Shown: positions 1 to 64,000 of the stretch, one piece after another | Layout: every line of letters begins with the position of its first letter | Numbering within the stretch: position 1 is the first letter of the stretch | Source of the DNA: Candidatus Latescibacterota bacterium | GTDB taxonomy: Bacteria; Latescibacterota; UBA2968; GCA-2709665 | Assembly: GCA_965248435.1 (NCBI GenBank) | Contig: OZ252100.1 | Location: forward strand, 1,312,001 to 1,376,000 | DNA length: 64,000 bases | Direction of reading: 5' to 3' | Notes under the pieces: model-generated | Database searches by the model: none | Told to the model about the DNA's origin: nothing | The model's input: the letters and a program-made list of their open reading frames with translations, nothing else | Made by a program: the position numbers and the translations under genes

Positions 1-483
1 ACAGGCCTGCGTGGATCTTTGGAATCTGTTCAACCGCTTCCGGAGGTCCCGATAGGCTCGTCCCGATGCCGCAGCCACACCTACCGGATCGTAAAAATAC
101 TCTTTCTCTTTGGATTTGATCGAAAAAAGTGTCCGGGGTAGCCTTCCGGCATCTTCCTCGTCCACCCACAGGATTCTCAGAGGCCGCTGATTTACCGATC
201 CCAGTTCATCAGCAAACGAAATGAGGGCTTTAACCGAAAATGGCAAAGGTGGAACAAGGAGATCGATCTGAGCACCCGCAGGGTCTGACCTGAGGACAAG
301 AAGCCAGAGGGATCCTTCACGTTCGTGGAGGAACACTTGTCGTTTCGGGGGCAAACTGTAGCAACAAATAAAGGGCCCGTAGTAACACCAGGCCCGTTTC
401 TTTTCGGCAGCAAACACACGTTTGAGTCGCCCCACGTGCACGGGAGCGATCGGCTCACCCTCAAACGGCAGCCTATCGCCCAT
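1..483 (-). CDS. DUF2156 / phosphatidylglycerol lysyltransferase-domain (GNAT-fold) protein, partial (runs off left edge)
   Basis: Not in ORF track. Manual translation from ATG at 483 is open to the window edge: MGDRLPFEGEPIAPVHVGRLKR...LRILWVDEEDAGRL...KEKEYFYDPVGVAAASGRAYRDLRKRLNRF. The EYxY...GxxYxxxRxxxNRF segment is typical of stand-alone DUF2156 proteins. The start overlaps the upstream gene's stop by 11 nt. Confidence 0.7.
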   Translation of the reverse strand, partial: MGDRLPFEGEPIAPVHVGRLKRVFAAEKKRAWCYYGPFICCYSLPPKRQVFLHEREGSLWLLVLRSDPAGAQIDLLVPPLPFSVKALISFADELGSVNQRPLRILWVDEEDAGRLPRTLFSIKSKEKEYFYDPVGVAAASGRAYRDLRKRLNRFQRSTQAC

Positions 484-1519
484 GGGCCTTCTGAGCGCGC
501 TTCCGGTCCGCCGTATAGAGCGCTCCCGTATAGGCCCCCTGAATTCTTGGCCGAAGCCGCCCCGTGGAAACGGCCCGAATCATCTGGCTCACGCCCGCAA
601 GAACCTGAGCCCCCACGTAACGGTTGAATCCAGGCAGAATCTCTAGGGGTGACAGACCCATGTCCAGGATGGCGCCGATCGCCCTGGCCGTCTCATCGGG
701 ACTGCGGTGCCCGAAAGAGACAAAGCCCTGTCCACCCGCTCTCGGTCTAAGTCCACTCGTACCGCGAGATACGAACAGGTCCAAACCTTCCAGCGTATAA
801 GGGGGATCGGTGAAAAAAGTATCGAATCGCCCGGTAAGATTCAGGGGGAGGTCCAAACGCAAGTCGTGTTGGATCACTTCCACTGAACCATCGAACGGAC
901 TTCCCACACAGAGGAGGAATTCAACCAGTCGCTCGTCCAACTCGACGACCACGATCCTCTGAGTCCGAAAACCCAGAAACTTTGCCAGGAAGATCACGCC
1001 CAACGAGGTCAGATCGTCATCTCCGAGAATCAGGACGTTCCGACCTTCAAGGGCATCGTGCCCATAGAGAAAAATCGCCCTGCGTAAGGTCGTCTCGGCT
1101 GTTGCGTGAGATTGATCCAGCCGAACATCGACCTGCGGGCGATTCTTACAGACCTCTTCGAGTTGTTCCTGGACCGCTTTTAACTCTGTCGGGATCGGAG
1201 GAGCCTGCGGCGAGGGGAACTTTCTTCGGCAGGAGATCCCAAGGTGCTGCCTCACGATCTGGCACCCTACTTCAGAAAGGGCTACCCCTCCCTTCCTCAA
1301 CAGGATCCCTCGAGATTCCAGCTCGCCCCGAATCGCTGCCACCACCGGAACCGGGAGTCCGGCTTGCCGGGAAAGATCTCGAATCGGCAGCGCACCCGCT
1401 TGAAAGACTGCCCTTAAAACTCGCCGAACACCCTCTGGACCCTCTAGAACGTTCGCGGAGTCGGCGACCTCTTCCAGCAGTGCTGCGCCGGGCGACCCCT
1501 CACCCCCCACCAGCCTCAT
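473..1519 (-). CDS. bpsA: N4-bis(aminopropyl)spermidine synthase (branched-chain polyamine synthase BpsA / DUF43) family protein
   Basis: Motifs LDQSHATAETTLRRA, ILGDDDLTSL, VELDERL, HDLRLDLP, FDTFFTDPPYT, plus an N-terminal HTH-like segment. Likely start ATG 1519 (track extends to 1630). Confidence 0.82.
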   Translation of the reverse strand: MRLVGGEGSPGAALLEEVADSANVLEGPEGVRRVLRAVFQAGALPIRDLSRQAGLPVPVVAAIRGELESRGILLRKGGVALSEVGCQIVRQHLGISCRRKFPSPQAPPIPTELKAVQEQLEEVCKNRPQVDVRLDQSHATAETTLRRAIFLYGHDALEGRNVLILGDDDLTSLGVIFLAKFLGFRTQRIVVVELDERLVEFLLCVGSPFDGSVEVIQHDLRLDLPLNLTGRFDTFFTDPPYTLEGLDLFVSRGTSGLRPRAGGQGFVSFGHRSPDETARAIGAILDMGLSPLEILPGFNRYVGAQVLAGVSQMIRAVSTGRLRPRIQGAYTGALYTADRKRAQKAHGR

Positions 1520-2666
1520 CCTTCGACTCCGATCCCCCGGCATCCCCTTCCTTCTCAGAAGACGGCGCTTCGGGTTCCGAGACGGAGGGCGTCCCAACCT
1601 CGTCAGCCTCCGTTCTCTCCTCCCACTCAAGGAGGTTTTCGTCGTCCTTCTGTTTTCTAAGGATCACATAAATCAAGCTCAGGCCTGAGGCGCAAGCTGA
1701 ATGGGCATAGGCGAGAAGCACACCCGTGAGCAGAATGAGCATAATCGCCAGAATCTTCCCGGACGTGGCGTCGGAGACAGATAGTATCCCTGGCCCAGGG
1801 TCAGGGAGATGTTGCATAACATCGATCCTGAGTTGCGACAATTTGATCGGGAGGTGGTAGTTCGCCGCAAAGAGCGCGTTGGCGAGCTTCTCTTTCATGA
1901 AAAATCCGCAAGCCCAGGTGATGAGGCAAAGCGTCCAGGTCATCAAGGTTCCCAAGATGGCGACACCCAGCAGGACCGAAATCTTCATCCAGATCGTGTA
2001 GACCACAAGTCGCCAGGGCTGGCTCCAGACCAGCGAAAAAGACTGAATCACGACCTCAAGCGTATCCTCACCCACTGTACCGACAATGGCCGGCGCCATC
2101 AGAAAGGCCGCAAAGAAGGTGATTGAGATAAAAATCGACACGAGCGCCGCGAAGAAGATGGGAATAAACGTAATCGCAAACAGAGGTCCGCCTACCACTG
2201 GGATGATGTTCGCCAACCACCCAATGACGATGCCCACGACCAGAAAAAAGACAAAAAGCGCCAGCACCGCGACCGGGCCAAACAGTACGCCAGTCCAGTT
2301 GCCTTTGAGGAACTTCCACGCATCTCCAGAGGAGTAAAAGTCATCTCCCCTGAGTTGCTGATATGTAATCTTGCAGATCATACAGCTGGCCAAAAGCATT
2401 ACAGCCAGGAAGAAGACTGCGCCAAGCAGCCACAGTACGGTCCCCAGAAGTGGCAGGTGCCCCCACTCTGCGCCAGGGAATAGCCCATAACGGACCCACA
2501 ATGAACCGAGGGTTGCTCCGCCGGAAAGGTGGGCGAGAATCGATAGAATCGAGTAGCCGACGGTGGCTATGATCAGGCCGCACAGCCCGACCCAGATCTT
2601 CTTTCCGGACCAGCCCAGGCGGATCACACGAAAGATGTCGCGGATATCAAAGTGCAGCTTCGCCAT
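1500..2666 (-). CDS. Polytopic membrane protein of unknown function
   Basis: 388 aa with about 6-7 hydrophobic helices and an acidic C-terminal tail. GAGG RBS upstream; overlaps the bpsA start. Confidence 0.75.
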   Translation of the reverse strand: MAKLHFDIRDIFRVIRLGWSGKKIWVGLCGLIIATVGYSILSILAHLSGGATLGSLWVRYGLFPGAEWGHLPLLGTVLWLLGAVFFLAVMLLASCMICKITYQQLRGDDFYSSGDAWKFLKGNWTGVLFGPVAVLALFVFFLVVGIVIGWLANIIPVVGGPLFAITFIPIFFAALVSIFISITFFAAFLMAPAIVGTVGEDTLEVVIQSFSLVWSQPWRLVVYTIWMKISVLLGVAILGTLMTWTLCLITWACGFFMKEKLANALFAANYHLPIKLSQLRIDVMQHLPDPGPGILSVSDATSGKILAIMLILLTGVLLAYAHSACASGLSLIYVILRKQKDDENLLEWEERTEADEVGTPSVSEPEAPSSEKEGDAGGSESKDEAGGG

Positions 2667-2755
2667 GAAGCGCCTCCCTCACGTTTGCCTCGGCCTAGAT
2701 GACAAAGGGGCCAAAACGGTACAGACCACAGAAAAACTTAAAGGTTACGGCCGCT

Positions 2756-2784
2756 ATTATGCGAAAATGCCTGGGGAAAGTCAA
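2756..2784 (-). promoter_or_regulatory. sigma70-type promoter for the membrane protein-bpsA-DUF2156 operon
   Basis: TTGACT-17 nt-CATAAT on minus strand. Confidence 0.65.
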
Positions 2785-2800
2785 GCGAAATATAGGGTTT

Positions 2801-3397
2801 TCAGCGGGGGGAATGGTCGCTGCCCGGTGGTGGATCTGAAGCGGAGAGATTCGACCTGATTTGGGTCAAGAAGTCGTCAAGGAGGACTGTGAAGGGTCGA
2901 TGAGAACTGGGTTTGAACAGAGATCCGTCCGGCATCGGGGTCGCACCCGCCTGAAGCACCACCTGAGGTTCATCCTGATTCTCCACCAACACTTCATAGC
3001 AGCCCTGACTCAGGCCTACCGGCCAGGGAGAATCGGTGCCGGAGGAACCCGTAAGAAAAAGCACGCTCTCCTGGTGCGGAGAAAATTCGGGCATGCCCGG
3101 GACAAGAAGCCGTTGTCCCTCTACACGACCTCCAGGGAGGGTGAGGACGATCTCTTTGGAGGCCGAGTCACCCTTGATCGGATTCAGAACTTCAAATGCG
3201 GTCTGTGTGAAGATTCCTCCACCCTGGGCATCTCGAAAACTCTGAGTACGGAGGCACCGGACGTGGGCGATTGTCTCTGCACGAACGCAGAGAGAATCGA
3301 AGGGGAACCGGACAACCGTCGTGGCTGCAGTCTCACTCACGAAGCCGAGCAACAGAGGAATTAGGAGCGTCCGGAGTCGTTGAAGGTGGCGGGGCAC
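2801..3397 (-). CDS. Secreted hypothetical protein
   Basis: Signal peptide (LLIPLLLGFVSETAATT), then a conserved-looking LTLPGG...VPGMPEF...E.VLFL...VGLSQG pattern. Confidence 0.7.
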   Translation of the reverse strand: MPRHLQRLRTLLIPLLLGFVSETAATTVVRFPFDSLCVRAETIAHVRCLRTQSFRDAQGGGIFTQTAFEVLNPIKGDSASKEIVLTLPGGRVEGQRLLVPGMPEFSPHQESVLFLTGSSGTDSPWPVGLSQGCYEVLVENQDEPQVVLQAGATPMPDGSLFKPSSHRPFTVLLDDFLTQIRSNLSASDPPPGSDHSPR

Positions 3398-3485
3398 GCT
3401 AAGAATACCTGGTTAGGATGATTTGCTCTGACCGAAAGCGCACCTCCTATGAACGCCCGACCGCTCCCATCGTTCCCCCCGAACA

Positions 3486-4055
3486 CTACTGGAGAACAAA
3501 GTTTTGAAAGTAGACCTCGACGACCGCGTTAACCCCCAGGAAGCCTTCTACGTTCAATCTCTCCTTGATCTCATCCTTCAGCCTCTGGTGGTTCTCTGGC
3601 TCCAGTTGGGGGATCGTCTTGCTCCGAAGGATATCGATGAGCCGGTCCCGGATCTTGGAACCCTGCTTGTTTTCTTCGATGAACGCCTCGACTTCCGGGC
3701 TTGCCAGCCCGAGGTTGATCTTCGCACTCAAAAATCGAAGTCCTTCCGTCCCAGCGGGATTCACTACGATATCCTCTATTTTCTCATAAATAACGGAAAC
3801 GATCCCAGGAGGACCATTCGTGGCCAGCTGTTCCTCCTCCTCCGGCAGAACTTCCTCCACGACTTCCTCCTCTTCCAAAACCTCGTCGGGCGCAAACAAC
3901 CAGTTGACCAGTAGGTACCCAATGATGATCTGGACGACGAGAACCCCAGCGATGTACGGAAGGTATCGCTTCAGGTTCAGGCCGCCCTCCTGCTCCTCCT
4001 CTTCACCACCCTCCTCGCCTACATCTGCATCCAGATTAAACTCTTCGTCAGCCAT
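3486..4055 (-). CDS. fliL: Flagellar basal body-associated FliL family protein
   Basis: Single TM helix, DIVVNPAGTEGLRFL, KIRDRLIDILRSKT, EVYFQNFVLQ; GGAGG RBS. Confidence 0.88.
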   Translation of the reverse strand: MADEEFNLDADVGEEGGEEEEQEGGLNLKRYLPYIAGVLVVQIIIGYLLVNWLFAPDEVLEEEEVVEEVLPEEEEQLATNGPPGIVSVIYEKIEDIVVNPAGTEGLRFLSAKINLGLASPEVEAFIEENKQGSKIRDRLIDILRSKTIPQLEPENHQRLKDEIKERLNVEGFLGVNAVVEVYFQNFVLQ

Positions 4056-4111
4056 TGAGACCTCCTGAATCGGTCACCAGAGAATGTCCCATCAGTACCG
4101 ATATCGGCACA

Positions 4112-5470
4112 TCACGCTTGACCTCCAGTTCCGTCTCCATCGACGGAAGAAACCCCTAGGCTGCGAAAGGTCCCCCGGGCAACCGCGAGTGCACTTTCGC
4201 GGCTATCGATGGTCCCTTCCAGTTGGGCATCTTCCACTGCGGTAAGCGCACGCTTGAACGCAGGTCCTGGAGCATAACCCAGGCGAATCAGATCTTTCCC
4301 TGATATAAGAGGCGCGGGTCGAATGTCCTCAGGTCCGAATTCGTCCACGGCTTCCTTGCAAAATTCATAGTTCTCAAGATTTCCGTGGCAGGCAAGGCAG
4401 TCAACGCGATGCAACTCCAGGTGTTCTTCGAACCGATGGGTCCGGAGAAAGCGCTTCAGTCGGCTCGGCCGCATCCGACGCACGTGCATAAACTGGTGGT
4501 GGTCAGACACAAGGCGCACGATATGCTCGGTCGAGTCCAAGGAGAAATGCAGCCGCTTGCAGATCTCCGCGGCCATCTGCCCGCCAATCCGATCGTGGTT
4601 GTTGAACCGAATCCGATCGCTGACTTCCAGAGTGCGTGGCTTGCCGACATCGTGGAGCAGCACGCCCATCGCAAGCTCCGGTGAGGGGGTCTTGACGATC
4701 CCGAGCATGATCAGCGTGTGCGTTAGAACATCCCCCTCAGGGTGAAAATTTCGGGGTTGCTGCAGGCCTTGCATCCGAACGACTTCGGGCAGGATAGACG
4801 CCATCAACCCTGAATCGATCAGCCACCGGACCCCGAGTGGGGCTCCGCCCTCCGTGAGGACCTTCAAGAGTTCATCGCGGACACGTTCTGCGCTGATCTC
4901 ATCGATCGATCCACTGAACCGGCGGATGGACCTAAACATCTCTGCATCGAGTCTCCAGCCATATCGGCTCCCAAACCGAATGGCCCGAATCATTCTCAAG
5001 CGATCTTCGCGAAAACGCTGCTCGGGGGGTCCGATCGTTCTGACCCGTCCGATGCGCAAGTCCTCCAGTCCACCCACGTAATCGATGATCCGATCTTCGA
5101 TCGGATCCATGAACATTCCATTGACGGTAAAATCACGACGCAGGGCGTCTTCACGCGAATCAGAAAATACAACCTGATCCGGTCGACGGCCGTCGCTGTA
5201 GCCCAGATCCCGACGGAACCGAGCAACCTCGTAATCGTGTCCATCGACTTGGACGATCACCACGCCGAAATGGGCACCCACCTCCCGGGCATTCGGGAAA
5301 ATATTCATCACCGTCCCACAGTCGGCATCGGTTGCAATATCATAATCCTGAGGCAGAATACCCAGGAGGTGGTCTCGGACGCAACCGCCGGCAAACAGCG
5401 CCTGAAATCCACGGTCCTGCAGCGTCCGAACGACCCGGACAGCGCCCTCTCTTAGGGAAAGGCCATCCAT
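4112..5470 (-). CDS. cca: CCA tRNA nucleotidyltransferase (class II, HD domain)
   Basis: GGCVRD...DYDIAT, EDALRRDFT, EDRLRMIRA, HPEGDV..H...LLHDVGK. Confidence 0.9.
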   Translation of the reverse strand: MDGLSLREGAVRVVRTLQDRGFQALFAGGCVRDHLLGILPQDYDIATDADCGTVMNIFPNAREVGAHFGVVIVQVDGHDYEVARFRRDLGYSDGRRPDQVVFSDSREDALRRDFTVNGMFMDPIEDRIIDYVGGLEDLRIGRVRTIGPPEQRFREDRLRMIRAIRFGSRYGWRLDAEMFRSIRRFSGSIDEISAERVRDELLKVLTEGGAPLGVRWLIDSGLMASILPEVVRMQGLQQPRNFHPEGDVLTHTLIMLGIVKTPSPELAMGVLLHDVGKPRTLEVSDRIRFNNHDRIGGQMAAEICKRLHFSLDSTEHIVRLVSDHHQFMHVRRMRPSRLKRFLRTHRFEEHLELHRVDCLACHGNLENYEFCKEAVDEFGPEDIRPAPLISGKDLIRLGYAPGPAFKRALTAVEDAQLEGTIDSRESALAVARGTFRSLGVSSVDGDGTGGQA

Positions 5471-5476
5471 GCTGAC

Positions 5477-6769
5477 TCAAACCACACTCATCTGGACGCG
5501 GCGGATCCTGGCACCCAGCGACCTCAGTCGTTCATCAATCCGTTCGTGCCCGCGATCGATCTGCTCGATATTACCGATCACGCTTTCGCCTTCGGCGCAG
5601 AGACTTGCAATAAGGAGCGCCATGCCGGCGCGGATATCTGGACTCATAAGATGCTCGCCGTAAAGCTTGGACGGCCCGACCACAACGGCCCGATGGGGAT
5701 CACACAGGATGATCTTGGCACCCATCTCGATCAGTCGGTCCACCCAGTACATGCGTGACTCGAACATCTTCTCGAAGAAAAGGATGGTCCCTCTCGCTTG
5801 GGTGGCCACTACGATGGCAATGCTCATCAAATCGGCCGGAAACCCGGGCCACGGATCGTCGTCGATCTTCGGGATGGCGTTGCCAACATCGGGAATAATC
5901 TCCAACTTTTGGTAATCCGGGACGATAATGTCCTCACCATCAATCTGGACCTCGAGCCCCAGACGGCGAAAGACCATCAGGCTCCGACGCATGGCTTCGG
6001 GCGCGGCGTTCGGAATTCGAATTTCTCCATTTGTGACCGCTGCGAGCCCGATGAAACTCCCCACTTCCATGTAGTCGGGGCCGATCGTGTGAACCCCACC
6101 GCCCAATGCGTCCACGCCCTCGATCGTGAGCTCGTTCGTCCCGATCCCTGAAATCCTCGCCCCCAGCACATTGAGTAGATGGCAAAGCTCCTGAACGTGA
6201 GGTTCCGAGGCCGCGTTTCGAATCACGGTCTTGCCCTCCGCGAGTGTGGCGGTCATCACGGTATGTTCCGTCGCCGTCACGCTCCGTTCATCCAGGAAGA
6301 TGTCCGCTCCTTTCAAGCCCCTGGGGGCCTCCATCTCGTAGATGTGATTCGTGGAGATGCGAGCGCCAAGCGCCTCAAGGGCCATGATGTGGGAATCCAC
6401 ACGCCGCCTTCCGATCTTGTCACCACCGGGCCTTGGAACCGTGGCCTGCCCGCAGCGCGCCAGCAGCGGGCCAGAAAACATAAAACCGCCCCTCACCTTC
6501 CGACAAAGATCGGATCTCAGGGCGGTCTTGTTGATGGAACGGGCAGAAACGACCAATTCGTGATGGCCGTGGATCTTGATCTGCACGCCTAAATCCCTCA
6601 GGATCTCCACGATGCAAGCGATGTCACCGATATCCGGGACATTCTTTAGAACAACGTCTTCCCTTGTAAGAAGTGTCGCCGCCAGCACGGCTTGTGCCGC
6701 ATTCTTGTTGCCGGCCGGCGAGATCGTGCCGGAGAGTGGGTACCCCCCTTCAATCACGAACTGTTCCAT
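5477..6769 (-). CDS. murA: UDP-N-acetylglucosamine 1-carboxyvinyltransferase
   Basis: [46 protein letters not shown]. Confidence 0.96.
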
Positions 6770-6828
6770 GGACCTCCTCAGATTTTTCGAGGGGGGGAGG
6801 GTGATATGTCGTTCGTGGTCTAAGTTAA

Positions 6829-6857
6829 ACTATAACAAATCCTTGAGGAAAATTCAA
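6829..6857 (-). promoter_or_regulatory. sigma70-type promoter of murA
   Basis: TTGAAT-17-TATAGT. Confidence 0.55.
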
Positions 6858-7003
6858 GAGGAAAATCCTCACAGCATTTGTGGCGAGAACGGGCGGTTGG
6901 TGCGCGCCGTGCCGATAGCTAAAGGGGTCTGCCAAGAATTGTAAGTTGTGAATTTGGGACCCGATTGTGAACGCCCATTGGGCCTTGCTCTCCGGAAATG
7001 AAG

Positions 7004-7032
7004 TTGACAGCCTTCGCAATTTGATCTATCTT
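7004..7032 (+). promoter_or_regulatory. sigma70-type promoter of the M23 peptidase gene
   Basis: TTGACA-17-TATCTT. Confidence 0.6.
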
Positions 7033-7108
7033 CTTGTCCGTAGTGCCCTTAACACAATGAGTTACGTAATCTCTACCGTATCAAGCCAGTCGATTCGGAG
7101 CCCTCGGG

Positions 7109-8542
7109 ATGCCGATCTATGAGAACCTGATCAGGAGTCGGGCAAGCGCGCGGGTAGGCCGCAAGGGTCTGCGTTCCATCCTCTTCCTCGTTGTTGCGTG
7201 CGTCGCTGCTCTCCTTGCCGGAATGGGCCAAATGACCGGCCTCACGCCCGAAGTAGAGGCCCCGCCCGAGGTGGATCAGACCGAATCAGAAAGCGTAAAC
7301 ACGCTCCTCGTGGAGCCTGAGCCTCAGTTCACCGAAATCTCGGGACAGATCGGACCACGACAGGTCTTTTCAGAGGCCCTGATGGGAAAGGGAATCTCTC
7401 ACGAACAGGTGTTCGATCTCGTCTCCGCGGTCCGGGCCGGCGTGCACCGCCGCGAGTTTAATCCGAATCTTGTGCAGCGGGGAGATCGCTACCGGATAGG
7501 CGTCGACAGCCTTGGCATTATTCAGTCCTTCGAATTTGTCAAGAAGGGGGCAATGGAGACCCGCTTTGTCGCGCTGCGCGAAGACGGGATCCTTCGCGCG
7601 AAAAAGGAACAGGTTCCCCTCGACCGCGAGGTCGTCATCATCTCAGGCGTCATCAAAGACATGCTTTGGAATGCCCTCGCCGCAACAGGAGAGAATCCGG
7701 CCGTGCTCAGTGACAAGATGGTAGACATCTTCGAATATTACATCGATTTCATGGTCGACTGTCGCGCCAACGATCGGTTCGCACTCATCGTGGAGAAACT
7801 CTTCAAAGATGGGCAATTCTTCCGTTATGGGAACATCCTGGCAGCCGAGTATGCCACCGCCAGGAAAAGCTACCAGGCCTTCAGATTCGGCGATGCCCGG
7901 ATGGGATGGCGCTATTACGATTCCGAGGGCAAATCGCTCCAGGGACTCTTCTTGAAGTCCCCTCTGAACTACCGCCGCATCAGCTCCCGCTATAACCCCA
8001 GGCGGTTTCATCCGATCTTGAAGAAAATCATCCCGCATCACGGAATCGACTATGCGGCCGACTACGGGTCCCGCGTTTGGGCAACAGCAGATGGGACCGT
8101 CACCTTCATAGGGCGAAGGGGTGCACTCGGAAAGTACATCGAGATCAGACACAAGAATGGCTACAAAACAGGCTATGGGCATCTGAGTCGGTTCCGGAAA
8201 GGGCTCAAAACGGGCGCCTACGTGAGACAGAAACAGACAATCGGCTACGTGGGTAGCACGGGAAGGGCAACGGGACCCCACGTCCACTACAATTTCCTCG
8301 TCCTGGACAAGAACGGAAAGTACCGACCGCGGAACCCGGCAAAGATCGTCGTCAGCCCAAAACGAAAGTCGGTCCCTCCCTCCCGTCTCTCCGATTTTCT
8401 TCAACTTCGGGAACGATTTCTGGTGCTGCTCGATGGCGTCGCAGGCTCTGTCTTAACGGCCCGCTTGGATGTTGATTCAAAAGCGGGGGTCAACGTGCCC
8501 GATGATGGGAAATCTTTCAGAGAAACGGAAAGGCCTTTTTGA
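7109..8542 (+). CDS. M23 family peptidoglycan DD-endopeptidase (MepM-like)
   Basis: N-terminal TM; RFHPIL...HHGIDY (HxxxD); TGPHVHY (HxH). Confidence 0.92.
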   Translation: MPIYENLIRSRASARVGRKGLRSILFLVVACVAALLAGMGQMTGLTPEVEAPPEVDQTESESVNTLLVEPEPQFTEISGQIGPRQVFSEALMGKGISHEQVFDLVSAVRAGVHRREFNPNLVQRGDRYRIGVDSLGIIQSFEFVKKGAMETRFVALREDGILRAKKEQVPLDREVVIISGVIKDMLWNALAATGENPAVLSDKMVDIFEYYIDFMVDCRANDRFALIVEKLFKDGQFFRYGNILAAEYATARKSYQAFRFGDARMGWRYYDSEGKSLQGLFLKSPLNYRRISSRYNPRRFHPILKKIIPHHGIDYAADYGSRVWATADGTVTFIGRRGALGKYIEIRHKNGYKTGYGHLSRFRKGLKTGAYVRQKQTIGYVGSTGRATGPHVHYNFLVLDKNGKYRPRNPAKIVVSPKRKSVPPSRLSDFLQLRERFLVLLDGVAGSVLTARLDVDSKAGVNVPDDGKSFRETERPF

Positions 8543-8967
8543 TGCTGGACAGTGCGAACAACCTGCTTCGCAAGATTGACAAAGTTGCCGAGGAAGACGG
8601 GCGCTACAAGCGAGAAGCCTATCTGTTTGTGTATGCCGCCCTGGAATTCGCCGTCCATAAGTTGAAACGAGACCAGGTTGAAACGGCCGAAGCCAGGCAC
8701 ATCACCGGCAGGGAGCTCTCGGAACACATCGCTGTTTACGCGCAGGAACAATACGGCCCGATGGCACGCCCCGTGTTCGAACATTGGGGCGTACAGAAAA
8801 CCCTCGACTTCGGGCGAATTGTCTTCAACCTGGTCGAAGCAGAGTTGATGAGCAAGACCGAAGAAGACAGGTTGGAGGATTTCCAGGACGTCTACGACTT
8901 CGACGAGGTCTTCGATCCCAAGAAGATCCAGGACGATCTAAGCCAGTTCGATCTGGAAAGGCTCTAA
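8542..8967 (+). CDS. Minf_1886 / TIGR04138-like conserved protein
   Basis: DGRY..EAY.FV..AL, RHITGREL, YGPMA..VF..WG...T.DFG.IVFNLV, D..EDF; TGATG overlap with the M23 gene. Confidence 0.8.
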   Translation: MLDSANNLLRKIDKVAEEDGRYKREAYLFVYAALEFAVHKLKRDQVETAEARHITGRELSEHIAVYAQEQYGPMARPVFEHWGVQKTLDFGRIVFNLVEAELMSKTEEDRLEDFQDVYDFDEVFDPKKIQDDLSQFDLERL

Positions 8968-8990
8968 AAGGAAACGCAAAAGCGGAGTTG

Positions 8991-9021
8991 GGCCGTGGCG
9001 TATCGCGCCGCGGCCTTTTTT
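8991..9021 (+). terminator. Intrinsic terminator
   Basis: GGCCGTGGCG-tatcg-CGCCGCGGCC followed by T6. Confidence 0.7.
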
Positions 9022-9035
9022 GCAGAGGAAATTGA

Positions 9036-10232
9036 ATGAAAGTCGCTTATTTCGACTGTTTTTCTGGTATCAGTGGAGATATGCTTTTGGGAAGCCTGCT
9101 GGATGCGGGGCTCCCGCTTGAATCACTTCTGGTGGAAGTCCAGAAATTGGAGCTTCCTAATGTTGAGATCCGCGCAAGAAGCGTAGAGAAGCACGGAATC
9201 AGCGCCACGAAGGTGGACGTGCTGACAAAAGAGACCGGAAAGCACAGACATCTCGGAGACGTCTTGGAACTCCTGGACAGATGCCCAACCCACGGCAAAA
9301 TCAGGTCCGATGCTCGAAAAATTTTCCAGAACCTGGCCCGGGCCGAAGCGGAGGTACACGGCGCCTCGCCCGAAACCGTTGTCTTTCACGAAATCGGAGC
9401 GATGGACGCCATCGTGGATGTCTTGGGCACGCTGATCTGTTTGGACCTTCTCTACGTGGAGCGCGTCTACGCCTCAGTCATCCGATTCGGTCGCGGAACG
9501 ACTCGTGGCGCACACGGTCCGCTTCCTATTCCCGCCCCGGCCGTCGTGGCCCTCTGCAAAGGGCTGCCCACGGAGCGAACCGAGATCCCTTACGAACTGG
9601 TCACGCCGACCGGAGCAGCGATCCTGTCGACGCTGGCGACCGAGGTTGGGTGCCGGATGACCCTGACGACCGAATCTTTCGGCTATGGGGCAGGGACTCG
9701 AGATATTGAGGAGGTGCCGAATCTGCTCAGAGTGGAGCTTGGCCAACTCAAGGAAGACCTGAAGGCAGACACCCTCTACTTGATCGAAACGAATGTCGAC
9801 GACATGTCGCCGGAAATCTATGGCTACGTGACGGACAGACTGCTCGCAGAAGGCGCGCGCGACGCCTACCTCACTCCCCTTATCATGAAAAAGGGCCGCC
9901 CGGGCGTTCTGGTGAGCGTTCTCTCAGATCCGTCCAATGTAAATCGTCTGACCGAGATCCTCCTGCGTGAAACGACGACCCTCGGCGTGCGGGTAAGTCA
10001 GGTGGATCGGCTATCCATCGACCGGAAGCAGGAAGTTTTCCAAACTCCTTTTGGGCCTGTGAGCGTGAAGATTTCTCACTCTGGCGGGAGAACGCTTTTC
10101 GCTCCTGAGTACGAGGACTGTGCCGGGATCGCCAGAGCACACGATGTATCCATCCTCGAGGTCTACAGGGCCGCAACGCGTGCTGCAGAATCAAAGCAAA
10201 AGCCCGGGAACAGCCCCGGGCAATCAGCTTGA
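9036..10232 (+). CDS. larC: Nickel pincer cofactor biosynthesis protein LarC (DUF111)
   Basis: YFDCFSGISGDM, VFHEIGAMDAIVD, HG..P.PAPA, ELVTPTGAA, ETNVDD, MKKGRPG, ETTTLGVR, PEYEDC. Confidence 0.93.
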   Translation: MKVAYFDCFSGISGDMLLGSLLDAGLPLESLLVEVQKLELPNVEIRARSVEKHGISATKVDVLTKETGKHRHLGDVLELLDRCPTHGKIRSDARKIFQNLARAEAEVHGASPETVVFHEIGAMDAIVDVLGTLICLDLLYVERVYASVIRFGRGTTRGAHGPLPIPAPAVVALCKGLPTERTEIPYELVTPTGAAILSTLATEVGCRMTLTTESFGYGAGTRDIEEVPNLLRVELGQLKEDLKADTLYLIETNVDDMSPEIYGYVTDRLLAEGARDAYLTPLIMKKGRPGVLVSVLSDPSNVNRLTEILLRETTTLGVRVSQVDRLSIDRKQEVFQTPFGPVSVKISHSGGRTLFAPEYEDCAGIARAHDVSILEVYRAATRAAESKQKPGNSPGQSA

Positions 10233-10261
10233 ATCTTATGAGTCAAGCAGGTGCAAGCTAG

Positions 10262-10495
10262 TCAGCCCTCGTCCATCTCCTCAAGCGATTGAATCAATCC
10301 ACCCACCGTCCTCACTTCACTTCCTTCCTCGAGCCCTTGGCCGCCGTCCTTAGCCTCGTCGAAAAATAGAAAACTCTCCAAGTCCCTCAGAAACTCGAGA
10401 CAGTGCCATACCTTGGTGCGTTCATAATCCTCGGAACAGAGTTCCCTGGGGATCGGGCATTGATCATAAAGCTTTCGCGGACAAGGGCGAGGCAT
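10262..10495 (-). CDS. Small Cys-containing acidic hypothetical protein
   Basis: 77-aa ATG ORF starting 9 nt after the glnA stop and filling the larC-glnA gap; four Cys; no clear RBS. Confidence 0.4.
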   Translation of the reverse strand: MPRPCPRKLYDQCPIPRELCSEDYERTKVWHCLEFLRDLESFLFFDEAKDGGQGLEEGSEVRTVGGLIQSLEEMDEG

Positions 10496-10504
10496 CTGCC
10501 GTAC

Positions 10505-11839
10505 TCATAGAGTTTTCAGATACTGGTCGATTTCATACCCGGTCACTTGGGCCCGATAGTCGGCCCACTCGATCTTTTTGTTCTCGATAAATTTCTCAAG
10601 AACGTGGTCTCCAAGCGATTTGCGCAGAAGTTCGCTCCCCTGGGCCAGCTCGATCGCGTGCGATAGATCTTGGGGCAGCGTTTCGATTCCTGCCTTCTGC
10701 CGTGCAGAATCGCTCATCTCGGCAACGTTCATTTCTGAAGGCGGAGGCAGTTTGAAGCGCTTTTCGATGCCTTCCAGACCAGCCGCCAACATCACGGAGA
10801 AGGCCAGGTAAGGATTACAAGCTGGATCGGGAGACCTGTATTCCACACGAACGGCGTTTTCCTTGCCGGGTTTATAGGCAGGCACTCGAACCAGATCGGA
10901 CCGATTGATCACGGCCCAGGTTGTGTAGATGGGGGCCTCGTAACCAGGAACGAGCCGCTTGTAGGAATTTACCCACTGGTTCGTCACAAGTGTGATCTCC
11001 CTCGCGTAGCGGAGTAACCCGACGATGTAGTACTTAGCGGCGCGAGACAGATGAAACGGGTCCTTCGGATTGAAGAAGGCGTTGCGTTCCCCCTTGAACA
11101 GGGACATATGCGTGTGCATCCCGTTTCCATTTACGCCGAAGACCGGTTTGGGCATGAACGTGGCCCAGACGCCGTGTTTCAACGCGATCTCCTTGACCAC
11201 CAGACGGTAGGTCATGGCACTGTCGGCCATCGTCAGGGCGTCTGTGTAGAGCAAGTCGATTTCGTGCTGACTGGGAGCCCCTTCGTGATGGCTCGAGGCG
11301 ACCTCAATTCCCATCTGCTGCAAGGCCAGGACAGTCTCGCGTCGGAGGTCGCTGGCGACATCCAGAGGAGTGAGATCGAAGTACCCGCCTTCGTCTAAAC
11401 CCTTCAGCGGTCGTTCTGTGCTCTCGAAGTAGAAATATTCCAGCTCCGGACTGACATAAAATGTGAAGCCCATATCCGAAGCCCGCTTGAGATTTTTCTT
11501 GAGCACCCACCGTGGGTCCCCCTCATAAGGTTTTCCGTTGGGTTCCACGATATCACAGAACATGCGCGCAACCGTACCCTGTTCGCGGGGGCGAAAGGGG
11601 AGCACCTGAAAGGTGCTCGGATCCGGCATGGCGATCATATCGCTTTCATCGATCCGTGCGAAGCCCTCCACGGAGGACCCGTCGAAACCGATTCCCCCAT
11701 CGAGTGCTTCCCCCAGCTGTTCAACCGGAATCGCGACGCTCTTCAGAAACCCGAGGATATCCGTGAACCAAAGGCGGATAAACTTCACGCTATGATCCTT
11801 GGCCGCGCTCAAAACGTAATCTTTGCTTCCGTCGTTCAT
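10505..11839 (-). CDS. glnA: Glutamine synthetase type I (GSI-alpha-like)
   Basis: FIRLWFTDILGFLKS, FDGSSVEGF, PELEYF, HHEGAPSQHE, FMPKP..GVNGNGMH, YKRLVPGYEAP, EYRSPDPACNPY; likely start ATG 11839. Confidence 0.96.
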   Translation of the reverse strand: MNDGSKDYVLSAAKDHSVKFIRLWFTDILGFLKSVAIPVEQLGEALDGGIGFDGSSVEGFARIDESDMIAMPDPSTFQVLPFRPREQGTVARMFCDIVEPNGKPYEGDPRWVLKKNLKRASDMGFTFYVSPELEYFYFESTERPLKGLDEGGYFDLTPLDVASDLRRETVLALQQMGIEVASSHHEGAPSQHEIDLLYTDALTMADSAMTYRLVVKEIALKHGVWATFMPKPVFGVNGNGMHTHMSLFKGERNAFFNPKDPFHLSRAAKYYIVGLLRYAREITLVTNQWVNSYKRLVPGYEAPIYTTWAVINRSDLVRVPAYKPGKENAVRVEYRSPDPACNPYLAFSVMLAAGLEGIEKRFKLPPPSEMNVAEMSDSARQKAGIETLPQDLSHAIELAQGSELLRKSLGDHVLEKFIENKKIEWADYRAQVTGYEIDQYLKTL

Positions 11840-11912
11840 GATTTGGCTCGGTTCGCTGCTTTGTGACGGTGATGGACCGAATAAGAACGGATACAAAAAG
11901 TACTGCCGGCAT

Positions 11913-11950
11913 GTTACGCGCATGTTTCTGGAAGATTAAATGGAGGTTAA
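11913..11950 (-). promoter_or_regulatory. 11-bp-period operator resembling an OmpR-type GlnR box
   Basis: Minus strand reads TTAAC-n6-TTAAT-n6-GAAAC-n6-GTAAC, about 75-110 nt upstream of glnA. Confidence 0.5.
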
Positions 11951-12071
11951 CAGGAAGGGAACGTTGACCTGAAATCCGAGCAGAACCACCTTGGTGCGCG
12001 CCTCCTCAGATTCCTCGCGATCTCTGTGTTTCTACACTGTTTTTCAAGGACGAAGATCAGAGGTGTACGCG

Positions 12072-12103
12072 AAAAGCCCTGAAGGTCACCGACCTCCAGG
12101 GCT
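12072..12103 (-). terminator. Intrinsic terminator of hup
   Basis: AGCCCTGGAGGTC/GACCTTCAGGGCT hairpin followed by T-run on minus strand. Confidence 0.65.
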
Positions 12104-12130
12104 GCAGGTTTTCACGAAAGCCTTTTAAAG

Positions 12131-12406
12131 CTACTGAACAGCCTCTTTAAGGGCTTTTCCGGCCTTAAAACGCAGAGTCTTGCTCGCCGCAATCTGAATC
12201 GTAGCACCAGTTTGAGGGTTGCGCCCCTGTCGTGCCGCTCTACTCCCAACAGAGAATGTTCCGAAGCCAGAAATCGAAACCCGTTCTCCCTTCTTCAGCG
12301 CCGAAGTAATTTCACCTAAAACAGTATCCAGGGCAGCTCCCGCGGCCTTCTTGGAGATATCCGCCTTATCAGAAATCGCATCCACTAGATCCGCCTTGTT
12401 TGGCAT
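12131..12406 (-). CDS. hup: DNA-binding protein HU
   Basis: NKADLVDAI...GFGTF...RAARQGRNPQTG...FKAGKALK. Confidence 0.96.
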   Translation of the reverse strand: MPNKADLVDAISDKADISKKAAGAALDTVLGEITSALKKGERVSISGFGTFSVGSRAARQGRNPQTGATIQIAASKTLRFKAGKALKEAVQ

Positions 12407-12436
12407 ATTTCTCACCCCCTTTCGAAAAGGCGCCTA

Positions 12437-12465
12437 AATATAGTACCCCAGCGGAAGTTTGTCAA
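12437..12465 (-). promoter_or_regulatory. sigma70-type promoter of hup
   Basis: TTGACA-17-TATATT. Confidence 0.7.
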
Positions 12466-12587
12466 GCCAGCAAGGCCCGAAAAAGTCCCGTAATAGCGCA
12501 TTTTCTTCTTGAATCTAAAGAGGTTATCTCATATGTTTTTCTGCTTCAGATCGAGTTGCGATTGGACTAAATCCGAGGCGAACGCGG

Positions 12588-13085
12588 ATGACCCGTAGCC
12601 TGACCCTGAATGCGATGCTCACTGCCTTAACGGCGGTTGCGACGCTTGTTTTACGTATTCCAACACCTGCAACACAGGGATACGTGAACCTCGGTGACAG
12701 CGTAATCATCAGTGCCGCACTTCTCTTTGGGTCCAGAACCGGGGCCTTGTCTGGAGGAATCGGCTCCGCGTTAGCGGATATCCTGGGCGGCTATGCACAC
12801 TGGGCTCCCTTTACGCTCGTCATCAAGGGCGCGGAGGGAGCCTTGGTTGGGAGCTTTTCACGCAAATCGCTGCTTTCGAGGATGGGCGTTCTGATTGGTG
12901 GACTCAGGGCATTTGTCGGCACCTTATGGATGGTTTTGGGATACTTCCTCACCGAAACGTTCCTTTACGGATGGCAACCTGCCCTCGCCGGACTCCTGGG
13001 GAACGGGATACAAGGTTTGGCAAGTCTGATCCTGGCGATTCCTGCTGCCATACTCCTTGAACGAGCCGGATTTCGCCGTGAATGA
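12588..13085 (+). CDS. ECF transporter substrate-binding S component
   Basis: AMLTAL..V.T..RIP.P.T.GYVNLGD, GGIGSALAD..GGY..WAPFTLVIKG; about 5-6 TM helices. Confidence 0.88.
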   Translation: MTRSLTLNAMLTALTAVATLVLRIPTPATQGYVNLGDSVIISAALLFGSRTGALSGGIGSALADILGGYAHWAPFTLVIKGAEGALVGSFSRKSLLSRMGVLIGGLRAFVGTLWMVLGYFLTETFLYGWQPALAGLLGNGIQGLASLILAIPAAILLERAGFRRE

Positions 13086-13095
13086 TCGTCTTAAC

Positions 13096-13129
13096 AAAAA
13101 AAAGGGGGCGGCGGAAGCCGTCCCCCTTC
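13096..13129. terminator. Intrinsic terminator between convergent ECF-S and PTS EIIA genes
   Basis: A8-GGGGGCGGC-ggaa-GCCGTCCCCC hairpin; U-tail strongest on minus strand. Confidence 0.65.
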
Positions 13130-13148
13130 TCTCAAGGTCGTCTTCGGA

Positions 13149-13622
13149 TCAGCAGGAAACGCTTTCCGGCTTCACGAGCGCCCCTTTCAAAATCTCTAAA
13201 ACTTCAATCTCCGAGTCCGCGTTCAACAGGGCTTGCCGAACTGGCGCTTCGTGTAACAGGCGAGCAATCTCGGCCACCGTCTTCAAGTAGGCTTGGTCGT
13301 GTTTGTTGGGCCAGCCGATCAGTACCACGATGGACACCCTTTCACCCTCTCCCCATTCGATCCCGTTTCTCGAAACACCCAGTCCGATGACCGGTTCCTC
13401 GATCGTCTCGTCCCGGTAGTGAGGAATCGCAACGCCATCTCCGACACCACTCCCGAAGCGCAGTTCCTTTTGTACCATTACCGATAGAAACTGGCGAAAT
13501 GCGGAAATCTCTGGCCCGTCCTCCAGTAGGCCCGCCAACTCGCGGATCGCCTCCACCTTATTCCGTGCGTCCATGCGCACAAGAATTCTGTCCTGCTTGA
13601 GGTATCGGAGAAGATTAGCCAC
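13149..13622 (-). CDS. Stand-alone PTS EIIA domain protein (fructose/mannitol/Ntr type)
   Basis: K.EAIREL, GSGVGDGVAIPH (phospho-His), GVSRNGIEW. Confidence 0.88.
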   Translation of the reverse strand: MANLLRYLKQDRILVRMDARNKVEAIRELAGLLEDGPEISAFRQFLSVMVQKELRFGSGVGDGVAIPHYRDETIEEPVIGLGVSRNGIEWGEGERVSIVVLIGWPNKHDQAYLKTVAEIARLLHEAPVRQALLNADSEIEVLEILKGALVKPESVSC

Positions 13623-13679
13623 GATTGAACGATTGCCTCGCGATGTAGCAACGCCTCAGTAGAGTTGAAAGCACAGCGT

Positions 13680-14555
13680 CTAGGCCCATTCCATAAGCGG
13701 TTCCAACTGCATTCGGCGCTGAGGGTGTCGCAGCCTGTGCAGCGCCCTCTCTTTGATCTGCCTCACTCGCTCCCGGGTCAGTTGGAATCTTACTCCGATT
13801 TCCTCGAGTGTCATCGGTTCTTCGTCTCCGAGCCCAAAATAGAGTCGGAGTATTTTCGCCTCGCGATCCTCAAGAGAGTCCAGCACCATCTCCACCTGCT
13901 CCTGTACTGACCGCTCCACAACCCCGCTGTCGGGTGTCGCCTGAGACTCATCCGCCAACACGTTCAGCAGACTGTGATCGTCCTCTTCTTTGAATGTCGC
14001 GTCGAGAGACCAGACATCCCGACCTCGCATCATCGTGTCGCGCACCATTTCTACAGAAACACCCAGCTCATCCGCGACTGCCTCAGGCTCGGGCTCGTAC
14101 CCATTAGACTGAAACAGCTCGCGCGAGACCTTTGAAATGTTATGTAAGAGATCGATCCGATTGACCGGCAATCGAACAACCCGCGTGTCCTGCGCCAGGC
14201 TCTGATGGATGGATTGCCGGATCCACCAGACCGCGTAGGAGATGAACTTGAATCCGCGCCGACCGTCAAAACGCTCAGCGGCGGTCATCAGACCAAAGTT
14301 GCCCGCGCTGATCAAGTCTGAAAGCGGAACGCCGTAGTTCTGGTATTCACGCGCGATACTCACGACAAAACGCAGGTTGGCGCCGACCAGTGTATCCCGT
14401 GCCTTCTGGTCTCCTTTTCGGATCCGCTCCGCCAACCCGATCTCCTCTTTACCGGACAGAGGTGTCGAAGAGGCGATATCTCTCAAATACAGATTCAGTG
14501 TTTCGCTGTCTTGCACAGAAATCCCAGCCACGTTCACGATCTCCTCTCCTGCCAA
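13680..14555 (-). CDS. RNA polymerase sigma70-family factor (RpoD/RpoS-like, no region 1.1)
   Basis: LNLYLRDI, ANLRFVVSIA, DLISAGN.GL, KFISYAVWWIRQ, TLEEIG..F.LTRERVRQI. Confidence 0.93.
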   Translation of the reverse strand: MAGEEIVNVAGISVQDSETLNLYLRDIASSTPLSGKEEIGLAERIRKGDQKARDTLVGANLRFVVSIAREYQNYGVPLSDLISAGNFGLMTAAERFDGRRGFKFISYAVWWIRQSIHQSLAQDTRVVRLPVNRIDLLHNISKVSRELFQSNGYEPEPEAVADELGVSVEMVRDTMMRGRDVWSLDATFKEEDDHSLLNVLADESQATPDSGVVERSVQEQVEMVLDSLEDREAKILRLYFGLGDEEPMTLEEIGVRFQLTRERVRQIKERALHRLRHPQRRMQLEPLMEWA

Positions 14556-14587
14556 TCACCCGACCTGCGGCGACAACCGTCTCGTGC

Positions 14588-14602
14588 GTGCAGGTTTTGC
14601 AC
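14588..14602. promoter_or_regulatory. Palindrome GTGCA-N5-TGCAC in the sigma-factor leader
   Basis: gtgcaggttttgcac; same motif as the upstream palindromes. Confidence 0.5.
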
Positions 14603-14714
14603 CCTTCACGTCCGACCCACACAGGTTTGAAATCTACAACACGTTGTTAATAAATAACCTGTAAGGACGTTCCCGCAGCGACCGATACGGCCCCTAGATG
14701 CTGGTTGATAAATT

Positions 14715-14730
14715 AGCAACTTTAATGCCA
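14715..14730 (-). promoter_or_regulatory. sigma54 (-24/-12) promoter facing the sigma70-family gene
   Basis: Minus strand TGGCATTAAAGTTGCT = T-GG-N10-GC-T, matching the TGGCA...TTGCW consensus. Confidence 0.8.
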
Positions 14731-14820
14731 TGTTGCGGGTAGAGAAAGGACAACTGCTTGTTTCGAAATGAATTGGGTGACAAGCCGACAGCGGGGATAT
14801 CTGCAACTCGGGGGACATAC

Positions 14821-14866
14821 ACGCAAAATTTGCATTCCAATCGGATCTAAAGTGCAAATTCTGCAC
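14821..14866. promoter_or_regulatory. Tandem enhancer-like palindromes (putative bEBP upstream activating sequences)
   Basis: acgcaaaatttgcat (14821-14835) and gtgcaaattctgcac (14852-14866); centres 31 bp apart, about 125 and 155 bp upstream of the predicted TSS. Confidence 0.65.
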
Positions 14867-14876
14867 ATGTAGGTGT

Positions 14877-16244
14877 TCACTGAGGGGGCCGGACCTGATA
14901 CCTCTTGAGCTTATACTGGAGGGCCCGAACGCTGATTCCGAGGATGGCCGCAGCCTCTTTCCGGTTTGACGTCACCTGCGTTAGAGTATGCTCGATCAGC
15001 GCCCGCTCCACGTCCTGGATCGATTTACCGATTTCCATCTCAAACCGCTCTGGCCGGGTGCCCGATTCTCGAACTCGGACCGGAAGCCGTTTCACGCCAA
15101 CCTCTTGATCCTCGCAGGTTACCACGATCTGTTCGATCACATTCTTCAGTTCCCGAACGTTTCCCGGCCAGTCGTAGTTTAAAATGGACTGCATCGCACC
15201 AGCGGTAAACCGCTTTCGCGGCTTTCCGTGAAGTGAGCAGAGCTGGGCCAGGAAGGTATCGACAATCAACGGGATATCCTCTTTCCGGTCCTTTAGCAGG
15301 GGCAGCTGGATGGGCACGACATTGATCCTATAATACAAATCCTCTCGAAATCCCCCCTGCCTCATGAGGGTGTCCAGGTCCCGATTCGTGGCAAAAATCG
15401 TCCTCACATTGGCCTTGTGTGGCTTCATCCCGCCGACTGGGGTGTAGACTTTCTCCTCCAGAACGCGGAGTAAATCCACCTGATTCTGGATCGGGATCTC
15501 GCTCACCTCGTCAAAAAACAGCGTGCCCCCCTCCGCGGCAGCGAATCGCCCAGGCTTGTCTGCGTGCGCGCCGGTGAATGCCCCCCGGACATGGCCGAAA
15601 AGCTCGCTCTCAAACAGGGATTCAGGAATCGCACCGCAGTTGACCGGCACCATCGGATCATCTGCGCGGCTGCTCGTTTGCCAGATTGCCCTTGCGACCA
15701 GCTCCTTTCCCGTTCCCGTTTCGCCCGTGATCAACACAGGGACGTCTGTCATTGCCGCCTGTCTGATCGTGTCGCATACACTCCTCATCACTTCGCTTCG
15801 ATGGACGATCTCTTCAAAAGACGTCGCTGAATCCAGACGCGCACGAAGCTCTTTGTTCTCAACGACAAGCGCCTGGTGTTCCAGAAGGCGCTCCAAAGAG
15901 AGTCTGATGCGCTTGAAGTCTGTCGGCTTGGGTAGAAAATCATAAGCACCCAGACGCATCGCCTCGACGGCGGTCGCGACCTCGCCCTGTGCAGTGATCA
16001 CAATCACCCCCGTGTCGGGGCTCCTCGCCTTGACCTCTTTGAGCAGAGACATCGCCGCTTTCCCTGGCACCTTGAGGTCCAGAATGGCTGCGTGGTAATG
16101 CCCACGTTCCAGGCGTTTACCTATCTCGCGCAGGCCGTGGACGGCATCCACAATATAGCCGGCCTCGGAAAGAAAGTCGATCAAGCCTTCGGAGACATCT
16201 TTCTCATCATCGATGACAAGGATACGGTTCTCGTTCGAGTGCAT
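14877..16244 (-). CDS. sigma54-dependent response regulator (REC-AAA+-Fis HTH; NtrC/AtoC/ZraR family)
   Basis: VIDDE, ILDLK, GETGTGKE, ESELFGH..GAFTGA, FFDEV, FREDLYYRI, WPGNVREL, C-terminal HTH. Confidence 0.95.
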   Translation of the reverse strand: MHSNENRILVIDDEKDVSEGLIDFLSEAGYIVDAVHGLREIGKRLERGHYHAAILDLKVPGKAAMSLLKEVKARSPDTGVIVITAQGEVATAVEAMRLGAYDFLPKPTDFKRIRLSLERLLEHQALVVENKELRARLDSATSFEEIVHRSEVMRSVCDTIRQAAMTDVPVLITGETGTGKELVARAIWQTSSRADDPMVPVNCGAIPESLFESELFGHVRGAFTGAHADKPGRFAAAEGGTLFFDEVSEIPIQNQVDLLRVLEEKVYTPVGGMKPHKANVRTIFATNRDLDTLMRQGGFREDLYYRINVVPIQLPLLKDRKEDIPLIVDTFLAQLCSLHGKPRKRFTAGAMQSILNYDWPGNVRELKNVIEQIVVTCEDQEVGVKRLPVRVRESGTRPERFEMEIGKSIQDVERALIEHTLTQVTSNRKEAAAILGISVRALQYKLKRYQVRPPQ

Positions 16245-16347
16245 CTAATTTTCCTGTTCAGTTCGTTTTCTTTCAACGCCAAAGGCTCTTTCAAAAGCTA
16301 TCGAAGCGCTTCCGGATTCGCAAGCGCAACTTCCTTTTCCAAAGACC

Positions 16348-16377
16348 TTGACACATCCCCCGCCGTGGCGCTATTAT
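16348..16377 (+). promoter_or_regulatory. sigma70-type promoter of glnD
   Basis: TTGACA-18-TATTAT. Confidence 0.55.
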
Positions 16378-16478
16378 CAAATTTGGCTTTTCGTGCATTA
16401 AGGTCGTATCAAATAGAAGGATAACGAACGTCTACACCAGACTTCGGGCATCGCGCCCAGGAAGGGGTGAATTCATAG

Positions 16479-19148
16479 TTGGACAGTGACCTCCGAAAGC
16501 GACTCAAGGACCTCAGGGCGAAAAGCGGCCCAAAAGAACTGCCCAAAAAGAGGATCGAGCTGCTCAGGCGCTATCTAGAGCGAGCCTGGGACGAGGTCCT
16601 CTCCCGACATCGGTCCCAGGCATCCGGACAAGAGGTGGTCGAAGCCCTTACAGAACGCGTCGACACGCTTATTTCATTGCTTCATAGAGAAGCGGTCCTG
16701 GACACCGGAGGAGATCCACCTAGGGGATATGTCGTCTTAGCGCTGGGAGGCTACGGAAGAGCAGCCCTTAATCCAAAGTCTGACGTTGACCTCTTGTTTC
16801 TATCGCAAAAAGTGGAAAAAGCGCACCCTGTTACTCGGACCATACTCCACGCACTTTGGGACCTACGATTCGAGATCGGATACAGCACTCGTACAATCCC
16901 TGATTGTCTTTCCGCAGCGAAGGAGGACCCGGACTCTCTCACGTCCTTGTATGAGGCCCGCTATCTTGTCGGAGACCGCAAACTGGCCAAAAAACTGGAG
17001 GACGCCCTGACAGGGCAATTTTTCGGCCGGAGGGCTCGTACTTTTGTTGCCCAAAAGGTCGAGGAGCGTCGGCAGAGACACGTCAGAGCAGGTCTCTCCG
17101 TTCAACTCCTGGAACCGGACGTAAAGGAGAGTACCGGCGGACTCAGGGAGACGCACGCCGTCGGGTGGCTGCTCAAAGTGCGGGGGGTCGTCACACCCGA
17201 CGGGCTACTGAAAGAACATCTGCTTGACCGAAGAAATTTTCGCCTCTACACCGAAGGTCTCGATTTTCTGCTGCGGACTAGAAACGAGCTTCACTTCCTT
17301 ACGGGGAAACGCCAGGACGTGCTCGAACACGAGCTCCAACCGACGGTCGCTCTCGGTCTCGGATACGAAGACCAGAATGGAGAGTTGGGCGTTGAGCGAT
17401 TCATGCGAGATTACTACCTGCACGCCAGAAACATAAAACATCTTTCCGACTTCATATGTGAGCGGCTGGACGGCCAACCGTCTGTGGCACGCCGTGTCGT
17501 AGGTTTGATCGTAAGGCGAACCCTGGATGATGGGGCCGTCCTCACGCATTCTCACATCGGACTACCTAGAGAAAGGAAGTCCTTCTTTGAAAGCAATCCG
17601 CGTCGGCTCCTGAGCCTCTTTTTGGACAGCCAACGATTCGGGGTTCCAATCAACGAAGCAACTCGCCGAAGCATCCAGGATAGCACCCAGCTTATTGATG
17701 CCGACTTCCGAAGTTCCAAGGAAGCTGCCCACATATTTCTGGAAATCCTGCGTGCCCCTGGAGGGGTAGCTGTAACGCTGCGTACGATGCACGAACTCGG
17801 CATACTGGGCGCCTACATTCCCGAGTTCGATAGCCTGACGTGCCTGGTGCAGTATAATCGTTACCATATCTACACGGCCGATGAACATACGCTGGTGGCA
17901 ATCGAGAATCTAGAGCGTCTTCTCACCGATTCGTCGGACGGAGGAGCCCTTTCTCATCTCAAACGTGTATTCAAAGAAATCCCGAGAAAGGAGACGCTCT
18001 ATTTGGCCGTACTGTTGCACGACGTGGGGAAGTCGGTCCGTGGCTCGGAACACAGCGCCGAAGGTGCGGCCATGGCTCGGGACTTCCTGGTCAGGCTGGG
18101 GCTCCCATCTGAGCAGACAAAGGCCATCATTCTTTTGATTAAGAATCACCTTCAGATGTCACACATCTCGCAGCGCCGGGACTTGTCCGACGAGCGCATG
18201 TTGAAGGAGTTTTCTCGCTCGGTCAAGCATCCAAACCTGCTGCGCATGCTCTATGTGCTCACTTACGCCGATCTTTCTGCCGTGACCCGAACGGCCTGGA
18301 CGGCGTGGAAGGCGCATCTCCTTCGCGAACTTTACGCCAAGACCCTAAACATCTTGACATCGGGGTCGCCATCTGCCGAGGAGGAGCGCAGGCGGCAAGC
18401 CGCCAGCCGGGATCTTGTTGGAGCGCTCAGCGACCGTTTCGGACGGGGCCTGGTGAAGAAGCATGTCGATCGTCTTCCACCACACTATGCTGAACTGAAC
18501 GGTAGCGAAAGCGTAGGGAGACATCTCGATCTGATTCAGAAGCTCGAGAACTCGCCCGTTACGGTCGGGTTTGCACCGAGTCGTTTCTTCTCTGAAGTGA
18601 CCGTCTGCACCCAGGACAAACCTTACAGGCTTTCTGAAATCTGCGGCGTGCTTTCCAGCAACGACATCAATATCTTCAGTGCGCAGGCCTACACGCGTTC
18701 CGACGGGATCGTGATGGATACCTTTCAAGTCACGACCTTGGACGAAACCAGCCATCCCATACACCAGAAGCAGGTGCAAAAACAACTTGCGGAGGTCTTT
18801 CAGGAAAAGGTCAGCCTGGAAGACCTTTTCGTCAGGCATCAGCGGCGGTGGGCCAGGCGAAGGAAACCAGCGGCTCGGATTCCGACCGAGATCCATTTCG
18901 AAAACGACATCTCGGACAGATACACCATCATAGACATCTTTGCACAAGATGCAGTCGGACTTCTCTACAAAATTACGAGCACCCTTTCCGATCTTGGTCT
19001 GGATATCTACACCGCCCGCATCAGTACTCAGGCAGACAGGGCGGTGGACTCCTTCTATGCGATCCGAGACGGCAAAAAGATCGAATCTCAGGAAGAGCAG
19101 GACCGCACAAGAAAGGAGCTTATCGCCCGAATCGAGAGGCCAGATTAG
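16479..19148 (+). CDS. glnD: [Protein-PII] uridylyltransferase / uridylyl-removing enzyme
   Basis: ALGGYGR..L.PKSDVDLL, EPDVKESTGGLR, YHIYTADEH, LLHDVGK, two C-terminal ACT domains. Confidence 0.95.
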   Translation: MDSDLRKRLKDLRAKSGPKELPKKRIELLRRYLERAWDEVLSRHRSQASGQEVVEALTERVDTLISLLHREAVLDTGGDPPRGYVVLALGGYGRAALNPKSDVDLLFLSQKVEKAHPVTRTILHALWDLRFEIGYSTRTIPDCLSAAKEDPDSLTSLYEARYLVGDRKLAKKLEDALTGQFFGRRARTFVAQKVEERRQRHVRAGLSVQLLEPDVKESTGGLRETHAVGWLLKVRGVVTPDGLLKEHLLDRRNFRLYTEGLDFLLRTRNELHFLTGKRQDVLEHELQPTVALGLGYEDQNGELGVERFMRDYYLHARNIKHLSDFICERLDGQPSVARRVVGLIVRRTLDDGAVLTHSHIGLPRERKSFFESNPRRLLSLFLDSQRFGVPINEATRRSIQDSTQLIDADFRSSKEAAHIFLEILRAPGGVAVTLRTMHELGILGAYIPEFDSLTCLVQYNRYHIYTADEHTLVAIENLERLLTDSSDGGALSHLKRVFKEIPRKETLYLAVLLHDVGKSVRGSEHSAEGAAMARDFLVRLGLPSEQTKAIILLIKNHLQMSHISQRRDLSDERMLKEFSRSVKHPNLLRMLYVLTYADLSAVTRTAWTAWKAHLLRELYAKTLNILTSGSPSAEEERRRQAASRDLVGALSDRFGRGLVKKHVDRLPPHYAELNGSESVGRHLDLIQKLENSPVTVGFAPSRFFSEVTVCTQDKPYRLSEICGVLSSNDINIFSAQAYTRSDGIVMDTFQVTTLDETSHPIHQKQVQKQLAEVFQEKVSLEDLFVRHQRRWARRRKPAARIPTEIHFENDISDRYTIIDIFAQDAVGLLYKITSTLSDLGLDIYTARISTQADRAVDSFYAIRDGKKIESQEEQDRTRKELIARIERPD

Positions 19149-19157
19149 AGAAAAAGC

Positions 19158-19187
19158 TTGACAAACCCCGGGGCGTGGGCTTACCTT
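19158..19187 (+). promoter_or_regulatory. Probable sigma70 promoter of rho, followed by a C-rich leader
   Basis: TTGACA-18-TACCTT; leader 19200-19340 is C-rich and G-poor. Confidence 0.5.
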
Positions 19188-19366
19188 ATTTGACAATTAC
19201 CTTCAGATGTCCTCTGCAATTTCCCTCGCACCCGGGTCCTTTTCCCTCGCAGCACCGCGACCGATTCCTTTGTCAACCTGAAAGAATCCTCTAGTATCGC
19301 TCACTCCCTATTCAAGATTCGAAAAACTCCCTTAAATAACTATAAAACAAAACCATAGGTACGGAA

Positions 19367-20680
19367 ATGACGGTTACGACGACCAAAGAAACTGAAAAGA
19401 CGGAAAAGACCGAAAAGATGGAAAAGATGGACATGATCGATCTTCAGAGGATGACGATCGCTGAACTCGGCAAACTCGCCCGGGAACTCAACATACAGGG
19501 ATACAGCAGCCAGAGAAAACAGGAGTTGATTTTTTCGATCCTCCAGGCCCAGACCGAAAAGAGCGGTCTCATCTTCGCGCAAGGTGTCCTGGAGATCCTC
19601 GAGGATGGGTTCGGATTCCTTCGCTCACCGACCTACAACTACCTGCCCGGGCCCGATGACATCTATGTCTCGCACTCCCAGATCAAGCGCTTCAACCTTC
19701 GAACCGGAGACACCATTTCAGGGCAAATTCGGCCCCCGAAGGGTGACGAAAAATATTTCGCCCTGATCCGGGTGGAGGCCGTCAACTTTGAAGACCCAGA
19801 CCAAGCCAAGCATAAGATCCTCTTCGACAATCTCACTCCGCTTTATCCTCGCGAACGGATCGGCCTGGAATATGACAGTAAGGAACTTTCTACGCGGATT
19901 ATGAACCTCCTCACGCCTATAGGCAAGGGACAACGGGGAATGATCGTGGCGCCTCCGTTTACAGGCAAGACCATGCTCCTCCAAAAAATCGCAAATGCCA
20001 TCACGCATAGCCATCCCGAGATCGCGCTTATCGTCCTGCTCATAGACGAGCGCCCGGAAGAAGTCACAGACATGCTTCGGTCAGTAAATGGCGAGGTCAT
20101 CAGTTCGACATTCGATGAACCTGCAACGCGACACGTCCAAGTCGCGGACATGGTCATTGAAAAAGCCAAGCGTCTCGTCGAGCACCAGCAGGATGTCGTC
20201 ATCCTCCTGGATAGCATCACTCGTCTTGCGAGGGCGTATAACACGGTTGTTCCTCACAGCGGACGTATCCTGACCGGAGGCCTTGACTCGAGCGCCATGC
20301 AGTGGCCGAAGCGATTCTTCGGGGCAGCTCGAAACATCGAAGAGGGAGGGAGCCTTACGATCATCGCGACGGCCCTCGTCGAAACCGGAAGCAGGATGGA
20401 CGACGTCATATTCGAAGAGTTCAAGGGTACTGGCAACATGGAGCTCAAACTGGATCGGCGCTTGAGCAATCGCAGGATCTTTCCTGCCATCGATGTAACG
20501 CAGTCCAGCACACGAAAGGAAGAGCTCCTTCTTGAAGAAAAAGAACTGAATCGTGTATGGATCCTCAGGAAGCTCCTCAATCAGACACCGGCACAGGAGG
20601 CGATGGAATTCCTTATCGAACGAGTGTCCGGAACCAAGGGGAATGATGACTTTTTGAACTCCATGAACGCCCCGGTTTAG
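19367..20680 (+). CDS. rho: Transcription termination factor Rho
   Basis: [59 protein letters not shown]. Confidence 0.98.
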
Positions 20681-20763
20681 AGGCTTGTGTTTTTCGCCGG
20701 TTTGTGTATATTTCCGTGCTGATTGGTGGCCGAGGCTGTGGTTGAGCTTGTCAGGAGTTACAG

Positions 20764-21003
20764 ATGAAACCCGATGTCCATCCCGAATACGTAGAAACGA
20801 CGATCACTTGTGCGTGCGGAAACTCGATCGAGACGCGGTCTACTGCACCGAACCTCCGGGTTGAAATTTGCTCCAATTGCCATCCCTTTTACACGGGCAA
20901 GCAGAAACTGGTCGACACCGCCGGAATGGTAGAACGATACCGCAGACGCTACAAGATCGAGGAGAAAGAGGGAGCCGAGGAAACGAATTCATCTGAAGGG
21001 TAG
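20764..21003 (+). CDS. rpmE: 50S ribosomal protein L31 (Zn-binding type)
   Basis: MKPDVHPEY...CACG...[13 protein letters not shown]. Confidence 0.97.
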
Positions 21004-21021
21004 ATTGAGATACACAGACAC

Positions 21022-21079
21022 GGTGAATGGGCTTGGCATTCGGTTCATCCGATTGCCAATACTGCTTCACCTTTTTTTT
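21022..21079 (+). terminator. Long imperfect hairpin plus U8 after rpmE
   Basis: GGTGAA/TTCACC, TTGGCA/TGCCAA and TCGG/CCGA stems, then T8. Confidence 0.6.
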
Positions 21080-21108
21080 ATCTGATTTTCTACATAAGGT
21101 CCCGGGAC

Positions 21109-22194
21109 ATGTTTGAGCAATTAAAACAAGCTTCCGATCGTTACGAGGAAATCGGCCAAGAAATGGCCCGTCCGGAAGTGGCGTCGAACCCCGGTAAGTT
21201 CCAACAGCTAACGAAGGAGTTCCACGGTCTGGAAAGGCTTGTCACAAACTATAGAGCATACGAAAAGGTCGTCCGGGAGTTGTCGGAAGCCAAGGACATC
21301 ATCAAGACTTCAGATGATCCCGAGCTTCTCGAGATGGCTCGCCTCGAAGAAGAGGATCTTCAGAGGCAGGAGACCGAATTCGCCGAAAAGCTAAAAATTC
21401 TCCTTATACCCAAAGATCCAAGCGATGATAAGAATACAGTCGTCGAGATTCGTGCCGGGGCCGGAGGCGATGAGGCTGCCCTCTTCGCCGCAGATCTCCA
21501 TCGAATGTACACGAAGTATGGAGAATCTCTGGGATGGAAGGTGGAGTCCCTGAGCTCTAATCCCACAGGGATAGGGGGTTTTAAGGAAATCATCTTTTTG
21601 GTTTCCGGAAAGGGTGTTTACGCTCGGCTCAAGTATGAAAGTGGTGTTCATAGAGTTCAGCGGATACCGGCAACCGAATCCAGCGGCAGAATTCATACAT
21701 CTACGGCGACAGTTGCTGTTCTGCCGGAGGCGAAGGAGGTGGAGATTGATATCAATCCAGAGGACTTGAAGGTAGACGTCTATCGGTCGTCTGGCCCCGG
21801 GGGGCAGAGCGTGAACACCACGGACTCGGCCGTCAGGATCACGCACCTCCCATCGGGCCTCGTCGTTCAATGCCAGGATGAAAAATCACAGCACAAGAAC
21901 AAAGCCAAGGCCTTCAAAGTGCTTCGTGCCCGCCTCCTCGACAAGGCCATCGGCGAGCAGCACGAAAAGGCGTCTCAGGACCGCAGAGACCAGGTGGGTA
22001 CTGGAGATCGAAGCGCGAAGATACGCACTTACAATTTCCCCCAGAGTCGCATCACGGACCACCGAATAAAATTGACGCTGCACCGACTGGACGAAGTCCT
22101 GGATGGTGATTTGGACGAGCTCATCGACACCCTTTCCCTGACCGACCAGGCAGAAAAACTCAGCGGACAGGAGATCTATCCGGAATCTCCTTGA
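21109..22194 (+). CDS. prfA: Peptide chain release factor 1
   Basis: [20 protein letters not shown] (PxT), [18 protein letters not shown]. Confidence 0.97.
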
Positions 22195-23069
22195 TGCGCA
22201 CGCTTCCGTCTTTATCCACGGTCTCGGATTCCCTGACCTGGACCATCCAGGTCCTCACCGAGGTCGGCGTGGATTCGCCACGGCTCGAAGCTGAATGGCT
22301 GCTGACCGACCTGCTTTCCACAACCCGGGCCAACCTGTATCTCGACAACATCCTGATTCTGACTCCGAATCAATCTGAATCCCTCCAAAAGTCCGTTTTT
22401 CGGCGTAGCCAGCGCGTTCCCATTCAGTACATCCTTGGGAAAACGGAATTCTACGCCTTGCCATTCTGTGTCACGCCAGAAGTGCTTATCCCCAGGCCCG
22501 AGACCGAAGTCCTGGTGGATTCGGTCATCGACCGGCTCCGGAACCTGCCTCATCAAACTATTCTCGAAATTGGGACGGGATCAGGCGCCATTGCAGTGGG
22601 CCTTGCCCACAACCTCCCCTCGAGCAGCCTCGTGGCCACAGACGTATCGGTCAAAGCGCTGAAAATTGCGGCGGAAAATGCAAGAATCAACCGCACGGAA
22701 TGCCGTGTGTCGTTTATCCTCTCCAACCTCTTTTCGGCTTTGCGTCCCGCTCCCCTGTTTCACGCGGTCGTATCAAACCCGCCCTACATCACCTCTCACG
22801 AGCTTGACGGCCTCCCGGCAGAGGTGCGAGAACACGAACCCAAGCTCGCCCTTGACGGAGGCCCGGATGGCCTTCGGTTCTACCGTCCCCTGATTTCACA
22901 GGCGGGCCGGTATCTTCACCGGGAGGGATGGCTGGCGATGGAAGTCGATGATCGGCGCGCCAAGGATGTAAGCACGCTCCTGTCCCGGTCCGTCGAATTT
23001 GGAAGCCCTGAAACGATCCAGGATTTGAGCTCTCGAAACCGGGTCCTTGTTGTCCAGAAACGTGCCTGA
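22194..23069 (+). CDS. prmC: Release factor glutamine methyltransferase
   Basis: VLIPRPETE, EIGTGSG, SNPPY, ALDGG.DGL; TGATG overlap with prfA. Confidence 0.95.
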   Translation: MRTLPSLSTVSDSLTWTIQVLTEVGVDSPRLEAEWLLTDLLSTTRANLYLDNILILTPNQSESLQKSVFRRSQRVPIQYILGKTEFYALPFCVTPEVLIPRPETEVLVDSVIDRLRNLPHQTILEIGTGSGAIAVGLAHNLPSSSLVATDVSVKALKIAAENARINRTECRVSFILSNLFSALRPAPLFHAVVSNPPYITSHELDGLPAEVREHEPKLALDGGPDGLRFYRPLISQAGRYLHREGWLAMEVDDRRAKDVSTLLSRSVEFGSPETIQDLSSRNRVLVVQKRA

Positions 23070-23153
23070 GGGTCCCGCCTTTCGTTCATGACTGTCCTTC
23101 GAGCCCTGGTATTAGGTGGCTTTAAAACCTGCTTGCCCGGGCTTTAGAAATGG

Positions 23154-23182
23154 TTGACAAGGGAAGCGCTTTTAGTTAATTT
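23154..23182 (+). promoter_or_regulatory. sigma70-type promoter
   Basis: TTGACA-17-TAATTT. Confidence 0.55.
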
Positions 23183-23224
23183 GACACAACTTACGACGTC
23201 TTTCCGCTGGCCTTTCCACCCCGG

Positions 23225-24199
23225 ATGGACCCAATGTTCGATCAAATCATCTCACCGATCTCTCCCCAAATTGAGCGTTTCGAGCAGCGCCTCGATCAAA
23301 CGCTTACCTCAGACGTCGAATTGGTCCAGACGATGTCAGATCACCTGATGGAGACGCGTGGCAAACGATTTCGACCCGCGCTTTCCCTTCTGACTGCCCA
23401 GGCCATAGGTGACTGCTCCGACGACGTAATCGACGCCTCTGTGGGGATAGAATTGATCCACTGGGCCACACTCATACACGACGATGTGATTGACCTGGCG
23501 GAAACCCGACGCGGCGCGGAGGTGATCAACTTTCGCTGGGGAGACCATGCGGCCGTACTGATGGGAGACCTCCTCCTTGCTCGAGCCCTCGAGGTCCTGG
23601 TCGGGCTCAACTCAATGGCAGTGATGGAGGCAGCGACCCGCGCGACCCGGCGCATGATCGAAGGCGAAATCCTCGAAATTCAGCGAGGTAGCGACGCGGA
23701 GACCGAACTCTACTTCCACATGATCGACAAGAAGACGGCCTCCCTCATGGCCCTCGCTTGCGAGGTCGGTGCTATATTGGGCGGGGGCACACCGGAGCAG
23801 ATCGCACAAATGTTCTCCTTCGGCAAAGAGGTTGGGATCGCATTCCAGATCACGGACGACCTGCTGGATTTCATAGGGGATGCGGAATCGTTGGGCAAAC
23901 CCGTCGGGAGTGACGTTCGGGAAAAAAAGGTCACGCTTCCCCTCATCCGCGCACTCGCAAACTGCCAGAACGGCGAAGCTGAGCAGATTCGTGCGAAAGT
24001 CCGCGACGGAATCGAATCAGATGAGGACTTTCAAGAGGTCTTCCACTTCGTCCACCGATACGGGGGAATCGAACAGGCCAGAGAAGAAGCACGTACCTAT
24101 GCGAAGTCTGCTTTGAAAAATCTGGATCCCCTGCGCTCTTCAGAGGCCCGCGAGGCACTCGAACTCGCCGTACACCACGTCGTTGATCGGGAGCGCTAG
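23225..24199 (+). CDS. ispB: Long-chain polyprenyl diphosphate synthase (IspB/HepT-like)
   Basis: GKRFRP, ATLIHDDVID..ETRRG, KKTASL, FQITDDLLD, GKPVGSD. Confidence 0.85.
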   Translation: MDPMFDQIISPISPQIERFEQRLDQTLTSDVELVQTMSDHLMETRGKRFRPALSLLTAQAIGDCSDDVIDASVGIELIHWATLIHDDVIDLAETRRGAEVINFRWGDHAAVLMGDLLLARALEVLVGLNSMAVMEAATRATRRMIEGEILEIQRGSDAETELYFHMIDKKTASLMALACEVGAILGGGTPEQIAQMFSFGKEVGIAFQITDDLLDFIGDAESLGKPVGSDVREKKVTLPLIRALANCQNGEAEQIRAKVRDGIESDEDFQEVFHFVHRYGGIEQAREEARTYAKSALKNLDPLRSSEAREALELAVHHVVDRER

Positions 24200-24296
24200 T
24201 TTGATCGACCGAAGGTGCTCCTCCCCTGGAAGTCCGCTGTTTCGATCCTTCGTTCACTACCAGCAATTCACCATTCCTCAAGAATAGAGATTCAAA

Positions 24297-26837
24297 ATGA
24301 AGCGAGACACGTGGCGGCTATTGCTCATTCTGGCGACAGTCGTAATTGCTCTTCTCTACCTATACCCGAGCTACAAATTCTACTTCTCCCCACCGGAAGA
24401 CCCTGACGAGTTGGAGCTCGTCAAACGGAACTCGATCAACCTTGGCCTGGATCTTCAAGGTGGTATTCACCTGGTTCTGGAGGTCGACCCCAGCGGACTT
24501 TCTGAAGATGAACGGGAGGATGTCGTCGATCGCGTCAAGGAGATCATCACCAATCGCGTCGACCAGTTCGGAGTCTCAGAACCCATCATTCATCGAGAGG
24601 GAGACTGGCGCATTGTCGTTGAGTTGCCTGGAATTCAGGAAGTAGAGCGGGCAAAGGACCTCATCGGAAAAACGGCGCGCCTGGAGTTCAAGATTCTCAA
24701 ATCGACTCAGGAGCGCGGCGCCTTGCTGGATAAGATCGAATCTCACCTCATCGCCGCTTACGGTGACACTTCCGAAGCCGAATCCGATGCGTTGTTCGAG
24801 GAGCCCTCGGAAGATCGGCCGTCTTTGAAGCGGCACCTCCTCTCCTACGGAAGCGATGACTGGGTCGTATCCGAGGAGGACCTACCAAAGGTAAGGCAGA
24901 TCCTGAATCAACCGGGTGTCGAGAAGCTCGTTCCGGCCGACGGAGAGTTCCTTTGGGAAAGCAAAACCGAAGAATTGTCCGACGGGCGAAGGTATCGTAG
25001 GTTGTATTACTTGAAATCTCGCATAGAAATGACGGGCGAGACCATCGGCGATGCCAAGGTGTCTACGGGTCAATCCTTCCAGAACGCGGGTCAACCGATC
25101 GTAAACCTTACCATGAAGGATGAGGGGGTGAAGATTTTTTCCCGGGTGACCGGCGCCCACGTCGGCGAAAGGATGGCCATCATCCTGGACAACCGAATCT
25201 ATTCTGCACCCACGATCCAGGTCAAGATCAGAGACGGCAGGTCCATCATTACGGGCAGCTCCACGACTGAAGAGGCTAAAGATCTCTCCATCGTCCTCCG
25301 CTCCGGGTCTCTTCCTACGAACGCCGAGATCGTCGAAGATCGGACGGTCGGCCCTTCTCTTGGGCGGGACTCCATCGAGCAAGGCAAGAAGGCGGCCGCG
25401 GTCGGAATGGTCATAGTGATGGTGTTCATGGTCGTCTACTACGGTTTTGCCGGACTTGTCGCAAACCTGGCGCTTATCTTGAATCTCGTCTTTGTCCTGG
25501 CGATTCTGGCGGGATTTGGGGGCACACTTACATTACCCGGCATCGCGGGAATTATCCTCACCATCGGGATGGCCGTGGACGCGAACGTGCTCATCTTCGA
25601 GCGGATCAGAGAGGAGCTGCGCACAGGGAAGACGATTCGTCCCGCGATCGAAAACGGCTACGGGCGGGCCATGCTGACCATCGTGGACGCCAACCTGACG
25701 ACCGTGATTACCGCGGTCGTCCTCTATCAGTTTGGAACCGGGCCGATCAAGGGGTTTGCACTCACCTTGATGGTCGGCATCATTTCCAGCATGTTCACGG
25801 CCCTTTTCGTAACCCGAACGATCTTCAATTCGCTCATCCAGCGCTTGCAGTTGACATCGATCAGCATTGGCAGACTGCGCATCTTTGGGCATACCTTGTT
25901 CGACTTTCTGCGCATACGCAGGGCGGCATTTGTGGGGTCCGTGCTGGTTATTCTTGTCGGGCTGGGGTCTTCCATCACCAAGGGTGGCTACAACATCGGA
26001 ATCGACTTCGCTGGAGGCACGCTACTGGAACTCCATTTCACACCGCCAGTACCCGTGGGCGAAATAAGAGAAGCCCTTGGCCGGGTGGATCTGGAACACA
26101 GGACCGTGGACCTCAGGCAGAGCGAGATCAAACAATTCGGTCCGCCGACAGATGTCCTCATCAGGGTCGAAGAGGAGGCGGAAGGCACCCTTGTGGGAGA
26201 CGCCATTAAGAAAACACTCAGAACCAGATTTGCCTCCTTCATCGGAGACGAAACGGAGTGGCTTCGGCGTCAGGAAGCCGTCGGCCCAAAGATCGGAAGC
26301 GAGTTGAAAAGTGACGCGATAAAAGCGATTCTGCTCTCCATGGTCCTGATTATTCTATACATCTGGTGGCGTTTCAAACAGATTCAGTTCGGGATCGCGG
26401 CCGTTGCTGCCCTCCTTCACGACGTCCTGATTACGCTCGGGATCTTCTCGCTGACGAATAAAGAGATTTCATTGGCGATTGTGGCCGCGCTCCTGACGAT
26501 CGTGGGCTATTCCCTGAACGACACGATTGTGGTATTCGACAGGATCAGAGAAAATCTCAATCTTCATCGCAGAGACAGCTACAGAAACATCATCAACAGG
26601 AGCATAAACGAATGCCTTAACCGGACAGCGTTGACCTCAGGCACGACCCTTCTGGTGGTGATCGCGCTGTTTGTGTCTGGCGGCGAGGTCATTCACGACT
26701 TCGCTTTTGCCCTCATTATCGGGGTTGTGGTAGGGACCTACTCGTCCTCCTTCGTGGCGAGCCCCTTGGTGGTGGAATGGCAGGCCGCCTCCGAACGCCG
26801 CTCCGGCGGCGTGATCGGTCGACGCGCCGCATCGTGA
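24297..26837 (+). CDS. secDF: Fused protein translocase subunit SecDF
   Basis: LGLDLQGG, RVDQFGVSEP, GMAVDANVLIFERIREE, GIDFAGG, GYSLNDTIVVFDRIRE. Confidence 0.96.
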   Translation: MKRDTWRLLLILATVVIALLYLYPSYKFYFSPPEDPDELELVKRNSINLGLDLQGGIHLVLEVDPSGLSEDEREDVVDRVKEIITNRVDQFGVSEPIIHREGDWRIVVELPGIQEVERAKDLIGKTARLEFKILKSTQERGALLDKIESHLIAAYGDTSEAESDALFEEPSEDRPSLKRHLLSYGSDDWVVSEEDLPKVRQILNQPGVEKLVPADGEFLWESKTEELSDGRRYRRLYYLKSRIEMTGETIGDAKVSTGQSFQNAGQPIVNLTMKDEGVKIFSRVTGAHVGERMAIILDNRIYSAPTIQVKIRDGRSIITGSSTTEEAKDLSIVLRSGSLPTNAEIVEDRTVGPSLGRDSIEQGKKAAAVGMVIVMVFMVVYYGFAGLVANLALILNLVFVLAILAGFGGTLTLPGIAGIILTIGMAVDANVLIFERIREELRTGKTIRPAIENGYGRAMLTIVDANLTTVITAVVLYQFGTGPIKGFALTLMVGIISSMFTALFVTRTIFNSLIQRLQLTSISIGRLRIFGHTLFDFLRIRRAAFVGSVLVILVGLGSSITKGGYNIGIDFAGGTLLELHFTPPVPVGEIREALGRVDLEHRTVDLRQSEIKQFGPPTDVLIRVEEEAEGTLVGDAIKKTLRTRFASFIGDETEWLRRQEAVGPKIGSELKSDAIKAILLSMVLIILYIWWRFKQIQFGIAAVAALLHDVLITLGIFSLTNKEISLAIVAALLTIVGYSLNDTIVVFDRIRENLNLHRRDSYRNIINRSINECLNRTALTSGTTLLVVIALFVSGGEVIHDFAFALIIGVVVGTYSSSFVASPLVVEWQAASERRSGGVIGRRAAS

Positions 26838-26848
26838 CGGCAGTCAAC

Positions 26849-26894
26849 AAAAAATAAAGAGAGGCCCGACGGGGAACCGTCGGGCCTCTCTTTT
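26849..26894. terminator. Bidirectional intrinsic terminator
   Basis: 17-bp perfect stem AAAGAGAGGCCCGACGG-ggaa-CCGTCGGGCCTCTCTTT between convergent genes. Confidence 0.85.
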
Positions 26895-26913
26895 AGCCTG
26901 GGATTGATTTTGG

Positions 26914-29031
26914 TTAAAATTGATAGGAGCGCTTCGGATCCTTCTTTGCCCTCTCGTCCCTTTGATCCATCCGTTCCACGGCCGTGTGATCCGGACACGT
27001 CTGTTTGGGTGCTGAACCTGGAATAAAGACCTCTTTCAAGCGCGTCGGACAGTATATGGACGCTACTTCATAGGTGTCCCCGCAGACCTCGACCTGTTCC
27101 ACCGCGGCAGGCAGTTCGAAATCCTCCTCGGGTAGATTCAGAAGGTTGTGCACCCGCCTCATGAACTTCGCCCAGATTGGCATCGCCACGACGGCGCCCG
27201 CCATCCGCTTTCCAAGCGACACCTTCGAATCGAACCCGACCCAGACCCCGGCGACGATCTGCGGCGTAAACCCAACAAACCAGGTGTCCGCAAAGTTTTG
27301 TGTTGTCCCTGTCTTTCCCGCCGCGGGTCGCCTGAAGCGGTATTCTGTCCGGGCGCCACGTCCCGTACCGCCGCTCATGTCCATCACCGACCTCATCATG
27401 CTCGTCATCACAGCGGCAGTCGCCTCGGACAGAACCACTTCTTCGGTGCCTTGCATCCGCTCTTCCAGAACATTTCCCCCTTTGTCCGAGACCTTAAGCA
27501 CCGCAACGGGAGAGACGCGAATCCCCCGATTCGGAAAGACCCCGAATGCCGACGCCAAATCGATGAGTTTGACTTCGCTCGTACCCATGCCCAGAGAAAG
27601 AACGGGTCGGATCGGTGTCGAGATTCCCATTCGCCGTGCGTAGTTCCGTACGACTTTGGGACCGATACGCTGCAGCAGATTGGTTGTGACCACGTTGCGG
27701 GACATGGCCAGCCCCTTCCGCATCGTCATCCAGCCCAGGAATCTCCGATCGTAATTTTCCGGTCGCCACAGGGAACCATCACCCATCCGGATTGTGACGG
27801 CCGTATCGGCAAGTCGCATGGTCGCTGGAAACCCCTTGTCTATGGCCGCGGTATAGATGAACGGCTTGAACGCCGATCCGGGCTGTCTGAGCGCCTGGAC
27901 AGAGCGATTGAACTTACTTTCGCTGAAGTCTCTCCCCCCGACCATGGCGAGAATGTGACCCGTGCTCGGGTCGAGGGCCACGAATGCCCCCTGCACGATC
28001 GAAGCGGCAAGTGTATCCTCACGGGTTTCTGCGCCTGCCCAGAAAGTGGAGTCGGGGGGGTTTCGAAGTCGATCCCGATCTACGGTCCTTTGAATCTCCT
28101 CGAGCTGCCTTTGAAGCTCCTCCTCCGCGATACGCTGTATGCGACTGTCCAGAGAAGTATACACGGATGCGCCGTTATACAGAACCTTCAATCCGTGTGC
28201 CGTCTCCAGGTGTCTGCGAATATACTCTGTAAAGTAGGGTGCCTCCACCGTTTGCTGCTCCTGTCGTTTCAGCATAATCGGGCGGAGTTTCGCTGACCGA
28301 AAGTCGGAGCTGGAAATCTTTCGAGTGCGGTACATCCTTCCCAGGACCCAATCGCGTCGTTCGATAGCCCGTCTCGGATAATTTACGGGAGAATAGTAGT
28401 AGGGCCCCTTCAACAGACCCACCAGCAATGCACACTCGTCCAGAGACAGGTCGGCGGAGTTTTTTCCGAAGAATCCTCGTGCGGCCGCTTGAATCCCCCA
28501 GGCGCCCCTGCCAAAGAGCATCTGGTTGAAATACATCTCGAGAATCTCTTTTTTGGTATAAGTCCGTTCAAGCAGTACGGCGGTCAGCTGTTCCTGAAGT
28601 TTGCGACTCCACGTCTGCTCACGCGTAAGAAATAGATTTCGCGCGAGCTGCTGTGTGATCGTACTCGCCCCGTGGCCCTTGAGACTTCCCTCTCTCCAGA
28701 TATTCCTCATGACGGCGCGAAAGATATCCGGCAGACTAACGCCCCAGTGGCGCCAAAAGTGCTGATCTTCGGCTGAAATCAGAGCATCGATCGCAAACTT
28801 GGGCAGCTGACTATAGGATACGGGATCTCGCCTCTGTACCCAGTACTTCCGCAATACCACCCCGTCGGCCGAATTGATCGTAGTCGTCTCAGCCGGATCC
28901 ACCTTTTCGAGTTTTTCGAATGAAGGCAACCCGTCCTTAAATCGCCACACCACGCCCGCTGCGACGGCGACGCAGATGAGGGAAGCAACGGCGCAATAAA
29001 ACACGATTCGTATGAAAAAATGTCTGACCAT
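26914..29031 (-). CDS. mrcA: Class A penicillin-binding protein (PBP1A family)
   Basis: EDQHF..H.G, GASTITQQL, QPGSAFK (SxxK), SRN, KTGT; likely start ATG 29031. Confidence 0.9.
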   Translation of the reverse strand: MVRHFFIRIVFYCAVASLICVAVAAGVVWRFKDGLPSFEKLEKVDPAETTTINSADGVVLRKYWVQRRDPVSYSQLPKFAIDALISAEDQHFWRHWGVSLPDIFRAVMRNIWREGSLKGHGASTITQQLARNLFLTREQTWSRKLQEQLTAVLLERTYTKKEILEMYFNQMLFGRGAWGIQAAARGFFGKNSADLSLDECALLVGLLKGPYYYSPVNYPRRAIERRDWVLGRMYRTRKISSSDFRSAKLRPIMLKRQEQQTVEAPYFTEYIRRHLETAHGLKVLYNGASVYTSLDSRIQRIAEEELQRQLEEIQRTVDRDRLRNPPDSTFWAGAETREDTLAASIVQGAFVALDPSTGHILAMVGGRDFSESKFNRSVQALRQPGSAFKPFIYTAAIDKGFPATMRLADTAVTIRMGDGSLWRPENYDRRFLGWMTMRKGLAMSRNVVTTNLLQRIGPKVVRNYARRMGISTPIRPVLSLGMGTSEVKLIDLASAFGVFPNRGIRVSPVAVLKVSDKGGNVLEERMQGTEEVVLSEATAAVMTSMMRSVMDMSGGTGRGARTEYRFRRPAAGKTGTTQNFADTWFVGFTPQIVAGVWVGFDSKVSLGKRMAGAVVAMPIWAKFMRRVHNLLNLPEEDFELPAAVEQVEVCGDTYEVASIYCPTRLKEVFIPGSAPKQTCPDHTAVERMDQRDERAKKDPKRSYQF

Positions 29032-29047
29032 TGCATCTGGTAGGCGC

Positions 29048-31720
29048 CTAAACAGCCAACGTAGCCAAATTTCCTTCCAATTTCGAAAGCGACGTTTGAT
29101 ACGTGACCTTGCGCTGTCGCTCCTTCTCGACAACCTCTGTAGGGGCCTTCTTCAAGAAGCCCTCGTTGTTCAGTTTCTTTTCCAACCCCAGCAGCGCCTT
29201 CTGAAGCTTACCGATCTCCTTTTCCAAACGATCTCGCTCCACCTTCAGGTCGATCAGCCCCTCCAGGGGCAGGTAGACTTCCACGTCGGGCAGCACAGCG
29301 CTCGCACAGGTGGGCGGGCGAACCAGATCCTGTCCGATTTCAAGACGATCCACCTTGGCCAGCTCTCGTATATATCCACTCGCCGTCCCGAGAAAGGTTG
29401 CAACCGGTTCCGATTCCGTGTTCAACAACACGTCGGCCCGCTTTCCGGGCGGCACACGCATGGAAGCCCTGATGTTCCTCACTGCCCCGACGACACCCTG
29501 GAGCAGCTCCATTCTTGACTCTGCTGCCCCGTCGATGAGGGTATCATCGCACACGGGCCACGGTGCCAGAATCAAGGCATCGCCCCGATGGGGAAGTTTT
29601 TGCCAGAGCTCCTCTGAAATGAAAGGAATGATCGGGTGGGCCATCCTCAAGATCCCTTCCAGAACGTGGACGAGCAGAGACTGTACGAGCCTCCGGTCTT
29701 CTTCGTCTTGTCCGTCTAGACGAACCTTGGCCATCTCCAAATACCAGTCGCAGTAGGAATTCCAAACAAACTCGTAAATGCCGCGAGAGGTTTCGTCGAA
29801 TCGATAGGCCTGAAGCGACTCCGTAACAGATTCGATCGTTCGATTATAAAGGCTCAGGATCCAGCGGTCGGCCGGATCTTCGAGGTCCTCCGGAGGAGCT
29901 AAACTGACCTCATCGTCCAAGTTCATTTCTACAAAACGGGCGGCGTTCCAGATCTTGTTGCAGAAGTTCCTGCACATCTCGGTAATCGGAGAGCCCTGCA
30001 GCTGATTGTCTTCCACATCTGCGTCGAACCGGATATCCTGCGAGCTTCCACACTGGTAGAGCAGCGAAAATCTTGTTGCATCGGCTCCGTATCGTTCAAT
30101 TAGCTCTCTCGGATCGATTCCGGTGCCCAGGGACTTGCTCATACGTCGACCATCGCGCGTCTGAACGGTCGGATGGACGAACACCGTCCTGAAGGGGATA
30201 TTACCCATAAACTCCAGGTCGGTCATGATCATCCTGACAACCCAGAGATACAGAATATCCCTCGCCGTAATCATCAGGTCCGTGGGATGGTAGATCTTCA
30301 AGTCTTCTGCCTCGTCGGGCCATCCCATTGTGGCGAACGGCCATAAGGCCGAACTAAACCACGTATCCAGCACATCCGGATCCTGTTCGAGACGGCGTTC
30401 TCCACACGCCTCGCACATCACGGGAGGGTCGGCCTGAACGATAACCGCTTCGCAGCCCTGGCACGTCCAGACCGGGATCCGGTGACCCCACCAGATCTGC
30501 CGGGAAATACACCAGTCCTGGATGTTTTCCAACCATTCGATGGCGTATTTTCGGAACCGGTCAGGAACATAAACAACATCACCCCGGCGAAGCACCGGCA
30601 ACGCCTGGTCCGCCAGATCACGCATCGTGACGAACCACTGCTCCATCACAAAAGGTTCGATCACCGTTCCACACTTGTCGTGATGGGGTACGGCGTGCAC
30701 GTGCTCTTCAACGAGCTCCAGCAGGCCATCCTCTTTCAGCGCCTGAACAACGGCCTCCCGGCAGGCGAGGCGCTCCATCTTCGCAAACCGCCCGGCCTGG
30801 TCCGTCATCATCCCGTCGTAGCCGATAACCTGAACTTCGGGGAGGTCGTGCCGTAATCCAACCTCATAGTCGTTCGGATCGTGTGCGGGCGTCACCTTCA
30901 CAGCTCCGGTTCCCATCTCCGGGTCCGCGTGTTCGTCCGCCACGACCGGAATGGTCCTTCCCATCAATGGCAGCACGACCTGCTTGCCGACCGATGCCTG
31001 CCATCGGGGATCCCGGGGGTGCACAGCCACCCCGGTATCGCCAAGCATCGTTTCAGGCCGGGTCGTGGCAACGACGACATCGGGCACACCGCCCTTCCCG
31101 GGATACCGGATGTGCCAGAGGTTTCCGGTCACCTCACGTTCTTCCACTTCAAGGTCTGAAATCACCGAGCCGCACCTGGGACACCAGTTCACCATCCGTC
31201 TGCCCCGGTAGATCCAACCCTTGTTATAAAACCAGACGAACGCCTCGAGAACGGCACGGCTATAACCTTCGTCCATCGTAAACCGTTCCCGGGACCAGTC
31301 GTAGCTGCATCCCATCTCCCTGAGCTGGCGCAGAATCGTTCCGCCGTACCTCTCCTGCCAGCTCCAAATTCGCTTGACCATCTCACTGCGCCCAATGTCG
31401 TGGCGGATTTTTTTTTCATCTTCGTAGAGGTGCTGCTCGACCTTCATCTGGGTCCCAATCCCCGCGTGGTCCGTGCCAGGTAGACAGAGCGTCCGAAAAC
31501 CTTGCATCCGCTTCCACCGAATCACTGCGTCGTGGACGGTGTGCTGGAGCGCGTGCCCCATGTGCAACTCGCCGGTCACATTGGGAGGAGGAATCGTGAT
31601 GGAAAAATACTTTCCATCCTCACCCACTTTGGGACGAAAGTGGCCCTTGCTCTCCCAAAAAGAGTACCACTTTCGTTCAATTTCCTTCGGATTGTATGTC
31701 TTGGCCAGTGTCTCTTCCAT
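29048..31720 (-). CDS. valS: Valine--tRNA ligase
   Basis: PPPNVTGELHMGH, DWCISRQIWWGH, DVLDTWFSS, RMSKS, C-terminal coiled coil. Confidence 0.97.
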   Translation of the reverse strand: MEETLAKTYNPKEIERKWYSFWESKGHFRPKVGEDGKYFSITIPPPNVTGELHMGHALQHTVHDAVIRWKRMQGFRTLCLPGTDHAGIGTQMKVEQHLYEDEKKIRHDIGRSEMVKRIWSWQERYGGTILRQLREMGCSYDWSRERFTMDEGYSRAVLEAFVWFYNKGWIYRGRRMVNWCPRCGSVISDLEVEEREVTGNLWHIRYPGKGGVPDVVVATTRPETMLGDTGVAVHPRDPRWQASVGKQVVLPLMGRTIPVVADEHADPEMGTGAVKVTPAHDPNDYEVGLRHDLPEVQVIGYDGMMTDQAGRFAKMERLACREAVVQALKEDGLLELVEEHVHAVPHHDKCGTVIEPFVMEQWFVTMRDLADQALPVLRRGDVVYVPDRFRKYAIEWLENIQDWCISRQIWWGHRIPVWTCQGCEAVIVQADPPVMCEACGERRLEQDPDVLDTWFSSALWPFATMGWPDEAEDLKIYHPTDLMITARDILYLWVVRMIMTDLEFMGNIPFRTVFVHPTVQTRDGRRMSKSLGTGIDPRELIERYGADATRFSLLYQCGSSQDIRFDADVEDNQLQGSPITEMCRNFCNKIWNAARFVEMNLDDEVSLAPPEDLEDPADRWILSLYNRTIESVTESLQAYRFDETSRGIYEFVWNSYCDWYLEMAKVRLDGQDEEDRRLVQSLLVHVLEGILRMAHPIIPFISEELWQKLPHRGDALILAPWPVCDDTLIDGAAESRMELLQGVVGAVRNIRASMRVPPGKRADVLLNTESEPVATFLGTASGYIRELAKVDRLEIGQDLVRPPTCASAVLPDVEVYLPLEGLIDLKVERDRLEKEIGKLQKALLGLEKKLNNEGFLKKAPTEVVEKERQRKVTYQTSLSKLEGNLATLAV

Positions 31721-31731
31721 ACGCTCAGAGC

Positions 31732-33177
31732 TCAGGCAATAGAATAGCTGCGAAGTCCCTCGTAGACTGTCTGAACTGAAACCTTTACCACCGCAGTCGT
31801 CGGTACGGCCAGGATCATTCCCACAGCGCCAAACAACTGGTTACCCACAAGCACGACAAAGATTACGACAAGTGGGTGCAGATTTACGCTCCGGGCAACC
31901 ACAACCGGGGCCACGAAGACGTTGTCTAGAATCTGTACGACGAGGAACACGGCAACGACCGGCAGGACGATACCAAAACTCAGTGTGGAATGCTGGATAA
32001 GCGCCGCAATAATGCCAGCCAGGATGCCGATGATAGGACCCAAATATGGAATTACGTTCGATATGCCCGCAATCGTCCCGACGACAAGGAAATCTCGTAG
32101 ACCGATGATTCTGAGTCCTACGATCGAAAGAAATGAGATCAGGACAACGGAAAGAACGAGCCCCCGGATATAGCCCCCGAGTTGTAAATCGATCCGGTAG
32201 AGCAGGTTCAGCACCATTTCGAAATATCGGTTGGGGACAATCTCTATAAACGCCCGCTTGATAGCCCGACCTTCACTCAGCAGGAAAAAAACCACCAATG
32301 GCACGATGATCACGAAGGTGAGGCCTGAAATCAGACCGCCCAGAAGGGCCGGCGTCTCTTTCAAGACCTCGGTCGCCGTCGACTGGACCTTCCTGTTGAT
32401 CGACCCCGCAAGATCCATGCCCTTGAGCATGGGTACGGCGCTCTCCAGCCTGGGCTGGATCTCCTCCATCTGGGACTTGACTTGGTCCACGTAGCCAGGC
32501 CTGACCTGCCCAAACTGGTGGGTCGAGCTGGATAGCCCGAATCGGGCAGATCCCAACACCAGCCTATAGTTGGGTTCCCACGCGGTTTGGGCCGTTTGCT
32601 TCTGAAAATTGCCCGTCAAGTACAGGCGTATGGGTCCCACTTCCTCTTCGTTGAGCTTTCCAAAGAGGTCCACGCGGCCAAACCAAGGAGCGGAACTCTT
32701 GGGCGTAAACTCAACGAGGAGTGTATCTTGGACACCAGGAGGGATCTCTTTGTCTGGTGGAGAAACGACGACGAATTGCGGATCGCTGCTCTCGACAGAC
32801 ACCCGATCGAATTTAATCGGAGCACTGTTCCGGTTCAGGATGACACAGGACCAGGTCGATGTTTCCCCAACAATCCGGTCCTTCATGTCGTCAAGTCCCT
32901 TGAGCAGAATTGGAACCACCAGAATGAACAAGGCCACAAATGTCGCAAGCGTGGAGGCGTATATGACCAGGACCCCAATCATTCGATTCAGTCCTCTGGC
33001 CTCCATACGGTCAACCAATGGCATCAATACATAGGAAAGGATGAACGCGACCGCGAATGGGAACAGGGTTCCCCGGATCGTATACAGCAACCACCCAGCG
33101 ACGGCCAGAAAGATCAGCAAAAGCACCATCCTGAGGATTTGTGCCACGCTCATTCCGGTTCGTCTCTCGTCCATCAT
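31732..33177 (-). CDS. AI-2E family transporter with inserted soluble beta-rich domain
   Basis: PFAVAFILSY.L.P.V, YIRG, IPYLGP, Q.LDN.F.AP, LHP...G..GM.LA.P; about 120-aa insert after TM3. Confidence 0.88.
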   Translation of the reverse strand: MMDERRTGMSVAQILRMVLLLIFLAVAGWLLYTIRGTLFPFAVAFILSYVLMPLVDRMEARGLNRMIGVLVIYASTLATFVALFILVVPILLKGLDDMKDRIVGETSTWSCVILNRNSAPIKFDRVSVESSDPQFVVVSPPDKEIPPGVQDTLLVEFTPKSSAPWFGRVDLFGKLNEEEVGPIRLYLTGNFQKQTAQTAWEPNYRLVLGSARFGLSSSTHQFGQVRPGYVDQVKSQMEEIQPRLESAVPMLKGMDLAGSINRKVQSTATEVLKETPALLGGLISGLTFVIIVPLVVFFLLSEGRAIKRAFIEIVPNRYFEMVLNLLYRIDLQLGGYIRGLVLSVVLISFLSIVGLRIIGLRDFLVVGTIAGISNVIPYLGPIIGILAGIIAALIQHSTLSFGIVLPVVAVFLVVQILDNVFVAPVVVARSVNLHPLVVIFVVLVGNQLFGAVGMILAVPTTAVVKVSVQTVYEGLRSYSIA

Positions 33178-33719
33178 TCACCCCCCGATTCGTCCTGGGA
33201 CGTCTCTTCCGCCTCTTGCCTTGCGAACGCCAGCTTCTCACGTGACTCTTTCAATGCACGATTTGTCCGGCGCAGCCTTTCTGCGGCGATCTGAGAAACG
33301 TTCATCAAGATCTTTACGCCCAACTTGGGTCTCTGCTCGGCCAGGGAGAGAAAATCTGAACGACGGAGCACCCCGAGTTCGGTCTCCTCAGTCGCGGCGG
33401 CGGTAGCCGATTGAGGTGTGTCGTCCAAAAGAGCAAGCTCTCCGAAACAGCTTCCCGAGTTCACCCGACTCAATTCAGTCCGTTTCCCGTCGTCGTTCTC
33501 CTGGACGACCTCAACTTCCCCCGAAAGAACGATGTACATAGCAACGCCCGGCCGTTCCTGCTCAAAAATGGCTTCACCTGAGCCGAATGTTCGCCGTTCG
33601 ATAATTCGCTCCACCTCTCGCATCTCACTTCTGCTGAATCCGTTGAAAAACGGAATTCGGGATAACAATGATAGAGCCTGATCCCGGCCGAGCAACCGCA
33701 TCACCAAGTTCGGAAACAC
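33174..33719 (-). CDS. Stand-alone cyclic nucleotide-binding domain protein
   Basis: L..IPFF..., GE.IF.Q..PG..MYIV.SG.V, FGELALL; no HTH. Confidence 0.88.
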   Translation of the reverse strand: MFPNLVMRLLGRDQALSLLSRIPFFNGFSRSEMREVERIIERRTFGSGEAIFEQERPGVAMYIVLSGEVEVVQENDDGKRTELSRVNSGSCFGELALLDDTPQSATAAATEETELGVLRRSDFLSLAEQRPKLGVKILMNVSQIAAERLRRTNRALKESREKLAFARQEAEETSQDESGGE

Positions 33720-33721
33720 TG

Positions 33722-34528
33722 TCAGCTCACCCCCTCTTGGGTCTTCCCCGTACGGTAGGGAGATTCCATGGATTCTGCCGCCAACATCCGGTCCAGAAAC
33801 TCAAAACTTTTGGCCCTATAACCGCCCTCAACGTAGTAGGTCAAGAATGTCCTGAGTGCACGGCGTACCTTGGGATGTTCAACTGCATTGAACTTACTCG
33901 TGTCTATCTCCTCAGGCCGACACCGTTCAAGATTCTGAAGAAAGTCGATCGTAGATCGCTTGAGTTTCAGTTCCCCTGTGGCGCACTTGGCACATACTGT
34001 CCCTCCCTGCTCAGGACTGAAGCAGACCAGATTGCCGGGAAGAGCGCCACCGCATTTCACGCAATCGCTCAGGTGGATCCTGTAACCGAGTGAGGCGACT
34101 GCCTTGAGCTGAAAGGCCCAGAGGGGAAGTTCAACGGCCGAGAGGAGGACGGTCTCCAACCACAAAAGACAGACAACCGCTGAGTTCAGAAGCGTAGGGT
34201 TTCTGTCTTCGTCCGTCGTCGCACCGTTGAGCAGATCGCAAATAACGCTCGCATAAACCAGTCGGCGATACTCGGCCTTGATCCCCGAAAAGGGATTGAG
34301 AATGTCCGCCTCGACCAGCGACTGGAGCTCCCGGCCCTCTCGTCTGAAATAGTCGTAAACGCCCCAGGTAATCGGCTCTAGACTGGCACCAAACTTACTC
34401 TTTGGACGTCGAGCGCCCTTTGCTGCAAATTTAAGCTTCCCTCCCTCCTTCGTGAAAACAACCACAACCTTGCTGCTTCCACTCATCCTGTAGGAACGGA
34501 GGACGAGTCCCTCGGCCCTGCAGATCAT
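33722..34528 (-). CDS. recO: DNA repair protein RecO
   Basis: EGLVLR, AKGARRPKSKF, C..CG...C..C zinc finger. Confidence 0.92.
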   Translation of the reverse strand: MICRAEGLVLRSYRMSGSSKVVVVFTKEGGKLKFAAKGARRPKSKFGASLEPITWGVYDYFRREGRELQSLVEADILNPFSGIKAEYRRLVYASVICDLLNGATTDEDRNPTLLNSAVVCLLWLETVLLSAVELPLWAFQLKAVASLGYRIHLSDCVKCGGALPGNLVCFSPEQGGTVCAKCATGELKLKRSTIDFLQNLERCRPEEIDTSKFNAVEHPKVRRALRTFLTYYVEGGYRAKSFEFLDRMLAAESMESPYRTGKTQEGVS

Positions 34529-34866
34529 GGGGCGCTTTCTTGCACGGGTGGATGGGGATACACCATGTAGACGGTTTCATTCTCCTTTACCATCCCGTAG
34601 CGTTCTCGAGCAATGCGTTCGATCGTCTTCAAATCTGATTCCAGAGCGACAGCCTCTTTTTCCAACCGCAGATTGACACCCTTAACCTGTTCTATTTCCT
34701 GAGCCAGCGTCACGATCTGCCGGTCACGATGCCACACATTAAACAGTCCATTGTCGCCGAGGAAGGTCAAATACGAAAAAAGCAAGATGGGCAAAAGCAG
34801 CAGAATCCGCCGTGCCCTCTTCCTTGGACCTGAGGGGCGTTCATAGTTGCCTCTATAGAATCTCAC
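34525..34866 (-). CDS. ftsB: Septum formation initiator FtsB/DivIC
   Basis: TM, GDNG, coiled coil, IERIARERYGMVKENE. Confidence 0.88.
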   Translation of the reverse strand: MRFYRGNYERPSGPRKRARRILLLLPILLFSYLTFLGDNGLFNVWHRDRQIVTLAQEIEQVKGVNLRLEKEAVALESDLKTIERIARERYGMVKENETVYMVYPHPPVQESAP

Positions 34867-34890
34867 AAGCTTGGCTCCACGGCGCTCAGC

Positions 34891-35271
34891 CTAGGCTCGC
34901 CGATTGGTCTCCTCGGGACGAAAGACGGGTTTGCCGACCTCAACCCAGTCGCCACCTTCGTTTCGCCGGAAAAAGCACGTTCTAAATCCGGTATGGCAAG
35001 CCCCGCCTTTCTGGAGGACTTTGAAGAGGAGTGTGTCTCCATCACAATCGATGCGGAACTCCACAACCTGCTGCGTGTTTCCGGAGGTCTCTCCTTTGAC
35101 CCAGATCTGCTGCCGACTTCGTGACCAATAGGTCATTTTACCCGTCTCCAGGGTGAGACGAAGGCTTTCGGCATTCATGTAGGCCTGCATCAAGACCTCG
35201 CCGTTTTCAGCGTCCTGTGTAATGGCCGGTACGAGCCCCTGCTCGTCGAATTTTATCTGCGTTAGATCCAT
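34891..35271 (-). CDS. hisI: Phosphoribosyl-AMP cyclohydrolase
   Basis: GLVPAI.QD, YWSRSR, KGETSGN, DCDGD, ACHTG..TCF; likely start ATG 35271. Confidence 0.95.
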
Positions 35272-35275
35272 CGCC

Positions 35276-36424
35276 CTACACGTCCGTATCAGAAACCACC
35301 ATGTCATCCCGGTGGATGACCTCGTCTCCCGACCCGACCGCCAAGATCGAGGCGACCTCGGAAGTCTGCTTCCCCAGGATTTTTCGAATCTCCGCCGATC
35401 CATAGCGTGCCAGGCCGCGCGCAACCTCCTTGTGCGCAGGGTCCTCCACACCAATCAATTCTCCGGCGTCAAACTCCCCCACGACCTCCAGGACGCCGGA
35501 AGGGAGCAGGCTCTTTCCACGTTTCCAGATCGCCTCCACGGCGCCGTCATCGACGACAACCGATCCCTTTCTGTTCAGACCGGCGAGCCAAAGCTTCCGG
35601 CTGCGCATCCGCCCCTTCCCTGCAAGAAACAGGGTGCCCACCTCTTTACCCGACAGGAGATCGGTGATCCGAGTCGTCAATCCGTTCGCGATCACCATCA
35701 TACGGCCGCCGAGTGTGACGCTTTCTGCCGCTTGAAGTTTCGTCCGCATCCCCCCCAGGCCCAGGTCGCTCCGTCCCTCCCCGGCACGTTCGATCATCTC
35801 GCTGGTGACCTCATCCACGACCGGGAAGAACTCAGCATCGCGATTCTGGTTCGGATCGTCAGAAAACAACCCATCTACGTTCGTAAAAACCACCAGAAGA
35901 TTAGCGTCGATCAGATGCGCGACCAGAGCAGAGAGCCGATCGTTGTCCCCTACTCTGATCTCCTCGATCGCGACGCTGTCGTTCTCATTCACGATGGGGA
36001 CTGCCCCCAGCCGAAACAGCTCCTCGAGTGTATTACGTACGTTCACGTATCTTTGACGGTCGTCCAGGTCGTCCGCGGTAAGCAGAACCTGCCCGATCGC
36101 TACCCCGTGATCTCGAAAGGCCTGTTTGTAGGCGTTCATCAGCAACCCTTGACCGACGGCCGCCGTCGCCTGAAGTTCGGGTATCCTGGACGGCCGCGCC
36201 TTCAGTCCCAGGCGGCCCATTCCTGCACCCACAGCCCCGGATGACACGATTGCGACCTGCACGCCAGAAGACTTGAGTTCTGCCACGTCTACCGCCAGTT
36301 TCTGAATCGCTGTATGATTCAGTTCGTTCTGATGAACAGTCACAACACGCGTGCCCAGCTTGACGACAACGCGTTTTATATCCTTGAAAAGCTCAGTTCT
36401 TGGCGTGGAGACCATTCTGCTCAC
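35276..36424 (-). CDS. proB: Glutamate 5-kinase
   Basis: VVKLGT, VSSGAV, NENDSV, GDNDRL, GGMRTK, PUA domain. Confidence 0.96.
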
Positions 36425-36431
36425 AGACCTT

Positions 36432-37448
36432 CTATAAATGGCGATTTTCGAGTTTGAGGTAGCCCTGGAGTTCTTTCATCAATCCCTCGAACTGTTCGGG
36501 CAGCAGCGATTGCGCCCCGTCGGAAAAGGCCTCCTCGGGGTTTGGATGGACCTCCAATAGCAATCCGTCTGCGCCGGCGGCCACTGCCGCCTTGGACATG
36601 GCTGGAACCAGGTCCCGTACGCCGGTGCCGTGGCTGGGATCCGCGATGACTGGAAGGTGGCTTTGGCTGTGGACAGCAGGAATCGCAGAAAGGTCGAACG
36701 TATTCCGCGTATACGTCTCGAAAGTCCGGATGCCCCGTTCGCAGAGAATCACGCGCATGTTTCCCTCCGAGAAGACGTACTCGGCCGACATCAACCACTC
36801 TTCGATCGTCGTGGACATTCCTCTTTTGAGAATCACCGGCGTTTCCGTCCGTCCCACTTCCTTCAGAAGAGAAAAGTTCTGAATGTTGCGTGCGCCGATC
36901 TGGAGTGCGTCCGCGTAGTTCAGGACCAGTTCGATGTCTCTGGGATTCATGACCTCGGTCACGATTCCCAGTCCGGTTTCTGCCCGAGCTTCTGCCAACA
37001 GTTTCAGCCCCTCTTCGGCCATTCCTTGAAAGCTGTAGGGAGACGTTCGCGGCTTGAAGGCACCTCCTCTCAACAACTGCGCCCCGCCCTTCTTCACGGC
37101 CTTTGCTGTCGCAAGAATCTGGTCCCGGCTTTCCACGGAACAGGGACCAGCGATCACGCCGAACTGACCTCCCCCAAAGGCCACGCCCGCGACCTCCACC
37201 ACGGTTCGTTCAGGATGGACCTCCGAGCCCACCAGCTTGTAGGACTGCAGTATCGGAGTCACCTTCTCAACACCTGGCGCCGATCCCAGCGTCTCGAGCT
37301 GATACTTCCCTCGCTCATCTCCTACTGCGGCAACGACGGTTCGCTCCACTCCGTAGATCGGATGCGGCTCGAAGCCCAGCGCCTCGACCCGCTCGATCAC
37401 GTGTTCGACCTCCGTCGAAGAAGCGCCCTTCTTCATCGTAATGATCAT
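36432..37448 (-). CDS. aroF: DAHP synthase (type I-beta, N-terminal regulatory domain)
   Basis: [43 protein letters not shown]. Confidence 0.95.
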
Positions 37449-38248
37449 CCGGGACCTCCCGCGTCCAAAACCACCTTCGTGCGAACCAGAACGCCTCGGT
37501 CAGCGAGATAGCGCTTTACATCCGGAATCGAATACTGTCGGAAATGAAAAATGGAAGCTGCCAGTGCGGCGCTCGCCTTTCCCTGATCGAGAACATCGAC
37601 CATGTGCTCCGGACCACCGCATCCCCCAGAGGCCACAATCGGTACGTCCACCCGCTCGGCTACGGTTCGAGTCAGCTCGACATCGTAGCCATCCTTGGTC
37701 CCGTCCGCATCGATGCTGTTCAATACCAGCTCTCCCGCACCTAGATCCACGAGCTCCTCCGCCCATTCCAGCACGTCACGCCCGGTTGGCGTGCGCCCGC
37801 CGTTGATCACGACCTCCCACTTGACTTGCCCCTCTTCGCCCCCACCCCGCCGAATCGCGTCCAGAGAGCCGACGATGGCCTGAGAACCAAAGAAGTCGGA
37901 TCCCTGCGTGATGATCTCGGGGTTCTCGACCGCAGCGGAATTCAACGAGGCCTTTTCGGCTCCACCCTCGATAATCGTCCGGATGTCCTCCAGGGTTCGC
38001 ACGCCTCCCCCGACGGTAAACGGGATAAACACTTCCTCCGAGACGCGTCGAACCAGCTCCCCGACGATGTCTCGCTTCTCTGCGGAGGCCGTGATGTCGT
38101 AGAAGACCAGCTCGTCCGCGCCCTCGGCGTCGTAGCGGCGGGCAAGTTCGACCGGATCACCTGCATCCTTGTCTGCAGAAAACTTCACACCCCGAACGTT
38201 ACGTCCGTTCTTAACGTCAAGGCAGGGAATGACCCGCTTGGCCAGCAT
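37445..38248 (-). CDS. hisF: Imidazole glycerol phosphate synthase cyclase subunit
   Basis: [36 protein letters not shown]. Confidence 0.97.
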
Positions 38249-38267
38249 CAGAATATATCCTGACGAA

Positions 38268-38870
38268 TCACGACAACTCAGCGAAATTCTTCAAAAGCCG
38301 GAGGCCCAGGTCCTGGCTCTTCTCCGGGTGAAACTGGATACCGTAGGCGTTGTCCCTGGCCGCGATAGAGGCATAGTCCTTGGTGTAATCGGTCGTCGAA
38401 ACAACATCTCCCTCGATCTCGGGATCCACATAATAGGAATGCACAAAGTAGAAGAACGACTCGGAGGGTATTCCCTCCAGGATCGGACTCTGCTTCCGGA
38501 TGTGGATCTGATTCCATCCGATCTGTGGGACCCGCTCACCCTCGGGAAACCTGCGTACCTTGCCGGGCAGAACATCAAAACCAAGGTGCCTTCCCATCTC
38601 CTCGCTTTCGGAAAAAAGGAGCTGTAGACCCAAACAGATCCCCAGGAACGGGCGCCCTGCGGAAATCGATTTCAATATCGGATCGATCAATCCTCTACGT
38701 TCCAGGTTGGCCATCGCATCACCAAACGCCCCGACTCCCGGCAAGACGATCCGCTCCGCATCGGATACAGAGCTGGGATCGTCCGTGACGGTCGCAGCGT
38801 GTCCGACCCGTTCGAAGGCCTTCTGCACACTCCGAAGGTTTCCCATGCCGTAGTCAACGATTACGATCAC
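38268..38870 (-). CDS. hisH: Imidazole glycerol phosphate synthase glutaminase subunit
   Basis: DYGMGN, LPGVG, GICLG, YFVHSY, QFHPEKS. Confidence 0.97.
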   Translation of the reverse strand: MIVIVDYGMGNLRSVQKAFERVGHAATVTDDPSSVSDAERIVLPGVGAFGDAMANLERRGLIDPILKSISAGRPFLGICLGLQLLFSESEEMGRHLGFDVLPGKVRRFPEGERVPQIGWNQIHIRKQSPILEGIPSESFFYFVHSYYVDPEIEGDVVSTTDYTKDYASIAARDNAYGIQFHPEKSQDLGLRLLKNFAELS

Positions 38871-38871
38871 C

Positions 38872-39708
38872 TCAAGCCCCTAACTCCTTCGAACGCCGCG
38901 TGGCTGCCTCAACAGCTTCGATTACCGCCGATCGGAACCCACCTTGTCCCATCGCCTGAAGCCCCGCGAGTGTCGTGCCCCCTGGAGAAGTCACCCGATC
39001 CCTCAACTCGATCGGGTCTTTGCCGCTTTCCAAAACCATCTTCGCAGACCCGAACACGGTCTGAATCGCGAGCTTCAGGGCGATCTCTTGCGTCAACCCC
39101 GCCTTGACGCCCCCTTCCGCCAGGGCGTCGATCATCTCGTAGACATAAGCCGGACCGCTCCCGGATAGCCCCGTTACCGCGTCCATCTGCTCCTCTCTCA
39201 CCTCCACCGTCTCTCCAACAGACCCGATGACTTCCCGAGCCACACACAGATGTTCTTCCGTCGCGTTTCGGCCCCGGCAGAGCGCCGAGATCGCAGCCCG
39301 AACCTGTGCCAAGATATTCGGCATGACCCGGATCACGGGGACCTTCGCCGTGAACGCACCTTCGATCGCCGATGTGTGCACGCCGGCCATGATGGAGATA
39401 ACGAGCTGCGTGGGCGCCAACAGGGCACTGAACGCCTCTACGACCGACTGCCAGACCTGGGGCTTCACCGCGAGCACAATCACATCGTGGCCGCCCACCA
39501 CCGTCCCCGCCTCCCCGCTGGAATTTATCCCGAATTCCGTTTTGAGCCGCTGCACCAGATCCTCGACGACATCTACTGCCGTGATCCGATCCGGCGGCAG
39601 CAGTCCAGATTGAACCATTCCGGCGACAAGCGCAGATCCCATGTTCCCCGCGCCGATGACGGCAACACCTGTCATCTGATTCGTCTCACCAGCCATAACA
39701 CGATCCAC
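38872..39708 (-). CDS. proC: Pyrroline-5-carboxylate reductase
   Basis: IGAGNMG, LAVKPQ, RVMPN, SGSGPAY, VTSPGGTT. Confidence 0.96.
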   Translation of the reverse strand: MDRVMAGETNQMTGVAVIGAGNMGSALVAGMVQSGLLPPDRITAVDVVEDLVQRLKTEFGINSSGEAGTVVGGHDVIVLAVKPQVWQSVVEAFSALLAPTQLVISIMAGVHTSAIEGAFTAKVPVIRVMPNILAQVRAAISALCRGRNATEEHLCVAREVIGSVGETVEVREEQMDAVTGLSGSGPAYVYEMIDALAEGGVKAGLTQEIALKLAIQTVFGSAKMVLESGKDPIELRDRVTSPGGTTLAGLQAMGQGGFRSAVIEAVEAATRRSKELGA

Positions 39709-39721
39709 TGCACACCACCGC

Positions 39722-40642
39722 TCATACTGGGGTCAGCCATCCGTGTCGGTCCTCCGCCTCTCCGGTGGTGATTGCAAAGAAGGCCTCCTGAAGCGCCTTT
39801 GTGACCGGTCCGCGCTGGCCATCCCCGATCTCGATCTGGTCGATTTTGGCGATAGGCGAAACTTCGGCAGCACTGCCAGTGAAAAACACCTCATCGGCGA
39901 TATACAGAGACTCCCGGGGGATCGGCCGCTGCGTGACCTCATAACCGAGCTCGCGTGCGAGCACGATAACGGAATGCCGGGTAATCCCAGGAAGGATAGA
40001 AGAGCCGGTATCCGGCGTGTAGATCTTGCCGTTCCGTACCATGAAGATATTCTCCCCACCCCCCTCACTCACATAACCCTGAGTATCCAGGGCGATCCCC
40101 TCAACGTATCCGTCGCTCTTCGCCTCCATTTTGATCAACTGAAAATTCATGTAGTTTGAGCCGGCCTTCGCTAAAGCCGGCATGGTATTGGGCGCCAGCC
40201 TGCTCCAGGATGAAAAACGGACCGAAACCCCCTTTTCCAGCGCTTCAGCTCCCAGGTATGCCCCCCATTTCCAGACCGCGATCACGACATCTACCGGGCA
40301 GGCTGTGGGGTCTACGCCCAACTCCCCGTATCCACGGAAGGCAATCGGACGTACGTAGCACGCCTCCAGTTTATTGACCCGGATCGTCTCCAGGCAGGCC
40401 TCAAAGATTTGCTCCTGGCTGTAGGGAATCGGCATCCGATAGATCTTGGCCGAATCGAACAACCGACGAATATGGTCTCCCAGACGAAAGCAGGCGGGGC
40501 CCTGTTTCGTGTCGTAGCACCTCAGCCCTTCAAAAACACTCGACCCGTAGTGTACCACGTGTGAGAGCACGTGGATTTTCGCGTCCGCCCAGTCGACCAT
40601 CTCATTATTGCACCAAATCTTTTCACTCTTCGGAATAGGCAT
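39722..40642 (-). CDS. ilvE: Branched-chain amino acid aminotransferase
   Basis: [34 protein letters not shown]. Confidence 0.95.
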
Positions 40643-40682
40643 AGGCTGTCCTCACTCACGAAACGAGTTGAAACCCTTCGTG

Positions 40683-41546
40683 TCAGGCCTCAACGGCCGT
40701 TCCATCTTGGCGATGTTTCAAGCAGAGAAGCTTTTGACAAATCCGTTCGTAATGCTCGACAGAAACCGATTCGGGACGAGCTCGTGGATCTACGTCGGCT
40801 TCCAGGAGCAGATTGTTCAGCACCTCCGCGTCTCCCCCCACAAGGTTTACGATCGTATTTTTCAGCATCTTCCTGCGTTGGTTGAACCCCATTCGCACGA
40901 CCTTGAAAAAGAGCGACTCATCCGTCAACCGGATCGGCGGCTCCTGTTGGAATTCGAGGCTCACGACTGACGAATGGACTTTAGGAGACGGGTCGAACGA
41001 TTCTGGAGCCAGGTCGAAAAGCCGCTCGGGGCGCGTCCTGATCTGGACCGCGATCGACAGAATGCCGTAGTCCTTCACGTTGGGGGGTGACACGATCCTT
41101 TTCGCGACCTCTCGCTGTAGCATCACGATCGCACGTTTCAATACCTGTCTCGAGTCGAGGATCTTTTCAACAACCGTGCCTGTGATGTTGTAGGGCAGGT
41201 TGCCCACGAGAACGGCGCGATCAAACCCCTGGGCGTGAATCAACTCAGAGAAATCCACGTCTAATATATCACGGTTGATGACAAGCAAATTTTCCGAGGC
41301 AGCGAACCTTCGCTGCAGCACTTCGCAGAGCCCGTCGTCCAGCTCGATTCCAACCACGAACGAAGCCTGCTCCAGGAGCAAACCTGTCAGCGCGCCTCGC
41401 CCGGGCCCGATCTCCAGGACCAGATCTGTCGGATGAATTCCTGCCGAGGCTACGATGCGTACCGCAGCCGAACTATCCTTCAGAAAGTGCTGCCCGAGGC
41501 GCTTCCTGGCCCTTGTTCTCCTGGTGCCGTTATCGATCGAGCGCAT
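40683..41546 (-). CDS. rsmA: 16S rRNA dimethyladenosine transferase
   Basis: LGQHFL, EIGPG.G, GNLPYNI, QREVA.R, P.PKV.S. Confidence 0.96.
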   Translation of the reverse strand: MRSIDNGTRRTRARKRLGQHFLKDSSAAVRIVASAGIHPTDLVLEIGPGRGALTGLLLEQASFVVGIELDDGLCEVLQRRFAASENLLVINRDILDVDFSELIHAQGFDRAVLVGNLPYNITGTVVEKILDSRQVLKRAIVMLQREVAKRIVSPPNVKDYGILSIAVQIRTRPERLFDLAPESFDPSPKVHSSVVSLEFQQEPPIRLTDESLFFKVVRMGFNQRRKMLKNTIVNLVGGDAEVLNNLLLEADVDPRARPESVSVEHYERICQKLLCLKHRQDGTAVEA

Positions 41547-42312
41547 CGTCGGGTATTCCGTAAAGCCGAAGCGCGTTTTGCGTCGTCCGCCGAAATAAGT
41601 CCTCAGCCTGTTCGTGCATCTCTCCAGCTAGGAATTCGGCGATGGTGCGAACATACGCCGGCTCGTTCCGCTGTCCGCGGTAGGGTTGAGGGGCCAGGTA
41701 AGGAGCATCGGTCTCCAGGACCACACGATCGGAACTGACTTTCAATGCCAACGAAAGAGACGCTGACTTCCGATATGTGATCGAGCCCCCGAATCCGATA
41801 AAAAAGCCCAGATCGATACCCCTTTTCGCCTGGTCGAGATCGCCACCAAAGCAGTGCAGGACGCCTCCGACCTCACCCGCCCCCTCCTCTTCCAGGACAT
41901 CCATTACGCGATCCTCGGCCGCACGGCTGTGCACGACCATCGGGAGACCCGTATCTCGGGACAGTCTAATATGCCTGCGAAAACTATCTTCCTGCAAATC
42001 TCTGGGCGAATAGTCTCTGAAAAAGTCGAGCCCGGTCTCCCCGACGGCAACAACCTTCTCGTGAGAGAGGAGGGCCGGGAGTTCTCTGAATCCCTGTTCA
42101 TCCACTTTTTCCACATCGTGAGGATGAAACCCCGCCGTAGCGAAAACAGATGCGAACTGCTCCGCCAGGATCGCCGCCTCTCGGCTGACCGCCGCATCGG
42201 TGCCTATGTTCACGATCAGGGTGACGCCAGCCAGCCGCGCTCGCTCGATCGTCTCTTCTCTATCCTCTGAAAATTGAGGGAAATTCAGATGCGCGTGCGT
42301 GTCAACAAGCAT
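41530..42312 (-). CDS. tatD: TatD family hydrolase
   Basis: DTHAH, GETGLD, HSR, HCF, ETDAPYL.P. Confidence 0.94.
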   Translation of the reverse strand: MLVDTHAHLNFPQFSEDREETIERARLAGVTLIVNIGTDAAVSREAAILAEQFASVFATAGFHPHDVEKVDEQGFRELPALLSHEKVVAVGETGLDFFRDYSPRDLQEDSFRRHIRLSRDTGLPMVVHSRAAEDRVMDVLEEEGAGEVGGVLHCFGGDLDQAKRGIDLGFFIGFGGSITYRKSASLSLALKVSSDRVVLETDAPYLAPQPYRGQRNEPAYVRTIAEFLAGEMHEQAEDLFRRTTQNALRLYGIPDDALDR

Positions 42313-42320
42313 GTTTCCGC

Positions 42321-44249
42321 TCAGCTTACTGCTGTGCCATCGGTTACTTCGGAATCGGGCTGAAGCAGGACCGGGTGCCCTTCTTCTGTAGCCGCAAGGA
42401 GCATGCCCTCTGATTCGACCCCGCGTATCTTGGCAGGCTCAAGGTTGGCCACGACCACAATCTGGCGACCGATCAGAGACTCCGGCTCGTAATGCTGCGC
42501 GATGCCGGCAACGAGCTGACGGCTTTCATCTCCCAGGCTGACCTCGAGCCGGAGGAGCCGGTCCGCCCCCTCAACCCTCTCCGCCGCCTTGATCCGGGCG
42601 ATTCGCAGCTTGAGCTTCTGAAAATCCTTGAACGAAACGGAGTCGTCGTGCTCTGTCGACATCGTCTGCTCCTTCTCGATTTGTTCGGTCGAATCCGACG
42701 GCGCTGTATCCGATTCTGTTTCGATTCGGGGGAAGATCGGTCCGGCCGGCTTCACCTTCCCGCCCGCCTCGAGCCCCCCCCAGCATCTCAGACCAGACAG
42801 ACGTTGATCTTCCAGGCGACCCTGAACACCGGCCTGGTTCCAAATCTCGTGCGATTTTTCGGGCATGACAGGGTAAAGCAGGACGGCCAGATATCTCATG
42901 GTCTCCAACAGCCCGTAGATCGTCCCCTCCAGCTCCTGGCGCCCAGCCGGATCCTTCGCCAGATTCCAGGGCGCCTGCGACTCCGCGAACCGATTGCCCG
43001 ACCTCACAAGCTCCCAAATCTTGTCCAGGATCCCGTTGGGGTTCAGATCCCTCAGACAACGCTCGATCTCGTCCACCGCACTGAGAGCGGCGTCTCTCAG
43101 GGGCGCAAGCAGCGGGACGTCGGGCTCGACGGTGGGCACCTCTCCATCAAGATAGCGGGTGGTCATCAGGACGGTCCGGTTCAGAAGATTGCCCAGGTCA
43201 TTCGCGAGTTCTGCATTAAACCGATGGACGAAGGCCGCCTCGCTGAAGTCGCTATCCAGCCCCAGCACCATCTCGCGAGCAAGGAAATACCGGAAGGCAT
43301 CCACACCGTATTTGTCGACAAGGTCCATAGGCCGAACCACGTTTCCCAACGACTTAGACATCTTCTCCTGCTCAAAGATCCACCAGCCGTGAGCGACGAT
43401 GGTTTCTGGAATAGGAAGCCCGATCGCCTTTAGCATCGTGGGCCAGTAGACGCAGTGCGTGGTCACGATATCTTTTCCGATCAGATGGCAGGAGGCAGGC
43501 CACCATCGGCTGAATTCCTCATCTTCGCTCAGATAGCCTGGCACAGTGATGTAATTGATGAGGGCGTCGAACCAGACGTAGCACACATAATCCTCATCGA
43601 AAGGAAGCGGGATACCCCAGGACAACCTTGCCTTCGGCCGAGAAATGCAGAGATCCGAGAGCGGCTTCCTTAAAAATCCCAGGACTTCGTTCCGGCGTGT
43701 CTCTGGACGAATAAAATTTGGATGCGATTCAATATAGTCGACAAGCCACTCTTGATAGGCACTCATCCTGAAAAAATAGTTCTTCTCCGAGATCTTCGTG
43801 ACTTCTCGGCCGCATTCAGGACAGTTGCCGTTCACCAGGTCCTTCTCGGTCCAGAAGCGCTCGTCGGGGATGCAGTACCAACCCTCATAGTTGCCCGCAT
43901 AGACTTCCCCGGCATCGTAAATGCGTTGAAGGATTTCCGTCACAACGCCCTTGTGCCTGGGTTCCGTCGTGCGAATGAAGTCGTCGTTCGAAATGTTGAG
44001 CTTTTCCCATAGCGACTGAAACCGCAAGACCATTTCATCGCAATGCGCTTGAGGGTCCACCCCGCGCTTCCTTGCGGCCTCGTCTACTTTCTGACCGTGT
44101 TCATCCGTACCCGTCGAAAAAAGCACGTCATACCCCGCGACTCGGTAGTAGCGTGCGAGCACATCTGCGAGAATCGTCGGGTAGGCAGTCCCAACGTGCG
44201 GCTCGTCATTCACGTAATAGATCGGAGTTGTGATGTAAAACTTTTCCAT
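42321..44249 (-). CDS. metG: Methionine--tRNA ligase with C-terminal tRNA-binding domain
   Basis: YITTPIYY, GTDEHG, YVWFDAL, KMSKS, OB-fold C-terminus. Confidence 0.97.
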   Translation of the reverse strand: MEKFYITTPIYYVNDEPHVGTAYPTILADVLARYYRVAGYDVLFSTGTDEHGQKVDEAARKRGVDPQAHCDEMVLRFQSLWEKLNISNDDFIRTTEPRHKGVVTEILQRIYDAGEVYAGNYEGWYCIPDERFWTEKDLVNGNCPECGREVTKISEKNYFFRMSAYQEWLVDYIESHPNFIRPETRRNEVLGFLRKPLSDLCISRPKARLSWGIPLPFDEDYVCYVWFDALINYITVPGYLSEDEEFSRWWPASCHLIGKDIVTTHCVYWPTMLKAIGLPIPETIVAHGWWIFEQEKMSKSLGNVVRPMDLVDKYGVDAFRYFLAREMVLGLDSDFSEAAFVHRFNAELANDLGNLLNRTVLMTTRYLDGEVPTVEPDVPLLAPLRDAALSAVDEIERCLRDLNPNGILDKIWELVRSGNRFAESQAPWNLAKDPAGRQELEGTIYGLLETMRYLAVLLYPVMPEKSHEIWNQAGVQGRLEDQRLSGLRCWGGLEAGGKVKPAGPIFPRIETESDTAPSDSTEQIEKEQTMSTEHDDSVSFKDFQKLKLRIARIKAAERVEGADRLLRLEVSLGDESRQLVAGIAQHYEPESLIGRQIVVVANLEPAKIRGVESEGMLLAATEEGHPVLLQPDSEVTDGTAVS

Positions 44250-44259
44250 GCAACCACCC

Positions 44260-45336
44260 CTAGGCGGAACTGGCCGTGTGGCTTCTCACGCTCCGCCATA
44301 GCGAAACCAGCCCCAGGTGCAGATTCACGTGTCTCCGGCTCTTCTCCCTCAGGGCCTCGATCATCTCGAAGGTTCGCGTGATCGTTTCGGTGTCGAAGGC
44401 TTTCGATAATTCCCGAATTTCTTCACCTTTTTTGAAATGTGAAACCTGTTCCTGGTTCTCGTTCAGAACCAGGAACACATCCCGCAGCCAGAGCTCAGCC
44501 CCCTCCAGAACCTGCCAGACAGCCTGTCGATCCCGAGACAGGTTCTCGAGGGCTGTGTAGGTTGGAAACTCTTCTCCCCAAATCAGAGCGTGCAAAAACC
44601 GATAAGACCGGTCCTGTGCCTCCTGAAAATCTCCGTCGACCATTTCCCGAGCACGCCTGAAACTCCCTCCACACGCACGAGCAACAAACCGCGCCGTTTC
44701 AGCTTCGCCACCTTCCTGTGAGATGAGGGCAGCCTCAACCTCCTGGCTGGAGAGTTGCGAAAACTTCAGATACTGGCACCGAGAAACGATCGTCGGGAGC
44801 AGTGCTTCGAGATTGGACGCCGTGAGAATCAGCAAGCAGCGATCGTGAGGTTCCTCAAGCGTCTTGAGCAGAGCGTTCCCGGCTTCCGGCCGCATCTGAT
44901 CGGCGTGCAATATCACCGATGTTCGCCACTTTCCTTCGTAGGCCCCGTATGAGAACTGCTTTTGAATGCTGCGAATGCGTTCAATGGAAATCGTATGGCC
45001 TTCATCGGGAAGCGGATACCCGTAGGGATCTTCTATCACCTGCTGGGTAAGCGCGTGGTTCGCATCGAGTTCTTTTCGCGCAGGCATCGGAAACAGAACC
45101 GAAAAATCCGGGTGATTCAAGGCCTTCGTTTTTCGGCATCCCTTGCAGGACTCGCACGCCCCCAGACCGCCGCCATGCTCACAATGAAGCGCACGCCCCA
45201 TCTCTATCGCGGCTGCAGCCTTGCCCGTACCCGTTGGCCCAAAAAGAAGAAGGCTATGAGGTGTCCTCCCCTTTTGAATGAGATTCTGGAGAAAGGATAC
45301 CCCACGCCTCTGGCCGACGACGCGTGTCCTAAACAT
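44260..45336 (-). CDS. holB: DNA polymerase III subunit delta-prime
   Basis: GPTGTGK, C..C..C Zn cluster, NHPD, NALLKTLEEP, TIVSRC; likely start ATG 45336. Confidence 0.9.
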   Translation of the reverse strand: MFRTRVVGQRRGVSFLQNLIQKGRTPHSLLLFGPTGTGKAAAAIEMGRALHCEHGGGLGACESCKGCRKTKALNHPDFSVLFPMPARKELDANHALTQQVIEDPYGYPLPDEGHTISIERIRSIQKQFSYGAYEGKWRTSVILHADQMRPEAGNALLKTLEEPHDRCLLILTASNLEALLPTIVSRCQYLKFSQLSSQEVEAALISQEGGEAETARFVARACGGSFRRAREMVDGDFQEAQDRSYRFLHALIWGEEFPTYTALENLSRDRQAVWQVLEGAELWLRDVFLVLNENQEQVSHFKKGEEIRELSKAFDTETITRTFEMIEALREKSRRHVNLHLGLVSLWRSVRSHTASSA

Positions 45337-45423
45337 GGCCTCTCTCAACCTGTGCGTTCGAAAAAGCCGTTGGAACGGATAGATCCCAACGGCTCCATTT
45401 CCAGAGACCGATTTCGTATCGCA

Positions 45424-45452
45424 ATGATAACGGGAAACCCCAATCTTGTCAA
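45424..45452 (-). promoter_or_regulatory. sigma70-type promoter heading the holB-to-PBP1A gene run
   Basis: TTGACA-17-TATCAT. Confidence 0.7.
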
Positions 45453-45466
45453 GCCTTTTTGGGCTT

Positions 45467-46006
45467 CTAACCACTGGAAAGTGAACGATTTGCGAGCCAT
45501 TCCGAAAGCACCCCGTAAAGGGCCTTGACCATGACGAAGGCGTCCTCTTTCGGCTTGCTATAATAATCCTTCCGAATCGCAACCGTCTGGAAGCCGGCCT
45601 TTCGATAGAGCGAAATCGCCGATAAGTTGGAGACGCGGACCTCCAGAGTGGCGACGCGGGCTGTCCGCTCCTTGATATGCTCCAGCAGTACGTTCAAAAA
45701 CAGCGTACCCATTCCCCGATTCTGACGATCGGGATGAACCGCGAAGTCAGCCAGATGGAACTCATCCTTCGAGAAAAACCCGACGGAGTAGCCGACCATG
45801 CCCCCATCCACAACAGGCACAAGGCAGAGACTTCCAGGCCTGGCCATGGCGTTCCGAAAATCCTCCCCATGCCACGGATTCGAAAAGACCCTGCGTTCGA
45901 TCTCCAGCACATAGTCCAGGTGCTCCTCGTTCATCTCGTCCAGGTCAAGGGAGACGCTAGGCATCTCGTGCCCGTTCCCGGCCGTCTCCGAGATTGGATC
46001 ATTCAT
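45467..46006 (-). CDS. rimI: Ribosomal protein S18 alanine acetyltransferase
   Basis: IE...F..PW, AVHP..Q..G.G, LEVRVSN..A..LY...GF..R..YY. Confidence 0.92.
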   Translation of the reverse strand: MNDPISETAGNGHEMPSVSLDLDEMNEEHLDYVLEIERRVFSNPWHGEDFRNAMARPGSLCLVPVVDGGMVGYSVGFFSKDEFHLADFAVHPDRQNRGMGTLFLNVLLEHIKERTARVATLEVRVSNLSAISLYRKAGFQTVAIRKDYYSKPKEDAFVMVKALYGVLSEWLANRSLSSG

Positions 46007-46693
46007 TCAGAACGCCTCCCAGACCTGCGTGCCTCGCGATCGCATCAAATAGTTGGGCTCTGCGCCCGAGAGATCGGAGATGTCTCCATCTCTCAGGCGG
46101 CCTGCACCCAGGATCGCGATGGGTCCCGCTTCGGGACCCTCGAACGGCTCGCGGACAAACCGGGCCTCCTGACCCAACACGCGTTTTATCTCGCCACGAT
46201 ATTGTAAGGCTCCAGGCCCCGCACAAAATACCGGTCTGGGAAAATCATTGAGCACGTCCTCAAGCGGGCGGGCAGAATCCTCGACAAGGCAAGTGAGTTC
46301 GCCCTTCTGCCAGCCGTAGAGGCCGACATAGACCTCGCCTCTGTAAGCATCCAGCATACTGCATATCGGGAGACCCACATCCGGTGCTCTGAATGCCAGG
46401 CCCTCCAGCGTGGAGATCGTCAAGAGCGGAAGCGAGGCCCCGAGACACAGCCCCTTTGCAGCCCCCATTCCGATCCGCAGACCGGTAAAAGAGCCGGGCC
46501 CGACCGAAACGGCCACACCGTCCAGATCCCTGGGACGGAGCCCCGTATCCTCGAGGACTCGTCGTGTCAACTCCAGCAATCGCTCCGAGTGAAGGGGTCC
46601 CAGATTTTGGGAGCAATGGGCCAGGATCCGATCGGAATCTGAGATCGCCACGCTGCAGATCTGGGTCGCCGTTTCAATTCCAAGGATGCGCAT
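46007..46693 (-). CDS. tsaB: tRNA t6A biosynthesis protein TsaB
   Basis: LGIETAT, HSE.L, GPGSFTGLRIG, DAYRGEVY, P.Y.R. Confidence 0.95.
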   Translation of the reverse strand: MRILGIETATQICSVAISDSDRILAHCSQNLGPLHSERLLELTRRVLEDTGLRPRDLDGVAVSVGPGSFTGLRIGMGAAKGLCLGASLPLLTISTLEGLAFRAPDVGLPICSMLDAYRGEVYVGLYGWQKGELTCLVEDSARPLEDVLNDFPRPVFCAGPGALQYRGEIKRVLGQEARFVREPFEGPEAGPIAILGAGRLRDGDISDLSGAEPNYLMRSRGTQVWEAF

Positions 46694-46703
46694 TGCTCAA
46701 AGA

Positions 46704-47726
46704 CTATAGGAAACGCAGTTGATCAGCTTCAGGGATCTCCAGGCCCAGATGCAGATAGGCCTTCTTCGTCGCCTGCCGCCCACGGGATGTCCGAAGCAAG
46801 TAGCCCTCCTGAATCAGGAACGGCTCGTAAACTTCCTCAATCGTGTCCATCTCCTCGCCGATCGCTGCCGAGAGGTTGTTCAGCCCGACAGGTCCCCCGC
46901 CGAACTTCTCGATCATCGTGGAAAGGAGACGGCGGTCCATCTCGTCCAGCCCACTTTCATCGATATCCAGCAGGTCCAGTGCCTTGACGGCCACATCCAC
47001 GGTAATCACGCCATCCGCACGGGCCAGTGCATAGTCCCGCGCTCTGGCCAGCAATCGAATGGCCACCCTAGCCGTGAAACGTGCGCGCTTCGCGATCTCT
47101 GCCGCACCTTCCGGCTCAATCTCGATATTCAGAATTCGCGCCGAACGCTTGACAATCTCTCCCAGTTCCTCTCCTGAATAAAAGTCAACCCGTTCGATGA
47201 TCCCGAACCGGGACCGCAGCGGCGCAGTCAACAGACCGAATCGAGTCGTGGCGCCGACAAGAGTGAACTTCTCCAATGGAATCCGATACGAGCGTGCGTT
47301 CGGACCGCTGTCGATCATAATGTCCAGACTGAAGTCTTCCATCGCTGAATAGAGATGTTCTTCAACGATCCGGTTCATCCGGTGGATCTCATCTATGAAC
47401 AGGACATCGCTCTCACCGAGGTTGGTCAGGATCCCCGCAAGATCGGCAGCACGTTCCAGGACGGGGCCGGATGTCACGGAGACCTGCACGTCCAGTTCAC
47501 GCGCGATCACGTGTGCAAGCGTTGTCTTCCCAAGTCCGGGCGGCCCATAAAGCAGCGTGTGGTCCATGGCCTCACCCCGTTGCAGGGACGCATCAACGGC
47601 AATCCGAAGCTTTTCCTTGACCTTTTCTTGACCGAACATCTGGTCGAAACGGGCAGGACGCAGCCTCTCTTCGGCTTCGAACTCGTCTTCTTGGCTGATC
47701 TTCGGATCGGTGATGCGCTCAACCAT
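46704..47726 (-). CDS. ruvB: Holliday junction helicase RuvB
   Basis: [31 protein letters not shown]. Confidence 0.97.
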
Positions 47727-47743
47727 CGCGAGGGCTCTTTGGA

Positions 47744-48310
47744 TCAGATGCGCTTCAGGGCTCGTCGAATAACCTCTTCAACACCAGCGCCGTCCACATC
47801 GGCCTGAATGACGTCTTGCACAGCCCGGCGCGCCTGTAGAGGACTGGCTCCAAGACCGACCAATGCGGCCATGGCCTCCTCGAGTTGGTCGGGCGTCTCC
47901 AGCAGGGGCTGCGAAACTCTATCTTTTAGCTCAACCATGAGCCTCCGTGCCAGCTTTGGGCCGATTCCTTTGATGCTCGTCAGCCCATTTGCGTCTTCAG
48001 AGGCGATCAGTCGTTCAAACCTCTCCACCGGCACTCCGGAAAGGATGTTCAACGCCATCGGAGGACCAATGCCTGAGACTGTGATCAGTATTTGGAAAAG
48101 AGATCGCTCGGCCTGAGTGGAAAATCCATAGAGCATCAGCGCGTCCTCTCGGACGTGGAGATGCGTCAAGATCTTTACCATCGTCCCGACTTTCAAATCC
48201 GGATCGTAGCTCGACAGAGGAATCCGCACGGTCAGACCTATGCCGCCGACCTCGACGACCATGTGGGTTGGCCCCTTTTCTCCCAGCTTTCCGAGCAAAT
48301 AGGAGATCAT
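47744..48310 (-). CDS. ruvA: Holliday junction binding protein RuvA
   Basis: [29 protein letters not shown]...EL. Confidence 0.95.
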
Positions 48311-48861
48311 CGTCGCGCCAGGCTCCCCTGTGCTGAGTGCGAACTGCGTGAAATCGAAGAGCCGCTTCGACGACTCCGTGGGATTTCGTGGCCGGACCGT
48401 TGATTCAGATGATGAAGGGCCAGGGCCAACGCATCCGTTACATCGTGTGTGACCGGCTTTTCCTCAAGGTTCAACATCCGCCGAACCATGAACTCTACCT
48501 GCTCTTTCGTGGCCCCGCCCCTCCCGACCACGCCCTTCTTGACTTCTCTTGGGGAATACTCAAAGATCGGCAAATGCGATTTGGCAAGGGAAAGCATGAT
48601 GGCACCCCTCGCGTGGCACATCTTCATCACAGTCTGGGCGTTCCGACCGAAAAAAACCGCTTCCAGAGCCACCTCATCCGGCTTGATGTCTTCGATCGCC
48701 TCCAGGAGGCCGTCGTAAATTTCCAACAGACGTTTCTCGAACGGAAGTCTTGCATTCGGACGGAGCGGTTTACACGAAACGAGCCGGATCTCTCTATCTC
48801 GGTGCTCCACCACGCCTATACCGGTGACGGCACTGCCGGGATCGATACCCAGGACAATCAC
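48307..48861 (-). CDS. ruvC: Crossover junction endodeoxyribonuclease RuvC
   Basis: LGIDPG, E.VFF..N, EYSP..VK...G.G.A.K.QV, D.TDALA. Confidence 0.96.
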   Translation of the reverse strand: MIVLGIDPGSAVTGIGVVEHRDREIRLVSCKPLRPNARLPFEKRLLEIYDGLLEAIEDIKPDEVALEAVFFGRNAQTVMKMCHARGAIMLSLAKSHLPIFEYSPREVKKGVVGRGGATKEQVEFMVRRMLNLEEKPVTHDVTDALALALHHLNQRSGHEIPRSRRSGSSISRSSHSAQGSLARR

Positions 48862-48945
48862 AAACGCTACCCTAGTAGTGTGAGAAAGGGGAAGTGCGTC
48901 AAAATGAGGAGCGTAGAGGGGGAGGGTCGGTCAGAGAGAGTTCAG

Positions 48946-49695
48946 CTACGAGGTCAATGCCGCTAACTCCTGATCTTCCATCTCGAAATTCGCGTAGACT
49001 CTCTGAACATCGTCCTGGTCTTCCAGCATCTCGAGGAGCGTAATCAGCTGCTTGGCCGTCTTGCCCTCCACGGGGACGTTGTTTTGAGGAATACGCGTCA
49101 GCTCCGAGCGCTCGTAGGGAATCTCCCCTGTCTCCAGAGCTTTCCGAACGTGCTCGAACGACTGAAGCGGAGCATAGATTTCGTATAGGGTCTCGTCCTC
49201 GACGATGTCGTCTGCACCTGCCTCAAGAACGACGGTCATCAGCTCATCTTCATCAGCCCGATCCTTCGACACGACGATCAGGCCCTTTTGCTCGAATATC
49301 CAGGCGACAGCCCCACTTTCTGCCATACTACCGTTGTATTTGGTCAAGATGTGGCGTATCTCCGAAACCGTCCGATTCCTGTTGTCCGTCAGGACTTCCA
49401 CAAACAGGGCCACGCCACCCGGGCCGTATCCTTCGTAGATTGCCCCTTCATACGTTTCGCCCGGTAGGTCTCCTATCCCCTTCTTAATCGCACGCTCGAT
49501 GTTGGCCGCGGGCATGTTTTCCGCCTTGGCGCTCAAGACGGCTCCGCGAAGGCGCGGGTTACTCGCCTCATCACCCCCGCTTTCGCGAGCGGCCACTGTA
49601 ATCTCGCGGATCAATTTGGTGAACAACTTCCCCCGCGCTGCATCGTTTCTGCTTTTCTTGTGCTTTATATTAGCCCACTTCGAGTGTCCTGACAT
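48946..49695 (-). CDS. yebC: YebC/PmpR family protein
   Basis: MSGHSKWANIKHKK, NPRLR, YEGYGPGG, TDNRNRT. Confidence 0.96.
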   Translation of the reverse strand: MSGHSKWANIKHKKSRNDAARGKLFTKLIREITVAARESGGDEASNPRLRGAVLSAKAENMPAANIERAIKKGIGDLPGETYEGAIYEGYGPGGVALFVEVLTDNRNRTVSEIRHILTKYNGSMAESGAVAWIFEQKGLIVVSKDRADEDELMTVVLEAGADDIVEDETLYEIYAPLQSFEHVRKALETGEIPYERSELTRIPQNNVPVEGKTAKQLITLLEMLEDQDDVQRVYANFEMEDQELAALTS

Positions 49696-49764
49696 CGAAC
49701 TTCAGGCCCCTTTGTTCGCGGTCCAAACCAATGGAAATAATGCCGTCAACGCTTGTTATTTAAG

Positions 49765-49793
49765 AAGATACTACTTACCATCAAAAAAATCAA
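49765..49793 (-). promoter_or_regulatory. sigma70-type promoter of yebC
   Basis: TTGATT-17-TATCTT. Confidence 0.5.
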
Positions 49794-49800
49794 GGGCTTG

Positions 49801-50385
49801 CTAACCGACCTGCTGCGCGCCCCTGCCGATCGACAGGAAAAACTCTCTGTTGCCCCCCGCGCCGGGCAGCTTTGACTCGGCTCGGTCCAGCACCCTGCAG
49901 CTCGATCTTTCCAGTTGATGGATCACTCTGTTTACGACTTTTTCGAGGAATTCCGGTCGAACCACGCCGCCTTCCCGCTCAGATTCCTCCGCCTCGTATT
50001 GAGGTTTCAGAAGAGACACGACCTTTCCACACCTTCCAACCATATGCAAGGCCCGAGGAACGATCAGGTTCAGCGGCGTCCACCCCAAATCTATTACCAC
50101 GAGGTCTACCGGTTCAGGAAGCTCCAGATGCAGGGCATTCCTTCGCTCAATCACCACTACTCTGGGGTCTTGTCGCAACTTCCAATCCAGGACGCCGTAA
50201 GCGGTATCGGCTGAATAGACGCGAGCCGCCCCGCGCTGAAGCAGGCAATCCGTAAACCCACCGATGTGCGCGCCAAGATCGGCAGCTACCTTCTGAGAGA
50301 CGTCGACTTGAAACGCTTCGAGCGCCCCCTCGAGCTTCTCTCCTCCTCTCCCTACGAATCTGCTGCTGTCGCTGCGTTTGGCCAA
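49801..50385 (-). CDS. TlyA-like (FtsJ family) rRNA methyltransferase lacking S4 domain
   Basis: FVGRGGEKL, DLGAHIGGFTDCLLQRGA, KPQYE, GNREF; likely TTG start 50385 after AGGGGGT (track start 50451). Confidence 0.82.
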   Translation of the reverse strand: MAKRSDSSRFVGRGGEKLEGALEAFQVDVSQKVAADLGAHIGGFTDCLLQRGAARVYSADTAYGVLDWKLRQDPRVVVIERRNALHLELPEPVDLVVIDLGWTPLNLIVPRALHMVGRCGKVVSLLKPQYEAEESEREGGVVRPEFLEKVVNRVIHQLERSSCRVLDRAESKLPGAGGNREFFLSIGRGAQQVG

Positions 50386-50492
50386 CCTACCCCCTGAGTG
50401 TCGGTCGAGACAACGGACTGCAGACCGTGGGATGATCGGGCGATTCGTCACTTCCTAACTGGTCTGTCGTCCGTCGTCCACGGTCAAGATTC

Positions 50493-50529
50493 AAAAAAAA
50501 GGCGATGCCCTCACTCGGAGGACATCGCC
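50493..50529 (-). terminator. Intrinsic terminator of the EF-G paralogue
   Basis: GGCGATGTCCTC/GAGGGCATCGCC hairpin plus T8 on minus strand. Confidence 0.8.
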
Positions 50530-50549
50530 CTGTCAAGAAAGAACAGGGG

Positions 50550-52640
50550 TTATACCTCCACGGCCTCCTTTTCCTCCTTGGAAGCCGCAACGATCTTCTG
50601 CGTAACCTCCGCCGGTACGGGTTCAAAGCGAGAGAATGACATCGTATAGTCGCCCGTGCCCTGGGTCATGGATCGGAGAGATGTCGAATACTTGTAGAGT
50701 TCGGCCAGAGGTACCTCCGCGCGAATAAGCTGGAAACTTCCCTCCGTGTCAATCCCCTGAATCCGCCCCCGACGAGAGCTCAGGTCGCCCATCACATCAC
50801 CTACGTACTTCTCCGTTACTGTGGCCTCCAATTCATAAATCGGCTCCAAAAGGATCGGGTTCGAGTCCATAAAGGCCTTTTGAAAAGCCTGAGACCCGGC
50901 AATTTTGAATGCCATGTCTGAAGAGTCGACGTTATGAAACGAGCCGTCATACACAGTCACCTGAGTATCTACAACCTGGTAGCCCGCAAGGACGCCGCGC
51001 TCCATCGCCTCCACGACACCTTTCTCGACCGCTGGGATATACTTGCTTGGGATCGAGCCCCCGACGACCTTGTCTTCAAACTCATACCCCTCCCCGCGGC
51101 CCCTGGAGGCCACCCGCACGTAAACTTCGCCGAACTGCCCCCGGCCCCCGGTCTGTTTCTTGTGCCTGTGGTGGCCCTCCGCATTTCCGGTAATCGTCTC
51201 TCGATAAGGGATCTTCGGCTCGATCACCTCAACATCCACCCCAAAGTTTCCCTTCAGTTTTTGAATTACGACGTCCAGATGAAGTTCACCTTGACCTTCC
51301 ACGATAATCTGGCGCAGTTCCGGATCATAACCTGCGAGGAAGCACGGATCTTCCTCGTGAATCCGCTGCAAACCGGTACTGATCTTATCCTCGTCACCCC
51401 GCGACTTGGGTTGCATACAAATTCGTATCAGCGGGTGGGGAAGTTCGTATGGACTGACGATGGCAGGAGCATTCTTGGCGCAGAGCGTGTCCCGTGTATG
51501 AGTATTCTTCAACTTCACGAGCGCACCAATATCTCCAGGGGACAGGGCTTCGACTTCCTCTTTATCTTTGCCATTTAGCAAGTACACCTGGCCGATGCGC
51601 TCGTTCTCCTTAAGGTTCGCATTAAACGCATCCCCACCCGCCTCTAAAGTCCCTGAAACAACCCTGACAAAAGAGAGGTCGCCCACACTCTCAGAAATAG
51701 TCTTGAAGACGATGGCCGCCATCGGTGCTTCAGCCTTGGGAGCCAATTCAATCGTCTCCTCGGAATCAGGCTTGTGTGCTTTTCGCGGAGGCACTTCTAG
51801 AGGCGCGGGTGCTTTGGCAACCAGGAAATCCAAAAGACGATCCGCCCCAATATTTCCGGAGGCGTCGCCGCACAACACAGGAAAGAGGGTTCGATTTGCG
51901 ATCCCGATCTTGATCCCGCGCGAGACCTCCTCTTCGCTGAGGCCGCCTTCTTCAAGATACTTTTCAGTTAGCGCATCCTCACTTTCCGCGGCAGCTTCGA
52001 TAATCCGCTCCTGCACCTCCCCAGCCTGGCTTTCCAGCTCTGCGGGCACATCCCCTTCCTCTGCCTTCCCCTTCCCACCCAACTGATACGTCAGCAACCG
52101 CCGCTCCTGACCATCCATAATTTGATTGAATCCTGCGCCCGGATTGGCGGGCAGATGAAAAGGCACAATGCCCCGGCCGAAGTGCTCCTGCATTTCCCCC
52201 AGAACCTTTTCGAAATTAGCGAACTCCTTGCCCACATGGTTGATGAAGAAGACGACGGGTCTGCCGTACTCCCTGCAGAATGCCCACGCTTTGTCCGTCC
52301 CCACTTCTACACCGCTGGCGGCATTTATCAGGATCAGCGCGGCATCGACAGCCCAGAGGCCCGCCTTCGCATCACCGACGAAATCGGGATACCCGGGAGT
52401 ATCCAGGATGTTGATCTTTGTGTCGTTCCAAGCACAGTGCAGCACCGACGTGCTGATAGAGATTTGGCGATCGATCTCCGCTTCCGTGTGGTCGGATTTG
52501 GTCGTACCGTCCGTTATGGTTCCAAGGCGATTGGTTTCTCCGGCAGTGTATAACATGGCCTCGGCAAGAGAAGTCTTTCCGGTGCTGCTATGGCCCGCCA
52601 ACGCGACATTTCGGATGCTGTCGGTATCGTATGTATTCAC
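50550..52640 (-). CDS. Elongation factor G paralogue (EF-G2-like)
   Basis: Full EF-G architecture (GHSSTGKTS, DTPGYPDF, GELHL, YRETI, KKQTGGRGQFG, GSFH.VDSS, LLEP), outside the str operon. Confidence 0.92.
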   Translation of the reverse strand: MNTYDTDSIRNVALAGHSSTGKTSLAEAMLYTAGETNRLGTITDGTTKSDHTEAEIDRQISISTSVLHCAWNDTKINILDTPGYPDFVGDAKAGLWAVDAALILINAASGVEVGTDKAWAFCREYGRPVVFFINHVGKEFANFEKVLGEMQEHFGRGIVPFHLPANPGAGFNQIMDGQERRLLTYQLGGKGKAEEGDVPAELESQAGEVQERIIEAAAESEDALTEKYLEEGGLSEEEVSRGIKIGIANRTLFPVLCGDASGNIGADRLLDFLVAKAPAPLEVPPRKAHKPDSEETIELAPKAEAPMAAIVFKTISESVGDLSFVRVVSGTLEAGGDAFNANLKENERIGQVYLLNGKDKEEVEALSPGDIGALVKLKNTHTRDTLCAKNAPAIVSPYELPHPLIRICMQPKSRGDEDKISTGLQRIHEEDPCFLAGYDPELRQIIVEGQGELHLDVVIQKLKGNFGVDVEVIEPKIPYRETITGNAEGHHRHKKQTGGRGQFGEVYVRVASRGRGEGYEFEDKVVGGSIPSKYIPAVEKGVVEAMERGVLAGYQVVDTQVTVYDGSFHNVDSSDMAFKIAGSQAFQKAFMDSNPILLEPIYELEATVTEKYVGDVMGDLSSRRGRIQGIDTEGSFQLIRAEVPLAELYKYSTSLRSMTQGTGDYTMSFSRFEPVPAEVTQKIVAASKEEKEAVEV

Positions 52641-52752
52641 GCCCTGCCCTCCAGGGTGTCTCGGCCGCGGTCGATTAAGGAAATGCCTGCAAACGAAGCA
52701 AGTAAATATGATCGCCTAGACCTGTCAAGGACTGATTTATTCTCTCCGAGGC

Positions 52753-52793
52753 AAAAGAAAGGCCTGAATTTCGCGAGAAATTCAGGCCTTCTT
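52753..52793 (-). terminator. rRNA operon terminator
   Basis: GGCCTGAATTTC-gcga-GAAATTCAGGCC perfect stem with T-rich tail. Confidence 0.8.
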
Positions 52794-52800
52794 CAATAAT

Positions 52801-52916
52801 CCCGGCGGCGACCTACTCTCCCACAAGGTCTCCCAAGCAGTACCATCGGCGCAGGAGGGCTTAACTGCTCTGTTCGGAATGGGAAGAGGTGTTTCCCCTC
52901 CGCTATAGCTACCGGA
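52801..52916 (-). rRNA. rrf: 5S ribosomal RNA
   Basis: Reverse complement contains CCCATTCCGAACAG, GCCGATGGTACTG and GGGAGAGTAGGTCG; ends approximate. Confidence 0.95.
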
Positions 52917-52982
52917 AAATTAGGTTGAATATCGGATGTCTATTGCAAAGCACGTTAGCGATCTGCTGAAAAACTGAGAAAA

Positions 52983-56013
<3,031 letters not shown>

Positions 56014-56103
56014 AAAATCAGTCTTCCAGCAGATCACTGACGTGCTCTGCTAAAAGTACTGTCGCGAGTTCGGCGTTACAACAGATACCCGACTTCCAAT
56101 ATT

Positions 56104-56119
56104 CAATTGTCAAAGAACA
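56104..56119 (-). promoter_or_regulatory. Spacer boxA antitermination element
   Basis: TGTTCTTTGACAATTG on minus strand. Confidence 0.7.
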
Positions 56120-56188
56120 ATTGGGGCGGAACGCCGCCCCGAAATATTACTTATAAATTATGCTGAGTTTTGATCGAAATAGCAAAAC

Positions 56189-56264
56189 TGGTGGAGATAA
56201 CCGGACTCGAACCGGTGACCTCGGCCTTGCAAGGGCCGCGCTCTCCCAGCTGAGCTATATCCCC
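56189..56264 (-). tRNA. tRNA-Ala(UGC)
   Basis: GGGGATATAGCTCAG...CTTGCAA...GGTTCGAGTCC...TCTCCACCA. Confidence 0.97.
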
Positions 56265-56303
56265 AGCGGCAATTCCAGTAAGGATTTACCAAGGTCAGTT
56301 TCT

Positions 56304-56380
<77 letters not shown>

Positions 56381-56471
56381 GAGAATCCTAAACAATCGAA
56401 TAGCGCGCACGAGCATGACTGGCAATTGACCTGGAGTAGGCCCGGGCGTCCGAAGACCCCAAGCCATGTCT

Positions 56472-58039
<1,568 letters not shown>

Positions 58040-58131
58040 ATAATATCAAGCCCATACAGGGCATGTATTCTCACTTTTGATCCAACTTACACCTATAGAA
58101 ATACCAGTCACTTGACTCGTGCACGCTATTC

Positions 58132-58146
58132 GGTTGTCAAAGAGCC
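58132..58146 (-). promoter_or_regulatory. rrn leader boxA
   Basis: GGCTCTTTGACAACC; the adjacent leader is complementary to about 56391-56413 (16S processing stem). Confidence 0.7.
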
Positions 58147-58179
58147 TTTAAACTTAGATTTCTATTTCCGCAATCATGC

Positions 58180-58208
58180 AATATACCAGAAAGAGACAGG
58201 CGAGTCAA
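58180..58208 (-). promoter_or_regulatory. rrn operon sigma70 promoter
   Basis: TTGACT-17-TATATT with AT-rich upstream sequence. Confidence 0.75.
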
Positions 58209-58286
58209 GTAATTTCACCCGATTGACTTTTCTTGGGGTATATTATTAGACATGCTTACTGTATAGTGATTAGAACTTGAATAGGA

Positions 58287-58787
58287 CTATCGTTTGTCCA
58301 CCCAGAAGCTCAGCCCCAGCTCTTTCTTTAGGCGCTCTCCCAGGGACTCGGCCTCCGACACCTTCTCGAAGAACCCGATCCTCACGCGGTAAATGCCCTC
58401 GCCGGGAACCACGCCTGAGGGATACCCCATCAGACGGAGGTCTCCCGCGAGCCTATCGGCCCGGGCCCGGTCCTGGTAGGCCGCAACCTGGATGAGGTAG
58501 CGCCCGTGCGCCGAGAATGAGATTCGCCCTGATCTCTGCGACTCCTCCGTGCCTGGTTTGGAAGACCCTGCAGGTTCTTGCTCGCGAGACCCCCTCAACC
58601 CTGGCTTCGACGCTTCTTCCTGAGTCCCTTCGAGGACTCCCGTCGCAAGTGACTCGGCTTCCACCTCTTCGACCTGGGGTTCGGTCTCCTCGAGGGGAGG
58701 TGCGGACCGTTCTTCGCTGCCACATCCGCTCCACACGGAGACCAACATACTGATGATGACGATTCGCAATCGTTCGTCGGGCAACAT
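58287..58787 (-). CDS. SPOR domain-containing putative lipoprotein
   Basis: Signal/lipobox-like VWSGC, low-complexity linker, Y.IQVAAY...A...L...YRVRIG.F...EA; likely start ATG 58787. Confidence 0.8.
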   Translation of the reverse strand: MLPDERLRIVIISMLVSVWSGCGSEERSAPPLEETEPQVEEVEAESLATGVLEGTQEEASKPGLRGSREQEPAGSSKPGTEESQRSGRISFSAHGRYLIQVAAYQDRARADRLAGDLRLMGYPSGVVPGEGIYRVRIGFFEKVSEAESLGERLKKELGLSFWVDKR

Positions 58788-58837
58788 CAGATTTCTCCAG
58801 AACCCTGTGCCGGCACCCGTCAGTGCATCGGACAAAT

Positions 58838-60124
58838 TTACGTACACGCCCGGAGCGATTCATAATTCGCTCTGATGGCCTCATCGATATCCGAATCTGA
58901 ATGTGCCAGACCAATGAATGCGGCTTCGAACTGAGAGGGTGCCAGGTAAATCCCCCGGCCCAGCATGGACCGAAAGTAGCGCGCAAACATTCCTTGATCG
59001 CATCGATTCGCGGAGTCGAAATCCACAACGGGTTCGTCTGTAAAGAACAGGGTCATCATCGATCCCACCCGGTTCAGCTGGAGATTCATTCCAAGCGATT
59101 TCAGGTTTTTTCTGAATCCAGCCTCCAGCCGTTCAGACCTGGCTTCGAGGGTCTCATATACGCCCGGCTCATTCAGCCGCTTCAATGTCTCGTAGCCGGC
59201 GGTCATAGCGAGGGGGTTTCCGGACAGCGTCCCGGCCTGTGTGACCTTCTTACCCAAAGGGCTGATCTGTCCCATGATTTTTTTCTTGCCCCCGAATGCC
59301 CCAACGGGAAGTCCTCCACCGATGATCTTACCCAGCGTCGTCAGGTCCGGCGTAATGCCGTAGAGGCCCTGTGCCCCTCCGGGATGGATCCGGAACCCGG
59401 TGATAACCTCATCGAAAATCAGCAGGATGCCAAGGTCGTTCGTCAATTGCCTCAAGCCATTCAAAAAGCCCTCGGAGGGAGGGATCACGCCCATGTTTCC
59501 GGCGACAGGCTCCACGATGATGGCGGCGATCTGGTCCCGGTTCTCTGATACGATTCTCTCTACGCCCTCGAGATCGTTAAATCGTGCGGTCAGGGTATCC
59601 CGGGCCGTGCCTTCGGTTACGCCCGGACTGTCCGGCGCCCCGAGGGTCAACGCAGACGAGCCTGCCTGAATCAGAAAGCTGTCTGCGTGACCGTGCCAGC
59701 ATCCGGTGAATTTGACGATCTTCTGCCGTTCGGTATAGCCCCGGGCGAGTCGTACGGCCGACATCGTCGCCTCTGTCCCCGAATTGACCATCCGGACCAT
59801 CTCTACACCGGGGACCATCTCTGTCACCAGTTTTGCGAGTCTGATCTCCGCTTCGGTCGGCGCCCCGAAGCTGGTGCCCTGTTCGCAGGCCCGTTTGACG
59901 GCCTCCACCACTTCAGGATGGGCATGACCCAGGATAAGCGGCCCCCAGGATGCAACAAAATCTATGAACGCGTCGCCGTCAGCGTCATAGATCCTGGCGC
60001 CCTCACCCCGCTTTATGAAAAGCGGATCGCCCCCGACAGGCCCGAACGCACGCGCGGGGCTGTTGACGCCGCCCGGTATCCAAATCTGTGCCTGGTAAAA
60101 CAGTTCTTTCGAGCGTGTACCCAA
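58838..60124 (-). CDS. hemL: Glutamate-1-semialdehyde 2,1-aminomutase
   Basis: PGGVNSP.R, SWGP.ILGH, NSGTEATM, FDEVITGFR, GKIIGGGLP, APSQFEA. Confidence 0.97.
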   Translation of the reverse strand: MGTRSKELFYQAQIWIPGGVNSPARAFGPVGGDPLFIKRGEGARIYDADGDAFIDFVASWGPLILGHAHPEVVEAVKRACEQGTSFGAPTEAEIRLAKLVTEMVPGVEMVRMVNSGTEATMSAVRLARGYTERQKIVKFTGCWHGHADSFLIQAGSSALTLGAPDSPGVTEGTARDTLTARFNDLEGVERIVSENRDQIAAIIVEPVAGNMGVIPPSEGFLNGLRQLTNDLGILLIFDEVITGFRIHPGGAQGLYGITPDLTTLGKIIGGGLPVGAFGGKKKIMGQISPLGKKVTQAGTLSGNPLAMTAGYETLKRLNEPGVYETLEARSERLEAGFRKNLKSLGMNLQLNRVGSMMTLFFTDEPVVDFDSANRCDQGMFARYFRSMLGRGIYLAPSQFEAAFIGLAHSDSDIDEAIRANYESLRACT

Positions 60125-60251
60125 AAGTTTTCCCCAGTGTTCGAGGTCAATCCTCTGAAGAGATTCTAACGTAATTGTCTTTGTCGTGTCAAGAGTTTTT
60201 CAGGCGACAACCGTGCCCGTCTTTCTGAATCGCTTCCAAGCGGATTCCGTC

Positions 60252-60280
60252 TTGCCGCCCCGCTTTCCAAACCGTATATT
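60252..60280 (+). promoter_or_regulatory. sigma70-type promoter of tRNA-Arg
   Basis: TTGCCG-17-TATATT. Confidence 0.6.
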
Positions 60281-60293
60281 TTGCGTCGAGAGT

Positions 60294-60370
60294 GCGGTAG
60301 TAGCTCAATCGGATAGAGCATCTGGCTTCGGACCAGAGGGTTGGGGGTTCGAGTCCTCTCTACCGCACCA
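60294..60370 (+). tRNA. tRNA-Arg(UCG)
   Basis: Acceptor GCGGTAG/CTACCGC-ACCA; anticodon arm TCTGG-CT-TCG-GA-CCAGA; GGTTCGAGTCC T-arm. Confidence 0.95.
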
Positions 60371-60378
60371 GGTCTCAG

Positions 60379-60406
60379 GGCCTCGATTTCGATCGAGGCC
60401 TTTTTT
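60379..60406 (+). terminator. Intrinsic terminator after tRNA-Arg
   Basis: GGCCTCGAT-ttcg-ATCGAGGCC plus T6. Confidence 0.85.
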
Positions 60407-60458
60407 ATCCTTCGAGTGCCGTTGACAGCCCATCTATTGTGTGTCTTTACGCCGATTC

Positions 60459-60551
60459 TGGAGTACTTCAGCACTGGAGTGTTGGAGTATTCGGAAAATC
60501 CAGTAGATTAGCCATGGGTTCACACTACTCCGATACTCCATTCCTCCAATC
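60459..60551. repeat. Octamer-period inverted repeat (REP-like)
   Basis: TGGAGTAC..TGGAGTGT TGGAGTAT ... TACTCCGA TACTCCAT TCCTCCAA. Confidence 0.6.
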
Positions 60552-60574
60552 CCCCAGAACTCGCGCATTCCTCC

Positions 60575-63331
60575 ATGAGACCCGCGAACAAAGACTACAT
60601 CCTCGTACGAGGGGCCAGGCAGCACAATTTGAAGGGGATCGATGTCGATATCCCCAGAAACAGCCTGGTTGTCGTAAGTGGTCCTTCGGGTTCGGGAAAA
60701 TCCTCCCTCGTCTTTGACACCATCTATGCGGAATCCCACCGTCGATACGTAGAGTCTCTTTCCACGTCTGCCCGCCAATTCCTGAACCCCATAGAGAAGC
60801 CGGATGTCGAATATATCGACGGCCTTTCGCCGGCAGTGGCCATAGAACAGCTGAAGGCGAACCGAAACTTTCGATCGACCGTCGCCACGTTGACCGAGAT
60901 CTATGACTTCCTTCGTCTACTCTTTGCTAAAGTGGGGAAACCCTTCTGTACGCTCTGTGGGCGAGCCATTACCCGACATACCGTCGAACAAGTCGTAGAT
61001 TTTGTGTTGGCCATGGAGAAAGGTCTGCGGGTCCAGATTCTGGCCCCGGTTCAGGGGGAGGCCAAGCTTCATCCCGGGAAGATTCTGGATCGTCTTCGAA
61101 AGGAGGGTTACGTTCGTGTCCGAGTGAACGGTGAAATTTTCTCAATTGACGACAAGATCCCGATCGATCGCTCCGTTCAGACCAGTATCGAAGCGGTTGT
61201 GGACCGCCTTGTATCCGGTCCGGAGATCGCGGGAAGACTTGCCGACTCATTGGAGACAGCCCTGGCCCTCTCAGGCGGCGGCCTCATCGTCGATGTGATC
61301 GAACGCGAGCAGCATTTCTTCTCCAACAAATTCGAATGCACAAACTGCGATACCGGGTTTGAGGAGCTTGAGCCTCGGCTCTTCTCGTTCAACAGTCCTC
61401 AAGGGGCGTGCCCGACGTGCAAGGGACTGGGGACACATACCGATCTGGACCCGGAGAAGATTGTCCCGGATCAGGATCGCTCGATCCTGGAAGGTGCGAT
61501 CGCCCCTTGGGGCGTCTCCGGGAGCAGGAGACTGACTCGAAAACTCCAGGACCTCGCCGCGCACTACAAGTTCGATCCTTCAGCACCCTTTCGGTCGATC
61601 CCGAAGGAGGCGCAGCACATCATCCTCTGGGGAAGTGGACCCGACCAACCGGAGTTTCAAGGGGTGATCCCGGCCCTCCGGAAGCGTTCCGGGGAAAAGA
61701 GTGACCGTTTCTCCCAGACCGCAGTTTGTCCAGCCTGCTCCGGAGCGAGACTCCGACGCGAGGCGCTCGCGGTCAGAATCGGGGACCGCAACATAGGAGA
61801 ACTCGTCGCCTTGACGATCTCGCAGGCCCACACCTATTTCAGCGCGTTGAACCTCGATGAGGCGCCCCAACAGGTCATCGGCCCGATCCTGAGAGAGATT
61901 CAAGACCGGCTCGGGTTCCTCCTGGATGTGGGTGTGGGCTACCTCACGCTCGACCGTGCGGTTTCTACGCTGTCCGGGGGCGAGGCACAGAGGATTCGCC
62001 TGGCCACTCAGATCGGCTCCAGGCTCTCGGGTCTCGTCTACGTACTGGACGAACCAAGCGTCGGTCTGCATCCGCGCGACAACCGCTGTCTGATCGATAC
62101 ACTCTGCCAGCTTCGAGACCTCGGGAATACGGTCCTGGTGATAGAGCACGACCGTGACATGATTCGTGCGGCCGACTATCTGATCGATCTTGGGCCCGGA
62201 GCTGGCGAAGCGGGAGGCCGAATCGTAGCCCAGGGCACGCCGTCGGTCGTCGCGGCAGAGGAGGCCTCGCTCACGGCTCAGTACCTCTCGGGGCGCAAGG
62301 CCCTGCGACTCCCCGCAGAGAATCATCACCCCAAAGGAATGCTGAAGCTCAAAGGCGCCCGCGGACACAACCTGAAGTCTGTTGACCTCTCCCTGCCTCT
62401 GGGCACCTTCGTCTGCGTGACGGGAGTCTCAGGGTCGGGAAAGAGCACGTTGATCAACCGAACGCTGGTTCCCATCATAGCCGGGAAACTTCACGGTGCG
62501 ACAGAACAGCCGCTCGACAACGATGGCGTGGAGGGACTGGATGAAATTGACAAAATTATTCGCATCGATCAGTCGGCCATCGGCCGGACGCCGAGGTCGA
62601 ATCCGGCCACATACACGACCCTGTTCACGGCGGTTCGCGAGCTCTTTGCCCAACTGCCGGAAGCCAAAGTTCGGGGCTATACCTCGAGGCGGTTCAGCTT
62701 TAATGTAAAGGGAGGCAGGTGTGAAGTCTGTGAAGGAGAGGGGGTCAAGCGGGTGGAAATGCACTTCATGCCGGATGTCTATGTAACCTGCGAGGCTTGC
62801 AACGGCAAGCGCTACAACCGCGAGACGCTGGAAATCCGCTATAAGGGAAATTCCATCGCAGACATTCTCGATACGACTGTGGATAGAAGCCTTGTCCTCT
62901 TCAGGGATATCCCTCAGTTGGAACGAAAACTCCGGACACTCCAGGAAGTGGGACTCGGCTACATCCGCCTCGGTCAACCCGCCACATCTCTTTCGGGCGG
63001 AGAGGCCCAGCGCGTCAAGCTTGCCACAGAGCTCTCGCGGGTAGATACCGGCAAAACGTTATATGTCCTGGATGAACCTACAACCGGACTCCACTTCGAA
63101 GACATAAGGGTACTGCTCAACCTGCTGGACAGACTGGTTGACAGGGGAAACACGGTTGTCGTTATTGAACATAATCTGGATGTGATCAAACGTGCAGACT
63201 GGGTCATCGATCTGGGGCCGGATGCCGGTGATGCCGGGGGAACCGTCGTCGCGGAGGGGCCGCCGGCCCGAATCGCTTCAGTGCAGTCGTCCCATACGGG
63301 ACAATTTCTAAAAGAGGTGTTGGCGTCATGA
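60575..63331 (+). CDS. uvrA: Excinuclease ABC subunit A
   Basis: GARQHNLK, SGSGKSSL.FDTIYAE, FSFNSP.GAC, two LSGGEAQR signatures, IGRTPRSNPATY. Confidence 0.97.
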   Translation: MRPANKDYILVRGARQHNLKGIDVDIPRNSLVVVSGPSGSGKSSLVFDTIYAESHRRYVESLSTSARQFLNPIEKPDVEYIDGLSPAVAIEQLKANRNFRSTVATLTEIYDFLRLLFAKVGKPFCTLCGRAITRHTVEQVVDFVLAMEKGLRVQILAPVQGEAKLHPGKILDRLRKEGYVRVRVNGEIFSIDDKIPIDRSVQTSIEAVVDRLVSGPEIAGRLADSLETALALSGGGLIVDVIEREQHFFSNKFECTNCDTGFEELEPRLFSFNSPQGACPTCKGLGTHTDLDPEKIVPDQDRSILEGAIAPWGVSGSRRLTRKLQDLAAHYKFDPSAPFRSIPKEAQHIILWGSGPDQPEFQGVIPALRKRSGEKSDRFSQTAVCPACSGARLRREALAVRIGDRNIGELVALTISQAHTYFSALNLDEAPQQVIGPILREIQDRLGFLLDVGVGYLTLDRAVSTLSGGEAQRIRLATQIGSRLSGLVYVLDEPSVGLHPRDNRCLIDTLCQLRDLGNTVLVIEHDRDMIRAADYLIDLGPGAGEAGGRIVAQGTPSVVAAEEASLTAQYLSGRKALRLPAENHHPKGMLKLKGARGHNLKSVDLSLPLGTFVCVTGVSGSGKSTLINRTLVPIIAGKLHGATEQPLDNDGVEGLDEIDKIIRIDQSAIGRTPRSNPATYTTLFTAVRELFAQLPEAKVRGYTSRRFSFNVKGGRCEVCEGEGVKRVEMHFMPDVYVTCEACNGKRYNRETLEIRYKGNSIADILDTTVDRSLVLFRDIPQLERKLRTLQEVGLGYIRLGQPATSLSGGEAQRVKLATELSRVDTGKTLYVLDEPTTGLHFEDIRVLLNLLDRLVDRGNTVVVIEHNLDVIKRADWVIDLGPDAGDAGGTVVAEGPPARIASVQSSHTGQFLKEVLAS

Positions 63332-63975
63332 TTCGAATCGATTTCGGCTCCCTGTTCGAGTTTGAACGAGAGGACAAAGACAGGAAACAAGACAACCGTC
63401 GAAAAATAAAGGACTTCATTACGCTATGTGAGATAAACAACGCGACGGTGGCGGAACAGAGAGACTGGAATACGCGTGACCTCATTCATTTTGTAGGCAT
63501 AAGTCCACACCTCGCCGTCACGATTACGATTTCAGAAAAATTTCTCAGCGTTCAAGTCAGTCAGATACGAGAAAAGTTCGACACCTTTAGAGCGGAGTAT
63601 GTATCCGTACCGGACCGGCTCGCGGTCTCCGTGGAACAGCCCCCCGCAGAAAAGCTGGGTCTGCACGATGTCATCTCCTGCCCAACGTGTGGGAAGACGA
63701 CGCCTTATGACGGGTTCTTTCAATACTGCGTGAGGTGCGGCGAAAAACTCGATACCCTTGTCAAAGCCTGTACCGCCTGTAACAACGGCGTCGTATACCA
63801 CCCATCCTTCACATTCTGCCCCATCTGCGGCACCGAGATGAGGCCGGACGTCTACAGCAGCCCTCCTCTGAACGAACTCGATCCCAACGGACTGGTATGG
63901 GGTATTCCGAACAAGGAGGAATCGGCCGAAGAGGGTGAGGACCTTCTGCCGGGAACGGGGCCGCCCGCTCCGTGA
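63328..63975 (+). CDS. Double zinc-ribbon domain protein
   Basis: CPTCG, YCVRCGE, CTAC, FCPICG; ATGA overlap with the uvrA stop. Confidence 0.75.
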   Translation: MIRIDFGSLFEFEREDKDRKQDNRRKIKDFITLCEINNATVAEQRDWNTRDLIHFVGISPHLAVTITISEKFLSVQVSQIREKFDTFRAEYVSVPDRLAVSVEQPPAEKLGLHDVISCPTCGKTTPYDGFFQYCVRCGEKLDTLVKACTACNNGVVYHPSFTFCPICGTEMRPDVYSSPPLNELDPNGLVWGIPNKEESAEEGEDLLPGTGPPAP

Positions 63976-64000
63976 ATAGCCATTGTCCGATGACCAATAC

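Follow-up and report, generated by a model that had tools for sequence, protein, structure and literature searches.

Few systems are known in which sigma-54 controls a sigma factor of the sigma-70 family, namely RpoS of Borrelia and the flagellar sigma-28. In Proteobacteria, the regulatory phosphotransferase system PTS-Ntr (EI-Ntr, NPr and EIIA-Ntr/PtsN) has its ptsN gene in the rpoN operon. Three reports describe the Hk2/Rrp2-RpoN-RpoS pathway of Borrelia burgdorferi, in which a response-regulator enhancer-binding protein acts at a sigma-54 promoter that drives a sigma-70-family gene (PMC2940757, PMC3037356, PMC11109971); according to a fourth, activation in vitro can do without the cognate kinase HK2 (PMC7649798). 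In Geobacter, Vibrio and Campylobacter, fliA (sigma-28) is given as sigma-54 dependent (PMC2725144), and the PTS-Ntr is presented as purely regulatory (PMC4635465).

The locus described here lies in a 64-kb stretch of Latescibacterota DNA (the whole stretch analysed, referred to as "the window"). It consists of an activator gene, two palindromes, a promoter, a sigma-70-family gene, an EIIA gene and a strong terminator, the whole set on the minus strand (Table 1). This block is a real variant of the known sigma-54-to-sigma-70-family cascade, and an undescribed one, as the earlier note had held: no published description was found in the portions of the literature consulted. It shares with Borrelia the Rrp2-type arrangement, with the gene for a bacterial enhancer-binding protein, a sigma-54 promoter and a sigma-70-family target, a likeness in working rather than orthology. 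The differences are that: the phylum is another, uncultured one; the operon carries one or two EIIA genes; the predicted enhancer is clear, conserved and three-sited, whereas Rrp2 reportedly acts without a defined enhancer and needs BosR; and the window's sigma factor is not an RpoS equivalog, scoring 269 bits against the RpoS model (TIGR02394; cut-off 378.7) and below the cut-off of every RpoD model. In both this system and that of fliA, sigma-54 drives, or here would drive, a sigma-70-family gene. However, fliA encodes a flagellar group 3 sigma factor within flagellar operons, whereas the window's factor is full-length and group-2-like with region 1.2, and no flagellar genes were found among the neighbouring genes examined.

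Table 1. Features of the sigma-54-to-sigma block, in window coordinates.
Feature	Position	Strand	Basis
NtrC/AtoC-type enhancer-binding response regulator, 455 aa	14877-16244	-	Pfam, NCBIfam, alignment
Distal putative enhancer site GTGCA-N5-TGCAC, centre ~-155	14852-14866	.	29/29 loci; half of the genome's only such pair
Proximal putative enhancer site ACGCA-N5-TGCAT, centre ~-124, 31 bp from distal	14821-14835	.	Conserved
IHF-like box AAACAAGCAGTTG, centre ~-53, between enhancer and promoter	14751-14763	-	Inference only
Predicted sigma-54 promoter TGGCAT-TAAAG-TTGCT (-24/-12), predicted start 14704	14715-14730	-	Motif and conservation
Third palindrome GTGCA-N5-TGCAC in predicted leader, ~+103 to +117	14588-14602	.	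Conserved
Alternative group-2-like sigma-70-family factor, 291 aa (TTG) or likelier 285 aa (GTG)	13680-14555	-	Pfam
PtsN-like stand-alone EIIA (PTS_EIIA_2), 157 aa, GVAIPH histidine motif	13149-13622	-	Pfam
Intrinsic terminator, G+C-rich hairpin and eight-U run	13092-13133	-	Fold versus shuffles

An ORF check placed the genes where the earlier note had put them, with the 57 nt it gave between the sigma and EIIA genes. The 320-bp gap it described between the activator and sigma genes holds (321 nt) when measured to the TTG start at 14555 and becomes 339 nt when measured to the GTG at 14537. The GTG has a GGAGAGGAG box 5 nt upstream, and sigma orthologues come out at 283 aa in all 29 loci if the start codon nearest the GTG-equivalent position is chosen in each; both observations make the GTG the likelier start. 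The terminator claimed after the EIIA gene was recovered as a hairpin at about 13097-13133 (-26.6 kcal/mol, z = -4.41; none of 200 shuffles as stable). A simple consensus scan for sigma-70 promoters and terminators gave nothing useful for this Latescibacterota locus, and the EIIA-downstream hairpin was not among its terminators.

The -24/-12 promoter facing the sigma gene is indeed present, with its GG and GC dinucleotides correctly spaced. On the minus strand, TGGCATTAAAGTTGCT (14715-14730) is the sole match to TGGCAY-N5-TTGCW in the window; shuffled windows averaged 0.05 matches (5 of 100 shuffles had one), and the genome has 34 matches on both strands against about 10 expected from base composition. 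As befits a sigma-54 promoter, it comes with an AAA+ activator carrying GAFTGA and with an upstream pair of palindromes, the candidate binding sites. The rpoN gene itself, on which the earlier note had made its case depend, was found at G000:C1:264316-265731 (448.9 bits, cut-off 277.35). Of 53 genomes of the order, 50 have the gene, and the other three are draft assemblies of 82-92% completeness.

Conservation was followed in a footprint set of 30 loci (the window and 29 relatives), of which 29 were counted since one (L007) has no upstream DNA. Promoter, palindromes and gene order are kept in all 29; TGGCA-N6-TTGC is found in each of them, and the 16-nt promoter is identical in 17 of the 19 loci of the window's family. 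In a 13-locus alignment, the third palindrome is a fully conserved block and the IHF-like box a partly conserved one, and only the promoter and palindrome blocks align, the rest of the intergenic DNA being unalignable. Of the 29, 28 have the activator gene upstream, and in L025 the examined flank is taken up by an insertion that carries repeats. Relatives have a fuller block, composed of a sensor kinase, the activator, the promoter, a second EIIA-like gene (EIIA') and the sigma gene. A second family of the same class has activator, EIIA' and a more diverged sigma in 18 of 18 sampled loci, with the kinase in 17 (the remaining locus is cut by a contig end) and a -24/-12 element in 16 by the first pattern and in the other two by a looser one. 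The conserved promoter, palindromes and gene order, together with this second family, support the cascade from enhancer protein through sigma-54 to a sigma-70-family factor that the earlier note proposed. The ancestral block is taken to be kinase, activator, promoter, EIIA', sigma and EIIA, with kinase and EIIA' lost in the window's genus. In a more distant family (f9), two loci combine EIIA' and sigma but lack both a clear -24/-12 element and, within 3.5 kb, an activator gene, suggesting that the EIIA'-sigma pair is not always under sigma-54/activator control. In the genome G104, kinase, activator and EIIA' are present and the sigma gene is missing downstream.

The two palindromes are 31 bp apart, as had been described, and centred 124 and 155 bp before the predicted start (14704), and in all 29 order loci the pair is spaced by 31-33 bp. 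Taken singly, YGCA-N5-TGCR sites with an A/T-rich centre show no enrichment in the genome (24 found, 49.5 expected from composition), but the palindromes at 14821 and 14852 form the only pair 25-40 bp apart in its 5.67 Mb. This uniqueness points to a dedicated regulator. The third palindrome, at 14588-14602, was overlooked by the earlier note; it sits 50 nt before the likely GTG start, and each of the 29 loci has one such leader palindrome, with the -24 TGG lying 116-166 nt upstream of it. The window's order thus has two sites upstream of the promoter and one downstream, whereas most of the 18 sampled loci of the second family have one upstream and two downstream. As the third site falls within the predicted transcribed leader in all 29 loci, and as the second family has two sites downstream of the promoter and one upstream, it is possible, if on balance doubtful, that this site is an operator, with leader-bound activator blocking elongation or repressing a second promoter to give negative autoregulation, much as NtrC represses glnAp1. 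The leader RNA, which folds no better than its shuffles (z = -0.39), speaks against such a role. This fold, and an Rfam scan of the 13-16 kb region (12900-16500; E up to 1) with no match, leave an RNA element in the leader without support. An additional sigma-70-type promoter may lie in the leader, the phylum having no established promoter consensus.

The sigma gene product has sigma-70 regions 1.2, 2, 3 and 4 (Pfam), and each of 41 genomes examined has an orthologue of 73-86% identity. The window's genome holds 13 full-length sigma-70 genes. One of these, s4400984, has a median identity of 68% to 80 reference sigma loci (mostly named FCB-group records, assumed to be the main sigma factors of those genomes), as against 51% for the window's sigma. 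We regard s4400984 as the candidate housekeeping sigma factor; the window's sigma, 52% identical to it, is by this measure an alternative paralogue and not the housekeeping one. Sigma matches of 58-64% in families f3 and f4, and a 63% second copy in G004, belong to a different paralogue, with no block at any of 20 loci; the true f4 counterparts are 54-61% identical. The 80 reference loci came from a search with the window's sigma in a genome-contig collection from which close kin seemingly were left out; they are 47-62% identical to it and taken to be mostly housekeeping sigmas of FCB-group phyla. Among these 80, none has an EIIA match or a strict promoter directly upstream of sigma, and eight have an NtrC-like gene upstream (32-43% identity).

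The block is probably a sigma-54-dependent operon for an alternative sigma-70-type factor and a regulatory EIIA, switched on by the dedicated response regulator encoded immediately upstream. Dimers of the activator would bind the two TGCA-N5-TGCA sites, which are three helical turns apart and lie at about -124 and -155, and probably also the third conserved site, at about +110. The DNA would bend at the A-rich box, called IHF-like from what we take to be the IHF consensus, so as to let the AAA+ ring contact, via GAFTGA, the sigma-54 holoenzyme at TGGCAT-N5-TTGCT and open the promoter. The transcript is predicted to start near 14704, to comprise a leader of some 165 nt followed by the sigma and EIIA genes, and to end at the hairpin. 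As the region 4.2 helix is the same in the window's and the housekeeping sigma and one region 2.4 position differs, the sigma product would redirect core polymerase to an overlapping but shifted set of promoters, like group 2 sigma factors. The parts are small enough for rebuilding in E. coli, so that the claim can be put to the test although the organism has not been cultured.

RNA libraries of four runs yielded contigs that match the sigma gene, in three cases without any difference (14271-14575), and one relative's contig extends from the sigma gene into the leader, to 14683. As such contigs cannot reveal start or strand and may reflect DNA carry-over, they are a weak hint of sigma gene expression. 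Contigs of runs X17-X20 have no cover over 14715-15680 and are uninformative on the start site.

The activator has Response_reg, Sigma54_activat, AAA_lid_14 and HTH_8 domains (Pfam), and alignment places its GAFTGA, noticed earlier, at residues 221-226; this motif and residues D12, D13, D56 and K106 are conserved. Its scores stay below the curated cut-offs for AtoC (NF008469; 401.5 bits versus 714) and NtrC (TIGR01818; 382.8 versus 558.6). The earlier note had called the cascade self-contained, and this it is not: rpoN lies about 1 Mb away, and the cognate histidine kinase is absent from the genome. In the relatives examined, this kinase, a soluble PAS-HisKA-HATPase protein of about 357 aa, precedes the activator gene; the best tblastn matches in the window's genome are 30-37% identical and lie beside other activators, as compared with 48-64% for true orthologues. 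To judge by these matches, the activator is an orphan here, with no cognate kinase. The large PAS/GAF kinase neighbouring the cognate kinase is also lost in the window's genus. With its kinase lost, the activator must be fed by another kinase, a small phosphodonor or some other route. The receiver domain of the window's genus is 57.5% identical to that of a same-family orthologue, whereas two orthologues of different families share 67.3%; in the same comparison the AAA+ domain gives 71.8% versus 69.4%. Pfam receiver scores are 75 and 71 bits in this genus versus 98-104 bits in relatives. The receiver has thus drifted in this genus and, with the kinase missing as well, its input may be altered or weakened. 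The dispensability of HK2 in vitro is a useful parallel for this version, which also provides a natural kinase-less variant for comparison.

The position of the block between glnA and glnD had been taken as a hint of nitrogen control, and loci of the order modestly strengthen it, whereas the second family and the AtoS/AtoC scores argue against it. The corresponding reading, conceivable but somewhat unlikely, is that the block is the lineage's Ntr output, its kinase and activator being functional counterparts of NtrB and NtrC and sigma and EIIA being induced on nitrogen limitation via GlnD and PII. Being about the signal, this reading can hold alongside the main mechanism. The block has both glnA and glnD at its flanks in the window, G001, G004 and G038, and glnD alone is near it in G002 and G027, so that one or both genes flank it in five of six order loci examined, from five other genera; in size and layout, the relatives' kinase resembles what we take to be those of NtrB. 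However, rho is found next to the block in G007 but glnD is not, neither glnA nor glnD is found within 16 kb in three of three loci of the second family, and neighbourhood by itself is weak evidence. Likewise, kinase and activator score better against AtoS/AtoC than NtrB/NtrC (for the kinase, 283-286 bits to AtoS versus 113-130 to NtrB, cut-off 240), all scores being below every curated cut-off, the genome has no second enhancer pair, for example at glnA, and the enteric NtrC site differs in spacing from TGCA-N5-TGCA.

As for the PTS EIIA output of the earlier note, the EIIA gene after sigma is there, but the partner widespread in the phylum is a different gene, the upstream EIIA', lost here. 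Orthologues of EIIA (56-75% identical) were found only in genera g1, g2, g4 and g5, plus a 49% copy in g9. By contrast, EIIA' is carried by 90 of 168 genomes of the phylum (orthologue threshold E <= 1e-41) and adjoins sigma in 49 of 50 loci examined. The window's leader holds no EIIA' remnant, and no orthologue was found elsewhere in its genome (best match 31% identical). EIIA scores 39.3 bits against the PtsN model (TIGR01419; cut-off 138.7), and another gene of the genome scores 93.5. The GVAIPH motif with its phosphorylatable histidine is conserved in both EIIA groups, Enzyme I and HPr are present as donors, and the 97.5% complete genome has no match to PTS_EIIC (PF02378), the only EIIC permease family searched. 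Most likely, to go by these three observations, EIIA is a PtsN-like signalling protein that would couple the switch to the metabolic state. The likeness to PTS-Ntr lies in a stand-alone EIIA of the fructose/mannitol/Ntr family with a phospho-histidine, in EI and HPr with no PF02378 match, and in linkage to sigma-factor genes. It differs in that the sigma-factor gene linked to the window's EIIA is of the sigma-70 family and would be read by sigma-54, instead of being rpoN itself (near which there is no EIIA_2 match, nor any in the four neighbouring ORFs scanned), and in that Enzyme I has no GAF domain.

In E. coli, PtsN controls KdpD and PhoR. A further and rather improbable reading is that the EIIA-like proteins are dedicated phosphorylation-dependent partners of the switch, which would make it a PTS-gated sigma factor: EI and HPr would fix the phosphorylation state of EIIA' or EIIA, and this state would control either the co-transcribed sigma factor directly, in an anti-sigma-like or helper role, or the cognate kinase, as in the E. 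coli case. Compatible with such gating are the EIIA'-sigma adjacency, the 90 of 168 genomes with EIIA', the sites flanking the promoter and the joint loss of kinase and EIIA' in the window's genus, the last being a single event and weak evidence. With one or two PtsN-like EIIA genes always within the same operon, the block is a compact natural system for studying how a regulatory PTS and sigma switching may be coupled.

That the cascade is decaying in the window's genus, with an activator that never turns on, a sigma gene silent or read from a sigma-70-type promoter and a sigma-54 element left as a relic, is very unlikely: the loss of the cognate kinase, the adjoining large kinase and EIIA' and the faster divergence of the receiver would fit it, but the genus's two genomes (G000 and G001) keep three palindromes and an identical 16-nt promoter while the DNA between has diverged, the phospho-acceptor residues and GAFTGA are intact, all three genes are open with sigma 86% identical between the two, and RNA-library contigs match the sigma gene exactly, if weakly as evidence. 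The preferred reading, a sigma-54-dependent operon switched on by its dedicated regulator, would make the block, with its clean predicted three-site enhancer, a core circuit conserved across much of an uncultured phylum. A second sigma-54-to-sigma unit is present in the genome, and sigma-54 may therefore stand over a whole network of sigma factors in this phylum, made up of 13 sigma-70 paralogues.

The sigma gene of the window, which encodes an alternative sigma-70-family factor, lies downstream of an activator gene and a predicted sigma-54 promoter and is followed by an EIIA gene. The activator, an NtrC/AtoC-type response regulator, contains GAFTGA and, by alignment, retains the receiver residues D12, D13, D56 and K106. 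All three proteins score below the model cut-offs: the activator reaches 401.5 bits with the curated AtoC equivalog (cut-off 714) and 382.8 bits with that of NtrC (cut-off 558.6), the sigma reaches 269 bits with RpoS (cut-off 378.7) and likewise falls below every RpoD model, and the EIIA reaches 39.3 bits with PtsN (cut-off 138.7). Most likely, translation of the sigma gene starts at the GTG at 14537, which has a GGAGAGGAG box 5 nt upstream; the orthologues are 283 aa long in 29/29 loci when the start codon nearest to this position is taken in each.

Features of the sigma-EIIA unit and its surroundings (window positions)
Feature	Position	Strand	Remarks
glnA	10505-11923	-	on one side of the block
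ECF-transporter S-component gene	12588-13085		same side as glnA
EIIA (PTS_EIIA_2 protein)	13149-13622	-	157 aa
Sigma-70-family protein	13680-14555	-	291 aa; regions 1.2, 2, 3, 4
Third palindrome, GTGCAGGTTTTGCAC	14588-14602		within the predicted leader; 50 nt upstream of the GTG start codon
Predicted sigma-54 promoter (16-mer), TGGCATTAAAGTTGCT	14715-14730	-	
Palindrome pair	14821-14835 and 14852-14866		31 bp apart
Activator (response regulator)	14877-16244	-	455 aa; Response_reg, Sigma54_activat, AAA_lid_14, HTH_8
glnD	16479-19148		opposite side of the block from glnA
rho	19367-20680		same side as glnD
Terminator hairpin followed by eight U			3' end of the unit; -26.6 kcal/mol, z = -4.41; 0/200 shuffles fold as well

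An earlier note had proposed a cascade in which an enhancer protein acts through sigma-54 on a sigma-70-family gene with a PTS EIIA as its output. The rpoN gene is indeed present in the same genome (G000:C1:264316-265731, about 1 Mb from the block), and the transcription start predicted in that note, 14704, was obtained again when the C of the GC was set at -12. The pattern TGGCAY-N5-TTGCW has a single match in the window, which is the promoter itself (shuffle mean 0.05, with at least one match in 5 of 100 shuffles), and 34 matches on both strands of the genome versus about 10 expected by arithmetic from base composition. As for the palindromes, which are putative activator sites, the two upstream copies were correctly recognised in the note, while the third one, in the leader, had been overlooked. 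Single palindromes of this type are not enriched in the genome (24 found versus 49.5 expected). However, the two upstream copies form the sole pair spaced 25-40 bp apart within 5.67 Mb, and this uniqueness argues for a regulator that would be dedicated to the sigma promoter.

A sigma orthologue (73-86% identity) was found in all 41 genomes searched, which cover two families and nine genera of the order. Thirty loci were read, the window and 29 relatives; one of them (L007) begins with the sigma gene, so that 29 loci with upstream DNA remained for the upstream counts. Conservation of the promoter and the palindromes, on which the cascade had been predicted to depend, was borne out: TGGCA-N6-TTGC and, relative to its -24 TGG, two TGCA-N5-TGCA sites 31-33 bp apart with starts approximately 100-166 bp upstream and a single site of the same type 116-166 bp downstream were each present in 29/29 loci, although these counts are not independent as the loci come from related genomes. 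The exact 16-mer of the window recurs in 17 of the 19 loci of its own family, and the activator gene lies upstream in 28/29 loci, the exception (L025) having a fetched flank filled by a repeat-bearing insertion. When 13 loci were aligned, the alignable blocks were limited to the promoter, the three palindromes and an A-rich box (AAACAA-N4-TTR) located between the enhancer and the promoter; the remainder was unalignable. It is these conserved blocks set against scrambled flanks, rather than the number of loci, that we regard as the real evidence. Of the 53 genomes of the order, rpoN was found in 50, and the three without a match are draft assemblies (82-92% complete).

Two loci showed unusual upstream regions. 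In L025 (genome G026), the first 650 nt in the sigma orientation contain at least four copies of a ~30-nt repeat (…gttgcc[gc]catcaccc[ag]tagggacagg…), ~60-75 nt apart, located between the enhancer and the activator gene, the latter lying outside the fetched flank. In L008 (genome G008), the -24/-12 element is duplicated in tandem, 20 bp apart, as TGGCATTATAGTTGCC and TGGCATTATAGTTGCT (oriented positions 646 and 666).

Most relatives carry a fuller block. In 27/29 loci, an extra PTS_EIIA_2 gene, EIIA', lies between the promoter and the sigma gene, and the two exceptions are both genomes of the window's genus (G000, the window's own, and G001). EIIA' proteins from the two families of the order share 43-58% identity with each other and only 23-30% with the window EIIA. 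Directly upstream of the activator gene, five related genomes (G002, G004, G007, G027 and G098) encode a soluble kinase (HisKA, HATPase) of ~357 aa, with a PAS domain detected in two of the five; in G038 this gene was recognised by a tblastn match (55% identity). Adjoining the small kinase gene in relatives is a divergent gene on the opposite strand for a second kinase (GAF, HisKA, HATPase), which exceeds 1000 aa and has PAS domains in G002, G004 and G038 and is 555 aa long in G027. In the window's genome, no EIIA' orthologue was found, and tblastn with the small kinase gave best matches of 30-37% identity beside other activator genes, whereas true orthologues show 48-64%. The receiver domain of the activator has also drifted in the window's genus: its identity to a same-family orthologue is 57.5%, against 67.3% between two orthologues of different families. 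In the same comparison, the AAA+ domain showed no drop (71.8% versus 69.4%). Orthologues of the window EIIA (56-75% identity) occur only in genera g1, g2, g4 and g5, with a 49% copy in g9. As the kinase and EIIA' are absent here, the window holds a reduced form of a fuller ancestral block, in which the promoter, the sigma gene and the second EIIA are accompanied by an orphan activator.

The block extends beyond the order. When all 168 genomes of the phylum were searched with a profile of EIIA', the result was bimodal, and with an orthologue threshold of E <= 1e-41, EIIA' was present in 90 of them: 19/22 in the window's family f1 (its own genome counted), 30/31 in f2, the second family of the order, 39/76 in f4, another family of the class, 2/2 in the more distant f9, and none in all other families. 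Twenty of these places were fetched. In the 18 from f4, the activator, EIIA' and the sigma (55-61% identity) were always found; the kinase was seen in 17, the remaining locus being cut by a contig end, and the -24/-12 element in 16 by the first pattern and in the other 2 by a looser one. In most of them, a single palindrome precedes the promoter and two follow it. Both f9 loci contain EIIA' and the sigma; neither shows an activator gene within 3.5 kb or a clear promoter. Among five f4 genomes sampled earlier, three had the block, one of them (G104) without the sigma. Overall, EIIA' adjoins the sigma gene in 49/50 loci examined. In G104 (L160 / L137), the kinase, activator, promoter and EIIA' are kept and no sigma gene follows EIIA'; the reading frame downstream bears a PGGYGT motif, which we take to indicate a LOG-like family. 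The sigma gene is present in two further genomes of its genus.

The window's genome has 13 full-length sigma-70 genes with region 3, all encoding ~268-331 aa. One paralogue, s4400984, has a median identity of 68% (best match 92%) to 80 sigma loci obtained by searching a contig collection with the window sigma, mostly named FCB-group records that are taken as the main sigmas of their genomes; s4400984 is therefore taken as the housekeeping sigma. At 285 aa it is short, like the primary sigmas of the FCB group. The window sigma shows a median of 51% to the same loci and 52% to s4400984. The region 4.2 helix TRERVRQIKE is identical in the two proteins, and in region 2.4, as mapped onto E. coli residue numbers, the window sigma has H where the housekeeping sigma has L. 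The window sigma thus likely has a promoter preference overlapping with, but shifted from, that of the housekeeping sigma. Of the 13 sigma genes, just two have a predicted sigma-54 promoter of the window's type within 900 nt upstream. The second unit (L162, G000:C1:4455000-4467000) comprises a PspF-like activator of 329 aa (AAA+, HTH_8, no receiver domain; 6488-7477, -), then TGGCACACTGTTTGCT (6163-6178, -) and a 293-aa sigma-70 paralogue (5200-6081, -).

With regard to the EIIA proteins, both groups retain the histidine in the motif G-[VI]-A-x-P-H. The window's genome encodes a single HPr and an Enzyme I of 617 aa that lacks a GAF domain. EIIA_2 is encoded by three stand-alone genes and also occurs once as part of a fusion with an amino-acid permease and TrkA_C; PF02378, the single EIIC family searched, had no match in this 97.5% complete genome. 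With this set of components, a purely regulatory PTS is the likeliest arrangement. The fusion is a 701-aa protein (L161:2605-4710, +; G000:C1:2705604-2707709). In all five aligned orthologues of the window EIIA, the final residue is a cysteine (…VSC or …VAC; window 13149-13154), which is absent from the paralogues.

Contigs from four RNA-library runs (four studies) match the stretch. Three pieces match the sigma gene without differences (14427-14575, 14302-14556 and 14271-14421). One piece from a relative, with 10 differences, extends from the sigma gene into the leader and includes the third palindrome (14399-14683), and one piece, also from a relative, crosses the sigma-EIIA junction (13517-13771). 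As such contigs show neither starts nor strands and may stem from DNA contamination, they give no more than a hint of expression of the unit.

Sigma-54 control of sigma-70-family genes is known. Control of Borrelia RpoS by sigma-54 through Rrp2 is established, and the same is described for fliA in Geobacter, with Vibrio and Campylobacter named as similar (PMC2725144). Common to Borrelia RpoS, Geobacter fliA and the window is a sigma-54 promoter driving a sigma-70-family gene, predicted from sequence in the last case. In the open literature searched, we found neither a circuit of this kind for Latescibacterota nor an EIIA gene placed in one operon with a sigma-70-family gene under sigma-54 control. 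The block would be a Latescibacterota variant of such cascades with EIIA in the operon, to which the window contributes: the conserved third site in the leader; a form without the kinase and EIIA'; the second EIIA; the glnA/glnD flanking; and another sigma-54-to-sigma unit elsewhere in this genome. This flanking, which recurs in 5 of the 6 loci of the order that were examined, may point to nitrogen as the signal, as judged from neighbouring genes only. Elsewhere in the window, a complete rRNA operon (5S, 23S, two tRNAs, 16S) is located at 52800-58039 (-).
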